A DNA stretch of 64,000 nucleotides from Phycisphaerae bacterium. GTDB taxonomy: Bacteria > Planctomycetota > Phycisphaerae > UBA1845. The position numbers and the translations under genes were made by a program. The stretch is taken from contig CAXXGO010000001.1 of assembly GCA_963666835.2 (NCBI GenBank), forward strand, positions 1,728,001 through 1,792,000, read 5' to 3'. Under the pieces are notes generated by a model, which was not told the DNA's origin, did not search any database, and worked only from the letters and a program-made list of their open reading frames with translations. Positions 1 through 64,000 of the stretch are shown here, in pieces. Each line of letters opens with the position of its first letter. Position 1 is the first letter of the stretch.

Positions 1-503
1 TTCTTCTCCACTCCACGCCCCGGCCGACCCGGTTCCCGGCCGCCAACGTATGTCTCGTCGACCTCCACAAGTCCCTGCAGGACATAACGTTGGCATCGTT
101 GACGCATGGCCTCGCGGAGCTTCTGCAGCATCATCCAGGCAGTCTGGTAGCAGACCTGGATCTGCTTGGCCAACGCCGTGGCCGCGAGGCCTTTCTTCGA
201 GTGAGCCTCTTGATACATAGCCCAGAACCACTTCCAGAGCGGCACGCGGGCACCGTGAAACACCGTGCCGGCCGTCGGTGAGGTCTGATGGTGACACTCC
301 CGGCACTCGACGAGCCCTCGGGTCGGGAGCCACCATCCGCGGTTATGCCCACAGTCCGGGCAGACGAACCGTTCCAGGTTCGGTCCCCAGCGAGCCTTTC
401 GCAGATACGCGGCACAGGCCGCATCATCTCCGAAGCGACGCATAAACGACGCTACATCCAAGATCTTGGGCACGGGATGCTTCGGGCGAATCTCGTCAGA
501 CAT
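1..503 (-). CDS. IS1595-family transposase (N-terminal part; runs off window start)
   Basis: Manual translation from ATG at 503 (GGAGGAG RBS upstream): Zn-ribbon FVCPDCG...VECRECHHQTSPTAGTVFH, HTH segment ALAKQIQVCYQTAWMMLQKLR, and catalytic VEVDETYVGG. Not in the ORF track because it is open-ended. Confidence 0.92.
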   Translation of the reverse strand, partial: MSDEIRPKHPVPKILDVASFMRRFGDDAACAAYLRKARWGPNLERFVCPDCGHNRGWWLPTRGLVECRECHHQTSPTAGTVFHGARVPLWKWFWAMYQEAHSKKGLAATALAKQIQVCYQTAWMMLQKLREAMRQRCQRYVLQGLVEVDETYVGGREPGRPGRGVEK

Positions 504-582
504 GGCCGACCTCCTCCATGAACCATGAAATCGTAAGCCCTAACAAATACCGTACTTAGCCGCCGGAGTCAAGTAGAGAATC
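1..582 (-). mobile_element. IS1595-family insertion sequence, left end near 582
   Basis: Transposase plus a putative terminal repeat GATTCTCTACTTGACTCCGG (minus strand, 582-563). The other end is outside the window. Confidence 0.7.
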
Positions 583-1206
583 AGGTCCCAGCATTATAGC
601 CATGAGGTCATTCATATTCACCAAGCCGTCCGGCCCCGTCCAGGATCCACCCACGGGCGGTCCCACGACATCGCCCCAGTATTTCTCGCTTGGTTTGGGA
701 GTTGATGAAATGACCAGCGGATCCGACCAGGTACTCGCACCGTCACCAGCCCGAACCTCGAACGTCGCGGCCGGGTGGATCATACAACTGCAGATGTGCA
801 GTGGCTCCTCCGGCCAGACCTGCACTAACGGCGTGGAGACCAGCCGATAAACGCCACGAGCCGATACCGCACCGACATACTTGGTCTCGCCGACCGAGTC
901 CGGGAAGTACAAGCTGGACGCCACTTTCACCTGCAGCGCAACCGGATTACCCACATTCTCCGCCATGATCGAGATGTAGCGGTTCTTTGTGTCGTCTTCG
1001 GGAGGCGGCGGCAGCACGGGAGACTCATACGGATCGCGGGCATCGCCATAGTCTGACTCTCCCTCAGTCCAATCGTCGTTCGCAGGCTGGGGAGCATAGT
1101 CGGTGGAATCGGATAAGGCGCCATGGACGCTCCAGCCAAACACAATCAGCCCTGCAACCGCCAACCCTGCGATTGCACACTTCCGGTGAATTCGTGTGTC
1201 TTTCAT
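556..1206 (-). CDS. Secreted protein with C-terminal dockerin/EF-hand-like motif, probably truncated by the IS
   Basis: ATG at 1206 with GGAGG RBS; N-terminal signal/TM segment; WGDVVG...WTGPDGLVNMNDLMAI motif. The last codons (DSLLDSGG*) lie inside the putative IS end. Confidence 0.65.
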   Translation of the reverse strand: MKDTRIHRKCAIAGLAVAGLIVFGWSVHGALSDSTDYAPQPANDDWTEGESDYGDARDPYESPVLPPPPEDDTKNRYISIMAENVGNPVALQVKVASSLYFPDSVGETKYVGAVSARGVYRLVSTPLVQVWPEEPLHICSCMIHPAATFEVRAGDGASTWSDPLVISSTPKPSEKYWGDVVGPPVGGSWTGPDGLVNMNDLMAIMLGPDSLLDSGG

Positions 1207-1899
1207 GACTGTTGACCTCCGTTGTTTAGATACGAACACCTCAACCTATGAGATAAACATGCCCTCTCGGAAGGGCGCAGTATATGTGCTGTGAAATAAA
1301 GGGACTGCCCAAGGGGCTCTGCCCGGTGAGCGACGGATACGCGTAATCGCTGGTCGGCTCTCGGCAAGGAGGCGGCGATGCCGCGTCGCTGCGGGTATTC
1401 GGAAAAGGTCCGCCTGTGGTCGGTCGGCAAGGGCTCCCGTTTCCAGCCGGTCATAATGACCCTCCGTACGTGCGGCGAGGAATCGGATGCTCGACCGCTT
1501 GGCCGGAGTCTGTGACCGATGTCGGCAGAGTGCCGGAGACGTCCGAGCCCCGGTCAAGTCCTCGCCACGGCCGCGGCCCGAGCGGAGCGCGAGCGAGCTG
1601 CGATTGGTGAGAAGCCCGATCACCCTCCACAATCGAATTATAGGAACACTCGCTAGAAAAAAGCAAGCGAAAAACGCCCATCGCGAGAAATTCGTCCTTA
1701 ATCTGCGCGGTTCCATTCCTACTTCCTAGGGGGCGGAATGGCCTGTGAGCTGGGCCGGCTGGCGGGTTGCTCAACCGTAAGGGCGGTTGCGTGAACCGCC
1801 GGGGTTGATTTCGGCGCCGTTTTGCCGCGAAATAGCTGCGAAGGGCCTGGCAGGCTGACGTGCTCTCGACGCGCCGGCAGGATCAGGGACCCTGTGAAG

Positions 1900-1983
1900 G
1901 CGGCTGTGGCGGAATTGGCAGACGCGCCAGACTTAGGATCTGGTGGCCGAGAGGCCGTGGAGGTTCGAGTCCTCTCAGCCGCA
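1900..1983 (+). tRNA. tRNA-Leu(TAG)
   Basis: Acceptor stem GCGGCTG/CAGCCGC, D-arm GGAATTGGCAGAC, anticodon stem CCAGA-CTTAGGA-TCTGG, long variable arm, GTTCGAGT T-loop; CCA not encoded. Confidence 0.97.
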
Positions 1984-2140
1984 ATAATCTACATGCATGC
2001 CTGTCTGCGCTGGCATCGCAGGGCAATTGTACAGCCCCGGCAACGATGACGGCAGGTCTCGTTCCGCGTCGCCGTGCGGCCGTCTCGCGGGGCTCTGACG
2101 CGCCTTAATGAAGTTGATAGAAACGCGGCGGGGGAGGCCT

Positions 2141-2602
2141 TCACATCGGTTCGATCGGGTAGGCGGGGGCTCCGGCCGTATGGACCGGGACGGACATCGA
2201 GGCATGGTAGACCTCGGTGCATACGGACCATCTTACGGCCAGGGTCGCGTAGATAAGGAGCACAACGAGGGCCCCGAGCTCGGTGATACGGGCGGTGCGG
2301 TACTTGAGCAACGGATAGCTGCCGATGAAGACCAGGCCTATCTTGTAGAGGATCAGGGGGACGGTCCCGGTGGCCAGCACTCCGCGTGCGACGGGGTTTT
2401 GCTCGTGCAGGAGCCCCTGATCGTGCGCAAGGATGGTAAGGACCAGGTCGAACGCGTTGATCAACCAGATGCCCGCCACCAGACAGATAACACGGTGCGA
2501 TCTGGCGTCTACCAGACATCCGACGCACCACTGTGCCCATTCTTGGAAGTCGCGGCTCCGGCCCAACGCACCGTTCGGCGGTGTCGTGGAGTACAGGGGC
2601 AT
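2141..2602 (-). CDS. DUF5658-like membrane protein
   Basis: NAFDLVLT...EQNPVA motif with 3 hydrophobic segments. Confidence 0.7.
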   Translation of the reverse strand: MPLYSTTPPNGALGRSRDFQEWAQWCVGCLVDARSHRVICLVAGIWLINAFDLVLTILAHDQGLLHEQNPVARGVLATGTVPLILYKIGLVFIGSYPLLKYRTARITELGALVVLLIYATLAVRWSVCTEVYHASMSVPVHTAGAPAYPIEPM

Positions 2603-3135
2603 GCGTGTACATCGGAACGCCGGCGACGCGACATGATGGTGGCCCGAGAAGGTGATAAGGTCCTATAAAAACAATGCGTTTTGCCGTAGAAGAAGGGTAT
2701 TCCCTCGCTGTTCGGGAGCGCGGCGACCCTTAGGCGCGTTGCAGACGCCGGGGGAATCTCCAGGGGAGCTGCGTGTTCGAACGTGTCCCGATCCCGCCGG
2801 GTGTGGTCGAGTCGGCTGGCGGTTCATCCTGAGCGTCGGGAACAGGTGTCCTCCGCAGATGGGATCGTCGCACAACGCCGTGCCGACGGTAACGCACGGA
2901 GCGATGTCCGAGGCTCGCTTGGCCATGTTGTCAGGAGGGAAGAAGAGGCAGAGGAGCCGACTCCTGTATCCCGGCCCTTCAGCTCCACACAGGGGGGCGA
3001 CGGGACGTACGCAGCATCGCTGCCGTATGACACTCTTCCACGTCTTTCAAAACATTTGAAAGGTTTTGGAGTGCAGGGCGTGGGGCAGTAGAATCCAATC
3101 CGGTATTCGATAGACGAGGATTCGCAGGCGGATAG

Positions 3136-4152
3136 TTGGACGATCCAGTTCTCGTGAAGTGTGAGCAGTTGACCGACGTTGCACCTCCTTTGAGTGATCT
3201 GTACGCGCCGGTTCGATCGGACTTGGGCGAGGTCGCGCGAATCTTCGACGAGGAGCTGGTCAGCGAACAACCGTTTATTAACGCGCTGTGTGACACAGTC
3301 CGGTCATATCGTGGGAAGATGCTGAGGCCCGCGATGCTGCTGCTGGCCGGGCAAGGAGGAGGAGAGTTGTCGCCGGACCATCACCGGCTGGGCGCGGTCA
3401 TCGAGATGGTACACATGGCCACGCTTGTACACGATGACATCCTCGATGAGGCGGACGAGCGTCGTGGACAACCTTCGGTGAACTCGCTCTCGGGCAATGT
3501 TGCGGCCGTGCTCCTGGGCGACTACCTCATCAGCCACGCCTATCATCTCTGCAGTTCGGTCGGGGACACCCATGCGGCGAAACGGGTTGCGGACGCGACC
3601 AACACGGTCTGCGAAGGCGAACTTCTGCAGGATCAGCATTGTGGGGATCCGGAGGTCACCGAGTCGCTCTATTACGATATCGTGCGTCGCAAGACCGGGG
3701 CGCTGACGGCCATTGCGGGTGAACTCGGGGCGTATTACGCGGGGGCGGATGCCGAAGTGGTCGAGGCGATGCACTCGTTCGGAATGTCGGCCGGGGTCGC
3801 CTTTCAGATTGTCGATGATGTGTTGGATCTGGTTGGCGATCGGCGGAAGGTGGGCAAAACGCTCGGACGCGACCTTGCGATGGGCAAGCTGACTCTACCG
3901 ACTATTCACGGCATGGCCCATGCGGACGACGAGACGGCGGCAATCTTGCGTTCGGCAATTGTGGGTGAGGGGTCTTGGGATGCGGTTCAGCTTCGCGGCC
4001 GCCTGACGGAAGTCGGTAGTGTTGATTATGCCCTTGCGGCGGCTGCCGCCCATGTGGACACGGCGTTGGCCCAGCTTGTCCATCTTAAGCCCGGCAAGGC
4101 CCGATCGTCGCTTTCGGCGATGGCCGAGTTCATCGTTCGGCGGCATTTCTGA
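3136..4152 (+). CDS. Polyprenyl diphosphate synthase (IspB/HepT-like)
   Basis: GKMLRP, first DDxxD (HDDILD...RRG), KTG, second DDxxD (FQIVDDVLD). Confidence 0.93.
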   Translation: MDDPVLVKCEQLTDVAPPLSDLYAPVRSDLGEVARIFDEELVSEQPFINALCDTVRSYRGKMLRPAMLLLAGQGGGELSPDHHRLGAVIEMVHMATLVHDDILDEADERRGQPSVNSLSGNVAAVLLGDYLISHAYHLCSSVGDTHAAKRVADATNTVCEGELLQDQHCGDPEVTESLYYDIVRRKTGALTAIAGELGAYYAGADAEVVEAMHSFGMSAGVAFQIVDDVLDLVGDRRKVGKTLGRDLAMGKLTLPTIHGMAHADDETAAILRSAIVGEGSWDAVQLRGRLTEVGSVDYALAAAAAHVDTALAQLVHLKPGKARSSLSAMAEFIVRRHF

Positions 4153-4324
4153 TCGTGCGGTGGGCAGGGCTGTTGCAGCGTAATGTACGAGCGACGTGCT
4201 TCGGCCTTTCAAGTTTGTCGGTTTGTTTGCTATAATGACGGACGGCGGGATTCCGGGAACCTGAGGCTTCATCTGAGGCCTAGGCGACTGAGTCCCGGGG
4301 CTGCATTTCGGATGGAGTTTTGCC

Positions 4325-5431
4325 ATGTCCACGGTGCATGTTGCGTGGGCGCGAGCCGGCTTGTTGACGGTAGCGATTCTGCTCGGGTCGTTTCTGGTGC
4401 GCAGATCCGTAGCGGACGACGTGCATGAGAATCTTCCCGAGACGATAGTCCGTCAGTTCAACGGTCTGGAGGAGCAGCTCGAGGGGTTTGACTGGGAGGA
4501 GGAGCATCGCCGCATTACGGAGATGATCGACCGCGTGTGGGAACAGAACGGATGGGACGGAGAGGCCGATCTGTACGCGCGCGACTTGGCCAGAGACGTT
4601 GCCGCGATTCCCCCGTGGAAGTTCACGGAGCGGTTCGGGCTGTTCTCGCAGCGGATAACGGAGCGGTACCGCCTCTCACCGGAACAGTCCGGGTACTTTC
4701 AGGGCATGATGGTGCGGGAATTGGGCGGAGTCCTTCTCAAACACGGTCCAACGATTTTCGACCAAGTGCGGGAGGTTGTCGAGGTTCGCGATCGCGGAGA
4801 ACCGTTCACTGCGGAGCAAGTTGCACGTTGGACGAACGCGAGTCAGACGCTGTTCACCGATGCTCGCGGGGTCGCTGATCGTGTAATCGCGGGGCTGACC
4901 TCCAAGCTGCGGCCGGCGCAGCGGAAGACTCTGGCTCGGGACGTAGCTGCATTCGACCGCCGCTGGGACGCGCTTGAGGAGATGCGCAAACGGTGGAAAG
5001 CCGGCGGGTGGCGCCCGGGGGACTGGGGGTTTGGTAGTGGGAAGGTAGAGAGCCGGGGATTAGATGCCTCGGCACCGGATGCACGGCCCATCGCCGGCGG
5101 GAAGGCGGAACCGGTCAAGGCGTGGGAGAACGCTCGGGTTTCGCGGTGGGTGGCCCATGACCCGTCAACGTGGTATTCCCTTGTGTTGGATTGTCAGAGG
5201 CGGTACGACTTGGATTCGGGGCAGATGAGCGCGGCGCGGTCGATCCACGATGAGTTGGCGGAACGGGCGATGGCCTATACAGAGCCCAGAAGTGAGGCTT
5301 TGGAGAAGATCCCGCCAAAGGACCGGAGCACCCACGAGGCGTACGGGCCGGTTCGGGTGCTCTTCGAGCAGTTGCAGGAGCGGATCGAGGCGATTCCCAC
5401 ACGGAAGCAGCAAGACCAGGCCCGTTCGTAG
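4325..5431 (+). CDS. Hypothetical exported helical protein
   Basis: 368-aa ORF with GGAG RBS and N-terminal signal peptide. Confidence 0.7.
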   Translation: MSTVHVAWARAGLLTVAILLGSFLVRRSVADDVHENLPETIVRQFNGLEEQLEGFDWEEEHRRITEMIDRVWEQNGWDGEADLYARDLARDVAAIPPWKFTERFGLFSQRITERYRLSPEQSGYFQGMMVRELGGVLLKHGPTIFDQVREVVEVRDRGEPFTAEQVARWTNASQTLFTDARGVADRVIAGLTSKLRPAQRKTLARDVAAFDRRWDALEEMRKRWKAGGWRPGDWGFGSGKVESRGLDASAPDARPIAGGKAEPVKAWENARVSRWVAHDPSTWYSLVLDCQRRYDLDSGQMSAARSIHDELAERAMAYTEPRSEALEKIPPKDRSTHEAYGPVRVLFEQLQERIEAIPTRKQQDQARS

Positions 5432-5579
5432 AGGGTCTTCGAGGAGGGTCTTACGTCCCGGTTACCTGGGGGCGGTCTGCGGCGATCCGGCGGGTTTGAG
5501 CTGTGCGGCGAGCTCCGAAGTGCCGATTGAAGAAGTAGATGGTGTACCCGTATGGTGCGCCTAGTCAGGAGTTGAGCGT

Positions 5580-6686
5580 TTGACTAGTCAGGGAAAGACT
5601 TATTCTCGGACCCGGCGTCCGTTTGGTTGGGCTGTACCCGCTGTGTTGCTGGCAGTTGGGCAGGTTTGGGCTCAGGTTCAGAATCCCGCGCAGGTGATTG
5701 GGGATTCCTCGACGGATGTTTACGGTAACGCCCGTCCCTGGAGGGCTGAACGGCGGATCGTGGGCAGCTTTTCGCACGACGTCCAATACCAGGCGACCCA
5801 GGGGCTTCAGGATCTGGGCATGCGGGTGAACCAACGAGGCGCTCAGGCGGGGTTCTCTGTAGCCGGTGATCTGTTCGGACAATCTCGGAGCGTTCGGTAC
5901 CGAGCCGCACCGGTGTTTGGTGCGCCTACTTACGCGGCGCAAAGGACGTTTGCGCAGTACGGTGGGTTTGGGCGGCGGGTCCGATCAACGTATGAGGGGG
6001 ACATGTCCGCGGTGTTCTCCCGCCGGTATGCCTTGATTGAGGCGACGTCCCGGGCGGCGCCGGTTCGGCGGGCTCTCATGCGGCGAGGTTTGCGTTCGGT
6101 GGAGGGAGAAGCGGACGAAGGTGCTCCGCGTTTGCCGACCGAGGGCGTGGCGGATATGCCGACGGCCGAGCCGACTCTGGATGAGGAGTTGTCGAGAGGA
6201 GTCAGCCGTTCACACGGGCGAGTGCGCGACGATGCATGGGCGTTCTTCAAGGACGGCGAGTACCGTCGAGCGGCACGGGCGTTCGAGTCTGCCAGTGCCA
6301 TGGAGCCGACAGACTACGAGTCGCGGATCGGTGAGATCTTCTGCTATGCTTCGGTCGGGGCACTCCGGACTGCGACGGTGCTTCTTGGGAGTCTCAGCCG
6401 GCGCGATCCGAACCCGTTTCGCCACGACCTGAGAGTTGACGAGTTCTTCGAGGACCCGATTGCCGTTCGGGAAATTCAACTCCGATGCCGCGTATTCTCG
6501 CGCAGCAACCATGAGGTGGCGGATGCGTCGGCGCTGTATCCGTTTGTTTCGTGGTTTGTCGGGCAGCGTGAGGAGGCGGTTTCGGCGGCGGGCGAGCTTG
6601 TCCGAGTTTTCGAAGGAACCACGTATGCGGATTGGCCCAGATTGATGCGTTCGGCCGGCGAGACTGCCGGTGGAACGGTTGATTAA
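5580..6686 (+). CDS. Hypothetical exported protein with TPR-like C-terminus
   Basis: Signal peptide (VWA|Q); TPR-like AWAFFKDGEYRRAARAFESA. Confidence 0.7.
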   Translation: MTSQGKTYSRTRRPFGWAVPAVLLAVGQVWAQVQNPAQVIGDSSTDVYGNARPWRAERRIVGSFSHDVQYQATQGLQDLGMRVNQRGAQAGFSVAGDLFGQSRSVRYRAAPVFGAPTYAAQRTFAQYGGFGRRVRSTYEGDMSAVFSRRYALIEATSRAAPVRRALMRRGLRSVEGEADEGAPRLPTEGVADMPTAEPTLDEELSRGVSRSHGRVRDDAWAFFKDGEYRRAARAFESASAMEPTDYESRIGEIFCYASVGALRTATVLLGSLSRRDPNPFRHDLRVDEFFEDPIAVREIQLRCRVFSRSNHEVADASALYPFVSWFVGQREEAVSAAGELVRVFEGTTYADWPRLMRSAGETAGGTVD

Positions 6687-6799
6687 TGGCCTCGCGACGT
6701 TCTTCTGCGCCTCCTTTGCGCGGGGGCGACTTGTTACCGTTGGCTTGGTCCGTTTGCGGCGGCGACTGATCCGAGCCGGATGAAGATTGGGCGGTTCTT

Positions 6800-8794
6800 G
6801 TGGTAAACACTGTGGAAAAGCCATCCGACCCTTTGCCGAGGTCTATGATCCGCAATCGTACTCTTGTGGTCGTGGCGGCGCATGGGGGGCTCTTCGCGCT
6901 GGCTCTACTGGCCGCGTTCCTGCTGGCGTACAACTTCAAATGGGTGCGTCGCGGGGACCAGGTCTATCCTTGGGTGATCTCGTTGTACTTCCCGCTGTTG
7001 GCCCTGGCGCTTCCGATCAAGCTGTTGGTGTTCCGGGTGACCCGGCAGTATCGAGGGACGTGGCGGTATGTGGGCTTACGGGATCTGTTCGGGGTCATTA
7101 GTGCGTCACTGGTCGGCACCTTCGTATTCCTGATCGCGTACTTCATCTTGGAGAACGCGTGGACGGAGCTGTTCGGCGGGCGTTTGATCGACCGCCACCC
7201 CGGTCCGGGACTGCGGGAATCGGCGGTGTTCGCCTTGGATTGGGCCGCGACGATCGTCTTCGTATCGGCGGCGCGTATTCTGGTCCGCTTCTATTACGAG
7301 GATATCCAGCCCAAGAGAGTGGGTAACCCCAAGCGGGTGCTGATCGTCGGGGCCGGCGATGCGGGGGAGACCGTGCTCCGGGAGTTGTTGCGCACCCGCC
7401 GAGATCCCTACGAATGTGTCGGATTCCTGGACGATAAGCCGGGGTCCTTGCACGGCTGGATTCACGGGGTGGAGATCGTGGGGTCGACCTCCCAGATCCG
7501 AAGGTTCTGTGAGGAGAAGGGCGTTGAGGAGGTGCTGATTGCCCTGCCGGATGCCTCGCCCAAGTTCATTCGGGGGTTGGTGGAGCAGTGCGAGGGGACG
7601 GGCGTGCTTTTTAGAACCGTGCCGGCGGTGACGGATGTTATCACCGGGCGAGTTAAGGTCAGTCAGCTCCGGGACGTCGATATTGACGATCTGCTGGGAC
7701 GCGAGCCGGTCCAGTTGGACGCGGACAAGATCGGTGCGCAACTGTGCGGGCGGCGCGTCCTGGTAACCGGGGCGGGGGGGAGTATCGGATCAGAGATGTG
7801 CCGGCAGATCGCGGCGTTCGGTCCACAACGGCTGATTCTCGTGGAGCAGGCCGAGAACGGCTTGTTCGAGATTGACCGTGAGCTGCGCAAGCGCCATGCC
7901 GAACTCGATATTGTCCCTTACGTGGCGGACATTACTGACCAGGTTCGCATTAGCGGGCTCATCGAGCGCGAGAAACCTACGATCGTCTTCCACGCCGCAG
8001 CCCACAAACACGTGCCGATGATGGAACGGAACCCGGGAGAGGCCATCAAGAACAACATCGGCGGGACCATGGTCGTGGCCGATGCCGCTTTGGCGGGCGG
8101 GGTCGAGAAGATGGTGATGATCTCGACGGACAAGGCGGTCAACCCGACGAGCACGATGGGTTGCTCGAAACGGGTGGCCGAGATGTATGTTCAGAGCCAG
8201 ACCGGGCGGGGGGCTACGCAGTTCGTTACAGTACGGTTCGGAAACGTCCTGGGCAGTAGTGGGAGCGTTGTGCCGATCTTCCGTGAGCAAATTGCCTTGG
8301 GCGGGCCGCTTACGGTTACTCACCCGGATATGGTTCGCTTTTTTATGACCATTCCCGAGGCGGCTCAACTGGTGTTGCAGGCGGGTACAATGGGCAAAGG
8401 TGGGGAAATCTACGTCCTGCACATGGGCGAGCCGGTCAAGATCGTTGATCTGGCGCGGGATATGATCACCCTGAGCGGGCTGCGGCCCGGCATCGACATA
8501 GAGATAGTGTTCTCCGGTAAACGCCGAGGCGAGAAGCTCTACGAGGAGTTGTCCGGGGAAGGGGAGGATATCGGAGATACCGCCCACCCCAAGATCGGTA
8601 TCTGGAAACACCGCACCGAGGATTGGGACGCCTTGCACCGGGGCATCGAGCGCATCCTCAGCGTTGCGGACGAGCTGTCCAACGGCGCTCTTCAGACCGA
8701 ACTCAAGCAACTCGTTCCGGAGTATGTTCCGGACATCGTCGTCGGCGAGCAAACGCCGTCGCCTCCCCCAGCCTCTGCGGTTGCACCTCAGTAG
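6800..8794 (+). CDS. Nucleoside-diphosphate sugar dehydratase/epimerase (CapD/PglF family)
   Basis: N-terminal TMs, CoA-binding-like GAGDAG, GAGGSIG, HAAAHKHVP, STDKAVNP, RFGNVLGSSGSV. Confidence 0.95.
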   Translation: MVNTVEKPSDPLPRSMIRNRTLVVVAAHGGLFALALLAAFLLAYNFKWVRRGDQVYPWVISLYFPLLALALPIKLLVFRVTRQYRGTWRYVGLRDLFGVISASLVGTFVFLIAYFILENAWTELFGGRLIDRHPGPGLRESAVFALDWAATIVFVSAARILVRFYYEDIQPKRVGNPKRVLIVGAGDAGETVLRELLRTRRDPYECVGFLDDKPGSLHGWIHGVEIVGSTSQIRRFCEEKGVEEVLIALPDASPKFIRGLVEQCEGTGVLFRTVPAVTDVITGRVKVSQLRDVDIDDLLGREPVQLDADKIGAQLCGRRVLVTGAGGSIGSEMCRQIAAFGPQRLILVEQAENGLFEIDRELRKRHAELDIVPYVADITDQVRISGLIEREKPTIVFHAAAHKHVPMMERNPGEAIKNNIGGTMVVADAALAGGVEKMVMISTDKAVNPTSTMGCSKRVAEMYVQSQTGRGATQFVTVRFGNVLGSSGSVVPIFREQIALGGPLTVTHPDMVRFFMTIPEAAQLVLQAGTMGKGGEIYVLHMGEPVKIVDLARDMITLSGLRPGIDIEIVFSGKRRGEKLYEELSGEGEDIGDTAHPKIGIWKHRTEDWDALHRGIERILSVADELSNGALQTELKQLVPEYVPDIVVGEQTPSPPPASAVAPQ

Positions 8795-8978
8795 TAATCG
8801 GGAATAAGCGGCGACCTTGTCCGTTGCGTCGGTCACCACGGCGCGGCCGGGAAGTGTTGGCGGTGGCGTGGTCGGGGGTTAACATGCGCCGAGTCGTTAA
8901 CGCAACGCAAAGCAGAAGCTTTCGGCGACGAATGTTGCGACCCGCGTAGACCGCGGGCGTTCTTGAGGGGCTGATCCG

Positions 8979-10118
8979 GTGCGGCGCTTTTCTATCATAG
9001 CTTATCCGTGGGACCTCGCCGATGAAGGGTTCGAGTCCGTCCTGGACCGGCTCGGCGGTGAGGTGGGGGCGACGGGGCTTACTTTGTGGGGCGCGGCGCG
9101 TCCGATCCAGCGAGTACGAGTCCGGGCGGTCGAGCCGCGGGTTGTGCGGTGCGGCGGCGGAGCGCTCTTTCTGCCGAGCGACCGGCATTACGTGGATACG
9201 CCGTGCAAACCGGTGGTTTGCAGCCTGGTGCATCGTATGGCCCCGCTCTCTAAGATGGTCGAGGCGGCGCGGGTGCGGGGTTTGGATGTGCGGGTGGTTC
9301 TGTCGGCGGGGCTGACGGGGGAGATGGCCCGGCGCTACCCGGAGGTGGCTTGCGAGAACGTCTTTGGGGCCCGATCGCAGTATGGGGTGTGCGTGCGCAA
9401 TCCGGCCGTACAGAGTTGCCTTGCCGGGATGGTGGCGGATCTTTCGGCGGATCTGGAGCCCGACGGGGTGATCGTAACGGATGTGACGACCGGATGGCAC
9501 GAGGTCTACTCGGCCGACGTGGAGGGCATCGACTCGCTCGGCGCAAGCGAGCGTGCTCTGCTGTCGCTTTGTTTCTGTGCGGCGTGCCGGGAAGCGGCCC
9601 AGGCCGAGGGCGTCGACGTCCGGGCGGCGCGAGAGTCTGCCAAGGCCGTCTTGCAGGCCGCGTTGGAACGCTCCGGCGGGACCACGGCCGGGGTGTTGCT
9701 GGAAAGCGCTCCGCCAGTTGCCGGTTTCGTTAAATGGCAGGCGGGCAGGGTAGGTCGACTATTGGACCGGCTGACCGATGGTTGCCCGGGCAAGTTGTAT
9801 CTTGACGGCGGCAATGCGAACCCGCTATTGGAGGGTTCTGTCAACATCCCGGAGTCGTCCGGGGTGATACGAATTCACGAGTACCGAGACAATGCGGGGG
9901 ACATGAAGGTCCACGGGCGCGGAGATGAGCTGCGCATCCCTGCTGCGGTTACGGCCGGTGGTGGCGGTGCGCATTTGGTCAAGGCTCTGCCCGAGGCGTT
10001 GGAATCCGGCTTCGTCGGCTTCGACATAGACGATTATGGTCTGCTGTCCGATGCCGGTCTGACCAGCGTGAAACAAGCGTTCCGGATAGGTCGACGGTCG
10101 GGGGGCGACGGTGGTTGA
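8979..10118 (+). CDS. Putative glycoside hydrolase-like TIM-barrel protein
   Basis: YPWD N-terminus, CVRNP and LCFCAACR motifs typical of uncharacterised GH-like barrels. Confidence 0.55.
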   Translation: MRRFSIIAYPWDLADEGFESVLDRLGGEVGATGLTLWGAARPIQRVRVRAVEPRVVRCGGGALFLPSDRHYVDTPCKPVVCSLVHRMAPLSKMVEAARVRGLDVRVVLSAGLTGEMARRYPEVACENVFGARSQYGVCVRNPAVQSCLAGMVADLSADLEPDGVIVTDVTTGWHEVYSADVEGIDSLGASERALLSLCFCAACREAAQAEGVDVRAARESAKAVLQAALERSGGTTAGVLLESAPPVAGFVKWQAGRVGRLLDRLTDGCPGKLYLDGGNANPLLEGSVNIPESSGVIRIHEYRDNAGDMKVHGRGDELRIPAAVTAGGGGAHLVKALPEALESGFVGFDIDDYGLLSDAGLTSVKQAFRIGRRSGGDGG

Positions 10119-10617
10119 CTTGGTCAGGATCTGGCGGCGCGTCGACAAGCGCCGGATCTGCAACGGCGATGTAATGCTATGTCGTGTGGGCAGTAATCGG
10201 ACGAGCTTCTGAGGTCGCGGGACTTCTCCGACTGTTTGGCGAACATGCACGTTGTGGTGCGAGACGCGCCGAAACCGTTAGGGGCATGGGCCGCCGCTTT
10301 GGGTGTTTATAACTTCATCGTGGCGAGGGTTGAGGGGAAGCCGAATCAGTGTTATTCCGCCGTGCTTGCCAGACAGGGCTTATTCGGGTATGTCATGTGA
10401 GTGACGGAGGGGTGCTCTCGGACCGGGTCGGTGGTCTACTCGGGGCCATTTCCGGTGGCACGGCTGTGTACCGGCGCGCGTCGATCGTTGGGTCTGACGA
10501 CGCGGATGCTAGCACAGTACGCCGCGCGAGCTGGCACGCGTGGCGCGCGACAGCCGGGGAGTAGTGACAGTGGTGTGAGAGGGCGGCGGCCCATTGCGGG
10601 AAAGAGCTATTTCGGCA

Positions 10618-11340
10618 ATGCGCACGAGCATTATCAATGGAACGTGTTGTCTCTGCGGCAAGACAATCCCGCGTTCGCCCACGCATGCTGAGGATGGCTT
10701 GTCGATGGACCACGTCCCGCCGAAGCAGTTTCATCCAAAGCAGACTCGCAACGAAACAAACCCCAACCTCTGGACGGTACCGACCCACAAGCGCTGCAAT
10801 GCCGAGTACCGGGAGGACGAGGAGTATTTCTATCACGCCGCTTATCCGCTTGTGCAGAAGACCAACCCCGTCATGGGTGAGGTCTTTCATCGGGATCTTG
10901 CACGCCGAATTCGCAGGCCTCAGACGCCAGCAATGGTTCGGAACCTACTGCGAGACTGCCGGACGGTGACGGATGCTGGTATCTACCTACCACCTCGCGT
11001 CATCGAGTTCAACCTCGATGCGCGTCGAATGGAGCGCGTCGCGATCAAGATCGCACAGGGGCTGTTGTACCGTGATCAAGGACGCCACATACCATGGGAG
11101 AACTGCAAGGATATTCGGCTCTGCGAATCAGAAACTGATGTGCCCGAGTTGTATCGACTTTCATGGAGCGCCAAAGAGGCGAAAGTGCAGTCCGTTATTC
11201 CTCGGGTATTCTCCTATCGGCGATGCAAGTTTGACAGTATGCACCTGCTCTCAATGTGCTGTTGGGAGGCGTTCATGTTCTGCGTGCTGTTCGAGGACCC
11301 GGCCGTTCACCGTGGCCTTTCGGGCGGCGATGACAAGTAG
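10618..11340 (+). CDS. HNH endonuclease-like protein
   Basis: CCLCG...DHVPPK...TVPTHKRCN Zn-finger HNH motif. Confidence 0.7.
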   Translation: MRTSIINGTCCLCGKTIPRSPTHAEDGLSMDHVPPKQFHPKQTRNETNPNLWTVPTHKRCNAEYREDEEYFYHAAYPLVQKTNPVMGEVFHRDLARRIRRPQTPAMVRNLLRDCRTVTDAGIYLPPRVIEFNLDARRMERVAIKIAQGLLYRDQGRHIPWENCKDIRLCESETDVPELYRLSWSAKEAKVQSVIPRVFSYRRCKFDSMHLLSMCCWEAFMFCVLFEDPAVHRGLSGGDDK

Positions 11341-11412
11341 GTGCTTGGAGGGGCGGTGGCGGTGGCGTCTGTACTCCACTGCCTCGGTTGCATGAGCGCT
11401 ACTCACCGCAAC

Positions 11413-13557
11413 CTACCCCACCCGGCACGCTTTCTCCTGCAGCATGGGGTCGCGGCGGTCCAGGATTAGGAGTTCGCCGGGGTTGACTGGGGGGAAGCCG
11501 TTCAGTTGGATGGCGTCGGTTCCGCGGTTGATGCCGATCAGGCCGAACTGCAGGCCGACGACGTGCTCCAGCACGGTTACGGCTATGCCGGTGCGTTGGA
11601 TGGAATAGGCTGTGAAATCCGCGTCCGATCCGGGGATTTCGATACGCACGACGTCTCCGCCGGCTCTGATCACATCTCGGTGAGCTACGTCGTCGAAGGC
11701 AGCGGCGTCGGCGACCACCTCGACGCGGTTCCGAGTCTTCTCCCACGAGAACCTATCGCGGTTGGCGAACCCCGCTCCTTCGGGTGGGGCCGGGGCGAAG
11801 AACGGGTCGGGGCCGAACGCCGTGAAGAACTCGGGAAGCCACGTGAAGTAGCGTTCGTAGGCGCCCTTGCTATCCGGAACGACGACCCGGGTGCGGTTCA
11901 CCGGCGCGGAGACCAGGTCGATCAGCGCCGCGACGGGGGCATCTTCCGTATCGATGGCCATGGGCTCGGCGGGGGGGCGCCCGCTGCGTTGCCAGCCGTC
12001 CGGGGCCTCCCAAGGGGCAACGCTGGGGATCCACGCCAGGCGAAACTGCGAGGCAAGTTGGAACGTGTACGGGCAAGCGTACGGCTCCATGCGGACAAGC
12101 TGCTTGAACCACAGTAGCGCTCCATAGGCCGCCGCAACGTCGCCGGAGGTCAGCCCGCTCCTTACGAGGATCACTGGTTTGGGCTGCAGCGGCATTCCGC
12201 ACGACAGATCTTCGCGGCCGATCGTCACCAACTGGTGGGTGATCTCATCGATCGGAGCGTCGTCGTCATGGACGACGAAGTAGTCAAAGCGGGTAGCCAT
12301 CTCGCGCAAAACGCCGCGGAATATCGCCTCTTGGCGGGCAGGGGCGGCGAACTGCCCGACATCGGTCTGCGATCGTCCGAGGATATTGAGCAACAGGTGA
12401 ACACCCAGGACCGGCTCGGCGGCCGTCGACAGGTCTTCCTCAAGCGGGTCGAGATCCAGCACGACGAGAGCGCCGTGGGGAGTGTCCTTATACAGGCTAA
12501 TCGCTCGATCCGACGTAGATTCCTGGTCGCACATGGATACGAGCAGCGTCTCGAAACCGTTGGACTCGCAGAAACTCCGTAGCGCCGGCGAGCGACGGAA
12601 CTGGTTCTGCACAAAGCTGCCCGGAGTCTTGCCTGTGCTGCCGAAGACGAACGTGTCGTGAAGGGCGAATCCGCGCGTGGCATGGTTGGCCAGAACGACT
12701 TTGGCGTACGTGGGGTCGTCCTTCTGCTCGATCCGGCGCAGACTGACCACGGTCGGGTTGATCTTCCTGAACGCTGCGAGCGAGATCACGACGACGCGGC
12801 GGGAGGCCAGTTTGAGGAGGTTCTTGAGGCTGCGCAGACTTGCGGGCGGGCTCGGATCGGGCAACAGGATCGCGTCCGCCTTCGCATTGTCAAGCCGCAG
12901 AGCGCTGGGGGCCATCCCATGCACGTGTTTGGGGCCGAAGTACTCGGAGAGAATGTTGGTAAGCGGACGATCGCTTGCATCGGCCGAGCACACGCAGACC
13001 GTGTCGACGCCGTACGGCGAATCTACCGTGTACGGTGGGGGTGGGATGGCCGGGGCGTGGGCGACCTCATCCGGCTCGAGGATCTTGATGAACCGGACTT
13101 CGCGAATGGAGGCCGTGCCGCGCGCGTTGACCAGACCCACTGAGATCTTCAGGCGGCGGACACCGTCCGGCGCGTGGTACGTGGCCCGGATGGTAATCGG
13201 ATCAGCCGCCTTGTGAATTGCGGGCGTGACCTTCCGTTGGCCGCATGGTTTATCGTCTGCGATCGGCTGCACGCTGAGCACAAGCCCGGCCGTGTCGTCC
13301 TCGGCTACCAGGTCGCAAGTGGCGACGACTTCGACCCGGTAGTACTCTCCCGGCTTGCACGGTACGGACTGGGACCACACGGCTTTTTTGACCGCGTCAC
13401 TCGCCGTGACGACTACGCCCGCCGGTGATGGAACATCTCCGGCGGTGGGGCGGGTCCACGAGGCGGGGGAGCCGGAGGATTCGAAGACCCAACTTCGCGG
13501 TCCGGCCTTGCCATCGGTGAATTCGGGGTTGCGAACGACATTAACACTGCTGGGCAC
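11413..13557 (-). CDS. Hypothetical multidomain protein (CBM-like N-terminus; degenerate M14-peptidase-like C-terminus)
   Basis: N-terminal NVVRNPEF...W...PGEYYRV jelly-roll signature; KPVILVRSGL, WIPSVAPW and LIDL resemble the M14 fold without Zn ligands. Confidence 0.6.
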   Translation of the reverse strand: MPSSVNVVRNPEFTDGKAGPRSWVFESSGSPASWTRPTAGDVPSPAGVVVTASDAVKKAVWSQSVPCKPGEYYRVEVVATCDLVAEDDTAGLVLSVQPIADDKPCGQRKVTPAIHKAADPITIRATYHAPDGVRRLKISVGLVNARGTASIREVRFIKILEPDEVAHAPAIPPPPYTVDSPYGVDTVCVCSADASDRPLTNILSEYFGPKHVHGMAPSALRLDNAKADAILLPDPSPPASLRSLKNLLKLASRRVVVISLAAFRKINPTVVSLRRIEQKDDPTYAKVVLANHATRGFALHDTFVFGSTGKTPGSFVQNQFRRSPALRSFCESNGFETLLVSMCDQESTSDRAISLYKDTPHGALVVLDLDPLEEDLSTAAEPVLGVHLLLNILGRSQTDVGQFAAPARQEAIFRGVLREMATRFDYFVVHDDDAPIDEITHQLVTIGREDLSCGMPLQPKPVILVRSGLTSGDVAAAYGALLWFKQLVRMEPYACPYTFQLASQFRLAWIPSVAPWEAPDGWQRSGRPPAEPMAIDTEDAPVAALIDLVSAPVNRTRVVVPDSKGAYERYFTWLPEFFTAFGPDPFFAPAPPEGAGFANRDRFSWEKTRNRVEVVADAAAFDDVAHRDVIRAGGDVVRIEIPGSDADFTAYSIQRTGIAVTVLEHVVGLQFGLIGINRGTDAIQLNGFPPVNPGELLILDRRDPMLQEKACRVG

Positions 13558-13722
13558 GGTTCATCTCCACGAGTTAATCTCCGAAGATGGTATATCCGGT
13601 CGCATCCGATTTCGCAACGATACGGCGTGGTGCGGTCGCTGAGCGGTCCCGAGCGAAGGCCCTGGAACTTCGTCTTTCGGACTAGTCGCACTATCGTGGG
13701 GAGGCGATTATTATACGCGGCT

Positions 13723-14328
13723 ATGAGTGAGACTCTGGATACAAGCGAGGAGGTGGCCGCCGAAGAGTTCGAGGCGGAGGTCACCACGGAATCGATCGTG
13801 GAAGCCCTGCTGCTGTCCACTGATGTTCCTCTTTCAGCGGGAAAGATCGCCCAGCTTCTCGGCGGGGTGGATGCGGCGGATATTAAGCGAGTCGTCGAGG
13901 AGTTGAACGACCGCTACGAGCAAGCGCAGACGTCTTTCAGAATCGATCTGATCGCCAAGGGCTACCAGATGTCGACCCTTCCGGTGTTTCACCGGTGGGT
14001 TAGCAAGCTGCACAAGGTCCGCGCCGAGTCGCGACTATCGCAGGCAGCGCTGGAGACTCTGGCGATTGTTGCTTACAAGCAACCGGTTCTGCGGGCGAAT
14101 GTCGAGGCGATCCGCGGGGTAGCCGTCGGAGACATGCTGGTTCGCCTGCGGGAGATGAACCTCGTGCGGATAGTCGGGCGGGCGGAGGAGATCGGGCGTC
14201 CCCTGCTCTATGGAACGACGACCAAGTTCCTTGAGGTTTTCGGGTTGGCGTCGCTGAAAGATCTTCCCAGCATCGATCAAAACGACTCGTCCGAAGTCCC
14301 GGCGCTCAAACTGCCCGCGCAAGATTAG
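13723..14328 (+). CDS. scpB: SMC-Scp complex subunit ScpB
   Basis: LSQAALETLAIVAYKQPV...IRGV...GRPLLYGTT..FL..FGL. Confidence 0.95.
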   Translation: MSETLDTSEEVAAEEFEAEVTTESIVEALLLSTDVPLSAGKIAQLLGGVDAADIKRVVEELNDRYEQAQTSFRIDLIAKGYQMSTLPVFHRWVSKLHKVRAESRLSQAALETLAIVAYKQPVLRANVEAIRGVAVGDMLVRLREMNLVRIVGRAEEIGRPLLYGTTTKFLEVFGLASLKDLPSIDQNDSSEVPALKLPAQD

Positions 14329-14499
14329 TCCGGGGGTATTCCGGGGCGGTCCGGCCGTCGGGGGCGAGAGCATGAGTGTATGAAAGGGTCGCGTTGGAAG
14401 TTGTAGTCCCGGCATCGTCGGGGTACGATAGACATGTCTCAGTGGATCGATTCCATCGAGGCTGTGCCGTGACAGGTTAAGCGTGAGGACGTTAGTCGG

Positions 14500-14970
14500 A
14501 TGCTGCCGAAGTCGAGCGAACGCGTCGCGGAAGTCATCAAGGTCGCCAACCAGATTGCCCGGGAGTACGACCAGGAGTACGTGGGCACCGAACATCTCTT
14601 GCTGGCGATACAGCGCGAGGGCACCGGTATCGGGGCGACCGTACTGGCGAAACGCGGCATAGCTGCGGATCGGCTACGGGCGGAGGTCGACAAGCTGGTC
14701 AAGAAACAGCTTGAAGAGACGTGGGTCTTCGGGCGGCTTCCCGGTACGCCGCATTTCAAGAATGTCATGGCCTCGGCAATCGAACAATGCCAGAAGCTCA
14801 ATTCGCCGCGAGTGTGTACGGAGCATCTGTTGCTGGCGTTGCTCAAGGTCCGTGGGTGTATTGCCCAGAAGGCGCTCAAGGCTGTCGGTCTTACGTATGA
14901 TGACATCCGGGCGGATGTGATGGCGTTGACGAGTGGGCAGGACGGCGGCGGGCCGGACGCCGGCAAGTAA
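14500..14970 (+). CDS. Stand-alone Clp N-terminal (double Clp-N) domain protein
   Basis: Two TEHLLLA repeats; no AAA+ domain. Confidence 0.88.
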   Translation: MLPKSSERVAEVIKVANQIAREYDQEYVGTEHLLLAIQREGTGIGATVLAKRGIAADRLRAEVDKLVKKQLEETWVFGRLPGTPHFKNVMASAIEQCQKLNSPRVCTEHLLLALLKVRGCIAQKALKAVGLTYDDIRADVMALTSGQDGGGPDAGK

Positions 14971-15206
14971 CCCGACCATGCCGCAGGTCCGGGGCTTTGC
15001 GGGGGATGTTGGCTCGCCTGCAGGTCCCGGGATTGGGTTGCCCAAGGCTCTGTTACTGCAGGCGGGTCGGCTTCTCTCTCTGGTGTTCTGCAATCAGTTC
15101 TGTCAGGTGCGGGTTTCGGTGGCGTGTTCGTTTGTGTATCGGGGAACGAGGCTAAGTGATGGCCGGTGAATCCCACGGTGGGAAGAGGAGGCGACCATCG
15201 GGCGGC

Positions 15207-15845
15207 ATGAGCCTTCCGGCGAAGGGCTCCGCAAAGACCGCCATGCGGGAGGGCGTGTTCCGGTCAAGGCGTCTGGTGTTACGGTTCGTGCTGCTCTTTG
15301 CAGTCTTCATGGGGCTATTCGAGCTGGCGTGTGCGACTTCGCTGGTGGCGGACGGTATCTTCCCGGCATATCTTCGTTTCAACGCGCGAATTTCGGGGGC
15401 GATCATCGGGTTGTTCGAGGAGTCCCTGGAGGTGACCGGTCGGATGGTATCCTCTAACCGGTATCGCCTGGTGATCGAACGGGGTTGTGACGCGATCGAG
15501 CCCTCGGCACTGTTTGTGTCGGGGGTTTTGGCTTTTCCCTTGGCGGCGCTGCGCCGGAGGAGTGAGAATGTGCGCAGTCGGACAACGGTATGGCAGAAAA
15601 CGCGGACCGCGTTTACGCTTAAGCTGCCGGGAATACTGATCGGCACGGTTTGCCTGATGCTCCTAAACCTGGTGAGGGTGGTCAGTCTGTTCTATGTGGG
15701 GGTATATTGGCAATCGGCGTTTGACGTGATCCACGTGGATGTCTGGCAGTCCCTGTTCATTGTTCTGGCCATACTTTTCTGGGTTCTCTGGGCCGTGTGG
15801 GCTACGAGGACCGGCGGGTCCGAATGTGATGCGATTCCTGGCTAG
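15207..15845 (+). CDS. Exosortase H-like (XrtH) transpeptidase
   Basis: Catalytic triad Cys (RGCDA), Arg (NLVRV), His (IHVDVWQ); start uncertain. Confidence 0.8.
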   Translation: MSLPAKGSAKTAMREGVFRSRRLVLRFVLLFAVFMGLFELACATSLVADGIFPAYLRFNARISGAIIGLFEESLEVTGRMVSSNRYRLVIERGCDAIEPSALFVSGVLAFPLAALRRRSENVRSRTTVWQKTRTAFTLKLPGILIGTVCLMLLNLVRVVSLFYVGVYWQSAFDVIHVDVWQSLFIVLAILFWVLWAVWATRTGGSECDAIPG

Positions 15846-16446
15846 CCGTTTCATCCTCTTTGCGTTGGTCGCAGGGGCGTTTGTGGCCCTGTGGTCATGG
15901 GTGGGTGAATACTACGCGGCGACATATCACGCGGCGGGCATGCAGCTTTGTCGGACTATCGGGGCAGACTGGGTCGTCGTTCTGCACCCGCTGCCGGAAC
16001 CGCAAGGCAGGTTCGACACGGAGTTATGGCTGGGCAATCCGAAAACGAAGATCCACGGGCAACGGCAGTTGAGCACACGTGACTTGGGTTACGCTCCGAC
16101 GACGATGTTACTGGCCTTGATTTTGGCATCACCGGTTCCGTGGCGAAGGCGTTTTGGGGCTACGTTCGTTGGTCTGGTTGTGGTGCATGCGTGGATTGCC
16201 CTGGGGGTGCTGTTGTTGGTCATTAGCGGGTTCAGTCGGGGCGACGCGCTGGCGATATTCGACCTTAGTCCGTTTGTTGACCGGTGTCTGTCATATTGTG
16301 TTGAAGTGGCAACCGTAGCTACGATAACAAAGTATGCCGTTCCCACCGTGATCTGGATTCTGGTGACGTTTCGAAGCGGAGACTGGGCGCGCATTGTGGG
16401 GGATGAGAGGATGCCGCAGAGGCGCAACGACGGAGCGGCACCATGA
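15829..16446 (+). CDS. Exosortase H-associated membrane protein
   Basis: Overlaps the exosortase stop; ALILASPVPWRRR motif and several TMs. Confidence 0.65.
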   Translation: MRFLASRFILFALVAGAFVALWSWVGEYYAATYHAAGMQLCRTIGADWVVVLHPLPEPQGRFDTELWLGNPKTKIHGQRQLSTRDLGYAPTTMLLALILASPVPWRRRFGATFVGLVVVHAWIALGVLLLVISGFSRGDALAIFDLSPFVDRCLSYCVEVATVATITKYAVPTVIWILVTFRSGDWARIVGDERMPQRRNDGAAP

Positions 16447-17231
16447 GCGCCGGGGCAAAGGCACATGTTGCGGTGTGGGCGACCGCGGAGGACGGTGCCC
16501 GAGAGCGGGCCGAGGCGTTGGCTGCAGAGTTGAGATTACCGCTGATCGGTCGGGATTCGGTAATCGAGGAGCCCGAGGGTTTGCGATTGGTAGTATCTGC
16601 CGATCGCTTGGCACTCGGTACGGCGAATCTCCGGATGGGTGGCACGATTGCAGTTGACTTCGCTGCCGGCGCCGTAGGCTATCGGCGCGAGTCGGCTCGT
16701 CGGCGCCAGCCGCTCGCCCGGGCAGTAGGATTGCGCGGCGGTCCACCCTCGGTTATGGATGCTACGGCGGGCTTGGGACGTGATTCATTCCTTTTGGCTT
16801 GTCTGGGCTGTACGGTGGTGGCCGTGGAGAGATCCTTAGTGTTGGGGACTCTGTTGGAGGACGGACTTGCTCGCGCGCGATCCTCGACGGACGAGGATCT
16901 GCGAGTGGTAGCCGGCAGAATCACGCTTGTCGTGGAAGATGCTCGCGAACTGCTTTCAACAGTAGCCGAGGACGACAGGCCCGATGTGGTCTTCATGGAC
17001 CCGATGTACCCCGTTAAGAAGAAAGCGGCGTTGCCGAAGAAGGAGATGCGCATCTGCCGCCGGCTGGTCGGTGACGAAACGGATGCGGCAGGGTTGCTGG
17101 CCGTTGCGCGCAAGACAGCTCGGCGGCGGGTGGTTGTGAAAAGACCTAAACATGCTCCGCCGCTGGAGAAGGGGGTCGCGATTGAGTATCGAGGGAAGAT
17201 CGCCAGGTACGACGTCTACCACACTTTCTAG
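16443..17231 (+). CDS. rsmJ: 16S rRNA m2G1516 methyltransferase
   Basis: DATAGLGRD, DVVFMDPMYP, ARRRVVVKRP, RYDVY. Confidence 0.9.
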   Translation: MSAGAKAHVAVWATAEDGARERAEALAAELRLPLIGRDSVIEEPEGLRLVVSADRLALGTANLRMGGTIAVDFAAGAVGYRRESARRRQPLARAVGLRGGPPSVMDATAGLGRDSFLLACLGCTVVAVERSLVLGTLLEDGLARARSSTDEDLRVVAGRITLVVEDARELLSTVAEDDRPDVVFMDPMYPVKKKAALPKKEMRICRRLVGDETDAAGLLAVARKTARRRVVVKRPKHAPPLEKGVAIEYRGKIARYDVYHTF

Positions 17232-17257
17232 TGCCGGCAGCGTTGTCGGCGAGGATG

Positions 17258-17659
17258 TCAATCTTCGAATTCGACGTCGAGGGCCTCGTGCGGATTCGAC
17301 ACGCGGAAAACGGCAATCGTGTACTCGCTTTGTGGGGCGGCCGTGGCGTAGAAATACTCGACGTTAATGTGGGCGGCAGCCAGCGCGCGGGCCGCTCCGG
17401 CGAACGCCCCGAGCCGATTAGGAATGGGCACGGTGATGACCGGTATCTCGACGTAGGCGGCGCCCACATCGTTGAGGACCTCCTTGGCGAGATCCGCGTT
17501 GTCCACGACCATTCGCACTGTTCCGACGTCGGCCGTGTCGAGAACCATCACGGCCTCGATGCTTACGCCCCGCTCTGCCATGGTGTCACAAAGGTCGGCG
17601 ATCACGCCCGTCCGGTTGGCCAGGAATGCCGATAACTGATTCTCTAGGGTAGCGCGCAA
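17258..17659 (-). CDS. Tandem ACT domain protein
   Basis: QLSAFLANRTG...INVEYFY; likely TTG start at 17659. Confidence 0.85.
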   Translation of the reverse strand: MRATLENQLSAFLANRTGVIADLCDTMAERGVSIEAVMVLDTADVGTVRMVVDNADLAKEVLNDVGAAYVEIPVITVPIPNRLGAFAGAARALAAAHINVEYFYATAAPQSEYTIAVFRVSNPHEALDVEFED

Positions 17660-18017
17660 AACGGATAACCTGCTTTCGTTCGGGCCGTGCCGGGCACACG
17701 GCGTCCCAGAGCAACCCCGTCCTCTTTGAGGTCGTCGATTGACCGACGAGCCGCCCGAGGCAACCATCGGACGCATCCTATCGGTCGTCAATTGTCGTCG
17801 CAAGACACGGTCCGCAACGCAAACTTCCAGCCGACGCAGGCTTCCAGCCTGCCCGGCCGGTCGCCCGGCTCTGCCTGGAGGAGCGGGCCCCCTAATCAGG
17901 ACATCGTAGCGGTAAAGCAATAGGCAGTACGCGGCGGGTTTTTCTGAAATGGTCCGGCCGATTTATCCGTCATAAGATAGGAGGGACTACGTAAAGGACC
18001 CGTGGGAGGATCTGCAG

Positions 18018-18716
18018 ATGGGATTCGACGCGAAGCGGCGGTTGGGTGTGTTTTGGCGCGAGTGGGTGAAGCCAATCGGTGTCGTCTTGATAATCTGCTG
18101 TTCTTTTCGTTCAGCGGTAGCGGACTGGAACGACGTGCCTACCGGCTCTATGAAGCCGACGATCCTCGAGGGGGATCGCATCTTCGTTAATCGTATGGCT
18201 TATGGCCTGCGAGTCCCGTTCACTTCGTGGGAGTTCGCCCAGTTCGACGGGCCTCAGCGGGGCGACATCGCCGTGTTCTTCTGCCCGGAGGACGGCGTAC
18301 ATATGGTCAAGCGGGTCGTCGGCGTCCCTGGTGACCGTATCGAGATGCGGCGGAACCGGTTGCTGGTCAACGGAGAGGTTGCGGCGTACGACGAGCTTGA
18401 TCCCGACTTGTTCGCGGCTCTGGCCGACCAGGAGCGCGCCCAGTACCGATTCGCGACCGAGACTGTCGATGGAATGGACCATTCGATGATGGTCCGACCA
18501 GCGGGATCCGCCCGATGCAGTTTCAAGCCGCTCGTCGTGCCTGATGGCGAGTATTTCATGATGGGAGACAATCGCGACAACAGCCGCGATTCGCGGTGGT
18601 TCGGCTGTGTGAAACGCGAGTTGATTACCGGACAGGCAACGAGCGTTATCCTGTCCGTGGATTCCGACAACTACTATTGGCCACGCGGCGACCGGTTCTT
18701 CCGGGCTCTCGACTGA
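18018..18716 (+). CDS. lepB: Signal peptidase I
   Basis: PTGSMKPT, VKRVVGVPGD, GDNRDNSRDSR. Confidence 0.95.
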   Translation: MGFDAKRRLGVFWREWVKPIGVVLIICCSFRSAVADWNDVPTGSMKPTILEGDRIFVNRMAYGLRVPFTSWEFAQFDGPQRGDIAVFFCPEDGVHMVKRVVGVPGDRIEMRRNRLLVNGEVAAYDELDPDLFAALADQERAQYRFATETVDGMDHSMMVRPAGSARCSFKPLVVPDGEYFMMGDNRDNSRDSRWFGCVKRELITGQATSVILSVDSDNYYWPRGDRFFRALD

Positions 18717-18776
18717 TCGATCGAATCCGGCTCGGTGGCTGGTTATGTGAGGTAAACCGGAACGTGGCCGGGGGTG

Positions 18777-20369
18777 CTATGCCAGGGCCGGCTCGGCGTT
18801 GATGTCGGTTTCCTCGTATTGCCCACGGATCTCATCGAATTGAGCCTGGCAGCGCAGGAAAGCCTCGACCAACGCGGGGTCAAAGTGCTTGCCGGAGTCG
18901 CCGGTGATGATCTCCATTGCCCGCTCATGGGTTAAGGCCGGTTTGTAGCGGCGCTGGCTGGTGATAGCGTCATACGCGTCGACCAGGGCGATTATCCGAG
19001 CGGCGAGAGGGATGTCGTGCCCGGCGATTTGCCGGGGATAGCCCGACCCATTGAACTTCTCGTGATGGCAATGGGCGATCTCGATGCACATCTGCAAGAG
19101 CGGGACAGGCCGTGCCGGGTCGAGCGCTTGCGAGAGCACCCGTTTGCCGATCTCCGTGTGGGTCTTCATGATGTTGAACTCCTCGTCCGTCAAGGCCCCG
19201 GGCTTGGTCAGGATTTCGTCGGGAATCCCGACTTTTCCGATGTCGTGCATCGGGGCGGCTTGGACGAGCAGGTCTACGTATTCGTCGGTGATGATCTCCG
19301 TATAGGGGCCGGCTTGGCGGAGGGCGTCAGCCAGGACGCGGGACATCCGTGTGACACGTTCGAGGTGTCTGGTGGTTTCTTCGTCACGGTATTCCGCCAA
19401 GTGGCCGACAGTCTTGAGCAGGACCTTAACGGACTGTTGGAGACGCTCGCGGTGCTCAATGCTGGCCAGCGCAATCGCACCGGCGTCGGCCACGGATCGA
19501 ATGCACTCGATCTCCTCATCGTTGAACGCCCCGTTATCCGTCTTGTTGGTGAGGTTAAGGACGCCGATGATTCCGTCGCGGGTTTCCAGGGCGGTGACCA
19601 ATGGAGTGCTGAGGAATGCTTCGCTGCTGTAGGTCGTGCTCTCGTCGGGGCCGTACGCGCGGGCTGACAGAGTCTTGCCGCTGCGGAATACCTGCCCGGC
19701 GATTCCCTCGACGGTTCTGACCCTGATCTGATCGACGACGGCCGGGTCGATACCTACGGCTCTCTCGCATACCAGGGTGTCACCGGTTACGTCGCGCAGG
19801 AGCAGCGAGATCCTCTGAGCGGCGGTCATTTCCTCAACGCAACGGACGATCAAGTCGAGGATGCGGTCTCGCGAGGTGGCGAGGTTGATCTCACGCATGA
19901 ACTCGTACAGCAGTTGGAGGCGTCGGGTCTTGGCATCGACTTCGGCCTCCAGTTGGGTATTGAGCTGGTCCAGGTTCTTTTGAGAGCGGGCCGTTCTGTG
20001 TACGGACTGAACGCGGGCCATCAGCTCGGCGATGTCGAAGGGCTTGGCGAGGTATTCTTGCGCGCCGGCCTCCAGCCCCAGCACCACATCCTGCGGCTTG
20101 GAACGGGCGGTCAGGATGATAATTGGAATCGCAGAGGTTCGGGGGTCGGCCTTCAATGTCCGTGTGGTGGCGATTCCGTCAATTCCGGGGAGCCCCAGGT
20201 CCATGATGATCAAATCAGGCGTGCGCTCGGTGGCGATGTCGATTGCCTCATAGCCGTCGGAGGCTTCGCTGGCGTCGTACCCGGCCGCCTTCAGATTGGC
20301 AACCAAGATAAGTCGTAGCTTGGCGTCGTCTTCGACCACCAGAACGCTATCGTGGCGTTCGTCGGCCAT
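18777..20369 (-). CDS. Response regulator with receiver, GAF and intact HD-GYP domains
   Basis: EDD/DLIIMD/KPF receiver, GAF, MHDIGK, HHEKFNGSGYP. Confidence 0.92.
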   Translation of the reverse strand: MADERHDSVLVVEDDAKLRLILVANLKAAGYDASEASDGYEAIDIATERTPDLIIMDLGLPGIDGIATTRTLKADPRTSAIPIIILTARSKPQDVVLGLEAGAQEYLAKPFDIAELMARVQSVHRTARSQKNLDQLNTQLEAEVDAKTRRLQLLYEFMREINLATSRDRILDLIVRCVEEMTAAQRISLLLRDVTGDTLVCERAVGIDPAVVDQIRVRTVEGIAGQVFRSGKTLSARAYGPDESTTYSSEAFLSTPLVTALETRDGIIGVLNLTNKTDNGAFNDEEIECIRSVADAGAIALASIEHRERLQQSVKVLLKTVGHLAEYRDEETTRHLERVTRMSRVLADALRQAGPYTEIITDEYVDLLVQAAPMHDIGKVGIPDEILTKPGALTDEEFNIMKTHTEIGKRVLSQALDPARPVPLLQMCIEIAHCHHEKFNGSGYPRQIAGHDIPLAARIIALVDAYDAITSQRRYKPALTHERAMEIITGDSGKHFDPALVEAFLRCQAQFDEIRGQYEETDINAEPALA

Positions 20370-20783
20370 GTATCCGTTCTCCGTGTGCGGGCCCGGCGAC
20401 ATCGCCGTGCGAGTTATCGCAACCAGCTTTCCATCGGCAAGTTCCGGTTGAGACCGCATTTACAGACTGATGTGCGCTTGGGTGATGAAAACGTCCGAGA
20501 ATCGCCCCTTTCGCACTCGCGTAAGCGGCGGTGCGGCGGCCGATAGTACCCAAAGAACGCCGTGGGCACCCCGTCGAAGGCGTCTCTTGGTACTACTGGG
20601 GTGAAGCGGCGCGGTGCCGGTCGCCTTCTGCCGCTTCTGCTCGGCTTGGCGGCTACGAGGTGCGTCAGCGGGGATTCACGGTATACTCGGCGACTGCCGG
20701 AGGGAGCCCGGTGGTCGTCTCGACGGTCCGGGCGGGCTCGCATTCGGCCGGTTCCATTGGACATTGAGCAGAGGAGTCCGAGA

Positions 20784-20984
20784 ATGCCGATTAAGATCTT
20801 TGCCGCTCCGGGCGACCATCGCAACGATTTCGAAGCCGTTGAGACGCAGACCAATACGTGGCTTGCTGAGACCAACCCGCGGGTCCTGAGTATTCACCCG
20901 TTGGTCAACCAGATGCCCAGCTCGCGTGATTCCAACCAGTTCATGATGACCATGGTTGTCCACTATGACAAGACTGACGCGTAG
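20784..20984 (+). CDS. Small hypothetical protein (66 aa)
   Basis: GAGGAG RBS before ATG at 20784 (MPIKIF...VVHY). Confidence 0.6.
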   Translation: MPIKIFAAPGDHRNDFEAVETQTNTWLAETNPRVLSIHPLVNQMPSSRDSNQFMMTMVVHYDKTDA

Positions 20985-22458
20985 TTGCCCGTGGGCCTGC
21001 GGTGTCGGCGCTATACTCCTGGGTTTGGGCTTTCTAACGCCGCGGACGATGGCCGGCGAAGGAGATCCGAGCGCGCCGGAGCCTATCCCGGCGGCCCTTC
21101 TCAGGGCGATGCCGTCGGCGGCTCTTTTTGCTGCGGTGTTTGCCGGGCCGGCGGAGCAGGGGGCCGATGGGCGGACTTCGGCGGATCTTCGGATTGTCGC
21201 TCTCCTGGCCGCACAGGTTCAAGAACTCGGGCTCCTTTCGGGGACGGATTCGACCACGCGAATCTGGGTCGATGTTCTTGCAGCTTACGCTACCGTGGCG
21301 GAGTCTCCCTTCGGAATTACGCTCCTTGATGTTCAGGCGCAACCGCGAATGGACGGCGGCCATCAACTGGCCGGTTTGCGAGCTGCGCTCATTGTCCACT
21401 GTCGGCGCGAAGGCACCGAGCTTGAACGCCGGATCCAACGAGCCCTGAGCACTTACACCAACGACGAGACCGGCGTACTAACGACGCGTCGAGAAGGCAC
21501 GGACACTGTCTACGAACTCAGAGACCGACGTCTGCCGGATTGGGCGCTTCTGTCTTGGGGCTGGGTTGGCGATTCGTACGTGCTGGCTATCGGCGAAGAC
21601 GTGGTTCCGAGGGTCGCTTCTGCGGATCGCGAGCCCTCCTCCGGCCTGGCTGACGATACGTGGTTTCGGCGGGCCTTTGAGGTCGCGGACGGGCCGGGCG
21701 CATCCGTGCTGTGTTTTGCGCGTTTAGACGCTTTGCGAAACGGCGTTGCTCCGTCGTTGGCTCAGAAGATCGGCCGCGTTGGGGCCGCCCTTCGTCTTGG
21801 CGACGTGGATCGTGGCCTGTGGGCTTTTCGGTATGAGGATCGTGCTCTGGAGGCCGTCGGGTTTCTGCGCCGTAGCGGTGTCGAAGAGCGGGTGATCCTG
21901 GCGGGGCGCGAGCTTCTTGCTGATGACAGAGAACGGGTCGTTCCGGACGAAGCCAAGTCGTTCGCGGTGTTCGACGGCAGTGTGCGGCTCTTGTATTACG
22001 GTCTTAGAGACGCCTATCTGGCATCGTGCAGCCCCGGGTGGGCGGAGCGGTGTCGGCAGTTTTGGCGGGGGATCGAGCAGCGGACGGGGGTTTCGGTCGA
22101 TCGCGATGTTTTGCGGCGCTTGGGCCATACGTTGGTGATCCATGACTACCCCGCGCACCCCCTCCGCGTTCCGGCGATGTGGACTTACATGGTCCACCTC
22201 GACGGAAGAGGCGGCGCCCTTCGCGAGAGTATCACTCGGGTGCTGGAAGGACTTCAGCCGGAGTGCGTGAAGGAGACCGGATTCCGGTTGATGCAGGCTC
22301 CGGATGGAATCTGGCATTTGCAGTTGGGGCTGCTCGGTCCGGCGGTGGGTCTGACGGATGACTGGCTCATCGTGAGCTTCTCGCCGGAGGCGGTTCGGCG
22401 AAACATGGCTCGGTTGATGCCGGTTTCGGGGCGCGAGAAGGCTTCGATGAGGCAGTGA
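20956..22458 (+). CDS. Hypothetical exported protein (DUF3352-like)
   Basis: 500-aa ORF with signal peptide. Confidence 0.6.
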   Translation: MSTMTRLTRSCPWACGVGAILLGLGFLTPRTMAGEGDPSAPEPIPAALLRAMPSAALFAAVFAGPAEQGADGRTSADLRIVALLAAQVQELGLLSGTDSTTRIWVDVLAAYATVAESPFGITLLDVQAQPRMDGGHQLAGLRAALIVHCRREGTELERRIQRALSTYTNDETGVLTTRREGTDTVYELRDRRLPDWALLSWGWVGDSYVLAIGEDVVPRVASADREPSSGLADDTWFRRAFEVADGPGASVLCFARLDALRNGVAPSLAQKIGRVGAALRLGDVDRGLWAFRYEDRALEAVGFLRRSGVEERVILAGRELLADDRERVVPDEAKSFAVFDGSVRLLYYGLRDAYLASCSPGWAERCRQFWRGIEQRTGVSVDRDVLRRLGHTLVIHDYPAHPLRVPAMWTYMVHLDGRGGALRESITRVLEGLQPECVKETGFRLMQAPDGIWHLQLGLLGPAVGLTDDWLIVSFSPEAVRRNMARLMPVSGREKASMRQ

Positions 22459-22541
22459 GTCTCAACTGACATCTGAGAGGCACTCGAAGCGGCAGACCAT
22501 CTGGGGAGCGCATCGGGGCCGGCGACGATTCCGACGGACTG

Positions 22542-23774
22542 TTACGGATACCAGGCCTCGGCCATCGTACGGAACTTCAGGGAAGGTGGGGCGGGATCGA
22601 AGGACGTCCAATACAGAAACGACAGGTCCTCGTTGCGGAACGACTTGGCCAGGAGCCCGGATTCGTGCAATTGAGCGGGTCCCTCTATTCGGGGCAGACG
22701 TTGGTTTTTGGAGTCGAAGGCGACGACGACAATGGGGGCGAAGGGGAACTCGTGAACGTGCCGCACGACGACGGCGAAGCGTCCGTCCACCAGCCGGATT
22801 TTGGCGCCGATGGGAAACGGTTGGATGACCTTCGGGAAGACCTCCATCATAACCGGATCGTAGAATCGGCGGTGAGTGCCGATGGACATCTCCCACAGAG
22901 CCCGGACCGGTGACTTGCCCTCGCCCAGAACGCTGTCCCCCGTTGTGGCGTCGAAGGCGTCGGCGATTCGCACGATGCGCGGGAATACGTGCAGAGAAGC
23001 GCCGTCCAGGTGGTTGGGATAGCCGGTGCCGTCGTAGTTCTCATGGTGGTTCTTGATTACGATTCGTGCCAGTATCGGAAACTGCTCCGGAAGAGCTGCG
23101 GCACCCGTCGCGGGGTGCTCTCGGATCATCTCCTGTTCGGCACCGCTGAGCGATCGATCCAACCGAAGCAACGGCACCAGGGGTACCATGCCGACGTCGG
23201 CGAACATGGCTCCCAGACCCAGGGGCGTAAGGTCTTCGAGCTGCTTGGCATTAAGCCGGGCGACAGTTTGGCGCTTGCGTTCCTCAGCTACGTAGTCACG
23301 CAGAGCCGATCCCAGAAGCATACTGAGGTAGAAGACGTTCCCGGTCCGAACAGCCAGGAGATTGTCACTGTCAACGCAACGGGTCAGAAGCGCCGACGAT
23401 ACCGAGTTGTTCTTCAGAAAGCCGATTACCTCATCCACGGCGGCTCGGGCTTTGTGGAAATCAATCTCCCCTCCGCCCACCGCGGCCCGCCCTCCGTAGC
23501 GGTTCTGAACATCAGCCATGCACTTGGCTATCTTCGTCTGGACCCGGGTTCCGACTCTGCGATCCTGGGCGTCGTCCTGAAACTCGATGGCTTCGTCCAG
23601 GAACGGGTCGATTACGCGAACGGTGATGTTAGGGAACCTACGCCGTAGCGTCCGGATCTCGGGAGCGCGGAGGGGGATCCTGGCCGGGAGCTGTACGACC
23701 CCCTTTGAGATGATGGACTCCGCAAGCTGCATGCCGGGTTCCAGCTCGTCACAGGGAATCGCCAGCGGCATCAT
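22542..23774 (-). CDS. HD-GYP domain protein with degenerate HD motif
   Basis: HHENYDGTGYP and IADAFDA present; FADVG replaces LHDIG. Confidence 0.85.
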   Translation of the reverse strand: MMPLAIPCDELEPGMQLAESIISKGVVQLPARIPLRAPEIRTLRRRFPNITVRVIDPFLDEAIEFQDDAQDRRVGTRVQTKIAKCMADVQNRYGGRAAVGGGEIDFHKARAAVDEVIGFLKNNSVSSALLTRCVDSDNLLAVRTGNVFYLSMLLGSALRDYVAEERKRQTVARLNAKQLEDLTPLGLGAMFADVGMVPLVPLLRLDRSLSGAEQEMIREHPATGAAALPEQFPILARIVIKNHHENYDGTGYPNHLDGASLHVFPRIVRIADAFDATTGDSVLGEGKSPVRALWEMSIGTHRRFYDPVMMEVFPKVIQPFPIGAKIRLVDGRFAVVVRHVHEFPFAPIVVVAFDSKNQRLPRIEGPAQLHESGLLAKSFRNEDLSFLYWTSFDPAPPSLKFRTMAEAWYP

Positions 23775-24051
23775 TCATCCTCTTCGGATCAATAGGTTCC
23801 TTGGGCATCCGGCGACCGAACGCGACGAAGCACGCGGCAAGCGGCCGAGGTTCGGCGATCTAGACCGGTTCCGCCATCGGCCCGGCTCGGGATTCACCCC
23901 AAGCCGGAAACACCGTGTAGTGCTCTCAGATGCGCTGATCGCGCTTTCCTTCTGATCGGTCAGTCCTGATGGGCATCGTAGCCGGGTTGGGATGGTGCTC
24001 CCGCCCGGGCGACAGGGCCTCTTGTTGGCCGGGATTACCGGACTCGGGTGG

Positions 24052-25086
24052 TCAGCAGATTCGGGGTAGTTCCTCGCCGTAGGGACGCTGGATAACCCGC
24101 CGGCCGCCGGTGTGCGTGACCAATTCGGCAAGCGGCGGGGCGGCGTCGGTGATGCGGCCGACTATCGCAGCGTCTCGGCCTAGGGGGTGGCTTTGCCAGC
24201 AGCTCAGGGCTTGCTTCGCATCGCCGGCCGCGACAATAGCGAGGCACTTGCCCTCGTTCGCCACGGTCATCGGGTCAAGCCCGAAGACCTCCGCGGTGTG
24301 CCGGGCCGTTGGGGAGATGGGCAGCGCCGCCTCATCGAGCTCAACGGTCAAACCAGTGTCTTCGGCAATGTCGGCGACAACGCCGGCCAATCCGCCACGG
24401 GTAGGATCCCGCAGGAATTTGACGTCGGATCCGGTGTCGAGCAGGGTGCCGATCAGGTGGTTCAGGGGGGCGGCGTCGCTTTCGAGGCTGGTATCGAACG
24501 CGAGTCCCTCGCGGACCGACATGATCGCCAGGCCGTGGTCGGCGATCCGGCCGCTGATCATCACAACGTCTCCGGGAACCACCCGCCCGAGATCCAACCG
24601 TGCGTCTCTCCGAATCCGCCCGATCCCGGCTGTGGTGATAGTGAGCCCGTCGCCGCTACGCCGTTCGATGACCTTCGTATCGCCCGTTGCGATAACGACG
24701 TCGGCTTCCCGGGCGGCCTGCGCGACGGAGTCGATAATCCGATCGAGAGTGCTCAGGGGCAGTCCTTCCTCGATAGTCAAAGCCAGGCTCAGAGCGGTGG
24801 GGACCGCGCCCATTACGGCCAGGTCGTTCACCGTTCCGCATACCGCCAGCCGCCCGATGTCCCCGCCGGGGAACTCCAGGGGGAGGACGACAAAGGAATC
24901 CGTTGTAAACGCGAGGGGCAACTCTGATGCCGGAATAGTGGCACTATCGGCCAGGGGGTTCAGCAGCTTGTTGCCCAGACGCGGCAAGAAATGCTGTTGG
25001 ATGAGTTGCTTAGTCATCTCGCCCCCGCCCCCGTGCGCCATAGTCACCCGCGGAGCGTCGCTTTGTGTTGTGGAAGGTCCCGTCAT
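24052..25086 (-). CDS. hypE: Hydrogenase maturation protein HypE
   Basis: AHGGGG, TTDSFVV, GTVNDLA, RDPTRGG, ANEG, C-terminal PRIC. Confidence 0.97.
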   Translation of the reverse strand: MTGPSTTQSDAPRVTMAHGGGGEMTKQLIQQHFLPRLGNKLLNPLADSATIPASELPLAFTTDSFVVLPLEFPGGDIGRLAVCGTVNDLAVMGAVPTALSLALTIEEGLPLSTLDRIIDSVAQAAREADVVIATGDTKVIERRSGDGLTITTAGIGRIRRDARLDLGRVVPGDVVMISGRIADHGLAIMSVREGLAFDTSLESDAAPLNHLIGTLLDTGSDVKFLRDPTRGGLAGVVADIAEDTGLTVELDEAALPISPTARHTAEVFGLDPMTVANEGKCLAIVAAGDAKQALSCWQSHPLGRDAAIVGRITDAAPPLAELVTHTGGRRVIQRPYGEELPRIC

Positions 25087-25141
25087 CTGATCGCTCCTGC
25101 TCCGGTCACCCCAAGGACCGAGAACGAAGGGCTGCGCACCG

Positions 25142-26239
25142 TCATCCCGACTCTTTTTTCCGAGATACCGGTTCACGATCATACCTGAAGGCCGCCGCGC
25201 AGCTTCCCTCACTGCTTACCATGCACGGTCCGACCGGTTGGGTCGGGGTGCAGGCCGTTGCGAACAACCCGCACTGCTTCGGGGCCAGTTTTCCCTGAAT
25301 GACCTCTCCGCAGCGGCAACCTGGCGTCGGGTCGTCCGCGTCAAGGTCTACGTCGAACTGAACGCCGGCGTCGAGACCCCGGTATCGTTCCCGCAGGATC
25401 AGGCCACTGTCCGCTATTACTCCCATCGCCCGCCAGGCAACGGAGGCGGATTCGAACACTTCGTCAATTGTCCGGCGGGCCGCTTGGTTGCCGTTGTCGT
25501 TTACGACTTGCCCGTAGGTGTTCTCAATCCGGGCTTGGCCCGCGACTACCTGCTCGACAATAAGAAGAAGCGCGCCGAGCATCGACTGCGGCTCGAACCC
25601 CGCCACCACGCATGGTTTGGAGAAACGCTCAACGATGTCGCCGTAGGCTTGGGCTCCGATGATCGCGCTTACATGTCCGGGGCAAAGGAACCCGTCTATG
25701 GCGACGTCGTCTGCGGACAACAGAGCGGCCATTGCGGGGACCACCTGCTTGTGGGCGCACAGCATCAGGAAGTTCGACAGGTTCCGCCGCCGAGCCTCCA
25801 GGATTGCGGCGGCATGTCCGGCGGCTGTGGTTTCGAATCCGATTGCCAGGAACACGATCTTATGCTCGGGATTCGCAGCCGCGATCTCCAAGGCGTCGAG
25901 CGCGGAATACACAATCCGCACGTCGGCGCCGGCGGCCCGCTGTTGTTGCAGGCTGCCGTGCTTCCCCGGAACGCGGAGCATGTCACCATAGGTGCAGATG
26001 ATCGTGTTCTCGCGGAGTGCGATTTCGCATGCCGAATCGATGTAGCCTTGGGTGGATACGCACACCGGGCAGCCGGGGCCGCTGATAAGATGCACCAACT
26101 CCGGCAACATCGACTTGACGCCGCTTCGGTAGAGCGACACCGTGTGAGTCCCGCATACTTCCATTATGCGTATCGGGGCACGACCAGCGCACGCGGAGGC
26201 TATGCGTTGCGCGAGCATTCGGGGGGAGACCTCGTTCAT
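25142..26239 (-). CDS. hypD: Hydrogenase maturation protein HypD
   Basis: CGTHT, GPGCPVC, GFETT, PGHVS, GPCMVSSEGSC. Confidence 0.97.
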   Translation of the reverse strand: MNEVSPRMLAQRIASACAGRAPIRIMEVCGTHTVSLYRSGVKSMLPELVHLISGPGCPVCVSTQGYIDSACEIALRENTIICTYGDMLRVPGKHGSLQQQRAAGADVRIVYSALDALEIAAANPEHKIVFLAIGFETTAAGHAAAILEARRRNLSNFLMLCAHKQVVPAMAALLSADDVAIDGFLCPGHVSAIIGAQAYGDIVERFSKPCVVAGFEPQSMLGALLLIVEQVVAGQARIENTYGQVVNDNGNQAARRTIDEVFESASVAWRAMGVIADSGLILRERYRGLDAGVQFDVDLDADDPTPGCRCGEVIQGKLAPKQCGLFATACTPTQPVGPCMVSSEGSCAAAFRYDREPVSRKKESG

Positions 26240-26244
26240 ACTGT

Positions 26245-26559
26245 TCAACCCTCCGATTGGTCCTGGGATTGGCCGTCCTTGCCGCCCGAGCGCTGGGGCT
26301 GCTGTTCCAGATCCTCGTCCGTGGCGGTGTTGCACATAGACAGGTACTCCCAGGTCTCCAAGGCGTCCTTTTCATCGATGAGCTGGATGGCGAAGCCGGC
26401 GTGGACCAGCACCCAGTCACCCGGACGTGCTTCCGGAGTGAGGACCAGACTGGCGTTGACCCGGCTGCCCTGGAAATCAATGGTGCCAATGCGCGAGATA
26501 CCATCCGCGGCCGTCGGCGGTGAGGCCGAGATGATCTTGCCGGGTACCGCTATGCACAT
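26245..26559 (-). CDS. hypC: Hydrogenase chaperone HypC
   Basis: MCIAVPG, GDWVLVHAGFA. Confidence 0.97.
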   Translation of the reverse strand: MCIAVPGKIISASPPTAADGISRIGTIDFQGSRVNASLVLTPEARPGDWVLVHAGFAIQLIDEKDALETWEYLSMCNTATDEDLEQQPQRSGGKDGQSQDQSEG

Positions 26560-27695
26560 GATGTTGGGCTCCCCACTCGAGCTGCAGCTACCGCAGCCTG
26601 ACCAAGCGACAGGCCGTCGTCGCCGGGCGACAACTTGTTGTGGACCAGTATTCGACGCATACCCTGTTTTAGCAGAAGTTCGCTGACGCGTCGCTTCAGG
26701 ATCTGATTGAAGAAACAGCCGCCGCTAAGGGCGATCGTGTCCAACGATTCTCGTTCTGCGGCCTGAGTCGCTGCTTCGCAGAACATCCGGGCTACCGTTT
26801 CGTGAAATCGGCCGGCGATCATCTCGCGGGGCACCAAGCGGCAGACGTCCTCGCTGATAGCCGCGATCAGGGCGTCCAAGATGATCTCGCCGTCCGATCC
26901 CTCGCCGGCGATCCGGAAGGGATACGGCTCCATTTCCGTCGTTGTGGCGGTTCGTTCCAATTGGATCGCGGCCTGGCCTTCGGTTTCGTTGCGGTCGCAG
27001 CAGCCGATCAAGAATGCGACGGCGTCGAACAAACGTCCGAGACTGGAAGATGTCGGGCAGTTGAAGCCGCTTCGCAACATCGCCTCGACGGTCGCCAACT
27101 GCCCGCGGTCAACGCGGTCGAAGAGCCCCGCGATACGTGGGGGTACGTCATTCCCGAAGCTCTGTTGAACCAGGCTCAGTGCCGGCCGCCACGTGTCCCG
27201 AGCGGCCGCATCACCTCCGGGGAGTCTGAAGTACTGCAGATGGGCGTGCCGGGTAAACGCCGTTGAGGTCGCGGCAAGCACCTCGCCGCCCCACACAGCG
27301 CCGTCCGTACCGTACCCGGTGCCGTCACAGCAGATGCCGATTACCGGATCGGCCACCCCGTTCTCCATCATGCACGCGACGGTGTGGGCGTGGTGGTGTT
27401 GTACTCCGATCCGCGACTTCCCGTACCGGTGTGCGGCTTGGGTGGCCAGACTCGCGGGGTGCAAGTCATGGGCGACAGTAAAGGTCTCGTCGGCGAGTCC
27501 TCTGCGGATTCGATCCAGCCGGTTCCGAAAGCTGCGGTAGGCGGCCGCGTCGGTTAATGGCCCCGTGCCCGGGCTGACCGTAGCGTTCCCACCCTGCAGC
27601 AGGCAGATTGAGCCCTTCAGTTCGGCGCCGACGGCCACGATCGGTACCGCGCTGCTGATCGGCAGCGGAAGCAGGATGTCAGGATTGTGTTCCAA
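26550..27695 (-). CDS. hypF: Truncated HypF (C-terminal Kae1-like domain only)
   Basis: DLHP, QHHHAH, DGTGYGTDGAVWGGE, SSLGRLFD, LSGGCFFN, DDGLSLGQ; no acylphosphatase, Zn-finger or YrdC domains. Confidence 0.9.
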   Translation of the reverse strand: MEHNPDILLPLPISSAVPIVAVGAELKGSICLLQGGNATVSPGTGPLTDAAAYRSFRNRLDRIRRGLADETFTVAHDLHPASLATQAAHRYGKSRIGVQHHHAHTVACMMENGVADPVIGICCDGTGYGTDGAVWGGEVLAATSTAFTRHAHLQYFRLPGGDAAARDTWRPALSLVQQSFGNDVPPRIAGLFDRVDRGQLATVEAMLRSGFNCPTSSSLGRLFDAVAFLIGCCDRNETEGQAAIQLERTATTTEMEPYPFRIAGEGSDGEIILDALIAAISEDVCRLVPREMIAGRFHETVARMFCEAATQAAERESLDTIALSGGCFFNQILKRRVSELLLKQGMRRILVHNKLSPGDDGLSLGQAAVAAARVGSPTSCA

Positions 27696-27736
27696 CGGGA
27701 TCTCCGCAGGCGCTCTACCGCTGCTTAACTCGGCAC

Positions 27737-28141
27737 CTAGATGCCCTCGGGTGAGCGGTCCGAGCCGGTACTGAGCAGCCCGGCCAACTCCGCCAACTGG
27801 AACGGCTTTTCGATGCAGCGGATCTCGTCTGCCAGTGTGCTAGCCAAGTCCAACCCTGTCACTGTCCGGACGACTCGGGCCTGAGCGTTACGTTCACGGG
27901 CGCGTCTCTCCAGCGCTGTGATGGAGTCGATAGGCAACTGGTCTGAGGTGACTACCGCGTCGATGGCGTGATCGTCCAGAATGCGGTCGGCAGCCTCCAC
28001 CGATTCAACCGGGAACACGTCGTACCATTTACTCAGATACGTAGCCAGGGACCACCTCAGCAGAGCCTCCGGCTCCACAATGAGCAGGTATCCCACGCGT
28101 CCGTGGGGCAGGTGTCTATCGCCAGGGTGTTCCTCTGCCAC
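27737..28141 (-). CDS. Single-domain atypical response-regulator receiver
   Basis: LLIVEPE, DAVVTSD, IEKPF; GTG start at 28141 with AAGGAG RBS. Confidence 0.75.
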   Translation of the reverse strand: MAEEHPGDRHLPHGRVGYLLIVEPEALLRWSLATYLSKWYDVFPVESVEAADRILDDHAIDAVVTSDQLPIDSITALERRARERNAQARVVRTVTGLDLASTLADEIRCIEKPFQLAELAGLLSTGSDRSPEGI

Positions 28142-28169
28142 GATGTGGCTCCTTCCGTTCGCTTGCCCT

Positions 28170-28186
28170 TGCACACGCCGTGCCAA
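28170..28186 (-). promoter_or_regulatory. Sigma54 (-24/-12) promoter for the receiver-hypFCDE operon
   Basis: Minus strand TTGGCACGGCGTGTGCA; GG-N10-GC spacing; close to consensus YTGGCACG-N4-TTGCW; ~30 nt before the start codon. Confidence 0.75.
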
Positions 28187-28456
28187 GCCTACCCAGATGG
28201 GGCGAGTGCGGATCTGATCAGTCCGCCGGATCCGCGGGTGAGGCTCGCGGCGGCGGCTGAAAATGGGATGCCGGCAACAGCCGCGATGCTAGGAATGACT
28301 CTCCCGCTTCGGCCACGAACTCCAGTGGAGAAGGTCTATTTGGTGCATGAGTGTCTTGCCCTTGTGGATTCGACGAAGGGAGCCCGCGGATCGAAGCAGT
28401 CCGCCGGACACGCGAAGCGCGGTATCGTGCGACGCCACGTTGAATATAATACCCCG

Positions 28457-29665
28457 ATGGACCGGGATCTGTTTGATAAGTTCAAGTTGCAGTTGGATTT
28501 TGGCCCGCAGGATGTCGCCAACATGGTCGATGTGGCTGACACGTTTAGGCCGGTTGTTGGCGATGTTGTGGAGCGGTTTGTCCAAAGCATCCTCGGCGGC
28601 CCGGAGTCGCCGACCTTGCTGTCCGGGGGGGAGCCTCAGGTCGCGCGCCTACGGGAGCTGCTCAGATCCTGGCTGGAGCGTCTGTTCGATGAGACCATCG
28701 ACCTTGGGCGGTGTGAGCGTTTGCGGGCCCTAGGTGGCGCCCACGTTCGGGCGGGCGTGCCTCAGCATCTGCTCATCGCCGGGGTGGAGATGGTCTGGGG
28801 GGAGTTCGAGAGAACTGCCCGGGCGGCGGTATCGCTCCCGACGGATCGGGCACTCAGGTCCTTCCACAAGCTGTTGATGCTGGATCTGACCGTGATCCTG
28901 GCGGGCTACGAGGAACAGTACGCTGAGAAGGTCAGGAAGTCGGAACGGAGTGCGGTCGAGGAGAAGTTGACGCGCGCGGAGCATCTGGCGGAGATAGGGC
29001 AGTTGGCTGCTTCTTTGGCGCACGAGATCAAGAACCCGTTGGCGGGGATCAGCGGGGCGATCCAGATCATCCGCGATGCCATGTCACTGGATGATCCACA
29101 CCAGCCGATCATCACGGAGATTCTGTCGCAGATCAATCGGCTCGATGATACGGTCAAGGACCTGCTGCAGTACGCCCGTCCGACTCCGCCGCGTCTTAGC
29201 GCTTTCACCATGGATCAGGTTGTAGATCGGGTAATGAAGGTGCTACGGACGGAGCCGGCATTGCGGCGGGTGCGAGTTGAGTGTGGGCGAGTTCCCCCGG
29301 ATGTGTCGGTCTATGCCGATGACGCTCAGATTGAACAACTTATCATCAATCTAGTGCTAAACGCGGCTCATGCCTCTGAGGGTGAAGGGGGCATCCAATT
29401 GGCCGTCAGTGAAGAAGACGAAAGCGTGACTCTCGTGGTCAAGGATCACGGCAAGGGAATGTCGGAAGAAGTCCGCGAGCAGGCCTTCGAGCCCTTCTTC
29501 ACGACGAAAGCCCGGGGGACCGGTTTAGGGCTGTCCATTTGCAAGCGGATTGCCGAAGCGCATGGGGGCAGGATCGGAATGGCCAGCGAGCTTGGGCGCG
29601 GAACCGCAGTGACCGTTGTGCTGCCGCGCCGCGCACCGCATACGTTGCCTGAGGATAAGAGATGA
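28457..29665 (+). CDS. Globin-coupled sensor histidine kinase
   Basis: Sensor-globin N-terminus (WLERLF...GGAHVRAGV...KLLMLDL), His[32 protein letters not shown]. Confidence 0.9.
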
Positions 29666-31024
29666 CTGTTCGAGTTCTCATAGTCGAAGATGAAAAGCTG
29701 ATTCAATGGTCTCTGCGACAGAAGTTCGAGGCTCGGGGGTTTCAGGTGACCGGCGTCGAGGACGGCGAGAGCGGGCTCGCGGAGCTTGACCGCAACACCT
29801 TCGACTTAATTATGCTCGACTACAAGCTGCCGGACATCACCGGTTTGGATGTCCTCCGCAAGCTCCGGGCGATGGACGGCGACGTGGTCGTAATCATGAT
29901 GACGGCGTACTCGAGCATCGAAAGCGCGGTCGATGCCATCAAGCTGGGGGCATACGACTACGTCACCAAGCCGTTCGACATGGACGATTTGCTTCGCACG
30001 GCCGACAAGGCTCTGGAGACCACCAAGCTCAGACGCGAGGTTAGGGAGCTGCGGCGGCATATTCACCACGAGTACGGAATCGACCGGATAATCGGGCGGC
30101 ACCCGTGCATGCTGGAGATGTTCGACGTGATCGACCGGGTCGCCAGGAGCGGGGCATCGACGGTGTTTTTGCGGGGGGATTCGGGTACGGGTAAGGATCT
30201 GGTTGCTCGGGTAATTCACTACAACTCCGATCGGGCTCCGCGCCCCTTCATGAACATCACCTGTACGGCGCTGTCCGAGACCTTGCTCGAGAGCGAGTTG
30301 TTCGGACACGAGAAGGGGGGCGTTCACCGATGCGAAAACGGCGAAGAAGGGCCTTTTTGAGTTGGCCACCGGGGGCACGATCTTCCTCGACGAGGTCGGG
30401 GATATGCCGTTGGGATTGCAGGCCAAGCTTCTTCGCTTCTTGGAAGAGAGGACGTTCCGCAGGGTCGGGGGTACGACGGAGATTTCCGTCGATGTCCGGG
30501 TCATTGCGGCAACCAACCGCGATATAGAAGAGGCTATCGATCAGGGGAATTTCCGCGGTGATCTGATGTACCGGTTGAACGTGATCCCGATCTACCTGCC
30601 CCCGCTTTGTGAGCGGGGTGATGATACCAAGCTCCTTGCCCAGTATTTCGTTGCCCAGTTCGCCGGCGAGTTTCGCAAGCCCATGACGGAAATCGATGAG
30701 GCGGCGTACGAGAAGCTGCTGGGGTATTCCTGGCCTGGGAACGTGCGGGAGCTGCGTAATGTCATGGAGAGGGCGGTGTTGCTCTCTCGCGGAACGGTTT
30801 TGGGAGCGGATGACGTCGTGCTCGGTCGTGCCGATCAGACGCCGGGCAGCGCCGAGACCGGGTTTGTGCTGCCGACGCGGGGGCTGGACCTGCGCGAGTT
30901 GGAGAGCAACCTGATGCGTCAGGCGTTAGCCCGTGCGAAGAACAACCAGACGCAGGCGGCAAAGCTCCTGCGCCTCAGCCGCGACTCCTTCCGCTACCGC
31001 CTGGAGAAGCTGGGTCTGCTGTGA
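29662..31024 (+). pseudogene. Sigma54-dependent response regulator (NtrC family) split by a +1 frameshift in a G6 run
   Basis: Receiver, [17 protein letters not shown]; removing one G at 30315-30320 restores GAFTDA and fuses to GGTIFLDEVG, WPGNVREL and the Fis HTH. Confidence 0.85.
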
Positions 31025-31095
31025 GTCACCACCGCAACGATGGGAAAGGACGGGCTTCCAGCCATCCGAAGAACCAGGCTGATACCCATTCTGCC

Positions 31096-31204
31096 GGGTG
31101 CCATGGCCCACGCTTGCGTGGCCATGAACGATGGGGGCGACTACGGCTGGGTGCGTGGGTGCCCGCGTCACGCCCCACGGGCCAACAAGTTGTCCCGTGA
31201 CACC
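31096..31204. repeat. Inverted pair of GGTG-type palindromic REP-like elements
   Basis: GGGTGCCATGGCCCACGCTTGCGTGGCCATG and CACGGGCCAACAAGTTGTCCCGTGACACC. Confidence 0.5.
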
Positions 31205-31239
31205 TTCGTGTCACCCCTCGTGGGACATCGGTGGCGGGC

Positions 31240-31269
31240 GTGGGGCACGGTCGAGGCGCGAGACCTGCC
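31240..31269 (+). repeat. GTAG-type REP copy (GTGG variant)
   Basis: GTGGGGCACGGTCGAGGCGCGAGACCTGCC; inverted partners at 31423, 31571 and 31719. Confidence 0.75.
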
Positions 31270-31393
31270 ATCACGCGTGGCACGGGCAGGGGTAGCTCGT
31301 GCGCAAAGCGTTTTATCGCGCACCTGGCGGTTTCGCGCGTCAGGCATGGACGCTCGCAGCTTGCGCGAGAAGGCCATTCCTACCGCAACCCGC

Positions 31394-31761
31394 GATCCTT
31401 ACGCGACATGCATTTCTTTTGTGGCAGGTATCGTACCTCGACCTGCCCTACAAAAGGTTACACCGATGAGGCACACGCCTACTATGGTTTTGCACTGCTT
31501 ATGAGCAAGGGCGCACCCGGAAATCCGGGTGTGACGGCGCACCAGATCCTCGCGCGACATGCGTTTTTGCGGCAGGTCTCGTACCTCGACCTGCCCTACA
31601 GAAGGTGACACCGATGAGGCACACGCCTACTATGGTTTTGCACTGCTTATGAGCAAGGGCGCACCCGGAAATCCGGGTGTGACGGCGCACCAGATCCTCG
31701 CGCGACATGCGTTTTTGCGGCAGGTCTCGTACCTCGACCTGCCCTACAGAAGGTGACACCG
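31394..31761. repeat. 148-bp tandem duplication (2 identical copies plus a degenerate partial copy), each with a REP
   Basis: CACCG recurs at 31461, 31609 and 31757 with identical intervening sequence; each unit has GGCAGGTCTCGTACCTCGACCTGCCCTAC and the hairpin CACCCGG-AAAT-CCGGGTG. Confidence 0.92.
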
Positions 31762-31853
31762 GTTACGCATACGCCCGCTGCGCGTTTATGCGAACGCCAT
31801 GAATAATCCGGCCTGACTCTGCAAACAGCCCGTTGGGCTCAGGGCTCTTGCGC

Positions 31854-33374
31854 CTACTGAGCCGCCTGTGCCGCCGGAAGGAAGACCAGCGTGACCGCAA
31901 TGAAGATGGGCACGAGGATCGCGATGCTGTAGAGCATGTAGCCGAAGAAGCTCGGCATCCGAATGCCCGACTGTTCCGCGATGCTCTTGACCATGAAGTT
32001 CGGACCGTTGCCGATGTAGGTCATCGCCCCCATGAACACCGCTCCCAGCGAGATGGCTACCAGCATGCCCTTCAAGATCATGCCACCGTCGGCCAGGGCC
32101 ACCACGTTGGTCGCCCCCTCCGGTGTCATTGTTGTAGCAGTCTCGAAGAAGACCACGTAGGTCGGCGCGTTGTCCAGGAAGCTCGATAAGGCTCCGGTTG
32201 CCCAATAGAACCGCATGGGCGAACTCAGCAGCGGTTCCAAGGTCGCCCCGCTGGCCCGGAGAATCTCGATCGGAGCCTGCATGCAGATGAAGATCCCGAT
32301 GAACAGCGCCGCGACCTCCAAAATTGCATGGTAGTTGAACTGGTTGTCCTCTCGGATCTTCTTACTGGTCCACTTCAGCGAGAACACGACCAGAAGCAGC
32401 ATGAGTAGTTCCCGCATGAATGGGAACACCTTGAAGCCCAGCACGGGGAACTCCTCGCCCGGCTTGACCATTCCGACGCAGAGCACGACGCCGAGCAGCC
32501 ATAGGAGGTTCAGCTTGCCGGACAAACGCAGCTTCGTTCGCTCCGTCTCGTCCCGCTGGATGTCTTTGGGCGACTCCTTGCGGTAGGCCGTCGTGTCCCA
32601 GACGAAGTAGACGATCAGCAGTACGATGCAGGTGACCGCCCAGGGCGCCCACAGCCCCAACGTCCACAGGAAGGGAACTCCCTTCAGGTAGCCCAAAAAC
32701 AGCGGCGGATCTCCGATCGGCAAGAGGCAGCCCCCGATGTTGCTAACCAAAAAGATGAAGAAGATCACCGTATGCTTGACGTGCTTTCGCTCGGAGTTCG
32801 TCTGCAACAGCGGGCGGATCAGAAGCATGCTGGCGCCGGTCGTTCCGATGAAGCTGGCAATTCCCGCCCCCACGGCCAAAAACGCTGTGTTCGTGCCCGG
32901 GTGGGCCGCGAGGTCACCTTTAAGCGAGATTCCCCCGCTTATCACATACAGCGAGAACAGCAGCACAATGAAGGGAATATATTCCGCCAGAACGGCGTGT
33001 TCGAGGATGCTGACGACCTTGCCCGCGCCGTAGGAGAGCAAGTAGTACGTCAGGGTAATCGCGCCGAAGCAGAGGGCTACGACAAGTCGATTCTGGTTGC
33101 TCTCCCACCAATGCTCGGTAGCTCCGATCAGCGGCAGAATGGCAATCGCCAATAACAGCCCGGCAAACGGGATGATGGACCACATCGCCGGCGCGTGCGC
33201 ATGAGCATGTCCTGCGGCTTCGTGATGGCCACCGCCGTGGCTGGTAAACGAGGTGTGCATCAGCAACGCCAGTCCGATGACTGCCAGGCCGATCGCCGCC
33301 CACTGCAAACCGGAGAGCTTCACCGGATGATGATGAGAATCGTGCATATCAGACATGCTTAAGCTGGCATCCAC
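31854..33374 (-). CDS. IT-superfamily transporter (CitMHS_2 / 'sodium:proton antiporter' type) with His-rich N-terminus
   Basis: [51 protein letters not shown]. Confidence 0.85.
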
Positions 33375-33843
33375 GCTCGTCTACTCCTTCTCTGCCTGCG
33401 GGAAAGGAGGTGCCGCCGACCCGCCGAGTCGGACCGCGTCATCACGACGAGCAAACTGTTATAGAAGCTGACCTTGCCGCGTCGCTGCCGAGCCGGGCAC
33501 ACCCCGAGATTACCGGTTCATCTGTATCGGCAATCGCGGCGACACACATTCCCACTGTCTTGGCGGCTCTCGATAATCCGCCTTCAAGGCCGACCAAGCC
33601 GCGCATTCTGACCGATCCGTTCGTATAAATCCACGGGGTGAAACGAGAAGTTGGTCTGCTCTGCCGATTTAGAATTCGTCCGCCGTCCGGGTCGGTTGAG
33701 GTTCTGCAGGAGGGATCGGGGCGGAGACCGTTTCCGGTTTGACCGGTCACTTGGCCGGTTAATACTTGGGGCGTTGTCTCGTGGTAGTTGAGCTCGTGGG
33801 CTCGGGAATACCCGAACCGGATATCTCGTTGGAGGACCTTCTG

Positions 33844-36246
33844 ATGTGGCGTTGCGGAATATTGGCGATTGTCGTCCTTCTGGTCCCAGGTTGTTTCATC
33901 TTCCCGTGGCTAATCCCGGACGGATCGGGTGGGGATGCAACCGGATCTCCAGAATTGAAACAATTTGAATCAGAACAGGAACTTGGGGAGTATTTGACGG
34001 GACAGATCAAGGCCCGGAACTCTCAAGTTGATGACCTATCTAGGGCGCAGGGTGATTCCGACGACGCTGTGGAAGCGCTGGATGCCCCGAACGCCGATAC
34101 CGGGGCTGTCGACGGGGCTGGCGGTGAGGCCGCGCCGACTGCCGACGCCGAGTCTTCGGACGAGTCCTACTCGCAGACGACGACCCAGGAGGTCGGCGTG
34201 GATGAGGCGGACGTCGTCAAGACCGACGGTTCGTACATCTACACCATCCAGGATGAGATCCTCAGGATTGTTCAGGTCGATCCGCGGGAGGCGCTTAGCG
34301 TAGTCGCTGAAGAGGAGGTGGAGGGCTACGGGCGCGAGCTGTACCTATACGACGGGAAGGTCGTGGTGATTACCGACACCGGCGGTTACTTCCACTATGT
34401 CGGGAGTGTAAGCAACGCGACCGAGCCGGCGGTGGTCGATACCGAAGTGGTCGAAGATCCGGCTGTTGGCGATAGCGGCGAGGGAAGTGCCACGTCCGGT
34501 GACGATGGTGATGCTGATGACGATGACGCGGACGCTGACGAGGGCGATAGCCCCGCGTCCGGTGACGATGGCGATGCTGATGATGACCAGGATGGTGATG
34601 AGGAAGACGACGCGGAAGACCGTGAAGATGATCCGAAGCCGGACGAGGAGACCCCGGACGGAGCGGAGCCGGCGGTCGATCCATACTTCGATGACTACGT
34701 GTATGAACGGCCGCAGACCGTTGTGACGATCTACGACGTGTCGGTGCCGAGTAGCCCGGTCCGCTTGTCCCAGATTTCTTTTGATGGTACGCAGTCCTCG
34801 AGCCGGATGATCGACGGGGTGCTGCATCTGGTGTTGGCCAACTACCAGTCGTACTACTACGACGTGCTCCCCCGACTGGGCAGCGAGGAGTTGGATGTAA
34901 CCGATATCGAGGTCGAGGAGCTGCTTCCGGGGTATTCCAAGATCGACGCCGACGGCGTTGAGACGAGCGGGCAGGTCCTCGGATGGGAGAACATGTACCG
35001 GCCGACCGACCCGGACGGGTTCGGCGTGGTGGTAGTGGTCAGCCTCGACGTGGCGGAGAGGGATGCGGGATTCAGCGCGGCCGGGATCGTTGCGGAACCC
35101 GGGCTCGTCTACTCCTCGCTGGAGGCGCTCTATCTGACGGATACGCAGTGGGACTACTTCGGCAACGAGCGCACGACCACCGACATCTACAAGCTGGACT
35201 ACGAAGGACGCGGCGCGGTGCCGGTGGCCACGGGTTCGGTCTCAGGTCGAGTGCTGAACCAGTACTCTATGGGCGAGTCCGACGGGTTCTTCCGAGTGGC
35301 GACTACCTCCGGTTCGGACTTCTGGTGGGGCGGTTCGGAACAGTCCAACAACGTCTACGTTCTTGAACAGACGGGGGACAGTCTGGTCGTAGCCGGCCGG
35401 ATTGAGGACATTGCTCCGGGTGAGGAGATCATGTCGGCGCGGTTCATCGGTGACCGGGGCTATCTCGTGACGTTCGAGCAGATTGACCCGTTGTTCACCC
35501 TCGATTTGACGAATCCGCGCAATCCGCAGGTTGTTGGTGAACTGAAGGTGCCGGGCTTCTCGACGTTCATCGTGCCGATGGACGACGATCACGTGCTGAC
35601 CGTAGGGCAATACATCCCGGAGGATGAGTGGAGCTGGGCGTGGGGCGTGCAGCTTTCCATCTTCGACGTTTCCGACTTCGCGAACCCGACCCTCAGCCAT
35701 AAGGTTGTAGTAGGCGAGGATGGCGGTGCCACGTCGGAGGCCCTCTACAATCCGAAGGCGTTTACCTACTATGCCGCGGAAGGACTGATCGCGCTGCCCG
35801 TCCAGTTGTATGGCTATGTGGACATCTTCCTGGACGAGGACGGTGCCGTCACTGATAACGATGTCGCGGTGGACGTTGAGCCGGACGAGGGGCAGGCGGA
35901 TTCCGACGACGATGTTGTCACCGAACCCGCCGTGTCCGTTGATACGATCGCCGCTGAGAATGACGAGTTCATCGGTGTGGTGGTCTATCGAGTATCCGCC
36001 GAGGCCGGGTTTGAAGAGCTTGGCCGGATCGATACGCAGTACTACGACTACTGGTACTACTGGACCCCGTTCACCAGAGGGGTGTTTATCGAGGACGATG
36101 TCTTCGCAGTTACCAGTGAGGGCGTCCGGGGAGCACCGGTGAGCGACATCGCCAGCTTGCCCTACGAGTTGATCTTCGATACGGAAGAGACCGAAGAACC
36201 CGAGGCGGTTTCGCCGGAAGATGAAAGCGTTTCGGATGTGGAATAA
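33844..36246 (+). CDS. Secreted/lipoprotein beta-propeller domain protein with Asp-rich insert
   Basis: GGAGG RBS; lipobox-like LVPGC; YSQTTTQEVGVDEADVVKTDG, LNQYSM, FEQIDPLF, GELKVPGFS. Confidence 0.88.
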   Translation: MWRCGILAIVVLLVPGCFIFPWLIPDGSGGDATGSPELKQFESEQELGEYLTGQIKARNSQVDDLSRAQGDSDDAVEALDAPNADTGAVDGAGGEAAPTADAESSDESYSQTTTQEVGVDEADVVKTDGSYIYTIQDEILRIVQVDPREALSVVAEEEVEGYGRELYLYDGKVVVITDTGGYFHYVGSVSNATEPAVVDTEVVEDPAVGDSGEGSATSGDDGDADDDDADADEGDSPASGDDGDADDDQDGDEEDDAEDREDDPKPDEETPDGAEPAVDPYFDDYVYERPQTVVTIYDVSVPSSPVRLSQISFDGTQSSSRMIDGVLHLVLANYQSYYYDVLPRLGSEELDVTDIEVEELLPGYSKIDADGVETSGQVLGWENMYRPTDPDGFGVVVVVSLDVAERDAGFSAAGIVAEPGLVYSSLEALYLTDTQWDYFGNERTTTDIYKLDYEGRGAVPVATGSVSGRVLNQYSMGESDGFFRVATTSGSDFWWGGSEQSNNVYVLEQTGDSLVVAGRIEDIAPGEEIMSARFIGDRGYLVTFEQIDPLFTLDLTNPRNPQVVGELKVPGFSTFIVPMDDDHVLTVGQYIPEDEWSWAWGVQLSIFDVSDFANPTLSHKVVVGEDGGATSEALYNPKAFTYYAAEGLIALPVQLYGYVDIFLDEDGAVTDNDVAVDVEPDEGQADSDDDVVTEPAVSVDTIAAENDEFIGVVVYRVSAEAGFEELGRIDTQYYDYWYYWTPFTRGVFIEDDVFAVTSEGVRGAPVSDIASLPYELIFDTEETEEPEAVSPEDESVSDVE

Positions 36247-36500
36247 CCTCTGACCTCCTGTGACCGACTGCGCGGTGCTCCCCGACGGCGTCTAAGCGTC
36301 GGGTTGAGCACCGCGTTGTCGTTTGCGGGAATCGCACCCTCCCGGCAAGGGCGAGCGACGTCGTGTCGCCGCCTGCAACGGGACATCCCGGCATTGCCCG
36401 ATTCTTCTCCACACCCCAGATACAAAATGCCCGCCTCAGCGTATCATCGCGGCCGCAGATGGTCTGCAGAGTTCGGTACCTGATGACAGTGTCGCGGACA

Positions 36501-37442
36501 ATGCAAAATAATGCCGACGACGCCTCGACGGCGCGGACCGGAGTGGCGTACGGACTGGCGGCCTTCCTCTGGTGGGGGATGGTCCCCGTCTATTTCAAGG
36601 CGGTTTCCCACGTTCCCCCCGGGGAGGTGCTTGCTCATCGGATCATCTGGTCGGTGGTGCTGCTGGTCCTTATGATGCGGTTCCAGGGTCGACACGGGGC
36701 CGGCCCGGCGGCTCTGCGGGATCGGTCAACTCTGATCACGCTTTTGGTAACAACACTTCTGATTGCCCTGAACTGGTTCGTTTTCATCTGGGCGGTGGAT
36801 AATGGCCAGCTTCTCGAAGCCAGCCTCGGCTATTTCATCAACCCTTTGGTGAATGTGTTGCTCGGGGTCGTCTTTCTGCGAGAGCGTTTGCGCAAATGGC
36901 AGACGATCAGCGTGCTGCTGGCAGCTCTGGCGGTTGGATATCTGACGGTGACTCACGGCCGACTGCCGTTAGTCGCCTTGGTTCTGGCCGGTTCCTTCGG
37001 GTTCTACGGCCTGCTCCGTAAGACCGCCAAAGTTGATGCGCTGGTGGGGCTGACGGTGGAGACAACTCTGTTGTTTCCACTGGCGTTGGCGTATCTGGGC
37101 TTGCAGGCCTGGCGCCACGAGTGCGTGTTCGCAACAGTGTCACGCGGGACGGATCTTCTCCTTATGGCCGGTGGGATCGTGACGGCCGTTCCGTTGTTGT
37201 GGTTCGCGAACGCTGCACGGAGACTCCGGCTGTCGACAATCGGCTTCATGCAGTACATTGCCCCGACCGGACAGTTCCTGTTGGCCGTGATGGCTTTCGG
37301 TGAGAGTTTCACGCGGGCCCACCTGATCAGCTTCGTCGTGATCTGGTCGGCCTTGGTTATCTACTCTGTTGATACCGCGGCGCAAGCACCGGCAAAGCGC
37401 CGACCCAGCGCCGAATCACCGGAGCCTGCGGACGCTCGTTGA
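36501..37442 (+). CDS. rarD: EamA-family permease RarD
   Basis: EVLAHRIIWS, EASLGYFINPLVN, GFMQYIAPT. Confidence 0.93.
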   Translation: MQNNADDASTARTGVAYGLAAFLWWGMVPVYFKAVSHVPPGEVLAHRIIWSVVLLVLMMRFQGRHGAGPAALRDRSTLITLLVTTLLIALNWFVFIWAVDNGQLLEASLGYFINPLVNVLLGVVFLRERLRKWQTISVLLAALAVGYLTVTHGRLPLVALVLAGSFGFYGLLRKTAKVDALVGLTVETTLLFPLALAYLGLQAWRHECVFATVSRGTDLLLMAGGIVTAVPLLWFANAARRLRLSTIGFMQYIAPTGQFLLAVMAFGESFTRAHLISFVVIWSALVIYSVDTAAQAPAKRRPSAESPEPADAR

Positions 37443-37475
37443 CCTTGAGACGGTCAGCGGAGCGGCTCGGCTCGG

Positions 37476-39299
37476 TCACTCTACCGTTACGCTTTTGGCC
37501 AGATTACGCGGCTTATCCACGTTGCAGCCGCGTAGGACGGCCGCGTGGTACGCGATAAGCTGTAACGGGATAGCGGTGAGAAGCGGCTGCAGCGGCTCGA
37601 GGGTGTCGGGGACGTACAGCACGTGGTCTGCTACATGGGCTATTTCCGTATCGCCCTCGGTGGCGATGGCGATCACACTTCCGCCCCGGCTGCGAACCTC
37701 GGAGATGTTGTTGAGGATCTTTCCGTACTGGGTCCCCGCGGTCGCGATGACTACGACGGGCATCCCTTCGGTGATCAGCGCGATCGGGCCGTGTTTCATC
37801 TCGGCGGCGGGCAGCCCCTCGGCATGGATGTAGCTGATCTCCTTCAGTTTGAGAGCTCCCTCGAGCGCTACGGGGTAGTTGTACCCCCGGCCGAGATACA
37901 GCCAGTTGTCCCGCTCGACGTACCGCTCGGCAACGGCCTTGGCTTCGTCGGCATGCTTCAAAAGGTGACGCATCTGGTCCGGGATCCGCGAAAGCGCCGT
38001 GATGAACTGGGTTGCCGAGGTCGGAGAAAGGTGCTTTCGCCGCCCCAGATGGCACGCGATTAGACTGAGCACCGCCAATTGTCCCGTGAACGCTTTCGTG
38101 CTGGCTACTCCGATCTCCGGGCCGACGTGCAGGTAGACGCCGGCGTCCGACTCGCGGGCAATGGAAGAGCCGACGACGTTCACCACGCCGAGGGTTAACG
38201 CTCCCCGCTCTTTCGCCTCGGTTAGCGCAGCGTAGGTGTCGGCCGTTTCGCCACTTTGGGAGATGGCGACGACTACGGTTCCGTCGTCGATGATCGGGTT
38301 GCGATATCTGAATTCGCTGGCGTATTCAGTCTCGGTCGGCACTCGGGCCAGTTCTTCGAACAAGTACTCACCGACCAGACCGGCATGCCAGGCGGTGCCG
38401 CACGCAGTCATGATGATGTGCTTGGCCCGGGTCAACTCGCGCGCGCAATCGACGAGTCCGCCCAGATGAACCGCCCCCTCGCGGAGATCGATTCGCCCTC
38501 GCAGGCAAGTCTCCAGGGCCGCCGGTTGCTCGAATATCTCCTTGAGCATGAAATGGTCGTAACCCGCCAGCTCGATCTGCTCGAGGGACCACTCGATCTC
38601 CTGAACGTCACGAGCAACCGGAGCGGCGTCGAGCGTGGTCAGGCGCAGATCGTCGGCTGTCATTCGGACCATTTCCCCGTCCCCGAGGTAGATGACCTGA
38701 GTCGTGTGAGCCAGCACCGCGGCCGCATCGGATGCGAGGAGGTTCTCTCCCTTCCCAACGCCGATGATAAGCGGGCTGCCCTGACGCGCCGCGATGATGA
38801 CGTCCGGCTCGTCCGCCGAGACGACGGCAATCCCATACGTTCCCGTCACCTCGCGCAAAGCCTGCCGAACCGCCAGCTCCAGATCACCGTCATAAAAGTG
38901 GGCGATCAGTTGAGCGAGGACCTCGGTGTCGGTCTCGCTCCGGAACTTCACACCGCGTTGTTCTAAATAAGTACGCAACGCGCGGTCGTTTTCTATGATC
39001 CCGTTGTGGATAACCGCGATCTTCCCTGAGCTGTCCTGATGAGGATGGGCGTTTATGTCCGTCGGGGCGCCATGTGTGGCCCAGCGAGTGTGGCCCAATC
39101 CGCGCGTGTGCTCGTCGCTATAATCCACGATCCGCTCAAGAGCGGAGATCCGCCCAGCGGACTTGGTAACCCTGACGCCGTTCTCGTCGACCAAGGCCAC
39201 GCCGGCGGAATCGTAGCCCCGGTACTCCAGGCGGCGAAGTCCTTCCATGAGGATCGGCAGAGCCGGTTTGCGGCCGATGTACCCGATAATCCCACACAT
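37476..39299 (-). CDS. glmS: Glutamine--fructose-6-phosphate transaminase
   Basis: MCGIIG, HTRWATHG, SQSGETADT, C-terminal PRNLAKSVTVE. Confidence 0.98.
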   Translation of the reverse strand: MCGIIGYIGRKPALPILMEGLRRLEYRGYDSAGVALVDENGVRVTKSAGRISALERIVDYSDEHTRGLGHTRWATHGAPTDINAHPHQDSSGKIAVIHNGIIENDRALRTYLEQRGVKFRSETDTEVLAQLIAHFYDGDLELAVRQALREVTGTYGIAVVSADEPDVIIAARQGSPLIIGVGKGENLLASDAAAVLAHTTQVIYLGDGEMVRMTADDLRLTTLDAAPVARDVQEIEWSLEQIELAGYDHFMLKEIFEQPAALETCLRGRIDLREGAVHLGGLVDCARELTRAKHIIMTACGTAWHAGLVGEYLFEELARVPTETEYASEFRYRNPIIDDGTVVVAISQSGETADTYAALTEAKERGALTLGVVNVVGSSIARESDAGVYLHVGPEIGVASTKAFTGQLAVLSLIACHLGRRKHLSPTSATQFITALSRIPDQMRHLLKHADEAKAVAERYVERDNWLYLGRGYNYPVALEGALKLKEISYIHAEGLPAAEMKHGPIALITEGMPVVVIATAGTQYGKILNNISEVRSRGGSVIAIATEGDTEIAHVADHVLYVPDTLEPLQPLLTAIPLQLIAYHAAVLRGCNVDKPRNLAKSVTVE

Positions 39300-39532
39300 A
39301 AGCTGCTCCTCACCGTTGGTTCGCTCCGGACCGAACGGGGCCGGAAGGTCGACGCGTTTCGGCCGGGGTCAGTACGCTCCCCGGTCCTCGGCCCGCACTT
39401 ATTATCGGCACACGGGTGCTCGAACGCAAAGACGGCGATCCAGGGCCTGGAAAGCGGACTGTGGCCGTTCCGGGGCACCCCGCGACGAACGCCGGCCGAA
39501 GTCTTATAATCCCGCTACTAGGGAGCACGAAA

Positions 39533-40867
39533 CTGGACCTTTTTGCCGACCAACGCCGAGATAACCGAAACCGGGCCGAACCGCTGGCCGTGCGTATGCG
39601 GCCCGTGACGCTGGACGAATTCGTCGGGCAAGGGGCGTTTGTCGGCGAAGGGAAGCTCCTGCGGAGGATGCTGGAGGCCGACCGGATCGCCAGCGCGCTG
39701 TTCTATGGCCCGCCCGGTTCAGGCAAGACCACGCTGGCTGGGATCATTGCCGCCACCACCCAGGCGCAGTTTGAGCAGGTGAACGCCGCTTCGGTCGGCG
39801 TGCGAGAGATTCGGGCGGTGCTCGCCGCCGCCCGTGATCGCCTCGAAGTCAGCGGCCGGCGTACCATCCTCTTCGTGGACGAGCTTCATCGTTTCAACCG
39901 CGCCCAGCAAGATGTGCTGCTCAACGATGTGGAGGACGGAGTGGTCATCCTGATCGGGGCCACGACGGAGAATCCGTTCTTTGCGGTCAACACCCCTCTT
40001 ATCTCGCGCAGCCAGATCTTCCGGTTCGAGCCGTTGTCGGAGGACGACATCAAGGCCCTCATGGCTCGGGCGCTCAGTGACGCCGACCGCGGGTTGGGAG
40101 AATTCCGTGCGAAGTTGACCGAGGAGGCGGCCGACCACCTGGCGGTGGTATCGGACGGGGATGCCCGGCGGGCCTTGACGGCCCTGGAGATTGCGGTGCT
40201 TTCTCAGGCGGACCGGGCGGGTGGCGAAGATGTCGTGGTCGATTTGCAGGTGGCGGCGGAGTCCATCCAGAGGAAGGCGCTGGCATACGATTCCGCCGGC
40301 GATTCTCACTACGATTCGATCAGCGCTTTGATCAAGTCCATCCGAGGGAGTGATCCGGACGCGGCGGTGTACTGGTTGGCGAGGATGTTGGAGGCGGGGG
40401 AGGATCCCCGGTTTGTCGCCCGGCGAGTCGTGATCAGCGCGGCCGAAGATATCGGTAATGCCGATCCGCAGGGTCTGGTACTTGCCCAGGCGGCGGCGGA
40501 TGCGACAATGCTGGTGGGTATGCCTGAGTGTCAGATCCTTCTGGCTCAGGCGGTTACCTACTTGGCGTGTGCTCCCAAGTCGAACTCCGCGGCGGCGGCA
40601 ATCTGGGCGGCGGCGGAAGATGTTCGATCGGGGCGAACGGTTCCGGTTCCCCGGCATCTGCGATCGACCGGATACGCCGGTGCGGCGGTGCTCGGATCGG
40701 GCGAGGGGTACCGGTATCCCCACGACGCCAAAGACGCTATAGTGGCCCAGGAGTATCTGGGCGTAGACCGGGAGTATTACACCCCGAGTGATCGTGGTGC
40801 CGAGGCGGCAATGCGAACGTACCTCGATAAGGTGCGTCGGCAACGCCGGGACACGAGCGACGCCTAG
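39533..40867 (+). CDS. rarA: Replication-associated recombination protein A
   Basis: PLAVRMRP, GPPGSGKTT, DELHRFNRAQQD, IKSIRGSDPDAA; probable CTG start. Confidence 0.95.
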   Translation: MDLFADQRRDNRNRAEPLAVRMRPVTLDEFVGQGAFVGEGKLLRRMLEADRIASALFYGPPGSGKTTLAGIIAATTQAQFEQVNAASVGVREIRAVLAAARDRLEVSGRRTILFVDELHRFNRAQQDVLLNDVEDGVVILIGATTENPFFAVNTPLISRSQIFRFEPLSEDDIKALMARALSDADRGLGEFRAKLTEEAADHLAVVSDGDARRALTALEIAVLSQADRAGGEDVVVDLQVAAESIQRKALAYDSAGDSHYDSISALIKSIRGSDPDAAVYWLARMLEAGEDPRFVARRVVISAAEDIGNADPQGLVLAQAAADATMLVGMPECQILLAQAVTYLACAPKSNSAAAAIWAAAEDVRSGRTVPVPRHLRSTGYAGAAVLGSGEGYRYPHDAKDAIVAQEYLGVDREYYTPSDRGAEAAMRTYLDKVRRQRRDTSDA

Positions 40868-40899
40868 GGGTCTACCGTAACTGCGCACGGGCGATTGCG

Positions 40900-41472
40900 T
40901 TGGCTGTAAAGAAAGAAACCCGAAACCGCATCCGGGCATTGTTGGCACAGCTCAGCCCGGACGAAATAAGCACGCGGTCACTGAGGGCATGCCACCGGCT
41001 GTTCGAGCAGCCTGAGTATGTCAAGGCGGAAGTGATCATGGTGTTCGTTGCGCTTGCCAACGAGATCGACACCGGCCCGCTGGTTCTGCGCGCCTGGCAA
41101 GACCAGAAACGCGTGTTGGTGCCGAAGGTCAGTTGGAACCAGCACCGGATGCTCCCGATCGAGATCCGCTCTTTGACCGAGGACCTGATGGTATCACCCA
41201 TGGGGATACGCGAGCCGGCCACCGGTATCCCGTTTCCCATCTCGTTGATTGACCTGGTGGTGTTGCCGGGGTTGGGCTTCGACGAGTACGGCAACCGCCT
41301 GGGTCGCGGTCGCGGTCTCTACGATCGGTTCCTGGCCAACGCCGAGTTCAAGGGGACCGCCTGCGCGTTGGCATTCGACCTGCAATTTGTTCCGAACCTC
41401 CCCGTCGGGCCGCTGGATCGCCAAGTCGACATGCTCGTCACCGACGAGCAGGTGCGTCGCTTCGGTTCGTGA
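40900..41472 (+). CDS. 5-formyltetrahydrofolate cyclo-ligase
   Basis: GIREP, VLPGLGFD..GNRLGRGRGLYDR. Confidence 0.92.
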   Translation: MAVKKETRNRIRALLAQLSPDEISTRSLRACHRLFEQPEYVKAEVIMVFVALANEIDTGPLVLRAWQDQKRVLVPKVSWNQHRMLPIEIRSLTEDLMVSPMGIREPATGIPFPISLIDLVVLPGLGFDEYGNRLGRGRGLYDRFLANAEFKGTACALAFDLQFVPNLPVGPLDRQVDMLVTDEQVRRFGS

Positions 41473-41527
41473 ACATCGTCTTGGTTTTGATCGCGTTGCT
41501 CTCCCGTTAGACTCAACTCGGGCCAAG

Positions 41528-41627
41528 TGGCCCGTCCTCTTGAATTCGGCGCGTGTTTCAATCCGTCGAGGGCTGGGTGGCCCGGTCCTCTTGAGTTTGG
41601 CGCGTGCTGTGAATCATCGAGGGTTGT
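41528..41627. repeat. Degenerate ~50-bp tandem repeat (2 copies)
   Basis: TGGCCC(G)GTCCTCTTGA.TT.GGCGCGTG...AATC..TCGAGGG occurs twice. Confidence 0.7.
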
Positions 41628-41712
41628 CAGAGCAGGGCGCATCGGCCCCGGGGGAGCCCATGATCCGCGCGTGTTGTCGATAGTGACGCGGTGGTGGCGC
41701 CGCCCGAGTAAG

Positions 41713-42155
41713 GTAGGGCACGGTCGAGGCACGAGACCTGCCGCGAAGGCGCGCGTCGCGCGGAGGTCTGGGAATGAGGGTGTAATCCGATCGCCGAATC
41801 TGTCGCCCGTTGGGCTTGCCGGTTGGCGCGGACCGTTCCCAGGGGCTCGCGCCCCTGGCTACACACCTTGGCCCCCTTCGGGGCAGGAGCTTTGATCATT
41901 CGCTGTACCCTCAATAAACAGGTGACTGTCCCGGGTTTTGTCGAGAACGCATCGCACAGCGACCGGGCTCGCAAACCCGTAGGGCACGGTCGAGGAACGA
42001 GACCTGCCACAACGGCGCGTTGCGCAGTGATCGCGGCAGGTCTCGTTCCTCGACCATGCCCTACAATGGTTGCGACTCGCTCGTGACGGATGGCGCCGGC
42101 CAAGCGGTGACGCAAGAGAGGTCGCGGCAGGTCTCGTTCCTCGACCATGCCCTAC
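41713..42155. repeat. Cluster of GTAG-type REP/REPIN elements
   Basis: REP copies at 41713-41742 (+), 41979-42008 (+), 42035-42064 (-), 42126-42155 (-); a different palindrome CCAGGGGC-TCGC-GCCCCTGG...GCCCCCTTCGGGGC at 41838-41884. Confidence 0.85.
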
Positions 42156-42244
42156 GGCTGCAAGAAACGAGAGAGGGCGTAAGAGACCCAGGTCGCGGCA
42201 TGCGCCCGGGGCTCCACGGCAACCGAGGAACAAATGGTCAAGAG

Positions 42245-43363
42245 CTAATGTGAGTCCAACACCAAGCGGAATCCGAACCGCTCATTCAGATAAACAGGCA
42301 AAGTGGCGTAGCGGCAGGCCGACCGGCACGCCGGCGCAAAATTGTTCCAGCTACCGCCGCGAAGAACTCGATCCTGTCCATTTGCTGGGCCGTGCGGGTT
42401 AACGTAAGGGGAAGCCTCGTAATATGAGGCGTTGTACCAGTCATTGCACCAATCATAGATATTGCCGGCCATGTCGCGCAGGCCGTAGCCGTTCGCTGGA
42501 AAATAGTCCACCGGATTGGTGTAGGCAAATGCTACCATATCGAATTCGGGATGAAAAGTGGCCGAATCTAAGCCGCTGTCGTCGTAGGGAGCCCAACCCG
42601 CGCACGCCACGTAATTCGCATGCGTGTGATTAATCAGGTCGCCCCACGGAAAACGCTGCTCTTCTTCGCCGCCTCGGGCAGCCTTCTCCCATTCCGCCTC
42701 GGTCGGTAATCGGTAGCCACTGCCGAAACTGCATTCCCACGTCGATAGATCGTAAGCCAGGGGCTTGCCCTCCATCCCGCTGCGCCAATTCGCGTACGCC
42801 ACGGCACCGTACCAAGTTACTGTTACCATGGGGTGATCCTCTCTACCGGGAACTACGCCGAACGCGTCTCCATCCCAGGTGATCTGGACGTGGTCGGAGC
42901 CGGATAGCGCGGAACAGTAAGGGTAGTCGGTCCCGCTGTTGGCCCTGAACACTCTGTGACCGATGACAGCAATGAGGTCGCCTTGATCATTGGCCCAGTT
43001 CAGGGCGTCGGCGTATTGCCGGTTGGTCACCTCACACCTGTCCATGTAGAAGGCGTTCACGTACACCGAGTGAACCGGCAGCTCGTCGGGTTCTGCTTCG
43101 TCAAACATACTACCCATCTCGAACTCCCCGGCGGGGATAAGAGCCATACCGACCGGGGGAGCGTCATAAACCAATTGGAACCGGGCAAAGTCGGCGAGAT
43201 CGACATCGGCGTCGCCGTCCATTTGGAACAGGGAACAGCCCGGTCCCAGCTCTCCGCCCGGACCGCCCATGCACTCCGGGAACCGCGAAAAATCGAACTG
43301 AGCGAAACCGGTGCCGGCACACAACAACACCAACATAACCGACATGATCGGACTGTTACGCAT
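42245..43363 (-). CDS. Secreted FGE-sulfatase (SUMF1)-domain protein with EF-hand/dockerin-like motif
   Basis: Signal peptide, DGDADVDLADF, FEMGS, RLPTEAEWEKAARGG, GLRDMAGN, RGGSW, GFRL. Confidence 0.9.
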   Translation of the reverse strand: MRNSPIMSVMLVLLCAGTGFAQFDFSRFPECMGGPGGELGPGCSLFQMDGDADVDLADFARFQLVYDAPPVGMALIPAGEFEMGSMFDEAEPDELPVHSVYVNAFYMDRCEVTNRQYADALNWANDQGDLIAVIGHRVFRANSGTDYPYCSALSGSDHVQITWDGDAFGVVPGREDHPMVTVTWYGAVAYANWRSGMEGKPLAYDLSTWECSFGSGYRLPTEAEWEKAARGGEEEQRFPWGDLINHTHANYVACAGWAPYDDSGLDSATFHPEFDMVAFAYTNPVDYFPANGYGLRDMAGNIYDWCNDWYNASYYEASPYVNPHGPANGQDRVLRGGSWNNFAPACRSACRYATLPVYLNERFGFRLVLDSH

Positions 43364-43669
43364 GGGACTCGCTCCTTGCTCTACTCTGGATTCAATGCCG
43401 TTTCCTAAGGGGTAGTCGCGTCACGTCCTCCCCTCCTTCGCCAATGCCGAAGATCCCGGCGCGCCGAGAAGGGTTCCCGAGAGGCTCTTCTCCGTCGGAA
43501 TACACCCCCCGGTTCCCCTTGGTAGGGGGGAGGACCTTCGATGACCGGCACGGCCTGCGCGCGTCGTCTCTCCGGTGTTCAGCAGGACGGATTCCGAGCA
43601 TGAGTGGTACCCCGTATTCCACATGACTCATGTTATTGGAACGAAGGCAAGAAGTCAAGGAATTCCATT

Positions 43670-43773
43670 GAGAACGCATCGCACGGCGACCGGGCTCGCA
43701 AACCCGTAGGGCACGGTCGAGGTACGAGACCTGCCACAACGGCGCGTCGCGCAGTGATCGCGGCAGGTCTCGT
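43670..43773 (+). repeat. 104-bp direct repeat of 41943-42046 (REPIN-containing)
   Basis: Aligns with 41943-42046 with 3 mismatches. Confidence 0.9.
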
Positions 43774-43816
43774 GCCGGGACCTGGTCTACGGGAGATGCC
43801 ATCCGGCAGCCGCGGG

Positions 43817-44965
43817 TTACGCTGCGGGGGCCGACCGCGGGTGCGTCAGACGCGCCAGGGCCGCCAGCAGAGTCTCGACGCACAGTTGTGCGTTCGCGTT
43901 AAGATCGAGCTGGCGTTCCGCCGAGACTATTCGGCTGATGGCCTCGACTGCGCGGGCGGGCGGAACGGCTTGGGCGGCCGTGTCGACCTGGGCGACGGAA
44001 TCGGCGTTGACTATGGCAGTTGGTTCACCGCTGCGGTGGCGGAGTATGTCCGCGTACCAGGTGGCCGCGAGCTGGAAGATTGCTTTGAAGCCGCGTCGCG
44101 CCGCCTCGGTGTCCGTAATGTCGGCGTCGCGCTTCCGGTACAGCCCACCCAGCGCTTTTGATTCATCGGTCCACAACTGGGCTGCGTCGGTGCTACGCGT
44201 TTTCCCAAGCGCAACGAGATTCTGCACTACGCGCTGATTCAGGTCGTACCAGCCGTCGTCGGCCCGTTCCACAGCCTGGCCGAGACTGCCATCGGCGCAA
44301 CGGGCGTACCAATCAGCCTGCTCCGACGGCAGGTCGGGCCGGAGTTCGGTGAGTTTCCTGCGCACGAAGTCGCGAGGCAGCGCGTCGAAGCGCACGAGCT
44401 GGCAGCGCGAGAGGGTGGTAGGAAGAAGGCGTTCCAGCGCTCCGACCAGCAAGATGATTACGCTGGCGCCTGGAGGTTCCTCCAAGGTCTTGAGCAAGGC
44501 GTTCTGGGCAGCCGTGGTAATGCGATCCGCTTCGCGAATGATGAAGATCTTCGCATTGCCCCGGCTCGGCGTCAGGCCGATCGTATCGATCACGAAATGC
44601 CGCAGGATATCGACTCCGATTTCCAGTCCTTTTCGACTGCGGACCGCCGGGTTCGGATGAGACCGGTTCAACTGGCGGTAGACCAAGTGCAGATCCGGGT
44701 GGGTAAGCGCCTTAACGGTTTGGCAATCCTCACAGGTTCCGCATCCGGCCCGGAGTGTGTCGAGCCCGATGTGTGTGTCGGGCGCGGGTTGGCACTCGCG
44801 GGCAGAGCTGCAAAGCAGCACCTGGGCGAAACCGCGGGCCAACGCCTCTTTTCCCACGCCCTCGGGACCGTGAAATATGTAGGCGTGAGACACGCGGTCC
44901 TGGGACAGCGCGCGTTGGATCGATACTTGGGCGTGTTGTTGGTACTCGACCTCAAGCAAAGACAC
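43817..44965 (-). CDS. holB: DNA polymerase III delta' subunit
   Basis: HAYIFHGPEGVGK, CGTCEDC..HPD, AQNALLKTLEEPP, TTLSRC. Confidence 0.92.
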   Translation of the reverse strand: MSLLEVEYQQHAQVSIQRALSQDRVSHAYIFHGPEGVGKEALARGFAQVLLCSSARECQPAPDTHIGLDTLRAGCGTCEDCQTVKALTHPDLHLVYRQLNRSHPNPAVRSRKGLEIGVDILRHFVIDTIGLTPSRGNAKIFIIREADRITTAAQNALLKTLEEPPGASVIILLVGALERLLPTTLSRCQLVRFDALPRDFVRRKLTELRPDLPSEQADWYARCADGSLGQAVERADDGWYDLNQRVVQNLVALGKTRSTDAAQLWTDESKALGGLYRKRDADITDTEAARRGFKAIFQLAATWYADILRHRSGEPTAIVNADSVAQVDTAAQAVPPARAVEAISRIVSAERQLDLNANAQLCVETLLAALARLTHPRSAPAA

Positions 44966-45659
44966 GTGACAGTTCCTCGACGATTCGTTGGTGAATAGCG
45001 TCCTTGTCGTCGCGACCGTCAACAATCAGGGCCGGACCGGGGTAGTAATCGGGTAGGTCAAGGAACATCTGTCGGACACGCCGGTGATAGTCAATCGAGC
45101 GGGCTTCCATGGCGTCGGGTCCGGCGTCATCGAACAGGGTCTGTTGCCCGTCGTCTTTCCGGTTCTTGCCGGCGTGGTGCGGCTTGCGCCCAATGCGCCC
45201 GAAGCCCTCGTCGGCGCCAACGTCGAGAATCACCGTGGCATCGGGCCAGCAGTCGCCGATGGCGAACCGGGCGAGTTCGAGCACCCGGGTCGGATCCAGC
45301 CCCGCAGCCCCTTGATACGCACAGGTCGAGGAGACGAACCGATCGCAAAGCACAATTGTCCCCGCCTCCAAAGCCGGACGCACGACCTGCGCAATAAGCT
45401 GAGCACGCGATGCCATGAACAGAAGGGCCTCGCAATTAACGTCCATCGCACTCAGGTCGAAATCGAGCAGCACAGACCGGATTCGGTTGCCGATCTCGGT
45501 TCCTCCGGGATCCCGGCAGGAGACGGTTTCCGCGCCGGCGCGACGAAGAGCGGCCTCGAACATCTCTCGCTGTGTTGACTTCCCCGCTCCGTCCGGGCCG
45601 TCGAAGACAAGGAAACGCCCGCGGAGCTTCTCGACGAGGGCAGTTACGTCCGTGTTCAC
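44952..45659 (-). CDS. tmk: Thymidylate kinase
   Basis: FDGPDGAGKST, RDPGG, CDRFVSST.AYQG. Confidence 0.95.
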   Translation of the reverse strand: MNTDVTALVEKLRGRFLVFDGPDGAGKSTQREMFEAALRRAGAETVSCRDPGGTEIGNRIRSVLLDFDLSAMDVNCEALLFMASRAQLIAQVVRPALEAGTIVLCDRFVSSTCAYQGAAGLDPTRVLELARFAIGDCWPDATVILDVGADEGFGRIGRKPHHAGKNRKDDGQQTLFDDAGPDAMEARSIDYHRRVRQMFLDLPDYYPGPALIVDGRDDKDAIHQRIVEELSRVFA

Positions 45660-45690
45660 GGTTTCGTTCGTTCCGATAATTCTGATTCGA

Positions 45691-46608
45691 CTAAGCGCGC
45701 CTCTCTTGCGCGATCCGGCGGCGACTTTCCTGGAAGACCTCGAGGGCATTATAGCTCGATCGCACGAACGGTCCCGAGGCTACGCCGAGGAACCCCAGGT
45801 TTCTGGCGAGCTCGGCCAGACTCTCGAACTCCTCCGGCCTGTAGTAGCGATCGACCGCCGCGTGCCCATTCAGAGTCGGAGCTAAGTACTGACCGATGGT
45901 CACCACCTCGCACCCGACACCGCGGAGATCTTCGAGCGTGCGATGAAGCTCATCAACCGTCTCCCCCAAGCCTACCATCAGTCCGGACTTGGTGATAATC
46001 GTAGGGGCGATTTCCTTGACCCGGTGAAGGACGTCGAGCGAGCGGCGGTAGCCGGCTTGCGGCCGGAGAGCGGGGCTCAGCCATTCCACCATCTCGAGGT
46101 TGTGGTTATACAACTCAGGCTTGGCGTCGCAGAGCGTTGCGATGCAATCCGGCCTGGCGTGAAAGTCGGCAGGTAGCACCTCGATTGACGTGTCCGGGCA
46201 TTGCCGGCGCACGGCGGTAACGCATTGTGCGAAATGTCCGGATCCTTCGTCTTCCAGATCATCACGGGCGACGGCCGTGAGCACCACATGACGCAGCTCG
46301 AGTTCGGCGACGGCTTGGGCGACGCGATGTGGTTCGTCTGCCTTAGGCGGCAGGGGCCGACCCGTATCAACGGCACAGAAGCGGCAGCCGCGCGTACAAG
46401 TCTTGCCCAGGATCATGAACGTCGCGTTACGCGCCGACCAGCACTCGGATCGGTTCGGGCAACGGGCTTCGTGGCACACCGTGGCCACGCCGCTACGAGC
46501 GACCACGGCCTTGGTATGGGCGAACCGCCCGGACGGCGGCGGCCTTTTCAGCCAAGGGGGCAAACGGCGGGACAACGCTGAGTCACTGATGCGGGCGGAA
46601 GAACCCAT
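45691..46608 (-). CDS. lipA: Lipoyl synthase
   Basis: CHEARCPNRSEC, CTRGCRFC, GPFVRSSY. Confidence 0.97.
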   Translation of the reverse strand: MGSSARISDSALSRRLPPWLKRPPPSGRFAHTKAVVARSGVATVCHEARCPNRSECWSARNATFMILGKTCTRGCRFCAVDTGRPLPPKADEPHRVAQAVAELELRHVVLTAVARDDLEDEGSGHFAQCVTAVRRQCPDTSIEVLPADFHARPDCIATLCDAKPELYNHNLEMVEWLSPALRPQAGYRRSLDVLHRVKEIAPTIITKSGLMVGLGETVDELHRTLEDLRGVGCEVVTIGQYLAPTLNGHAAVDRYYRPEEFESLAELARNLGFLGVASGPFVRSSYNALEVFQESRRRIAQERRA

Positions 46609-46795
46609 TCAAAACCGCTCTTTATTGTCCTGATTGCTGGTTTCCGAGCGTCGTTAGGTTAGGCGGACGCTTTTAATGAGGGAATCATACATCAAAACAC
46701 CGCCTTCGACACCCGTGGGGATTGACGTCTGCGGCTGATTGTGTTAACGTACTGCCGTACAAACAGCGTTCCTAACTAGTAGGACGACCTGTGCC

Positions 46796-47269
46796 ATGTC
46801 AATCGACATTAAGAGGATCTTGTATCCGACCGATTTTTCGGAGCTTGCCCAAGGAGCATTGGGTCACGCGCTAGGGTTGGCCGATTCGTTTGGCGCGCAA
46901 TTGCACTGCATCCACGTAGTTGACGAAGCGTATCAGTATTGGAGTGCGATGGGGCCGGAGAGCATACCCGTCGGGCCGCCGCCCGAGGATATGATCGATC
47001 TGGCCCGCAAACGGTTGGAGAGGTTCCGGGCTGACCACTTGCAGAGTCTCAAGGATGAACCGGTTTTGCACGTTGCGTTCGGACGGCCGTTCTCGGAGAT
47101 AATCGGCTATTCCCGGGCAAACCACGTCGACCTGATTGTGATGGCTACCCATGGCCGCGGGGCCTTCGCGCACATGCTACTCGGCAGTACGACGGAGAAG
47201 GTCGTTCGCAAAGCGGCTTGTGCGGTGCTTACGGTTCGATCCGGGAGTCAGAAGTTCATTATGCCATGA
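46796..47269 (+). CDS. Universal stress protein
   Basis: ILYPTDFS, DLIVMATHGR, LLGSTTEKVVR. Confidence 0.93.
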   Translation: MSIDIKRILYPTDFSELAQGALGHALGLADSFGAQLHCIHVVDEAYQYWSAMGPESIPVGPPPEDMIDLARKRLERFRADHLQSLKDEPVLHVAFGRPFSEIIGYSRANHVDLIVMATHGRGAFAHMLLGSTTEKVVRKAACAVLTVRSGSQKFIMP

Positions 47270-47322
47270 TCGGCCCGCTGGTTGGCGGGATGAGGTTTTA
47301 AAGCTGATCTGTGGGGTGGATT

Positions 47323-48063
47323 ATGCAGTTACGAAAGTCCAACACGGGGCCTTTGGACCTTGAGACCCAGGTTCGTCAGAAGACCGGTGTGGCTGCCTGG
47401 GCGGCGGCGTTGTTGATTTTCTTCGGGTTCTTCTGGTTTGAGGTTGTAGAAGGCGGTGGTTGGGCCGCAGGTCTCTTCGTTTACACGCTCCGCCTCGGCG
47501 GGCTGGCGATGGTCGGGGTGGCAGTGTGCCTGGCCTTGGGGCAGCCGATAGCGCTGGTGGCCGATGCCGTCGTGTCGATACTCATCGGTGTCATCGTGAT
47601 TGTCACGAGCGTTCTTATGGTGGTCTTCGGGGGGTGGGCATGGCCGAGCCTGATCCAGGCCCTGATCAATATTGCGTGTGGTTCAACCCTGGCGTCTTCG
47701 GGTCTGGCGTGCTGGTATTACTATCGTGCTCTCGAACGCGCCCGTGCCTGCAACGGCTTAGTCTCTGCTGACCTTACGGCCTTCGAGGAGTTGGGCCGAG
47801 GCGCGGATATGGGTGGAGTTCTGGCCGAATCCGGCATTGCCGACGGGGTCGAGGATTGCTCCGATTCTGGTGCGCTGCCGGAGCCTATCGGCCTGCCGCC
47901 CGTCGCGCGTCGCCGTTCTCGGTTCAGTGCTACCGATGATGCCCCGCTGGAGCTCGATGGGCTTTCCCCGGGAGGGTCAAAGGGCGGATCCGCCAAGAAG
48001 GGTCAGCAGGACAGCTACCTGGCTGAGCTGGCTCGGCGAGAGCAATCGAAGGGAGACGTCTGA
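47323..48063 (+). CDS. Hypothetical membrane protein
   Basis: Four TM segments and a disordered C-terminus. Confidence 0.6.
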   Translation: MQLRKSNTGPLDLETQVRQKTGVAAWAAALLIFFGFFWFEVVEGGGWAAGLFVYTLRLGGLAMVGVAVCLALGQPIALVADAVVSILIGVIVIVTSVLMVVFGGWAWPSLIQALINIACGSTLASSGLACWYYYRALERARACNGLVSADLTAFEELGRGADMGGVLAESGIADGVEDCSDSGALPEPIGLPPVARRRSRFSATDDAPLELDGLSPGGSKGGSAKKGQQDSYLAELARREQSKGDV

Positions 48064-48677
48064 CACTGCCCCGTCGGCTTGACCGTGGAATAAGGGGAGG
48101 CGGGTTGTCACCCGTCGGCGACCGCGGTCCTCAACCAACACACCTTGGGGGTTCTCGGAGCTTCTGCTGCACATGATTCGCATCGAGAAACGGCGCATTC
48201 TGCTGCGTGTTATAGGACGTAATCGCGGGGTGGCTCGGGCGCTCTTTGGTGGAGGACGTCGATGCGATACCCCGGACGTTAATAATTGACCGGACACGAA
48301 CCGATCCGTATACTTGAGCGAGCGGTAGTGAGGGTTGAGTACTAGGCGCTGCAATCATACGAATATCTTAATCTTGATACTTGCGCTGGCTTGGCTGCTA
48401 TCATTGACGATAACCTGATACTTCTGTCGATCGTCGTCCCCCCCCCTTTACCGCCGTTGACCGTTTTGTGCGCGGGCTCGCCGTTTGGGCGGTTTTGAAA
48501 GTCCGCGGCCCGTTCGGTTTGTGAGTAATGAGCCGTTCTTAGGGGCGGTTCGGCTTAGGCTGGTGAGGCAGCAACCCAGGTTGCCTCGCGGTCGGGCTTT
48601 TGGTCTGCGGGGATTGTGAGGTCTGCGGGGGCTAGCGGGGTCCCGGAAGCGGATTCCGCGCAAGATGGTGGCAGCCG

Positions 48678-49646
48678 ATGTCAATCGACATTCCGAATTA
48701 CCGCGTCGTTGAGAAGCTCGGGGAAGGGGCTCAAAGCCACATCTATCGGGCTCGTTGTATGCGCACCGGTAAGGACTACGCGGTGAAGGTCGTCAAGATT
48801 CGCCGGCCTGAGGATACGAGCTTCGTCGACCTGCTCCGGTCGGAGCATGTGATTGGTTCCTCGATCAATCACCCGGTGATCCGTCAGGTCTACGAGTTGA
48901 GGATCATGCGCCATCGGCTGCGCCTGCGCGGCGCCATTCTGTTCATGGAGTACGTCCACGGGATCCCGATGTCGGCCCGCGAGTTCAACCGGTCTCTCGT
49001 GGATGTCCTGGGCTTCTTCCGTGAGGTTGCGCAGGGTCTGCATGCTATGCACCTGGCTGGGTTTGTACACGCCGATTTAAAGCCTAACAACATCCTGGTT
49101 ACTGGGGAACAGAAGGTGAAGCTGATCGATCTCGGGCAGAGTTCCAAGATCCGTGAGGCCAAGCCACGCGTCCAGGGCACGATTGATTACATGGCTCCAG
49201 AGCAGGCTCAGCGCGGCATTCTCGATCAGCGGACCGATGTGTTCGGGCTGGGGGCGGCGCTTCATCGGGTAGTGACGGGGGAATGTGTGGCGACGGAGAT
49301 GAACCAGACCGTCACGCTCCATTCTCAGAGTCTTGTCGGCAAGCGTATTGCCAATGCCTCCGAGAAGAAGGCCGTGGAACTTCCTCCGGGGGTCGCGCGC
49401 CTGATCTCCGACTGTTGCCAAGCCAACCCGGACGGCCGGATTTCCGACATGCCAACCCTGATCGAGCGCATCAGCATGGTCCAGGCGATTCTCATCAAGC
49501 AGGGTCTGGGCGGTGGGGTTGCGGCTGAGTCCCCTATGCCGGCGTCGGTGGACAAAGGCGGGGGCGCTGATGGCGGAAGCCTCAAGGATGCAATCGACGC
49601 CGACCTTGATCTGCTGGATTCCGATGGACCGACCACCGAAGCCTGA
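48678..49646 (+). CDS. Serine/threonine protein kinase
   Basis: LGEGA, AVK, HADLKPNN, IDLG, GTIDYMAPEQ, DVFGLG. Confidence 0.92.
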   Translation: MSIDIPNYRVVEKLGEGAQSHIYRARCMRTGKDYAVKVVKIRRPEDTSFVDLLRSEHVIGSSINHPVIRQVYELRIMRHRLRLRGAILFMEYVHGIPMSAREFNRSLVDVLGFFREVAQGLHAMHLAGFVHADLKPNNILVTGEQKVKLIDLGQSSKIREAKPRVQGTIDYMAPEQAQRGILDQRTDVFGLGAALHRVVTGECVATEMNQTVTLHSQSLVGKRIANASEKKAVELPPGVARLISDCCQANPDGRISDMPTLIERISMVQAILIKQGLGGGVAAESPMPASVDKGGGADGGSLKDAIDADLDLLDSDGPTTEA

Positions 49647-50068
49647 ACCGCACGGCAGTCTCAGCCATTGCGAAACCGCGCGCTTAGCGGTCACGGTAGC
49701 CGGCGCGCCGCTCGGATTGGATTTCTCCGCTAGGTAGAAGTTACCCTGCGCCGGCGCGTGACCTCCCACGCCACCCCGACTAACATGGTCCCATTCCGGT
49801 TGGGTAAGGATGTCGATCGTTGATCGGTTTCGATCACCGGCTCGCGCGATTGCCGTTTCTGGGATAACGACAGGTGTGGTCCGGCATGGGTCCGGGTGCG
49901 GTTCCCGTTTGTTTCGGCGGCGTATCGGCGAAGAGGTGGGTGTCATCTGGTCTCTGGGCCGGGTCGTGGCTACTGGTTTTGTTGCTGCTGAAGGGCGCTC
50001 CTCTACCACCGGGATAGTCGCGGTGTAGGAGTGAGCGACCGGGCGTGGCAGAAAGTCTGGAGTAACTC

Positions 50069-51253
50069 ATGTTGAAGAACGTGTACCTAGCTGGTGGGAT
50101 GCGGACGCCGTTCGGCACGATGAACGGCGCCCTGGCAAGTTGTACGGCGGCCGAACTGGGAAGTGTGGCGATTCGGGCGGCGCTCAAGCGAGCGGGCGTC
50201 GAAGGCAAGGATGCAGACCACGTTCATTTCGGGAACGTCATCGGAGCGGGGCTTGGGCAGAACATCGCGCGGCAGGCGTCCATCGGCGCGGGAGTGCCCA
50301 AGGATGTTGGCGCCATCACGATCAACAAGGTGTGTGGCTCCGCGATGCGGGCGGTGATTATGGCCTCTCAGACCATTCAGTGCGGCGACGCCGGGCTCAT
50401 CATCTGCGGCGGTTGCGAGAGCATGACCAACGCGCCGTACATGCTTCCGAAGGCCCGGGCCGGGTACCGGATGGGGCACGGCAAGCTCGTCGATGCGATG
50501 ATCAACGACGGGCTCTGGGACGTGTATACGGACAAGCACATGGGAACCTGCGGCCATCAGTGCGCCGCTGAATACGGTTTCACTCGCGAAGCCCAGGACG
50601 ACTACGCCATTGAGAGTTTTTCACGAGCGATCAAGGCCTGGAAGGATGGGTTCTTCGATGGGGAAATAGTACCGGTCGAGATCAAGTCGCGTAAGGGTAC
50701 GACCGTATTCGATCGTGACGAGAACCCCGACAAGTTCAGGGGAGCGGAGAAACTTCGGAGTCTGCCGCCGGCGTTCGGAGAGGGTACGACGGTTACGGCT
50801 GGGAACGCCTCGGGCATCAACGACGGAGCCGCGGCCGTGCTCGTGTTCGACGATGAGAAGAAGGACGCTCTGGGGATCAAGCCGGACGCTCGGATTATCG
50901 GTTACGCCAACGCCGCAACCGATCCGGACTGGTTTACCATTGCCCCGGTCGAGGCGGTGCAGAAGCTCTGCGACAAGATCAACGTGAAACCGAGCGATGT
51001 GGACATATACGAGATCAACGAGGCCTTTGCGGTGGTTGCTATGGTGGCGATCAAGCAGCTCAACCTCGATCATTCCACGGTAAATGTCGCCGGCGGAGCG
51101 GTAGCGGTGGGGCACCCGCTGGGGGCAACCGGAGGGCGGATCATCAACACGCTCGTTCGAGCCCTGCATCGCAACAAGAAGAAACTGGGGATCGCCACGC
51201 TCTGCTTGGGCGGCGGCGAGGCGGATGCCATCGCCATTGAGCGATGTGACTAA
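50069..51253 (+). CDS. Acetyl-CoA C-acetyltransferase (thiolase)
   Basis: NKVCGS, NEAFA, GHPLGATG, LCLGGG. Confidence 0.96.
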   Translation: MLKNVYLAGGMRTPFGTMNGALASCTAAELGSVAIRAALKRAGVEGKDADHVHFGNVIGAGLGQNIARQASIGAGVPKDVGAITINKVCGSAMRAVIMASQTIQCGDAGLIICGGCESMTNAPYMLPKARAGYRMGHGKLVDAMINDGLWDVYTDKHMGTCGHQCAAEYGFTREAQDDYAIESFSRAIKAWKDGFFDGEIVPVEIKSRKGTTVFDRDENPDKFRGAEKLRSLPPAFGEGTTVTAGNASGINDGAAAVLVFDDEKKDALGIKPDARIIGYANAATDPDWFTIAPVEAVQKLCDKINVKPSDVDIYEINEAFAVVAMVAIKQLNLDHSTVNVAGGAVAVGHPLGATGGRIINTLVRALHRNKKKLGIATLCLGGGEADAIAIERCD

Positions 51254-51272
51254 CAACTGGCACAAGCGTACG

Positions 51273-51297
51273 CGCCGGGGAGACTCACTCCCCGGCG
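51273..51297 (+). terminator. Hairpin downstream of thiolase
   Basis: CGCCGGGGAG-ACTCA-CTCCCCGGCG. Confidence 0.55.
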
Positions 51298-51305
51298 TTG
51301 TGCGC

Positions 51306-51405
51306 AAAAAAGAAGCCTCGACAGTGCTCGTAGCGCCGAGTCAATGCGAGGCTTCCCCCGTATAGCAGTCTCGAGAGTTAACTCAAGACTAGGCCCAACG
51401 GCCTT
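51306..51405 (-). ncRNA. Candidate ~100-nt small RNA
   Basis: Sigma70-type promoter upstream, three hairpins and a U6 tail; no convincing ORF. Confidence 0.6.
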
Positions 51406-51411
51406 ATATCT

Positions 51412-51440
51412 AGTATGCGCCATAGGGCTCTTGGAAGCAA
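51412..51440 (-). promoter_or_regulatory. Sigma70-type promoter TTGCTT-N17-CATACT
   Basis: -35 at 51440-51435 and -10 at 51417-51412 with a 17-bp spacer. Confidence 0.6.
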
Positions 51441-51640
51441 GGAAAAAACTCAGTTCTTTGCCACTTGCCGAGAGACAATTGGCGTACTTTCTCTCCGGTT
51501 TGGTTCAGGTTTTCCAAGGCGGTGGGACCCGCTGTTGGTAACCTGTTGGGCACAGGGGCCTTACGTTTACGGGTATCGCAGCCGCTTCTGCCGGAAGGCC
51601 CCGCGCGGAGCCGGCGATCCCCCGCCTGACGGAGCGAGCT

Positions 51641-52249
51641 CTAGCCCGGTTCGACATCGGCGGTCGGATCGGAGGCGGCAGGCGGAAGAGACGATGTCGC
51701 CTTGACCTTATCGGCCAGCCACGACTTCATCGCCTTGGGGGCACGCGCCAAGCGCCATTCGTCGTGTTCGCGGACGATCATAAGAATAGTCTGGCGCTGA
51801 GGTTCCTGCTGGATGCCGCTAAGGTCCGGATCGAAGGTGACCTCCGCTAAGATCGTGTAGGCGGGCTGCGGTTTGGCCTCGGTGCCGTCGGAGCCCAGGC
51901 TCACCCGCTCCAGGGCTTTGATTTGGACCCGTTGCACTGCGCGCCAACCTCGTTCGAACTCGTCGCGGGGTAGGGGATCCTCGCGGGCGACCCAGAGCGA
52001 GCGGAACAAGTCGTAGTCGCCGCCGGCGCAGGCGGCCATCGCCCCGGTTACGAATTCATTCACGGTCTCATCTGCGACCCGCAAACTCGGCGGAAAAACC
52101 AGCTCGGCTCCGGCGGGTTCGGGCTCAGGTATTGCCAGGTTGCCGGTTGCGGAGTTGGTAGTGTCATCCCTGCGGCACCCCGGCCCGATGGTCCAGAGAG
52201 CGGCGGCGGATACGACAAGTACGACGAGCCGATTGTGCAATAGCTTCAT
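51641..52249 (-). CDS. Hypothetical lipoprotein
   Basis: Hydrophobic signal ending IGPGC. Confidence 0.7.
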   Translation of the reverse strand: MKLLHNRLVVLVVSAAALWTIGPGCRRDDTTNSATGNLAIPEPEPAGAELVFPPSLRVADETVNEFVTGAMAACAGGDYDLFRSLWVAREDPLPRDEFERGWRAVQRVQIKALERVSLGSDGTEAKPQPAYTILAEVTFDPDLSGIQQEPQRQTILMIVREHDEWRLARAPKAMKSWLADKVKATSSLPPAASDPTADVEPG

Positions 52250-52623
52250 AGCGAACCTCGTACGGGAGCTTTCTTCTGCGTCGGATCGTAGTAAGACCGG
52301 GCGGCGGCGCCAACCGAACGCCTAATCCCATGCAGGCCAAGACAGGGCAAAAGCGCCAAGCGACCGGTTACCGGATCAGGGCGTCCGGCCGAGAGGGGGG
52401 GGGTGGTGGAGACGCCAATGCGTGCTCGCAAAGGCCAAACGGAAGCCTTCAGCAAACGGGGACGAGATAACCGTGTTATCGACCTACCGGTAGACTGATT
52501 ACCCGCGAGCCCCTGATGGAATACGACGACGCAGGATTTTGCGGGCGATGAACAGCCAATCCTGACGCCCCCCTGGTGGTGGGAGACGCCGCTATGGCGA
52601 GGATTCCACTACTTAGTGGGCGA

Positions 52624-53181
52624 TCAGCGACTGGGACTGGAGATCTGCTCGCGCAGAATCCGAGCGAGCGTCTCGCGCGCTTGCGGATCGAGAGATCCCT
52701 GGGTCAAGTCGAAACGTTCCACGCGACGCCGCTCTTCGAGGTAGTTGCGGATGTCCGGGACCAGGCGAATCGCGTCTTTGAGGATTCCGCGGAGTTCGCC
52801 GATCGAGAACTGATCGACGGTGTTGACCCGCCGGGATACCTCGTCCAGCAGTCGGCGGAACTCGCCCAGCCAGTCGCGGTAGTTGTTTTCCTGAGCCAGG
52901 TAATGCTCGGCGTCGGAGATCAAGAACGTGCGGATCACGTCCCGGTCGGTCTCGGTGAGCGGTTCATCGCGATCCAGTCGTTTGATGGTCTGTTTGACCT
53001 CGCGGGCCCACATTGATTGCTGCATCTCCCGGAGATGGCTTTCGATTCCGCTGAGCCGTCGTTCGATGTCAATGAAATCCTCGACGGTCGGATTCTCTAG
53101 AGCATAATCTCCCGTCTCCTTGAGTTGCTCCACGGATTCGGTAAGTTGCGTGGTCGCGGCCGTCGCCATGATCGCCTCCAT
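52624..53181 (-). CDS. Hypothetical helical protein
   Basis: 185-aa ORF; internal GGAGG RBS before MATAA (53169). Confidence 0.7.
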   Translation of the reverse strand: MEAIMATAATTQLTESVEQLKETGDYALENPTVEDFIDIERRLSGIESHLREMQQSMWAREVKQTIKRLDRDEPLTETDRDVIRTFLISDAEHYLAQENNYRDWLGEFRRLLDEVSRRVNTVDQFSIGELRGILKDAIRLVPDIRNYLEERRRVERFDLTQGSLDPQARETLARILREQISSPSR

Positions 53182-53563
53182 CTTCAGTTGGGGGGTTGTC
53201 CGATAAACGGCGGGCGCCCCGGCAGCCCAACGCCGCCCGACGCTCCTTCAGACCATCGACTCGGTAACGTACGGCCTTGAACAGTGTCCTTTGCGATGCC
53301 GGCGTGGGCCCGAACGCGTGGCATCTTGCGGACTCCCTGCGCCGGTAACGATGTTCGCAGACCTTAGCTATGGTCGGAGGGCACGGGGGGCGGGCACGCT
53401 GTCGATCCCGGTGCCCTTCCAGAGCGAGGCCGAGTTGGTGTCGTTCTGAGCGGGGTTGTTCTCGGGTTGTGCGAGATCTGCCCGAATCGACCGGAAACCT
53501 GAGCGGGTCGCGGAGGGTTCTCTCGAAGTACGTCGCTTCCAGCAATCGCTCCATCCGCCCCGG

Positions 53564-53591
53564 TTGACTCGCCGGGGGGCGTCGGTAGACT
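53564..53591 (+). promoter_or_regulatory. Sigma70 promoter for tRNA-Leu
   Basis: TTGACT-N16-TAGACT ending 13 nt before the tRNA. Confidence 0.6.
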
Positions 53592-53604
53592 TCCACTAGC
53601 GAAT

Positions 53605-53691
53605 GCCCGGGTGGCGGAATTGGCAGACGCGCAAGCTTGAGGTGCTTGTGTCCAAATATCGGACGTGCTGGTTCGAATCCAGTCCCGGGCA
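53605..53691 (+). tRNA. tRNA-Leu(GAG)
   Basis: GCCCGGG/CCCGGGC acceptor stem, CAAGC-TTGAGGT-GCTTG anticodon arm, GTTCGAAT T-loop; no encoded CCA. Confidence 0.97.
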
Positions 53692-53882
53692 GTTTTCCTC
53701 GACGTTGCGCCGCGCGGCGGCTTACCGTGCGACGGTTGAAAGGCGGCCGGATCCTGATCCCCGCCGCAGGTTCGCAGCAGTCTCCGCCGATGTAAACTTC
53801 GGTTGGTCGGGGTGAAAGCCGGATTATCCGGGGTTTGCCGGCGGGGCGCCGCCCGTCGTTCTTCCACGAGGAATGGCAGCCG

Positions 53883-54437
53883 ATGGCCGCGGTCAAGACC
53901 AGGGTGCAACTCAGACTGCAGCTCAGAACGTTCGAGGCAGGCGATGCGTTGCCGATCACTCATTGGGTACGCGATGACGACGAGCTTCGCCGGTTGGCCC
54001 CCGGAACGGAGCCGCCCCTTACCCCGGAGAAGATAATCGGGTGGAAGAAGTCCGGGGGGCGGGCTTTTACGCTCGTGCGGGCCGATGATCGCAGTACCCC
54101 GATCGGCTATGGGGAGCTCAACCCCATGCTACGCGATCGGGACCATCTCTGGCTGGGCCACGCAATTGTGTCTCCGGACGAGCGGGGACGGGGGATCGGT
54201 ACGGCGTTCGTGACGGGGTTGGCTCGGTTAGCCTTTGACCGGTTGGGCGCCCAGAGGATCTCGCTGATTGTCTTCCCCGAGAATGCCGCCGCGATCGAGT
54301 GCTACCGACGGGTGGGGTTTGCCGTCATGGGGGAGGAGTATCATGTCTTCGGCGGTACAAGATACCGCCTGCTGCGTATGCAGATAAGTCCGGTTGACGT
54401 TGCTCCTCTGCGAGGACCGGGTGATTCCTGCGCCTAG
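53883..54437 (+). CDS. GNAT N-acetyltransferase
   Basis: VSPDERGRGIG, ENAAAIECYRRVGF. Confidence 0.88.
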   Translation: MAAVKTRVQLRLQLRTFEAGDALPITHWVRDDDELRRLAPGTEPPLTPEKIIGWKKSGGRAFTLVRADDRSTPIGYGELNPMLRDRDHLWLGHAIVSPDERGRGIGTAFVTGLARLAFDRLGAQRISLIVFPENAAAIECYRRVGFAVMGEEYHVFGGTRYRLLRMQISPVDVAPLRGPGDSCA

Positions 54438-54518
54438 TTGCGCAATTTTGGCGCAACCCGTTTTTTCGGTGAGTTGGCGGAATCAGGTTCGCGGAGGTTC
54501 GAGCGCGGCGCTTCTTAA

Positions 54519-54728
54519 TCAGCTATCCGTAGTGGATTCCACCTGAATGGCCGCGAAGACTCCGTCGACAACGCCATCCAAGATCAGATCTAATCCGCTT
54601 TCTATTGCGGGAAGAGCCGCGTCCCGAAACTCCGGACCGTGCAGGCATCCCACCTGCACCGGAAGAACTGCCAATCCCAAGGCAGTGAGTACCGCCCGCC
54701 GTCCAAGGTCGCTTTTTTTCCGTACCAT
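54519..54728 (-). CDS. Small putative lipoprotein
   Basis: RR-containing signal ending QVGC; GGGGAG RBS. Confidence 0.5.
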   Translation of the reverse strand: MVRKKSDLGRRAVLTALGLAVLPVQVGCLHGPEFRDAALPAIESGLDLILDGVVDGVFAAIQVESTTDS

Positions 54729-54851
54729 CTGTCAACTCCCCGGGATCACCGAGTAGCCGGTCTTGTCCATCGCGCCGGACTGCCTGGTGTCACCGTAGGC
54801 CGTATCGGTGATCGGGCGAAGAAAAGTTGAGGCGGCGTAGGTGCCGGCCGG

Positions 54852-55763
54852 CTACGCCCGTCCGGTCGCCCAAGGCGAGGGCGCAATTGCTGCCGAGCGG
54901 AGCCCGCCGACCGCATTGACCGCGGGCTGATTGGCTCGGAGCGCTCCACCCATCAGACGTACGGCAGCTACCATCAGGAGAATCCAGAATGCCACCTTCA
55001 CTGTTCGAAGGGGCAACCGATGTGTCAGTTTGCTGCCGAGCGTGCTTCCGATGATTGCTGTTGGAATCAAGATGACGGCCAGTCGAAAGGACTCTAAGGC
55101 TCCGCCATGGTCTGCGAGGTAGGCCCAGTTCTTCACCGTAGCGCCGATCAGGCTCGTGGCCACGATCATCGCGGCGGAGTTGGCGATTGCAGTCCTGATC
55201 GGCGTTCCGAAGAGCTTGCGTTGTAGGGGGACCGCGAGGACTCCACCCCCGACCCCCAGCAGGCCTGCTACCAGACCGGTCGGTATTGCCACCATCGCGG
55301 CACGAGTCCACCCGTTGTTTCCGGCGGGCTGTGCGGGAAGAGCCGTTTCGGCGCGGTTCGATTTATCGCGTCTGTCGGGGCGCAGGGTCTGAAACAGGTC
55401 ATGCCCGGCGACCGCCAGAAGAAACAAGCCGAACGTAGCCCGCAGGTAAGCTTCGCCTTCTCCCGAGAACAACGCGAGTTCGCTGAGGGCAACCCCGACA
55501 ATCACCGCGGCGATGGCCGGCGGGACGAGGCGCTGAACCATTCTGCGGCTTATGGCTTTGGCTCTATAGTGCTGATAGACCGCGGGGACGACCACGAAGA
55601 AGTTGACGATCATGGCAGCGGCTTGATAGAGATGTTGATCCGGTCCCAACAGCTCCGTCATGGCCGGGATCATGACGATGCTGCCACCTACGCCGAGCAT
55701 TCCGCCGACTAAGCCGGCGACGAGCCCGATAGCGACTAGGGCGATTCCTTCCACAGGGTCCAA
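54852..55763 (-). CDS. Sulfite exporter TauE/SafE family
   Basis: Duplicated GMLGVGGS / GLLGVGGG motifs. Confidence 0.9.
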   Translation of the reverse strand: MDPVEGIALVAIGLVAGLVGGMLGVGGSIVMIPAMTELLGPDQHLYQAAAMIVNFFVVVPAVYQHYRAKAISRRMVQRLVPPAIAAVIVGVALSELALFSGEGEAYLRATFGLFLLAVAGHDLFQTLRPDRRDKSNRAETALPAQPAGNNGWTRAAMVAIPTGLVAGLLGVGGGVLAVPLQRKLFGTPIRTAIANSAAMIVATSLIGATVKNWAYLADHGGALESFRLAVILIPTAIIGSTLGSKLTHRLPLRTVKVAFWILLMVAAVRLMGGALRANQPAVNAVGGLRSAAIAPSPWATGRA

Positions 55764-55795
55764 TCCTCGGATTGTGACGCGGCGATGCTCTTGCG

Positions 55796-56893
55796 TTACT
55801 GGATCAGCATCGCGTCACCGTAGCTGTAGAACCGGTATTTCCGGGCAATGGCGTACTCGTACGCCCGCCGCGTTGTCTCTACCCCGGCGAAGGCCATCAC
55901 CAGCGCCAAGAGTGTACTGCGCGGCAGATGGAAATTCGTCAGCATCACGTCCACTACCTGCAGCGAATGTGGCGGATAGAGAAACAGGTCGGTAGTGCCC
56001 CGCTGCGCCCGCACCAGCCGCTCTGCTCCGGTTTCTACCGAAGATTCGAGCACGCGCACGCTGGTGGTTCCGACTGCGACGACGTGCCCGCTGCGCTCGC
56101 GGCACCTTCGCACCGCTTGAGCAGCTTCCTCGGGTAGCTCGAACGCTTCGGTGTGCATATCGTGCTCGCGCAGGCGATTGACGCTGATGGGTCTGAACGT
56201 GCCTGCCCCGACGTGCAGGGTGACCAGGGTCGTTTCGATGCCTCCTTCGCGAAGGCGGTCGAGGAGATTGCCCGTCAGGTGCAACCCGGCGGTCGGGGCC
56301 GCCACGGCTCCCGGTTTGCACGCGTACACCGTCTGATAACGGGAACGGTCCTGTGGGTCGGATTCGTCCGACCCGGATTGGCGGCGGATATACGGTGGCA
56401 GCGGTGGCCGGCCGACCTGTTCGAGGATTGCCTCGGGCGACCCCGCCGAGTTCACCGAGACTCGCCATTCCCCCGCGCCGCAGTTTTCGAGCAGACACAA
56501 CTCGACAACTTCGGTCCCGGCCCCTTGGACCGGCAGAGTTTCCCCGATCTTGAGTCGCCGTGATCCCTGTAGCATCACACGCCAAACCCCGGGAGTCTCT
56601 TCACTCAGGAAAAGTCCCCCAACGGCGCCTCCGGTGGAGCGTCTGGCTAGAAACCGCGCCGGCAGGACCTTCGTATCGTTGAGCACGAGCAGATCGCCCG
56701 CCCGGAGCACCTGTGGGAGTGCGGCGATACCCAGGTCCGACAGGCTGCCGTCCGCTCGGTTTACCACCAGCATCCGGGCGTCTTCTCTCGCCTTGGGCGG
56801 ATGTTGGGCGATCAGAGACTCCGGCAGGACGTAATCCAGCTTGTCAATGCAGAAGTCCCCGGCATCCGGGGTATCATGGGCGCCGGTGTTCAT
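55796..56893 (-). CDS. queA: S-adenosylmethionine:tRNA ribosyltransferase-isomerase
   Basis: PLPPYI, YQTVYA, AAPTAGLH, TNFHLPRSTL, YSYGDAM. Confidence 0.97.
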   Translation of the reverse strand: MNTGAHDTPDAGDFCIDKLDYVLPESLIAQHPPKAREDARMLVVNRADGSLSDLGIAALPQVLRAGDLLVLNDTKVLPARFLARRSTGGAVGGLFLSEETPGVWRVMLQGSRRLKIGETLPVQGAGTEVVELCLLENCGAGEWRVSVNSAGSPEAILEQVGRPPLPPYIRRQSGSDESDPQDRSRYQTVYACKPGAVAAPTAGLHLTGNLLDRLREGGIETTLVTLHVGAGTFRPISVNRLREHDMHTEAFELPEEAAQAVRRCRERSGHVVAVGTTSVRVLESSVETGAERLVRAQRGTTDLFLYPPHSLQVVDVMLTNFHLPRSTLLALVMAFAGVETTRRAYEYAIARKYRFYSYGDAMLIQ

Positions 56894-56982
56894 GCCTGCC
56901 TGGTATGACTCGGGTTGCTCCCTAGGTCAAGAGGGTTGCGCGCACCGTAGCGTCGTGGTCACGGATTCTGCTCCGTGTTACC

Positions 56983-57921
56983 ATGAGTCCAATGAAGCGA
57001 AAGTCTAACCTCAAAGCCTGGATCCAGTACGTCGCGATCCGCACGGTCTTTGCGGTGATGCAGGCTTTTCCCATCGATTGGAACCTGCGCACCGGACGTT
57101 GGCTTGCGTGGGTGTGGATCCGTCTGCAGCCGCGGTACCGTGATCGGGCCATGACCCATCTGGCGTCGTCGTTCGGTAGGAACCTGACTCCCGCAGAGAT
57201 TCGTAATCTGGCCAACCGATCCCTCGAGTGCCTGGCCATGTGGGCGGTCGAGGTGGCGTGCATGCCGCGCCTGGTCAACCGGTTTACCTGGTCGCGTTAC
57301 ATCAATCTGGTGAATTTCGAAGAGGTGCTCGGGCTGATCGTGGAGGGGCGCGGGGTCATTATGGTGACCGGGCACTACGGCTCCTTCGAGTTAATCGGAC
57401 ATCTTCTGGCGGCGTTCGGCTTCAACATGACGGCGGTAATGCGACCGTTGGATAACGTCTATCTGAACGAGTACCTGGTCTCGACCAGACGGATGCACGG
57501 GTTACGCCTGTTGGACAAGAAGGGCGCGATGCGCGATGCGGAATCCGTTGTTAGAAGCGGCGGGCTGCTGAGTTTCATCGGCGATCAGGATGCCGGCCGT
57601 AAGGGGCTGTTTGTGGATTTCTTCGGTCGGCCGGCGTCTACGTATAAGTCGATCGGCCTGCTCGCGATGACGACCGGCCGACCGATTGTCGTCGGCTATG
57701 CGCGTCGCTACGGTAACGTCGCCCGTTACGATGTCGGCGTGCAGAGGATCATCTACCCGCGCGAGTGGGAGAAGCAGGAGGATCCGCTTCGCTGGATCAC
57801 GGAGAGCTACACCTCGGCCGTTGAGGAGTTCGTCCGCGACGATCCGGAGCAGTACCTTTGGATTCACCGCCGATGGAAGTCGGTTCCGCGAGTGCGCCGC
57901 GGATCTGGCGGGCGAGAATGA
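56983..57921 (+). CDS. Lipid A/lysophospholipid acyltransferase (LpxL-like)
   Basis: TGHYGSFE, GDQD, PEQYLWIHRRWK. Confidence 0.92.
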   Translation: MSPMKRKSNLKAWIQYVAIRTVFAVMQAFPIDWNLRTGRWLAWVWIRLQPRYRDRAMTHLASSFGRNLTPAEIRNLANRSLECLAMWAVEVACMPRLVNRFTWSRYINLVNFEEVLGLIVEGRGVIMVTGHYGSFELIGHLLAAFGFNMTAVMRPLDNVYLNEYLVSTRRMHGLRLLDKKGAMRDAESVVRSGGLLSFIGDQDAGRKGLFVDFFGRPASTYKSIGLLAMTTGRPIVVGYARRYGNVARYDVGVQRIIYPREWEKQEDPLRWITESYTSAVEEFVRDDPEQYLWIHRRWKSVPRVRRGSGGRE

Positions 57922-58026
57922 AAGCGTAGCGATGCTCGAGTCGCTCCGCTTTCCGGTTGACCGGTTTGTGGTGTGAACCTAGAATCACGCCGGTCCTATT
58001 ACGTTTTCAAGCTGGAAGGAGCAGTC

Positions 58027-58377
58027 ATGGCAGGCCCCGACACGCTAGTATTCAGCGATAGTAACTTCGATGACGAGGTGCTTAACTCAGATGTGCCAGT
58101 GTTGGTCGATTTTTGGGCTGAGTGGTGTGGCCCGTGCAAGGCGCTGGGGCCTGTGATCGACGAGCTGGCGACCGAGTATGCGGGCAAGGTCAAGATAGGT
58201 AAGGTTGACACGGACGGAAACCGGGAGGTATCGGTTCGTTTCCAGATCAGCTCGATCCCGACGGTTATACTGTTCCACGACGGTGAGATCGTGGAGCGGA
58301 TTGTCGGGCTTCGCGGGGTGAAGGACTTCAGAGTTGCTCTGGACAGCGTGCTACGCACCGGTGGCGTGGCCGATTGA
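58027..58377 (+). CDS. trxA: Thioredoxin
   Basis: WAEWCGPCK, SIPT. Confidence 0.96.
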   Translation: MAGPDTLVFSDSNFDDEVLNSDVPVLVDFWAEWCGPCKALGPVIDELATEYAGKVKIGKVDTDGNREVSVRFQISSIPTVILFHDGEIVERIVGLRGVKDFRVALDSVLRTGGVAD

Positions 58378-58500
58378 GCACCGGGCGAGCAGAAGACTCG
58401 TTCGGGATAGTGGCTCTGCGTGACGTAAGACTGTGCCGTGCTCGCGAGGTAGCTCTCGTTGGAGCACGGCTTATCGTGTGCGCGGCCGAGGGGTACCGCC

Positions 58501-59793
58501 ATGGTACATCCGAATATTGAAGCTGATAGCCCATGGGACAGCGATCCTGAGGATCGTCTGCACACCGGTTGTGGAAGCTGTGGGAGTGATTCCGCTTGTG
58601 CGGAGTCCGCTCAGGCCTCAGGGGCCAAGGGTCTTCCAACGACGGCGGTGCGATACGGCTATATGCAGTATATTGGGGAGTTTGCCTACTCGCCCGAGCT
58701 TCGGTTCACCTACCGCGCGAAGCTGATCATCCAAACCAAACGAGGCATTGAGATTGGCGAACATGTGCCGCTGACGTGCAGCGGGTGCGATAAGGCGGTT
58801 CAGCGGGAACAGGTGCAGGCGTGGGTCGAAGCCTGTGGCCGGGATTCCTACATACTCGACGCCGGGCGCGTGTTGCGTGAGGCCACCGCAGCGGATTTGG
58901 CGGAGCATGTGAGGATCCAAAGCACGTCTCGGGAGAAACGTGAGTATTGCCAGCAGCTTGCCGATGCCCGGAAGCTTCCGTTGAAGATCGTCGAATGCGA
59001 ATGTCCCATCGGGGGTGAACGCATCGTCTATTACTTCACTGCGGCGGAGCGCGTGGACTTCCGGGGGCTGGTGAAGGACCTGGCCAAGGAGTACCGCACC
59101 CGTATCGAGATGCGCCAAGTGGGGGCTCGCGATGAGGCTCGGCTTCTGGCGGATTTCGAGACTTGTGGCCAGGAGGTCTGCTGCAGAGTTTTCCTCAAGA
59201 CGCTTAAGCCGATCAGTATGCGAATGGCCAAGTTGCAGAAGTCCACTTTGGACCCGACGCAGGTTTCGGGGCGGTGTGGGCGCCTCAAGTGCTGCCTGCG
59301 TTACGAGCATGTTGGTTACGAGGAGTTGGACAAGAAGCTGCCGCGGACGGGAACTCGCTTGGATACGGAGTACGGCGAGGGGACCGTCATCGGCCGACAG
59401 GTGATTACCCAGCTTCTGCAGATTAGAACCGAGGCCGACACGGTTGTAACGGTACCGCTCAGTGAGACCTCGGAACCCGGTACTCGGAAGCGATCGGCGC
59501 GGACACCTGAAGTGAAGGAAGCGCGAACCGGCAGTGCGCCGGCGGCCAGACCTCGAAGGGGGAAGCCCGCCGACAAGTCGGGGCGGGGCGGCTCGGCTTC
59601 GAAGTCCGGGCGCCGTCCACCGCGGGTGGCGAGCAGCGGTACCGGCGAAGGCTCGTCCGGCGAGCCTAAGGATGCCGGGCAAGCGGAACGGAAGAAAGGG
59701 CAGCGTACTCGGCGGCGGCGTCCGCGGCGCCGGCGTTCCCGTAGGGAGGGCAATCCCGGAGGTGATTCCCCGGGTCCGGGTAACGCGTCGTGA
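58501..59793 (+). CDS. PSP1/RicT (YaaT) family protein
   Basis: RVDFRGLVKDLA..RIEMRQVGARDEA, CGQEVCC, SGRCGRLKCCLRYE. Confidence 0.9.
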   Translation: MVHPNIEADSPWDSDPEDRLHTGCGSCGSDSACAESAQASGAKGLPTTAVRYGYMQYIGEFAYSPELRFTYRAKLIIQTKRGIEIGEHVPLTCSGCDKAVQREQVQAWVEACGRDSYILDAGRVLREATAADLAEHVRIQSTSREKREYCQQLADARKLPLKIVECECPIGGERIVYYFTAAERVDFRGLVKDLAKEYRTRIEMRQVGARDEARLLADFETCGQEVCCRVFLKTLKPISMRMAKLQKSTLDPTQVSGRCGRLKCCLRYEHVGYEELDKKLPRTGTRLDTEYGEGTVIGRQVITQLLQIRTEADTVVTVPLSETSEPGTRKRSARTPEVKEARTGSAPAARPRRGKPADKSGRGGSASKSGRRPPRVASSGTGEGSSGEPKDAGQAERKKGQRTRRRRPRRRRSRREGNPGGDSPGPGNAS

Positions 59794-59832
59794 CTACAGT
59801 CGATCCGGCGACCGGTCGACTCAAACGCTAAG

Positions 59833-60369
59833 ATGGACGAGCACTCGGCGAAATCACTGGACGCTTTGGTTGAACACGTCGGTCGCTATCCGGCCGCTGC
59901 GTTTCTCTTCGTGCGCGAGGCGCTCAGCTATGCGGCGGAGAAAGTCCACGGGCGGGAGACCGAGGCCCACCGCCGGCTCCATCATTACCTTGCCTCGCAC
60001 GAGATGGACTGGAATGACATGATCGCCCAGTATCATGCCGGCGATCTCCCCGAGGGCGTGGTGCAGGCCATCGAGGCGGCCGGCGGCTGCGAGTCCCTGA
60101 ACCGGCATGTCACCGGTCCGGAACTGTGCTGGGGAATCCGGGATTATGCTCTGGAGCGTTGGGGTATGCTCGCTCCGGTGGTGTTGGAGTCGTGGAGTAT
60201 CAAGAGCACGATGGACCTGGGGCGGATTGTGTTCGGGTTTATCGATTTCGAGATGATGCAGCGTCAGGACGACGACAAGATAGAAGATTTCGAGGACGTC
60301 TACTCGTTTGACGAGGCGTTCGACACGAGATTCCCCCCCGCCCCGCCGCGCGATGATACGGGCGATTAA
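59833..60369 (+). CDS. Minf_1886 family protein
   Basis: RYPAAAFLFVREAL...HVTGPEL...WGMLA..VL..W...DLGRIVF. Confidence 0.85.
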   Translation: MDEHSAKSLDALVEHVGRYPAAAFLFVREALSYAAEKVHGRETEAHRRLHHYLASHEMDWNDMIAQYHAGDLPEGVVQAIEAAGGCESLNRHVTGPELCWGIRDYALERWGMLAPVVLESWSIKSTMDLGRIVFGFIDFEMMQRQDDDKIEDFEDVYSFDEAFDTRFPPAPPRDDTGD

Positions 60370-60400
60370 GCCCGTCGGGTGCGGTCACTTTCAGAGACGA

Positions 60401-60694
60401 CTAACTGGAAGACGCGGTGTCGTCCTTCGTGCTGACTTCGACCTTTGGCGCTGCTTCAGAGGCGGGCGGGGCGCTCTGCTCAAGCTTAGGCTGGGCCGGA
60501 GGCGAGACGCGTGAGTGTGTTTCGACGTCGTCTTTGACCTCTCTGATCCCCTTTTTGAACTCGACGATGCTCTTACCGACCGAGCGCGCAACATCGGGGA
60601 GCCGCCGCCCGAAGATCAGCAGGCCAAGCGCTGCGATAACCAACAGTTCCGGCCAACCGGGCATTCCAAAAGCTATGATTGCTTGGTCCATCAT
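60401..60694 (-). CDS. tatA: Twin-arginine translocase TatA
   Basis: LLIFGRRLPDVARSVGKSIVEFKKG. Confidence 0.93.
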   Translation of the reverse strand: MMDQAIIAFGMPGWPELLVIAALGLLIFGRRLPDVARSVGKSIVEFKKGIREVKDDVETHSRVSPPAQPKLEQSAPPASEAAPKVEVSTKDDTASSS

Positions 60695-61040
60695 TCGTAT
60701 CCTGACCGTTTCCAGGGGCTGCTGAGTTAAGCGTAACCGCCGCATCTAAGTCCGCCGGCGGGCTGCCTGAGGCGCGGGCAGTCGGGCGGATCTGCCGGCC
60801 CGGAACTGCCCCGATTGGACGATCGGGGACGCCGAGGTTCAACTCCCGGGATTATAGCGGCATTGTCCGGAGGACGTCAAAGCACCACAAGGCACCACTA
60901 AGGCTCAGGGTCTATCGGCTCTTGGGCGAGGATAGTCGGGGCTTTTCTTGTCAGCGGGCGCTGCGCGCGTACAATCGCCACGCACGGTATTTCCGCCCGC
61001 TTGGGGCGGGCGGTCCCTGAAAATAACTGCGAAAAGTCCC

Positions 61041-62780
61041 ATGGCGAAGAGACGGTTTCTAGTAACGGCGGCACTTCCCTACTCCAACGGCCGGCTGCAC
61101 GTTGGGCATATTGCGGGCGCTTATCTGCCCGCGGATACGTATGCCCGGTACCTCAGGGCGGTCGGGGCGGAGGTTCGCTTCGTCTGCGGCAGCGATGACA
61201 ACGGCGTAGCAGCACTGAAAACGGCACGCGAGCAGGATCGCAGCGTCGAGGAGCTGACCGCCCATTACAATAAGTCCCAGCGGACGGACTTTGCCGGGTT
61301 GGGGGTTTGTTTCGACATCTTCGGCGGGACCCATCAGCCGGACTACGCCGTCGCCCACGAGCGGTTCAGCCAGGAGTTCTTTCTGAAGATCTTTGAGAAA
61401 GGACTTTTTACGAAGCGCAAGACCCACCAATTGTACGATGCCGAGGCCAAGCAGTTTCTGCCGGACCGGTTCGTGAAGGGTACGTGTCCGAGTTGCGGCA
61501 GCGATAACGCGTACGGCGATCAGTGCGAAGGTTGTGGTCGATCGGTGGATCAAGTTGAGCTGGTTAACCCGATCAGTGTGTTGACCGGATCGCCGCCGGA
61601 GCTGCGCGAGACGACCCACTGGTATCTGCGCTTGGATCAGCTTCAGCAGCGCCTGACGGGGTGGCTGGCGGAGAAGAAAGACGCGGAACGGTGCGGGGCG
61701 ACCTGGCGGCCGACGGTATTGAACCAATCGCTCGGTCGGATTGAGGCGGAAGGGCTGCCCGAGCGGGCGATGACCCGCGATTTGCAGTGGGGCGTGCCCG
61801 TGCCGCTGGACGACCCGGACGCCAAGGGGAAGTCGCTCTACGTTTGGTTCGACGCCCCGATCGGGTATGTCTCGTTTACCGCCGCTCTTTGCAAAGACCG
61901 CGGCGAGGAAGTCGAAGCGTATGAGCGCTGGTGGAAGGACCCGGACTGTAAGATCGTCCATTTCATCGGTGAGGACAACATTGTTTTCCACGCTATTACC
62001 TGGCCGGCGATGCTCTTAGCCACCCACGACAGTGACAACGTTCAAGGGGAAGCCGGCGAGTATCAACTGCCTCACAACGTCGTCTCGAATTCTTTCCTGA
62101 ACATCAAGTTTCCGGGCAAGGACGAAGAGAAGATCAGTAAGAGCCGGGGAACGGCGATTTGGATCGAGGATTACCTCAGGACTTTCGACCCCGATCCGCT
62201 CCGCTACTACCTGACGGCCGTGGCTCCCGAGACGGCCCGGACGACGTTCGACGTCGATGATTTCATTGCCCGCAATAACGGGGAGTTGGTCAACGCCTTC
62301 GGCAACTTCTTCAACCGGACGATGACGTTCGCCCACAAGTACTTTGAAGGGAAAGTGCCTTCACCCGGTCAGCGAGATGGGCAGGACTCGGACCATTTGC
62401 AGAAGTGCCGCGATACGATCGAGCGGGTCTCGGCCCAGTTGGAGCGTCAGCACTTCAAGGCTGCTCTCGCGGAGGTGATGGCTCTGGCGCGGGCCGGCAA
62501 CGGCTACTTCGATGCCACTAAGCCGTTTCTGTCGCGCAAGACCGATATGGACGCCTGTGGCCGGGCGATCAATGTCTGCCTGCAAACCGCGCGTACGCTG
62601 ACCACGCTGGTTGCTCCGTTCTTGCCCTTCACGGCTGAGAAGTGTGCAACGATGTTGCAGCTTGGCGAGGGTTGGCGCACTTGGTCTTCGGCCGGTGACG
62701 AGCTGCCCGGCGGGCATTCCCTGGGCCAGCCGGTAATCCTCGTGAAGAAACTGGATGCCAAGGAGCTGTTCGGCGAATGA
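61041..62780 (+). CDS. metG: Methionine--tRNA ligase
   Basis: ALPYSNG..HVGH, YVWFDAPIGY, KISKS. Confidence 0.97.
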   Translation: MAKRRFLVTAALPYSNGRLHVGHIAGAYLPADTYARYLRAVGAEVRFVCGSDDNGVAALKTAREQDRSVEELTAHYNKSQRTDFAGLGVCFDIFGGTHQPDYAVAHERFSQEFFLKIFEKGLFTKRKTHQLYDAEAKQFLPDRFVKGTCPSCGSDNAYGDQCEGCGRSVDQVELVNPISVLTGSPPELRETTHWYLRLDQLQQRLTGWLAEKKDAERCGATWRPTVLNQSLGRIEAEGLPERAMTRDLQWGVPVPLDDPDAKGKSLYVWFDAPIGYVSFTAALCKDRGEEVEAYERWWKDPDCKIVHFIGEDNIVFHAITWPAMLLATHDSDNVQGEAGEYQLPHNVVSNSFLNIKFPGKDEEKISKSRGTAIWIEDYLRTFDPDPLRYYLTAVAPETARTTFDVDDFIARNNGELVNAFGNFFNRTMTFAHKYFEGKVPSPGQRDGQDSDHLQKCRDTIERVSAQLERQHFKAALAEVMALARAGNGYFDATKPFLSRKTDMDACGRAINVCLQTARTLTTLVAPFLPFTAEKCATMLQLGEGWRTWSSAGDELPGGHSLGQPVILVKKLDAKELFGE

Positions 62781-62837
62781 TCTTGCCGGCGGCGCGATGT
62801 TCGTTCAACCTTGTTCTTAAGCAGACGGCGGGAGGCC

Positions 62838-63296
62838 GTGGAAGTGTTCACCGTTAACAAGAACCCCAGTGTTGACGAGCTGCGGAAGTTCGGTTGGGCT
62901 ATGCTCATCGGGTTTGGAGTGATTGGGCTGGTGTTCTGGGCGGCTCCGTGGTGGGAGGCACGCGATGCCGCCGCGCTGGTGTGGTCGGGGAGCGGGCTCC
63001 AGGCGACTGCCATTGTCCTGGTCGGCCTCGGGGTGGTGCTTTGCGTACTCGGCGTTGCCGCTCCCGCGGTGGCTAAGCCGGTCTATGTTGTTTGGATGTC
63101 TATGGCCGCTGGGGTGGGGATCGTTATGTCGCCGGTCCTGTTGACCGTGCTGTATGTGGTCCTGCTGCCGGTTTTCTCGATCGTAGTACGTTTCGGCGAT
63201 CCGTTGCGCAAGAAGATCTCTCCTCACCGCGAAACCTATTGGGAAGACTACAAGCCGCACGAGGCTACTTTGGATCGCGTGGGCCGGCCTTTCTGA
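62838..63296 (+). CDS. SxtJ-family membrane protein
   Basis: ELRKFG, PVYVVWM, DPLR...TYW...RPF. Confidence 0.8.
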   Translation: MEVFTVNKNPSVDELRKFGWAMLIGFGVIGLVFWAAPWWEARDAAALVWSGSGLQATAIVLVGLGVVLCVLGVAAPAVAKPVYVVWMSMAAGVGIVMSPVLLTVLYVVLLPVFSIVVRFGDPLRKKISPHRETYWEDYKPHEATLDRVGRPF

Positions 63297-63343
63297 CGGT
63301 CGAAGGCTCGGGTCCGGCCTGTGCCGGGAGTAGAGATGCACCT

Positions 63344-64000
63344 GTGAACGTACTCGGAATCTCCTGCTATTATCATGACTCCGGCGTGGCTCTGGTCTGT
63401 GATGGGCAGTTGGTCGCGGCCGCGGAAGAGGAACGGTTCAACCGCAAGAAGCACGACAACGGTTTTCCGGAGCTGGCCATCGAGTATTGCCTTCGTCAAG
63501 CGGGCATTACGATCGACCAGGTCGACCACATCGGCTTCTACGAGAAGCCGCTGGTCAAGTTCAATCGCATCCTCGAGACCGTTCTGGCCGAGTGGCCGTG
63601 GACGCTGAAACCCTGGCTCAAAGCGCTACCGCTCTGGCTCACGCAACGCCTGCACATTGGGAGCGAAATCCAGCGCAAGCTCGGCGTGGATAAGGACATT
63701 CTGTATTGCCAGCATCATCTGGCTCATGCGGCCAGTGCCTTTCTCGTGTCGCCGTTTGAGGAGGCGGCGATTCTCACGGCCGACGGGGTCGGTGAATGGA
63801 CGACTACCAGTTGGGGCATCGGGCGCGGTAACCAGATCGAGATGGTCAAGGAAATCCGTTTTCCGCACTCGGTCGGTCTGCTGTTCAGCGCGATCACTTC
63901 GTATCTTGGCTTCCGGGTCAACGACGCCGAGTGGAAGGTCATGGGCTTAGCCCCGTATGGGAAGCCGACGTACGTTGACAAGTTCCGGGAGCTGGTCGAC
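63344..64000 (+). CDS. Carbamoyltransferase (NodU/CmcH family), runs off window end
   Basis: Manual translation: VLGISCYYHDS, AAEEERFNRKKHD..FP, HHLAHAASAF, DGVGEW, HSVGL, EWKVMGLAPYG. Confidence 0.93.
   Translation, partial: MNVLGISCYYHDSGVALVCDGQLVAAAEEERFNRKKHDNGFPELAIEYCLRQAGITIDQVDHIGFYEKPLVKFNRILETVLAEWPWTLKPWLKALPLWLTQRLHIGSEIQRKLGVDKDILYCQHHLAHAASAFLVSPFEEAAILTADGVGEWTTTSWGIGRGNQIEMVKEIRFPHSVGLLFSAITSYLGFRVNDAEWKVMGLAPYGKPTYVDKFRELVD

Follow-up and report, generated by a model that had tools for sequence, protein, structure and literature searches.

AfGcHK, a globin-coupled kinase, is switched on by binding O2 or CO and is inactive in the unliganded state. The closest known system to the locus studied here is NmpRSTU of Myxococcus xanthus, with a Protoglobin-type kinase with a proximal His96 and an NtrC-like sigma54 output; the NmpR regulon includes CBS and hemerythrin genes and is induced by hypoxia (PMC6211767, PMC11841059). 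In Mycobacterium smegmatis, a group 3b hydrogenase is under DosR control in hypoxia (bioRxiv 2023.09.11.557286). On the maturation side, HypF1 of C. necator is a protein with just one of the three domains of canonical HypF, for which an outside source of carbamoyl adenylate is thought to be needed, and seems to be functional only with O2 (PMC9100943). The literature searched, mostly outside subscription journals and including passages of PMC12316311, contained no description of a globin-kinase/hyp circuit in Phycisphaerae. Here we analyse such a locus and propose, with a probability of about 0.6, that a globin kinase and its activator form a low-oxygen switch over hyp and fermentation genes, and that hypF'CDE feeds hydrogenases encoded elsewhere in the genome.

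Layout of the locus and the hydrogenases of the genome

Open reading frames and profile matches (Table 1) bear out the gene order receiver-hypF'-hypC-hypD-hypE, then HD-GYP, given in the initial annotation. Likewise, hydrogenase genes, hypA, hypB and an endopeptidase gene had zero matches across the window, by which we mean the whole 64 kb stretch of DNA. HypD carries the CGTH, GPGCPVC, GFETT and PGHVS motifs, and hypE, which is single-copy in the genome, encodes a protein ending in PRIC. The HD-GYP gene does lie downstream on the same strand, but its membership of the unit did not hold up, with a 278 bp gap after hypE and no -24/-12 site of its own. As a part of the conserved unit it was rejected, since it adjoins hyp or the kinase in 0 of 40 hypF loci and 0 of 46 kinase loci. 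Scans for sigma70 promoters and terminators gave chance-level matches only. All tallies over related genomes given here are raw counts, uncorrected for kinship.

Table 1. Features of the locus, with positions in the window.
Feature	Position	Strand	Remarks
HD-GYP-like gene	22542..23774	-	outside the conserved unit
hypE	24052..25212	-	maximal ORF, likely start near 25086; TIGR02124 393.8 bits (cut-off 251.6)
hypD	25142..26239	-	Fe(CN)2CO scaffold with HypC; TIGR00075 435.4 (cut-off 192.8)
hypC	26245..26559	-	TIGR00074 67.8 (cut-off 48); N-terminal Cys
hypF'	26550..27695	-	381 aa; Kae1-like carbamoyltransferase domain alone (PF17788+PF22521)
Single-domain pseudo-receiver	27737..28141	-	kin of the activator's own receiver
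Sigma54 -24/-12 promoter	28170..28186	-	TGGCAC-N6-TGCA; heads receiver-hypF'CDE
Best match to the order-wide enhancer	28270..28285		non-significant; score 3.5 (relatives typically 12-20)
Globin-coupled histidine kinase	28457..29665	+	AfGcHK/NmpU type; Protoglobin+HisKA+HATPase; likely start ATG 28457
NtrC-type sigma54 activator	29662..31024	+	receiver, AAA+, Fis-type HTH; frameshifted in the assembly

The hyp module, first described as stand-alone, is so within the window only. A genome-wide search found three [NiFe]-hydrogenase large subunits with intact L1/L2 motifs as well as hypA and hypB, all encoded elsewhere, and hypF'CDE is the only hypF/C/D/E set in the genome. One hydrogenase, which is group 2c-like, lies separately between signalling genes, and hypAB lies downstream of a malic-enzyme gene, which is preceded by a strong -24/-12 site of its own. 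At the short-hypF loci of relatives, hypF'CDE runs into hydrogenase and/or hypAB genes in 26 of 30 cases, and hypAB is within the same operon in 14 of the 30. The operon that is whole in relatives is in three pieces here, each behind a strong -24/-12 site. A large subunit is present in 153 of the 155 genomes with hypF and in all 51 with short hypF. We conclude that hypF'CDE likely serves the three [NiFe]-hydrogenases encoded elsewhere. The initial annotation had also suggested a client other than a hydrogenase. On that reading, the module would make Fe(CN)2CO or carry out nitrile chemistry for it. The truncated hypF and the position of the operon away from the hydrogenases in this genome would fit such a client; however, the three hydrogenases and hypAB in the genome, the single hyp set, the operon continuity in relatives and the lack of any other recurrent candidate client among the neighbours of hypF loci largely refute it, and we consider it highly improbable.

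The hypF' gene is the only hypF of the genome. Its product aligns to positions 384-740 of TIGR00143, below the cut-off, and is without the acylphosphatase, Zn-finger and YrdC-like domains of canonical HypF; the Kae1-like domain keeps its metal/ATP motifs. The zf-HYPF profile had no match anywhere in the genome, and a split hypF with its N-terminal half elsewhere was rejected because the genome search did not find that half. A single YrdC-family gene is present in the genome, as is a single gene for a NodU/CmcH-type carbamoyltransferase, neither of them tied to hyp. In a quick tree of 64 rows, taken from 81 loci after dropping matches that were shorter than 300 aa, contained stops or were duplicated, the short HypF forms branch from among the full-length ones of their order.

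Sigma54 promoters, activator and a candidate enhancer

Apart from the -24/-12 site at hyp (28170-28185), as initially annotated, the window contains no exact match, where 0.10 would be the mean by chance, and this site ranks 37th of ~12 million genome positions when scored with a matrix built without it. The sites at the hyp, malic-enzyme/hypAB and 3b promoters are all strong. In relatives, 22 of 30 loci have a -24/-12 site upstream of their short hypF, compared to 8 of 29 control stretches, which supports a link of the sigma54 activator to hyp across the order. RpoN is encoded in the genome, and the C-terminal half of the activator has 10 matches there, indicating several other sigma54 activators.

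Co-translation of the kinase and activator, also proposed initially, is in keeping with the ATGA overlap at 29662-29665, but a +1 frameshift within a G run at 30315-30320 interrupts the activator reading frame. In near-identical populations from two other samples the contigs are one base shorter at the G run and the frame is open, and in a run that matches the window exactly and is possibly its source (X1) there is no gap at this position. The HTH and GAFT loop match those of relatives, although the loop is interrupted by the frameshift in this assembly. Of the NCBIfam equivalogs listed, none is matched above its cut-off by the intact activator of a relative; the top matches are AtoC, NtrC, PrsR-type, NtrX, LuxO and ZraR, which are mostly activated by phosphorylation.

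In relatives, a new palindrome, TGCG-N8-CGCA, lies ~100-150 bp upstream of the -24/-12 sites and is a candidate enhancer. De novo searches, which took 16-base palindromes, recovered it twice, upstream of hypF' and upstream of the kinase. Of 40 kinase loci, 33 carry the upstream palindrome, with a search score of 521 compared to 307-343 for five shuffled sets, and the matrix derived from it scores at least 10 at 13 of 30 hypF' promoters and at 0 of 29 controls. Close relatives carry tandem palindromes at the fixed positions -125/-146. Among held-out loci, the enhancer is present in 25 of 37 with a heme-copper oxidase and in 3 of 18 without. Searching 55 genomes for the combined enhancer and promoter pattern gave 37 matches, some of them from motif-training loci, versus 11 for the reversed pattern, and 19 of the 30 matches that were fetched lie upstream of redox, fermentation, CBS, hemerythrin, hypA or circuit genes. 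Genes for cytochromes, an HdrC-like Fe-S protein and ferredoxin-dependent 2-oxoacid oxidoreductases are also among the predicted targets. In this genome the enhancer is undetectable (scores of 3.5 at hyp, 3.8 at malic enzyme and 6-9 at 3b), the combined pattern has 0 matches, and a genome-wide scan gave no coherent regulon. None of 30 genomes was close enough for footprinting, the best globin identity being 39%.

The globin kinase and the pseudo-receiver

In a structural library, the best match of the globin profile is AfGcHK (PDB 5OHE, E=2.9e-43), whose Tyr45 and His99 correspond in the alignment to positions 42 and 96 of the window kinase. The proximal His96 is kept, and the distal B10 residue is Val42, not Tyr. 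A distal B10 Tyr helps to hold O2. Among 99 homologues, 98 have the proximal His and 85 have the B10 Tyr; the Tyr persists in 72 of 75 genomes that carry a gene of the heme-copper oxidase family, compared to 13 of 24 that do not. This genome, which is 92% complete, yielded no heme-copper oxidase; cytochrome bd is present.

Within the order, 145 of 201 genomes encode an AfGcHK/NmpU-type globin. It is present without a hydrogenase in 29 genomes, and 41 have a hydrogenase without the globin. In 18 of 93 genomes the kinase gene is no more than 15 kb away from hypF, with ~0.6 expected by chance, and so the synteny check that had been called for came out in favour of the linkage. The kinase gene abuts or overlaps the sigma54 activator gene in 45 of 46 kinase loci, and this adjacency follows activator identity, being found in 52 of 59 loci at 60% identity or above and in 0 of 21 below. 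The suggestion that heme gas sensing controls Fe(CN)2CO synthesis separately from nickel insertion therefore survives in part: the kinase and activator are linked to hyp across the order, but separate control is unsupported, as hypAB is co-operonic at 14 of 30 short-hypF loci and here follows the malic-enzyme gene and its -24/-12 site.

The gene heading the hyp operon does encode a receiver fold, as annotated, but with Ser in place of the phospho-accepting Asp. Within its family this position is Asp in 1 of 23 members and Ser, Ala or Thr in 22. The next residue is acidic in 22 of the 23, and so phosphorylation may take place at this shifted position. Of the receivers in the genome, the closest is that of the activator itself (hhalign 96.5%), and the pseudo-receiver retains the helix-1 and KPF docking face. 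A complex model placed it on the helix bundle of the kinase with a score of 0.71, compared to 0.00 for the best control, with 92% contact agreement between runs and pLDDT of at least 83. The mark used was passed by 116 of 157 solved pairs and 2 of 215 mismatched pairs, and a pass here may reflect likeness to solved kinase-receiver complexes. Docking of the pseudo-receiver on the kinase is thus predicted.

A proposed oxygen circuit and its relation to known systems

In the proposed switch, heme at His96 would read O2, and the kinase would directly set the phosphorylation of the adjacent activator, which would bind the tandem palindromes and open sigma54 promoters. Its targets would be hypF'CDE, the group 3b hydrogenase, hypAB, malic enzyme, 2-oxoacid oxidoreductases and glutamate dehydrogenase, along with hemerythrin, CBS proteins and, by autoregulation, the circuit's own locus. 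The pseudo-receiver, made from an activated promoter, could compete for the kinase and so provide feedback. Falling oxygen would turn on hyp and the other fermentation genes. This model has a sign problem, as the AfGcHK polarity runs counter to what direct activation at low oxygen would need. The undetectable enhancer and the other sigma54 activators of this genome, the frameshifted activator and the genomes with a globin but no hydrogenase, or the reverse, also speak against it. Since a search for an NmpS-type inverter came up empty, we tentatively let kinase activity rise in the unliganded state, contrary to AfGcHK, a choice that we put, within this model, at somewhat below even odds.

The measured AfGcHK polarity could be retained, with no inverter needed, if the sign step followed HoxA: an O2-activated kinase would silence the activator by phosphorylation, and the unphosphorylated form would drive low-oxygen genes. 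HoxA is indeed active unphosphorylated and is inactivated by HoxJ (PMC10073562). This variant seems improbable to us given that the top NCBIfam matches are mostly phosphorylation-activated types. A hidden NmpS-like hybrid kinase might instead invert the signal from elsewhere in the genome, making the circuit an NmpRSTU with scattered genes. NmpU does not directly phosphorylate NmpR (PMC6211767); nmpSTU homologues have been reported in a Planctomyces, and receiver-kinase hybrids exist in this genome. However, no hybrid kinase recurs beside the kinase-activator pair, the two genes of which overlap or abut almost throughout (45/46), and each of four hybrids tested from this genome finds a match in only 8-9 of 26 genomes with the globin and in none of the 6 belonging to one family (f2), which makes this route quite improbable. 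The liganded kinase could also be the active form in the plain sense, with traces of O2 or CO switching the regulon on for O2-tolerant hydrogen metabolism and O2 buffering, not anoxic fermentation. Ferredoxin-dependent 2-oxoacid oxidoreductases and HdrC-like Fe-S proteins, both among the predicted targets, are usually O2-sensitive, and the kindred NmpR regulon is hypoxia-induced. We therefore give this reading little weight, even though the AfGcHK polarity, the hemerythrin and cytochromes among the targets and the apparent need of C. necator HypF1 for O2 (PMC9100943) would suit it.

In this genome, the oxygen input is likely weakened or retuned, and the circuit seems to be retuned or decaying, to judge by the loss of the distal Tyr, the unclear enhancer and the frameshifted activator. 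Taken further, the locus here could be a relic with inherited adjacency, in which hyp is run by another sigma54 activator or is expressed weakly and without control. Val at B10, the unclear enhancer, the assembly frameshift and the lack of a detected heme-copper oxidase agree with this, but the open activator frame in near-identical populations, the relative-like HTH and GAFT loop and the three strong -24/-12 sites do not, and so we regard it as possible but doubtful. It is compatible with the low-oxygen switch for the order as a whole. The broadest form of our proposal also strikes us as unlikely: an order-wide master oxygen switch running directly from globin kinase to sigma54 activator, its sign reversed relative to AfGcHK/NmpU, with a decoy copied from the activator's receiver, a new enhancer through which it would drive hydrogenase maturation and fermentation, and a multiply evolved single-domain HypF that matures hydrogenases without the domains to which carbamoyl-adenylate synthesis is ascribed, even in lineages without heme-copper oxidases.

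The low-oxygen switch would supply concrete predictions of the regulon and the binding site of an AfGcHK-type oxygen sensor, in a group that is widespread and mostly uncultured, and of how its members change over between respiration and H2-linked fermentation. Two questions become testable: in what way a kinase family that O2 activates could turn on low-oxygen genes with no NmpS inverter, and what supplies the carbamoyl donor for a one-domain HypF. The natural series of B10 substitutions, which tracks heme-copper oxidase loss, offers a variant set for heme-sensor tuning.

The circuit would share with NmpRSTU its autoregulation, CBS-domain and hemerythrin targets and tandem enhancer sites, all of which are predictions here. 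In contrast to NmpRSTU, the kinase gene abuts that of the activator and an Asp-less receiver is present. A survey of recurrent neighbours at 46 kinase loci found neither an NmpS hybrid kinase nor an NmpT dual receiver. The candidate enhancer recovered de novo here is TGCG-N8-CGCA and that of NmpR is GCGCA-N5-TGCGC, with a TGCG half-site in common; hydrogenase and fermentation genes are the predicted targets here, in place of cbb3 oxidase, hemN and pilR. AfGcHK of Anaeromyxobacter sp. Fw109-5 has an NmpT homologue as its known partner, whereas the window kinase adjoins an activator. By domain content hypF' resembles C. necator HypF1 in having the Kae1-like domain only; it differs in being the sole HypF, in a genome without a detected heme-copper oxidase. 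HoxJ/HoxA of C. necator and HupT/HupR likewise place a kinase and an NtrC-type activator over hydrogenase genes, with sigma54 in C. necator. Their input is H2 through a regulatory hydrogenase, whereas the input domain here is a globin. A globin kinase acting on a sigma54 activator is known from NmpRSTU, though not for hydrogenase genes, for which the initial annotation named HoxJ/HupT with a regulatory hydrogenase. DosS/T is a GAF-heme sensor and DosR a non-sigma54 regulator. As an analogue and not a homologue, DosS/T-DosR leads from a heme-based O2-sensing kinase to a group 3b hydrogenase, as we predict for the circuit described here.

The hyp operon and the genome's hydrogenases

An ORF check bore out the gene positions of the initial annotation, and Pfam and NCBIfam confirmed its identities for the HD-GYP-like, HypE, HypD, HypC, HypF, kinase and activator genes. 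The -24/-12 site it had placed ahead of the hyp operon is the window's sole exact match (0.10 expected; one match was reached in 10 of 100 shuffles), and the genome carries an RpoN gene. The activator reading frame is broken in the window assembly at a G run that is one base shorter in contigs of sequencing runs X2 and X3 (one sample) and X4 (another), and is not shortened in X1, an exact match and possible source of the window sequence. An error in assembly or a change at strain level may account for the break. In the HD-GYP-like protein, FADVGM stands in place of the MHDIGK of the window's other HD-GYP protein, so its HD motif looks degenerate.

Features in and around the window (G000, the window's genome; C1, C3 and C6, its contigs; L-numbers, loci examined)
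Feature	Location	Strand	Assignment or setting
HD-GYP-like gene	window 22542-23774	-	Pfam/NCBIfam
Other HD-GYP gene	window 18777-20459		MHDIGK
500-aa protein gene	window 20956-22458	+	signal-like N-terminus; convergent with HD-GYP gene; no match in Pfam or NCBIfam
Pseudo-receiver gene	window 27737-28141	-	heads hyp operon
-24/-12 site	window 28170-28186	-	before hyp operon
Globin kinase	window 28457-29665	+	protoglobin-HisKA-HATPase (Pfam/NCBIfam)
Activator	window 29662-31024	+	receiver-AAA+-HTH (Pfam/NCBIfam)
G run	window 30315-30320		activator frame break
148-bp tandem repeat	window 31417-31775		2.4 copies; 3' of activator
NodU/CmcH-type carbamoyltransferase (L259)	G000:C1:1791092-1793128		at and just beyond the window's right end
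Group 2c-like hydrogenase and endopeptidase (L014)	G000:C6:430421-436912		flanked by signalling genes (HAMP-PAS protein, hybrid histidine kinase)
Repeated overlapping ORFs	G000:C6:436700-438900		near 2c hydrogenase
Group 1-like hydrogenase			twin-arginine small subunit
Group 3b-like hydrogenase			four subunits
Receiver and membrane histidine kinase (L016)	G000:C3:150398-152318		5' of 3b hydrogenase
Malic enzyme gene heading hypA-hypB (L017)	G000:C6:783993-786562		strong -24/-12 site; hemerythrin gene divergent
~210-aa membrane protein gene	L262:734-1354; L266:697-1329		two genomes; no Pfam match

The hyp module had been proposed to stand alone, which is not the case: the same genome (92% complete) encodes three large subunits as well as hypA and hypB, both on contig C6, and the purpose of the hyp genes is ordinary. 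The group labels 2c, 1 and 3b are our own reading. A likely endopeptidase gene follows each hydrogenase, that of group 1 alone passing its HMM at the threshold used, and hypC, hypD, hypE and hypF have one match apiece. Strong -24/-12 sites precede receiver-hypF'CDE (rank 37 among ~12 million genome positions, with a matrix built without that site), regulator-kinase-3b hydrogenase (rank 2) and malic enzyme-hypA-hypB (rank 18), and the same scan gave none before the group 1, 2c, HD-GYP or kinase genes. Because such sites head just those three pieces, they read as one regulon split into three operons. The group 2c-like locus is likely a separate H2-sensing unit, and the overlapping ORFs nearby suggest a longer-period repeat array. 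The receiver-membrane kinase pair beside the 3b hydrogenase recurs in 18 of 40 hypF loci and is a candidate second regulatory layer.

Across the order (201 genomes), hypF is present in 155, a large subunit in 157 and the two together in 153. A large subunit is present in all 51 genomes with a short hypF, a class defined by one match with E between 1e-50 and 1e-84. The order hypF'-C-D(-E) is found in 30/30 short-hypF loci with listed coordinates; group 3-type hydrogenase genes continue the operon in 18, hypA occurs in 14, and 26 have one or both, with two of the other four ending at a contig edge. A ~280-aa protein near hypF in seven loci (L056 and six others; cluster 23) has an N-terminus that looks rhodanese-like by eye.

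The window's HypF' matches profile positions 384-740 of 741 only, keeps the Kae1-like motifs and has many same-length relatives. Because a quick tree requires four changes between short and full HypF, at least two of them forced by well-supported branches, repeated shortening is suggested. The L259 carbamoyltransferase, the genome's sole PF16861 match, is a conceivable source of carbamoyl-adenylate for HypF'. A precedent for a one-domain HypF is C. necator HypF1, apparently inactive in anaerobic conditions (PMC9100943, in excerpt).

Conservation of the circuit and its predicted enhancer

A globin profile built from seven sequences had AfGcHK as its best match, and the globin gene is found in 145 of the 201 genomes, almost always in one copy. 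The activator lies directly 3' of the kinase in 45 of 46 loci, the remaining one being at a contig end. The window's exact layout recurs in loci L048, L068 and L133, and the divergent receiver gene is found in 23/46. Since nine of the 46 loci had been chosen for a nearby hypF, linkage was tallied separately, and the proposed kinase-hyp association held, with the two genes at most 15 kb apart in 18 of the 93 genomes with both positions listed (~0.6 expected; assemblies fragmented). Other recurrent neighbours are genes for CBS proteins (16 loci), malic enzyme (10), hemerythrin (9), cytidylate-kinase-like proteins (7) and pyruvate:ferredoxin oxidoreductase (6); 29 genomes encode the globin but no hydrogenase. 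Given these recurrent non-hyp neighbours, hyp is one among several predicted targets of the circuit. Malic enzyme and hemerythrin genes adjoin the globin kinase in relatives as well as hypA-hypB in the window's genome.

The palindrome TGCG-N8-CGCA was found de novo upstream of hypF' promoters (without a shuffled control) and a second, independent search placed it ahead of the kinase gene in 33/40 loci, with a score of 521 vs 307-343 in five shuffled sets. The kinase-derived matrix scored at least 10 at 13/30 hypF' upstream regions vs 0/29 coding controls, and a -24/-12 site scored at least 9 at 22/30 hypF' loci vs 8/29 coding controls. Tandem palindromes lie at about -125 and -146 in close relatives, and 4 of the 15 loci displayed have no site. 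By its position, we infer that the palindrome is the activator's binding site. A strict enhancer-plus-promoter pattern gave 37 matches vs 11 for its reverse across 55 genomes, several of which had trained the motif. Nineteen of 30 examined matches lie before CBS, hemerythrin, cytidylate-kinase-like, 2-oxoacid oxidoreductase, three glutamate dehydrogenase, hypA, HdrC-like Fe-S protein and multiheme cytochrome genes, or the circuit's own; the other 11 precede unrelated or unnamed genes. The ~210-aa membrane protein, encoded behind such matches, is a candidate regulon member.

The proposed oxygen signal and the pseudo-receiver

The proximal His is present in 98 of 99 globin homologues, the sole exception (L300, in the relative's genome G178) having Tyr. 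The distal Tyr is found in 72/75 genomes matching PF00115, the heme-copper oxidase family to which NO reductases also belong, vs 13/24 without such a match, where Val, Phe, His, Leu, Ile, Ser, Ala or Cys replaces it. The enhancer before the kinase follows the same trend at non-training loci (25/37 vs 3/18). These are raw tallies ignoring kinship, from 99 of the 145 globin genomes, including all 24 oxidase-negative ones, some of which are incomplete. The window's globin has Val at the distal position; its genome gave no enhancer above background in motif and pattern scans and no PF00115 match at its 92% completeness, and it encodes cytochrome bd. Because losses of distal Tyr and enhancer track oxidase absence, the comparison supports the view that the signal sensed by respiring relatives is O2, and that the window's genome may have a retuned or decaying oxygen switch.

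At the head of the hyp operon, the small pseudo-receiver gene gave no match in Pfam, but its product aligns with the receiver of the activator, which it matches better than any other receiver in the genome. In 22/23 members of this family Ser, Ala or Thr replaces the phospho-accepting Asp, and the family retains helix 1 and the KPF loop. A modelled complex with the kinase-core dimer scored 0.71 vs 0.00 for the best control (the score mark is met by 116/157 solved and 2/215 mismatched pairs), with runs sharing 92% of contacts, pLDDT of at least 83, and an interface formed by precisely the helix 1 and KPF residues. Because kinase-receiver complexes have already been solved, we take the model to show likeness to known complexes and a retained surface, rather than binding. 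The pseudo-receiver is predicted to be a decoy receiver.

Comparison with known systems

The homologous kinase in M. xanthus, NmpU, requires heme at His96 and phosphorylates the hybrid kinase NmpS, not NmpR; in hypoxia NmpR activates CBS, USP, cbb3, hemN and hemerythrin genes via GCGCA-N5-TGCGC (PMC11841059 and PMC6211767, excerpts). AfGcHK is described as active when O2 or CO is bound (PMC13287260, excerpt). No hybrid kinase was found to recur in the globin kinase loci. Four receiver-kinase hybrids from the genome have matches in 8, 8, 8 and 9 of 26 globin-positive genomes, and these queries revealed no shared NmpS-type inverter there. The sign of the response therefore needs a kinase of reversed polarity, an activator resembling HoxA (PMC10073562, excerpt), or a regulon switched on by O2 or CO.

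In Proteobacteria, hyp genes are known to be under sigma54 control (PMC12316311, excerpt), and in M. smegmatis DosR controls the group 3b enzyme, the functional parallel (bioRxiv 2023.09.11.557286, excerpt). Literature searches found no description of the circuit in this Phycisphaerae order. The regulatory circuit is real and conserved, and is an NmpRSTU-like variant with a predicted enhancer, a predicted decoy receiver and a sign problem.
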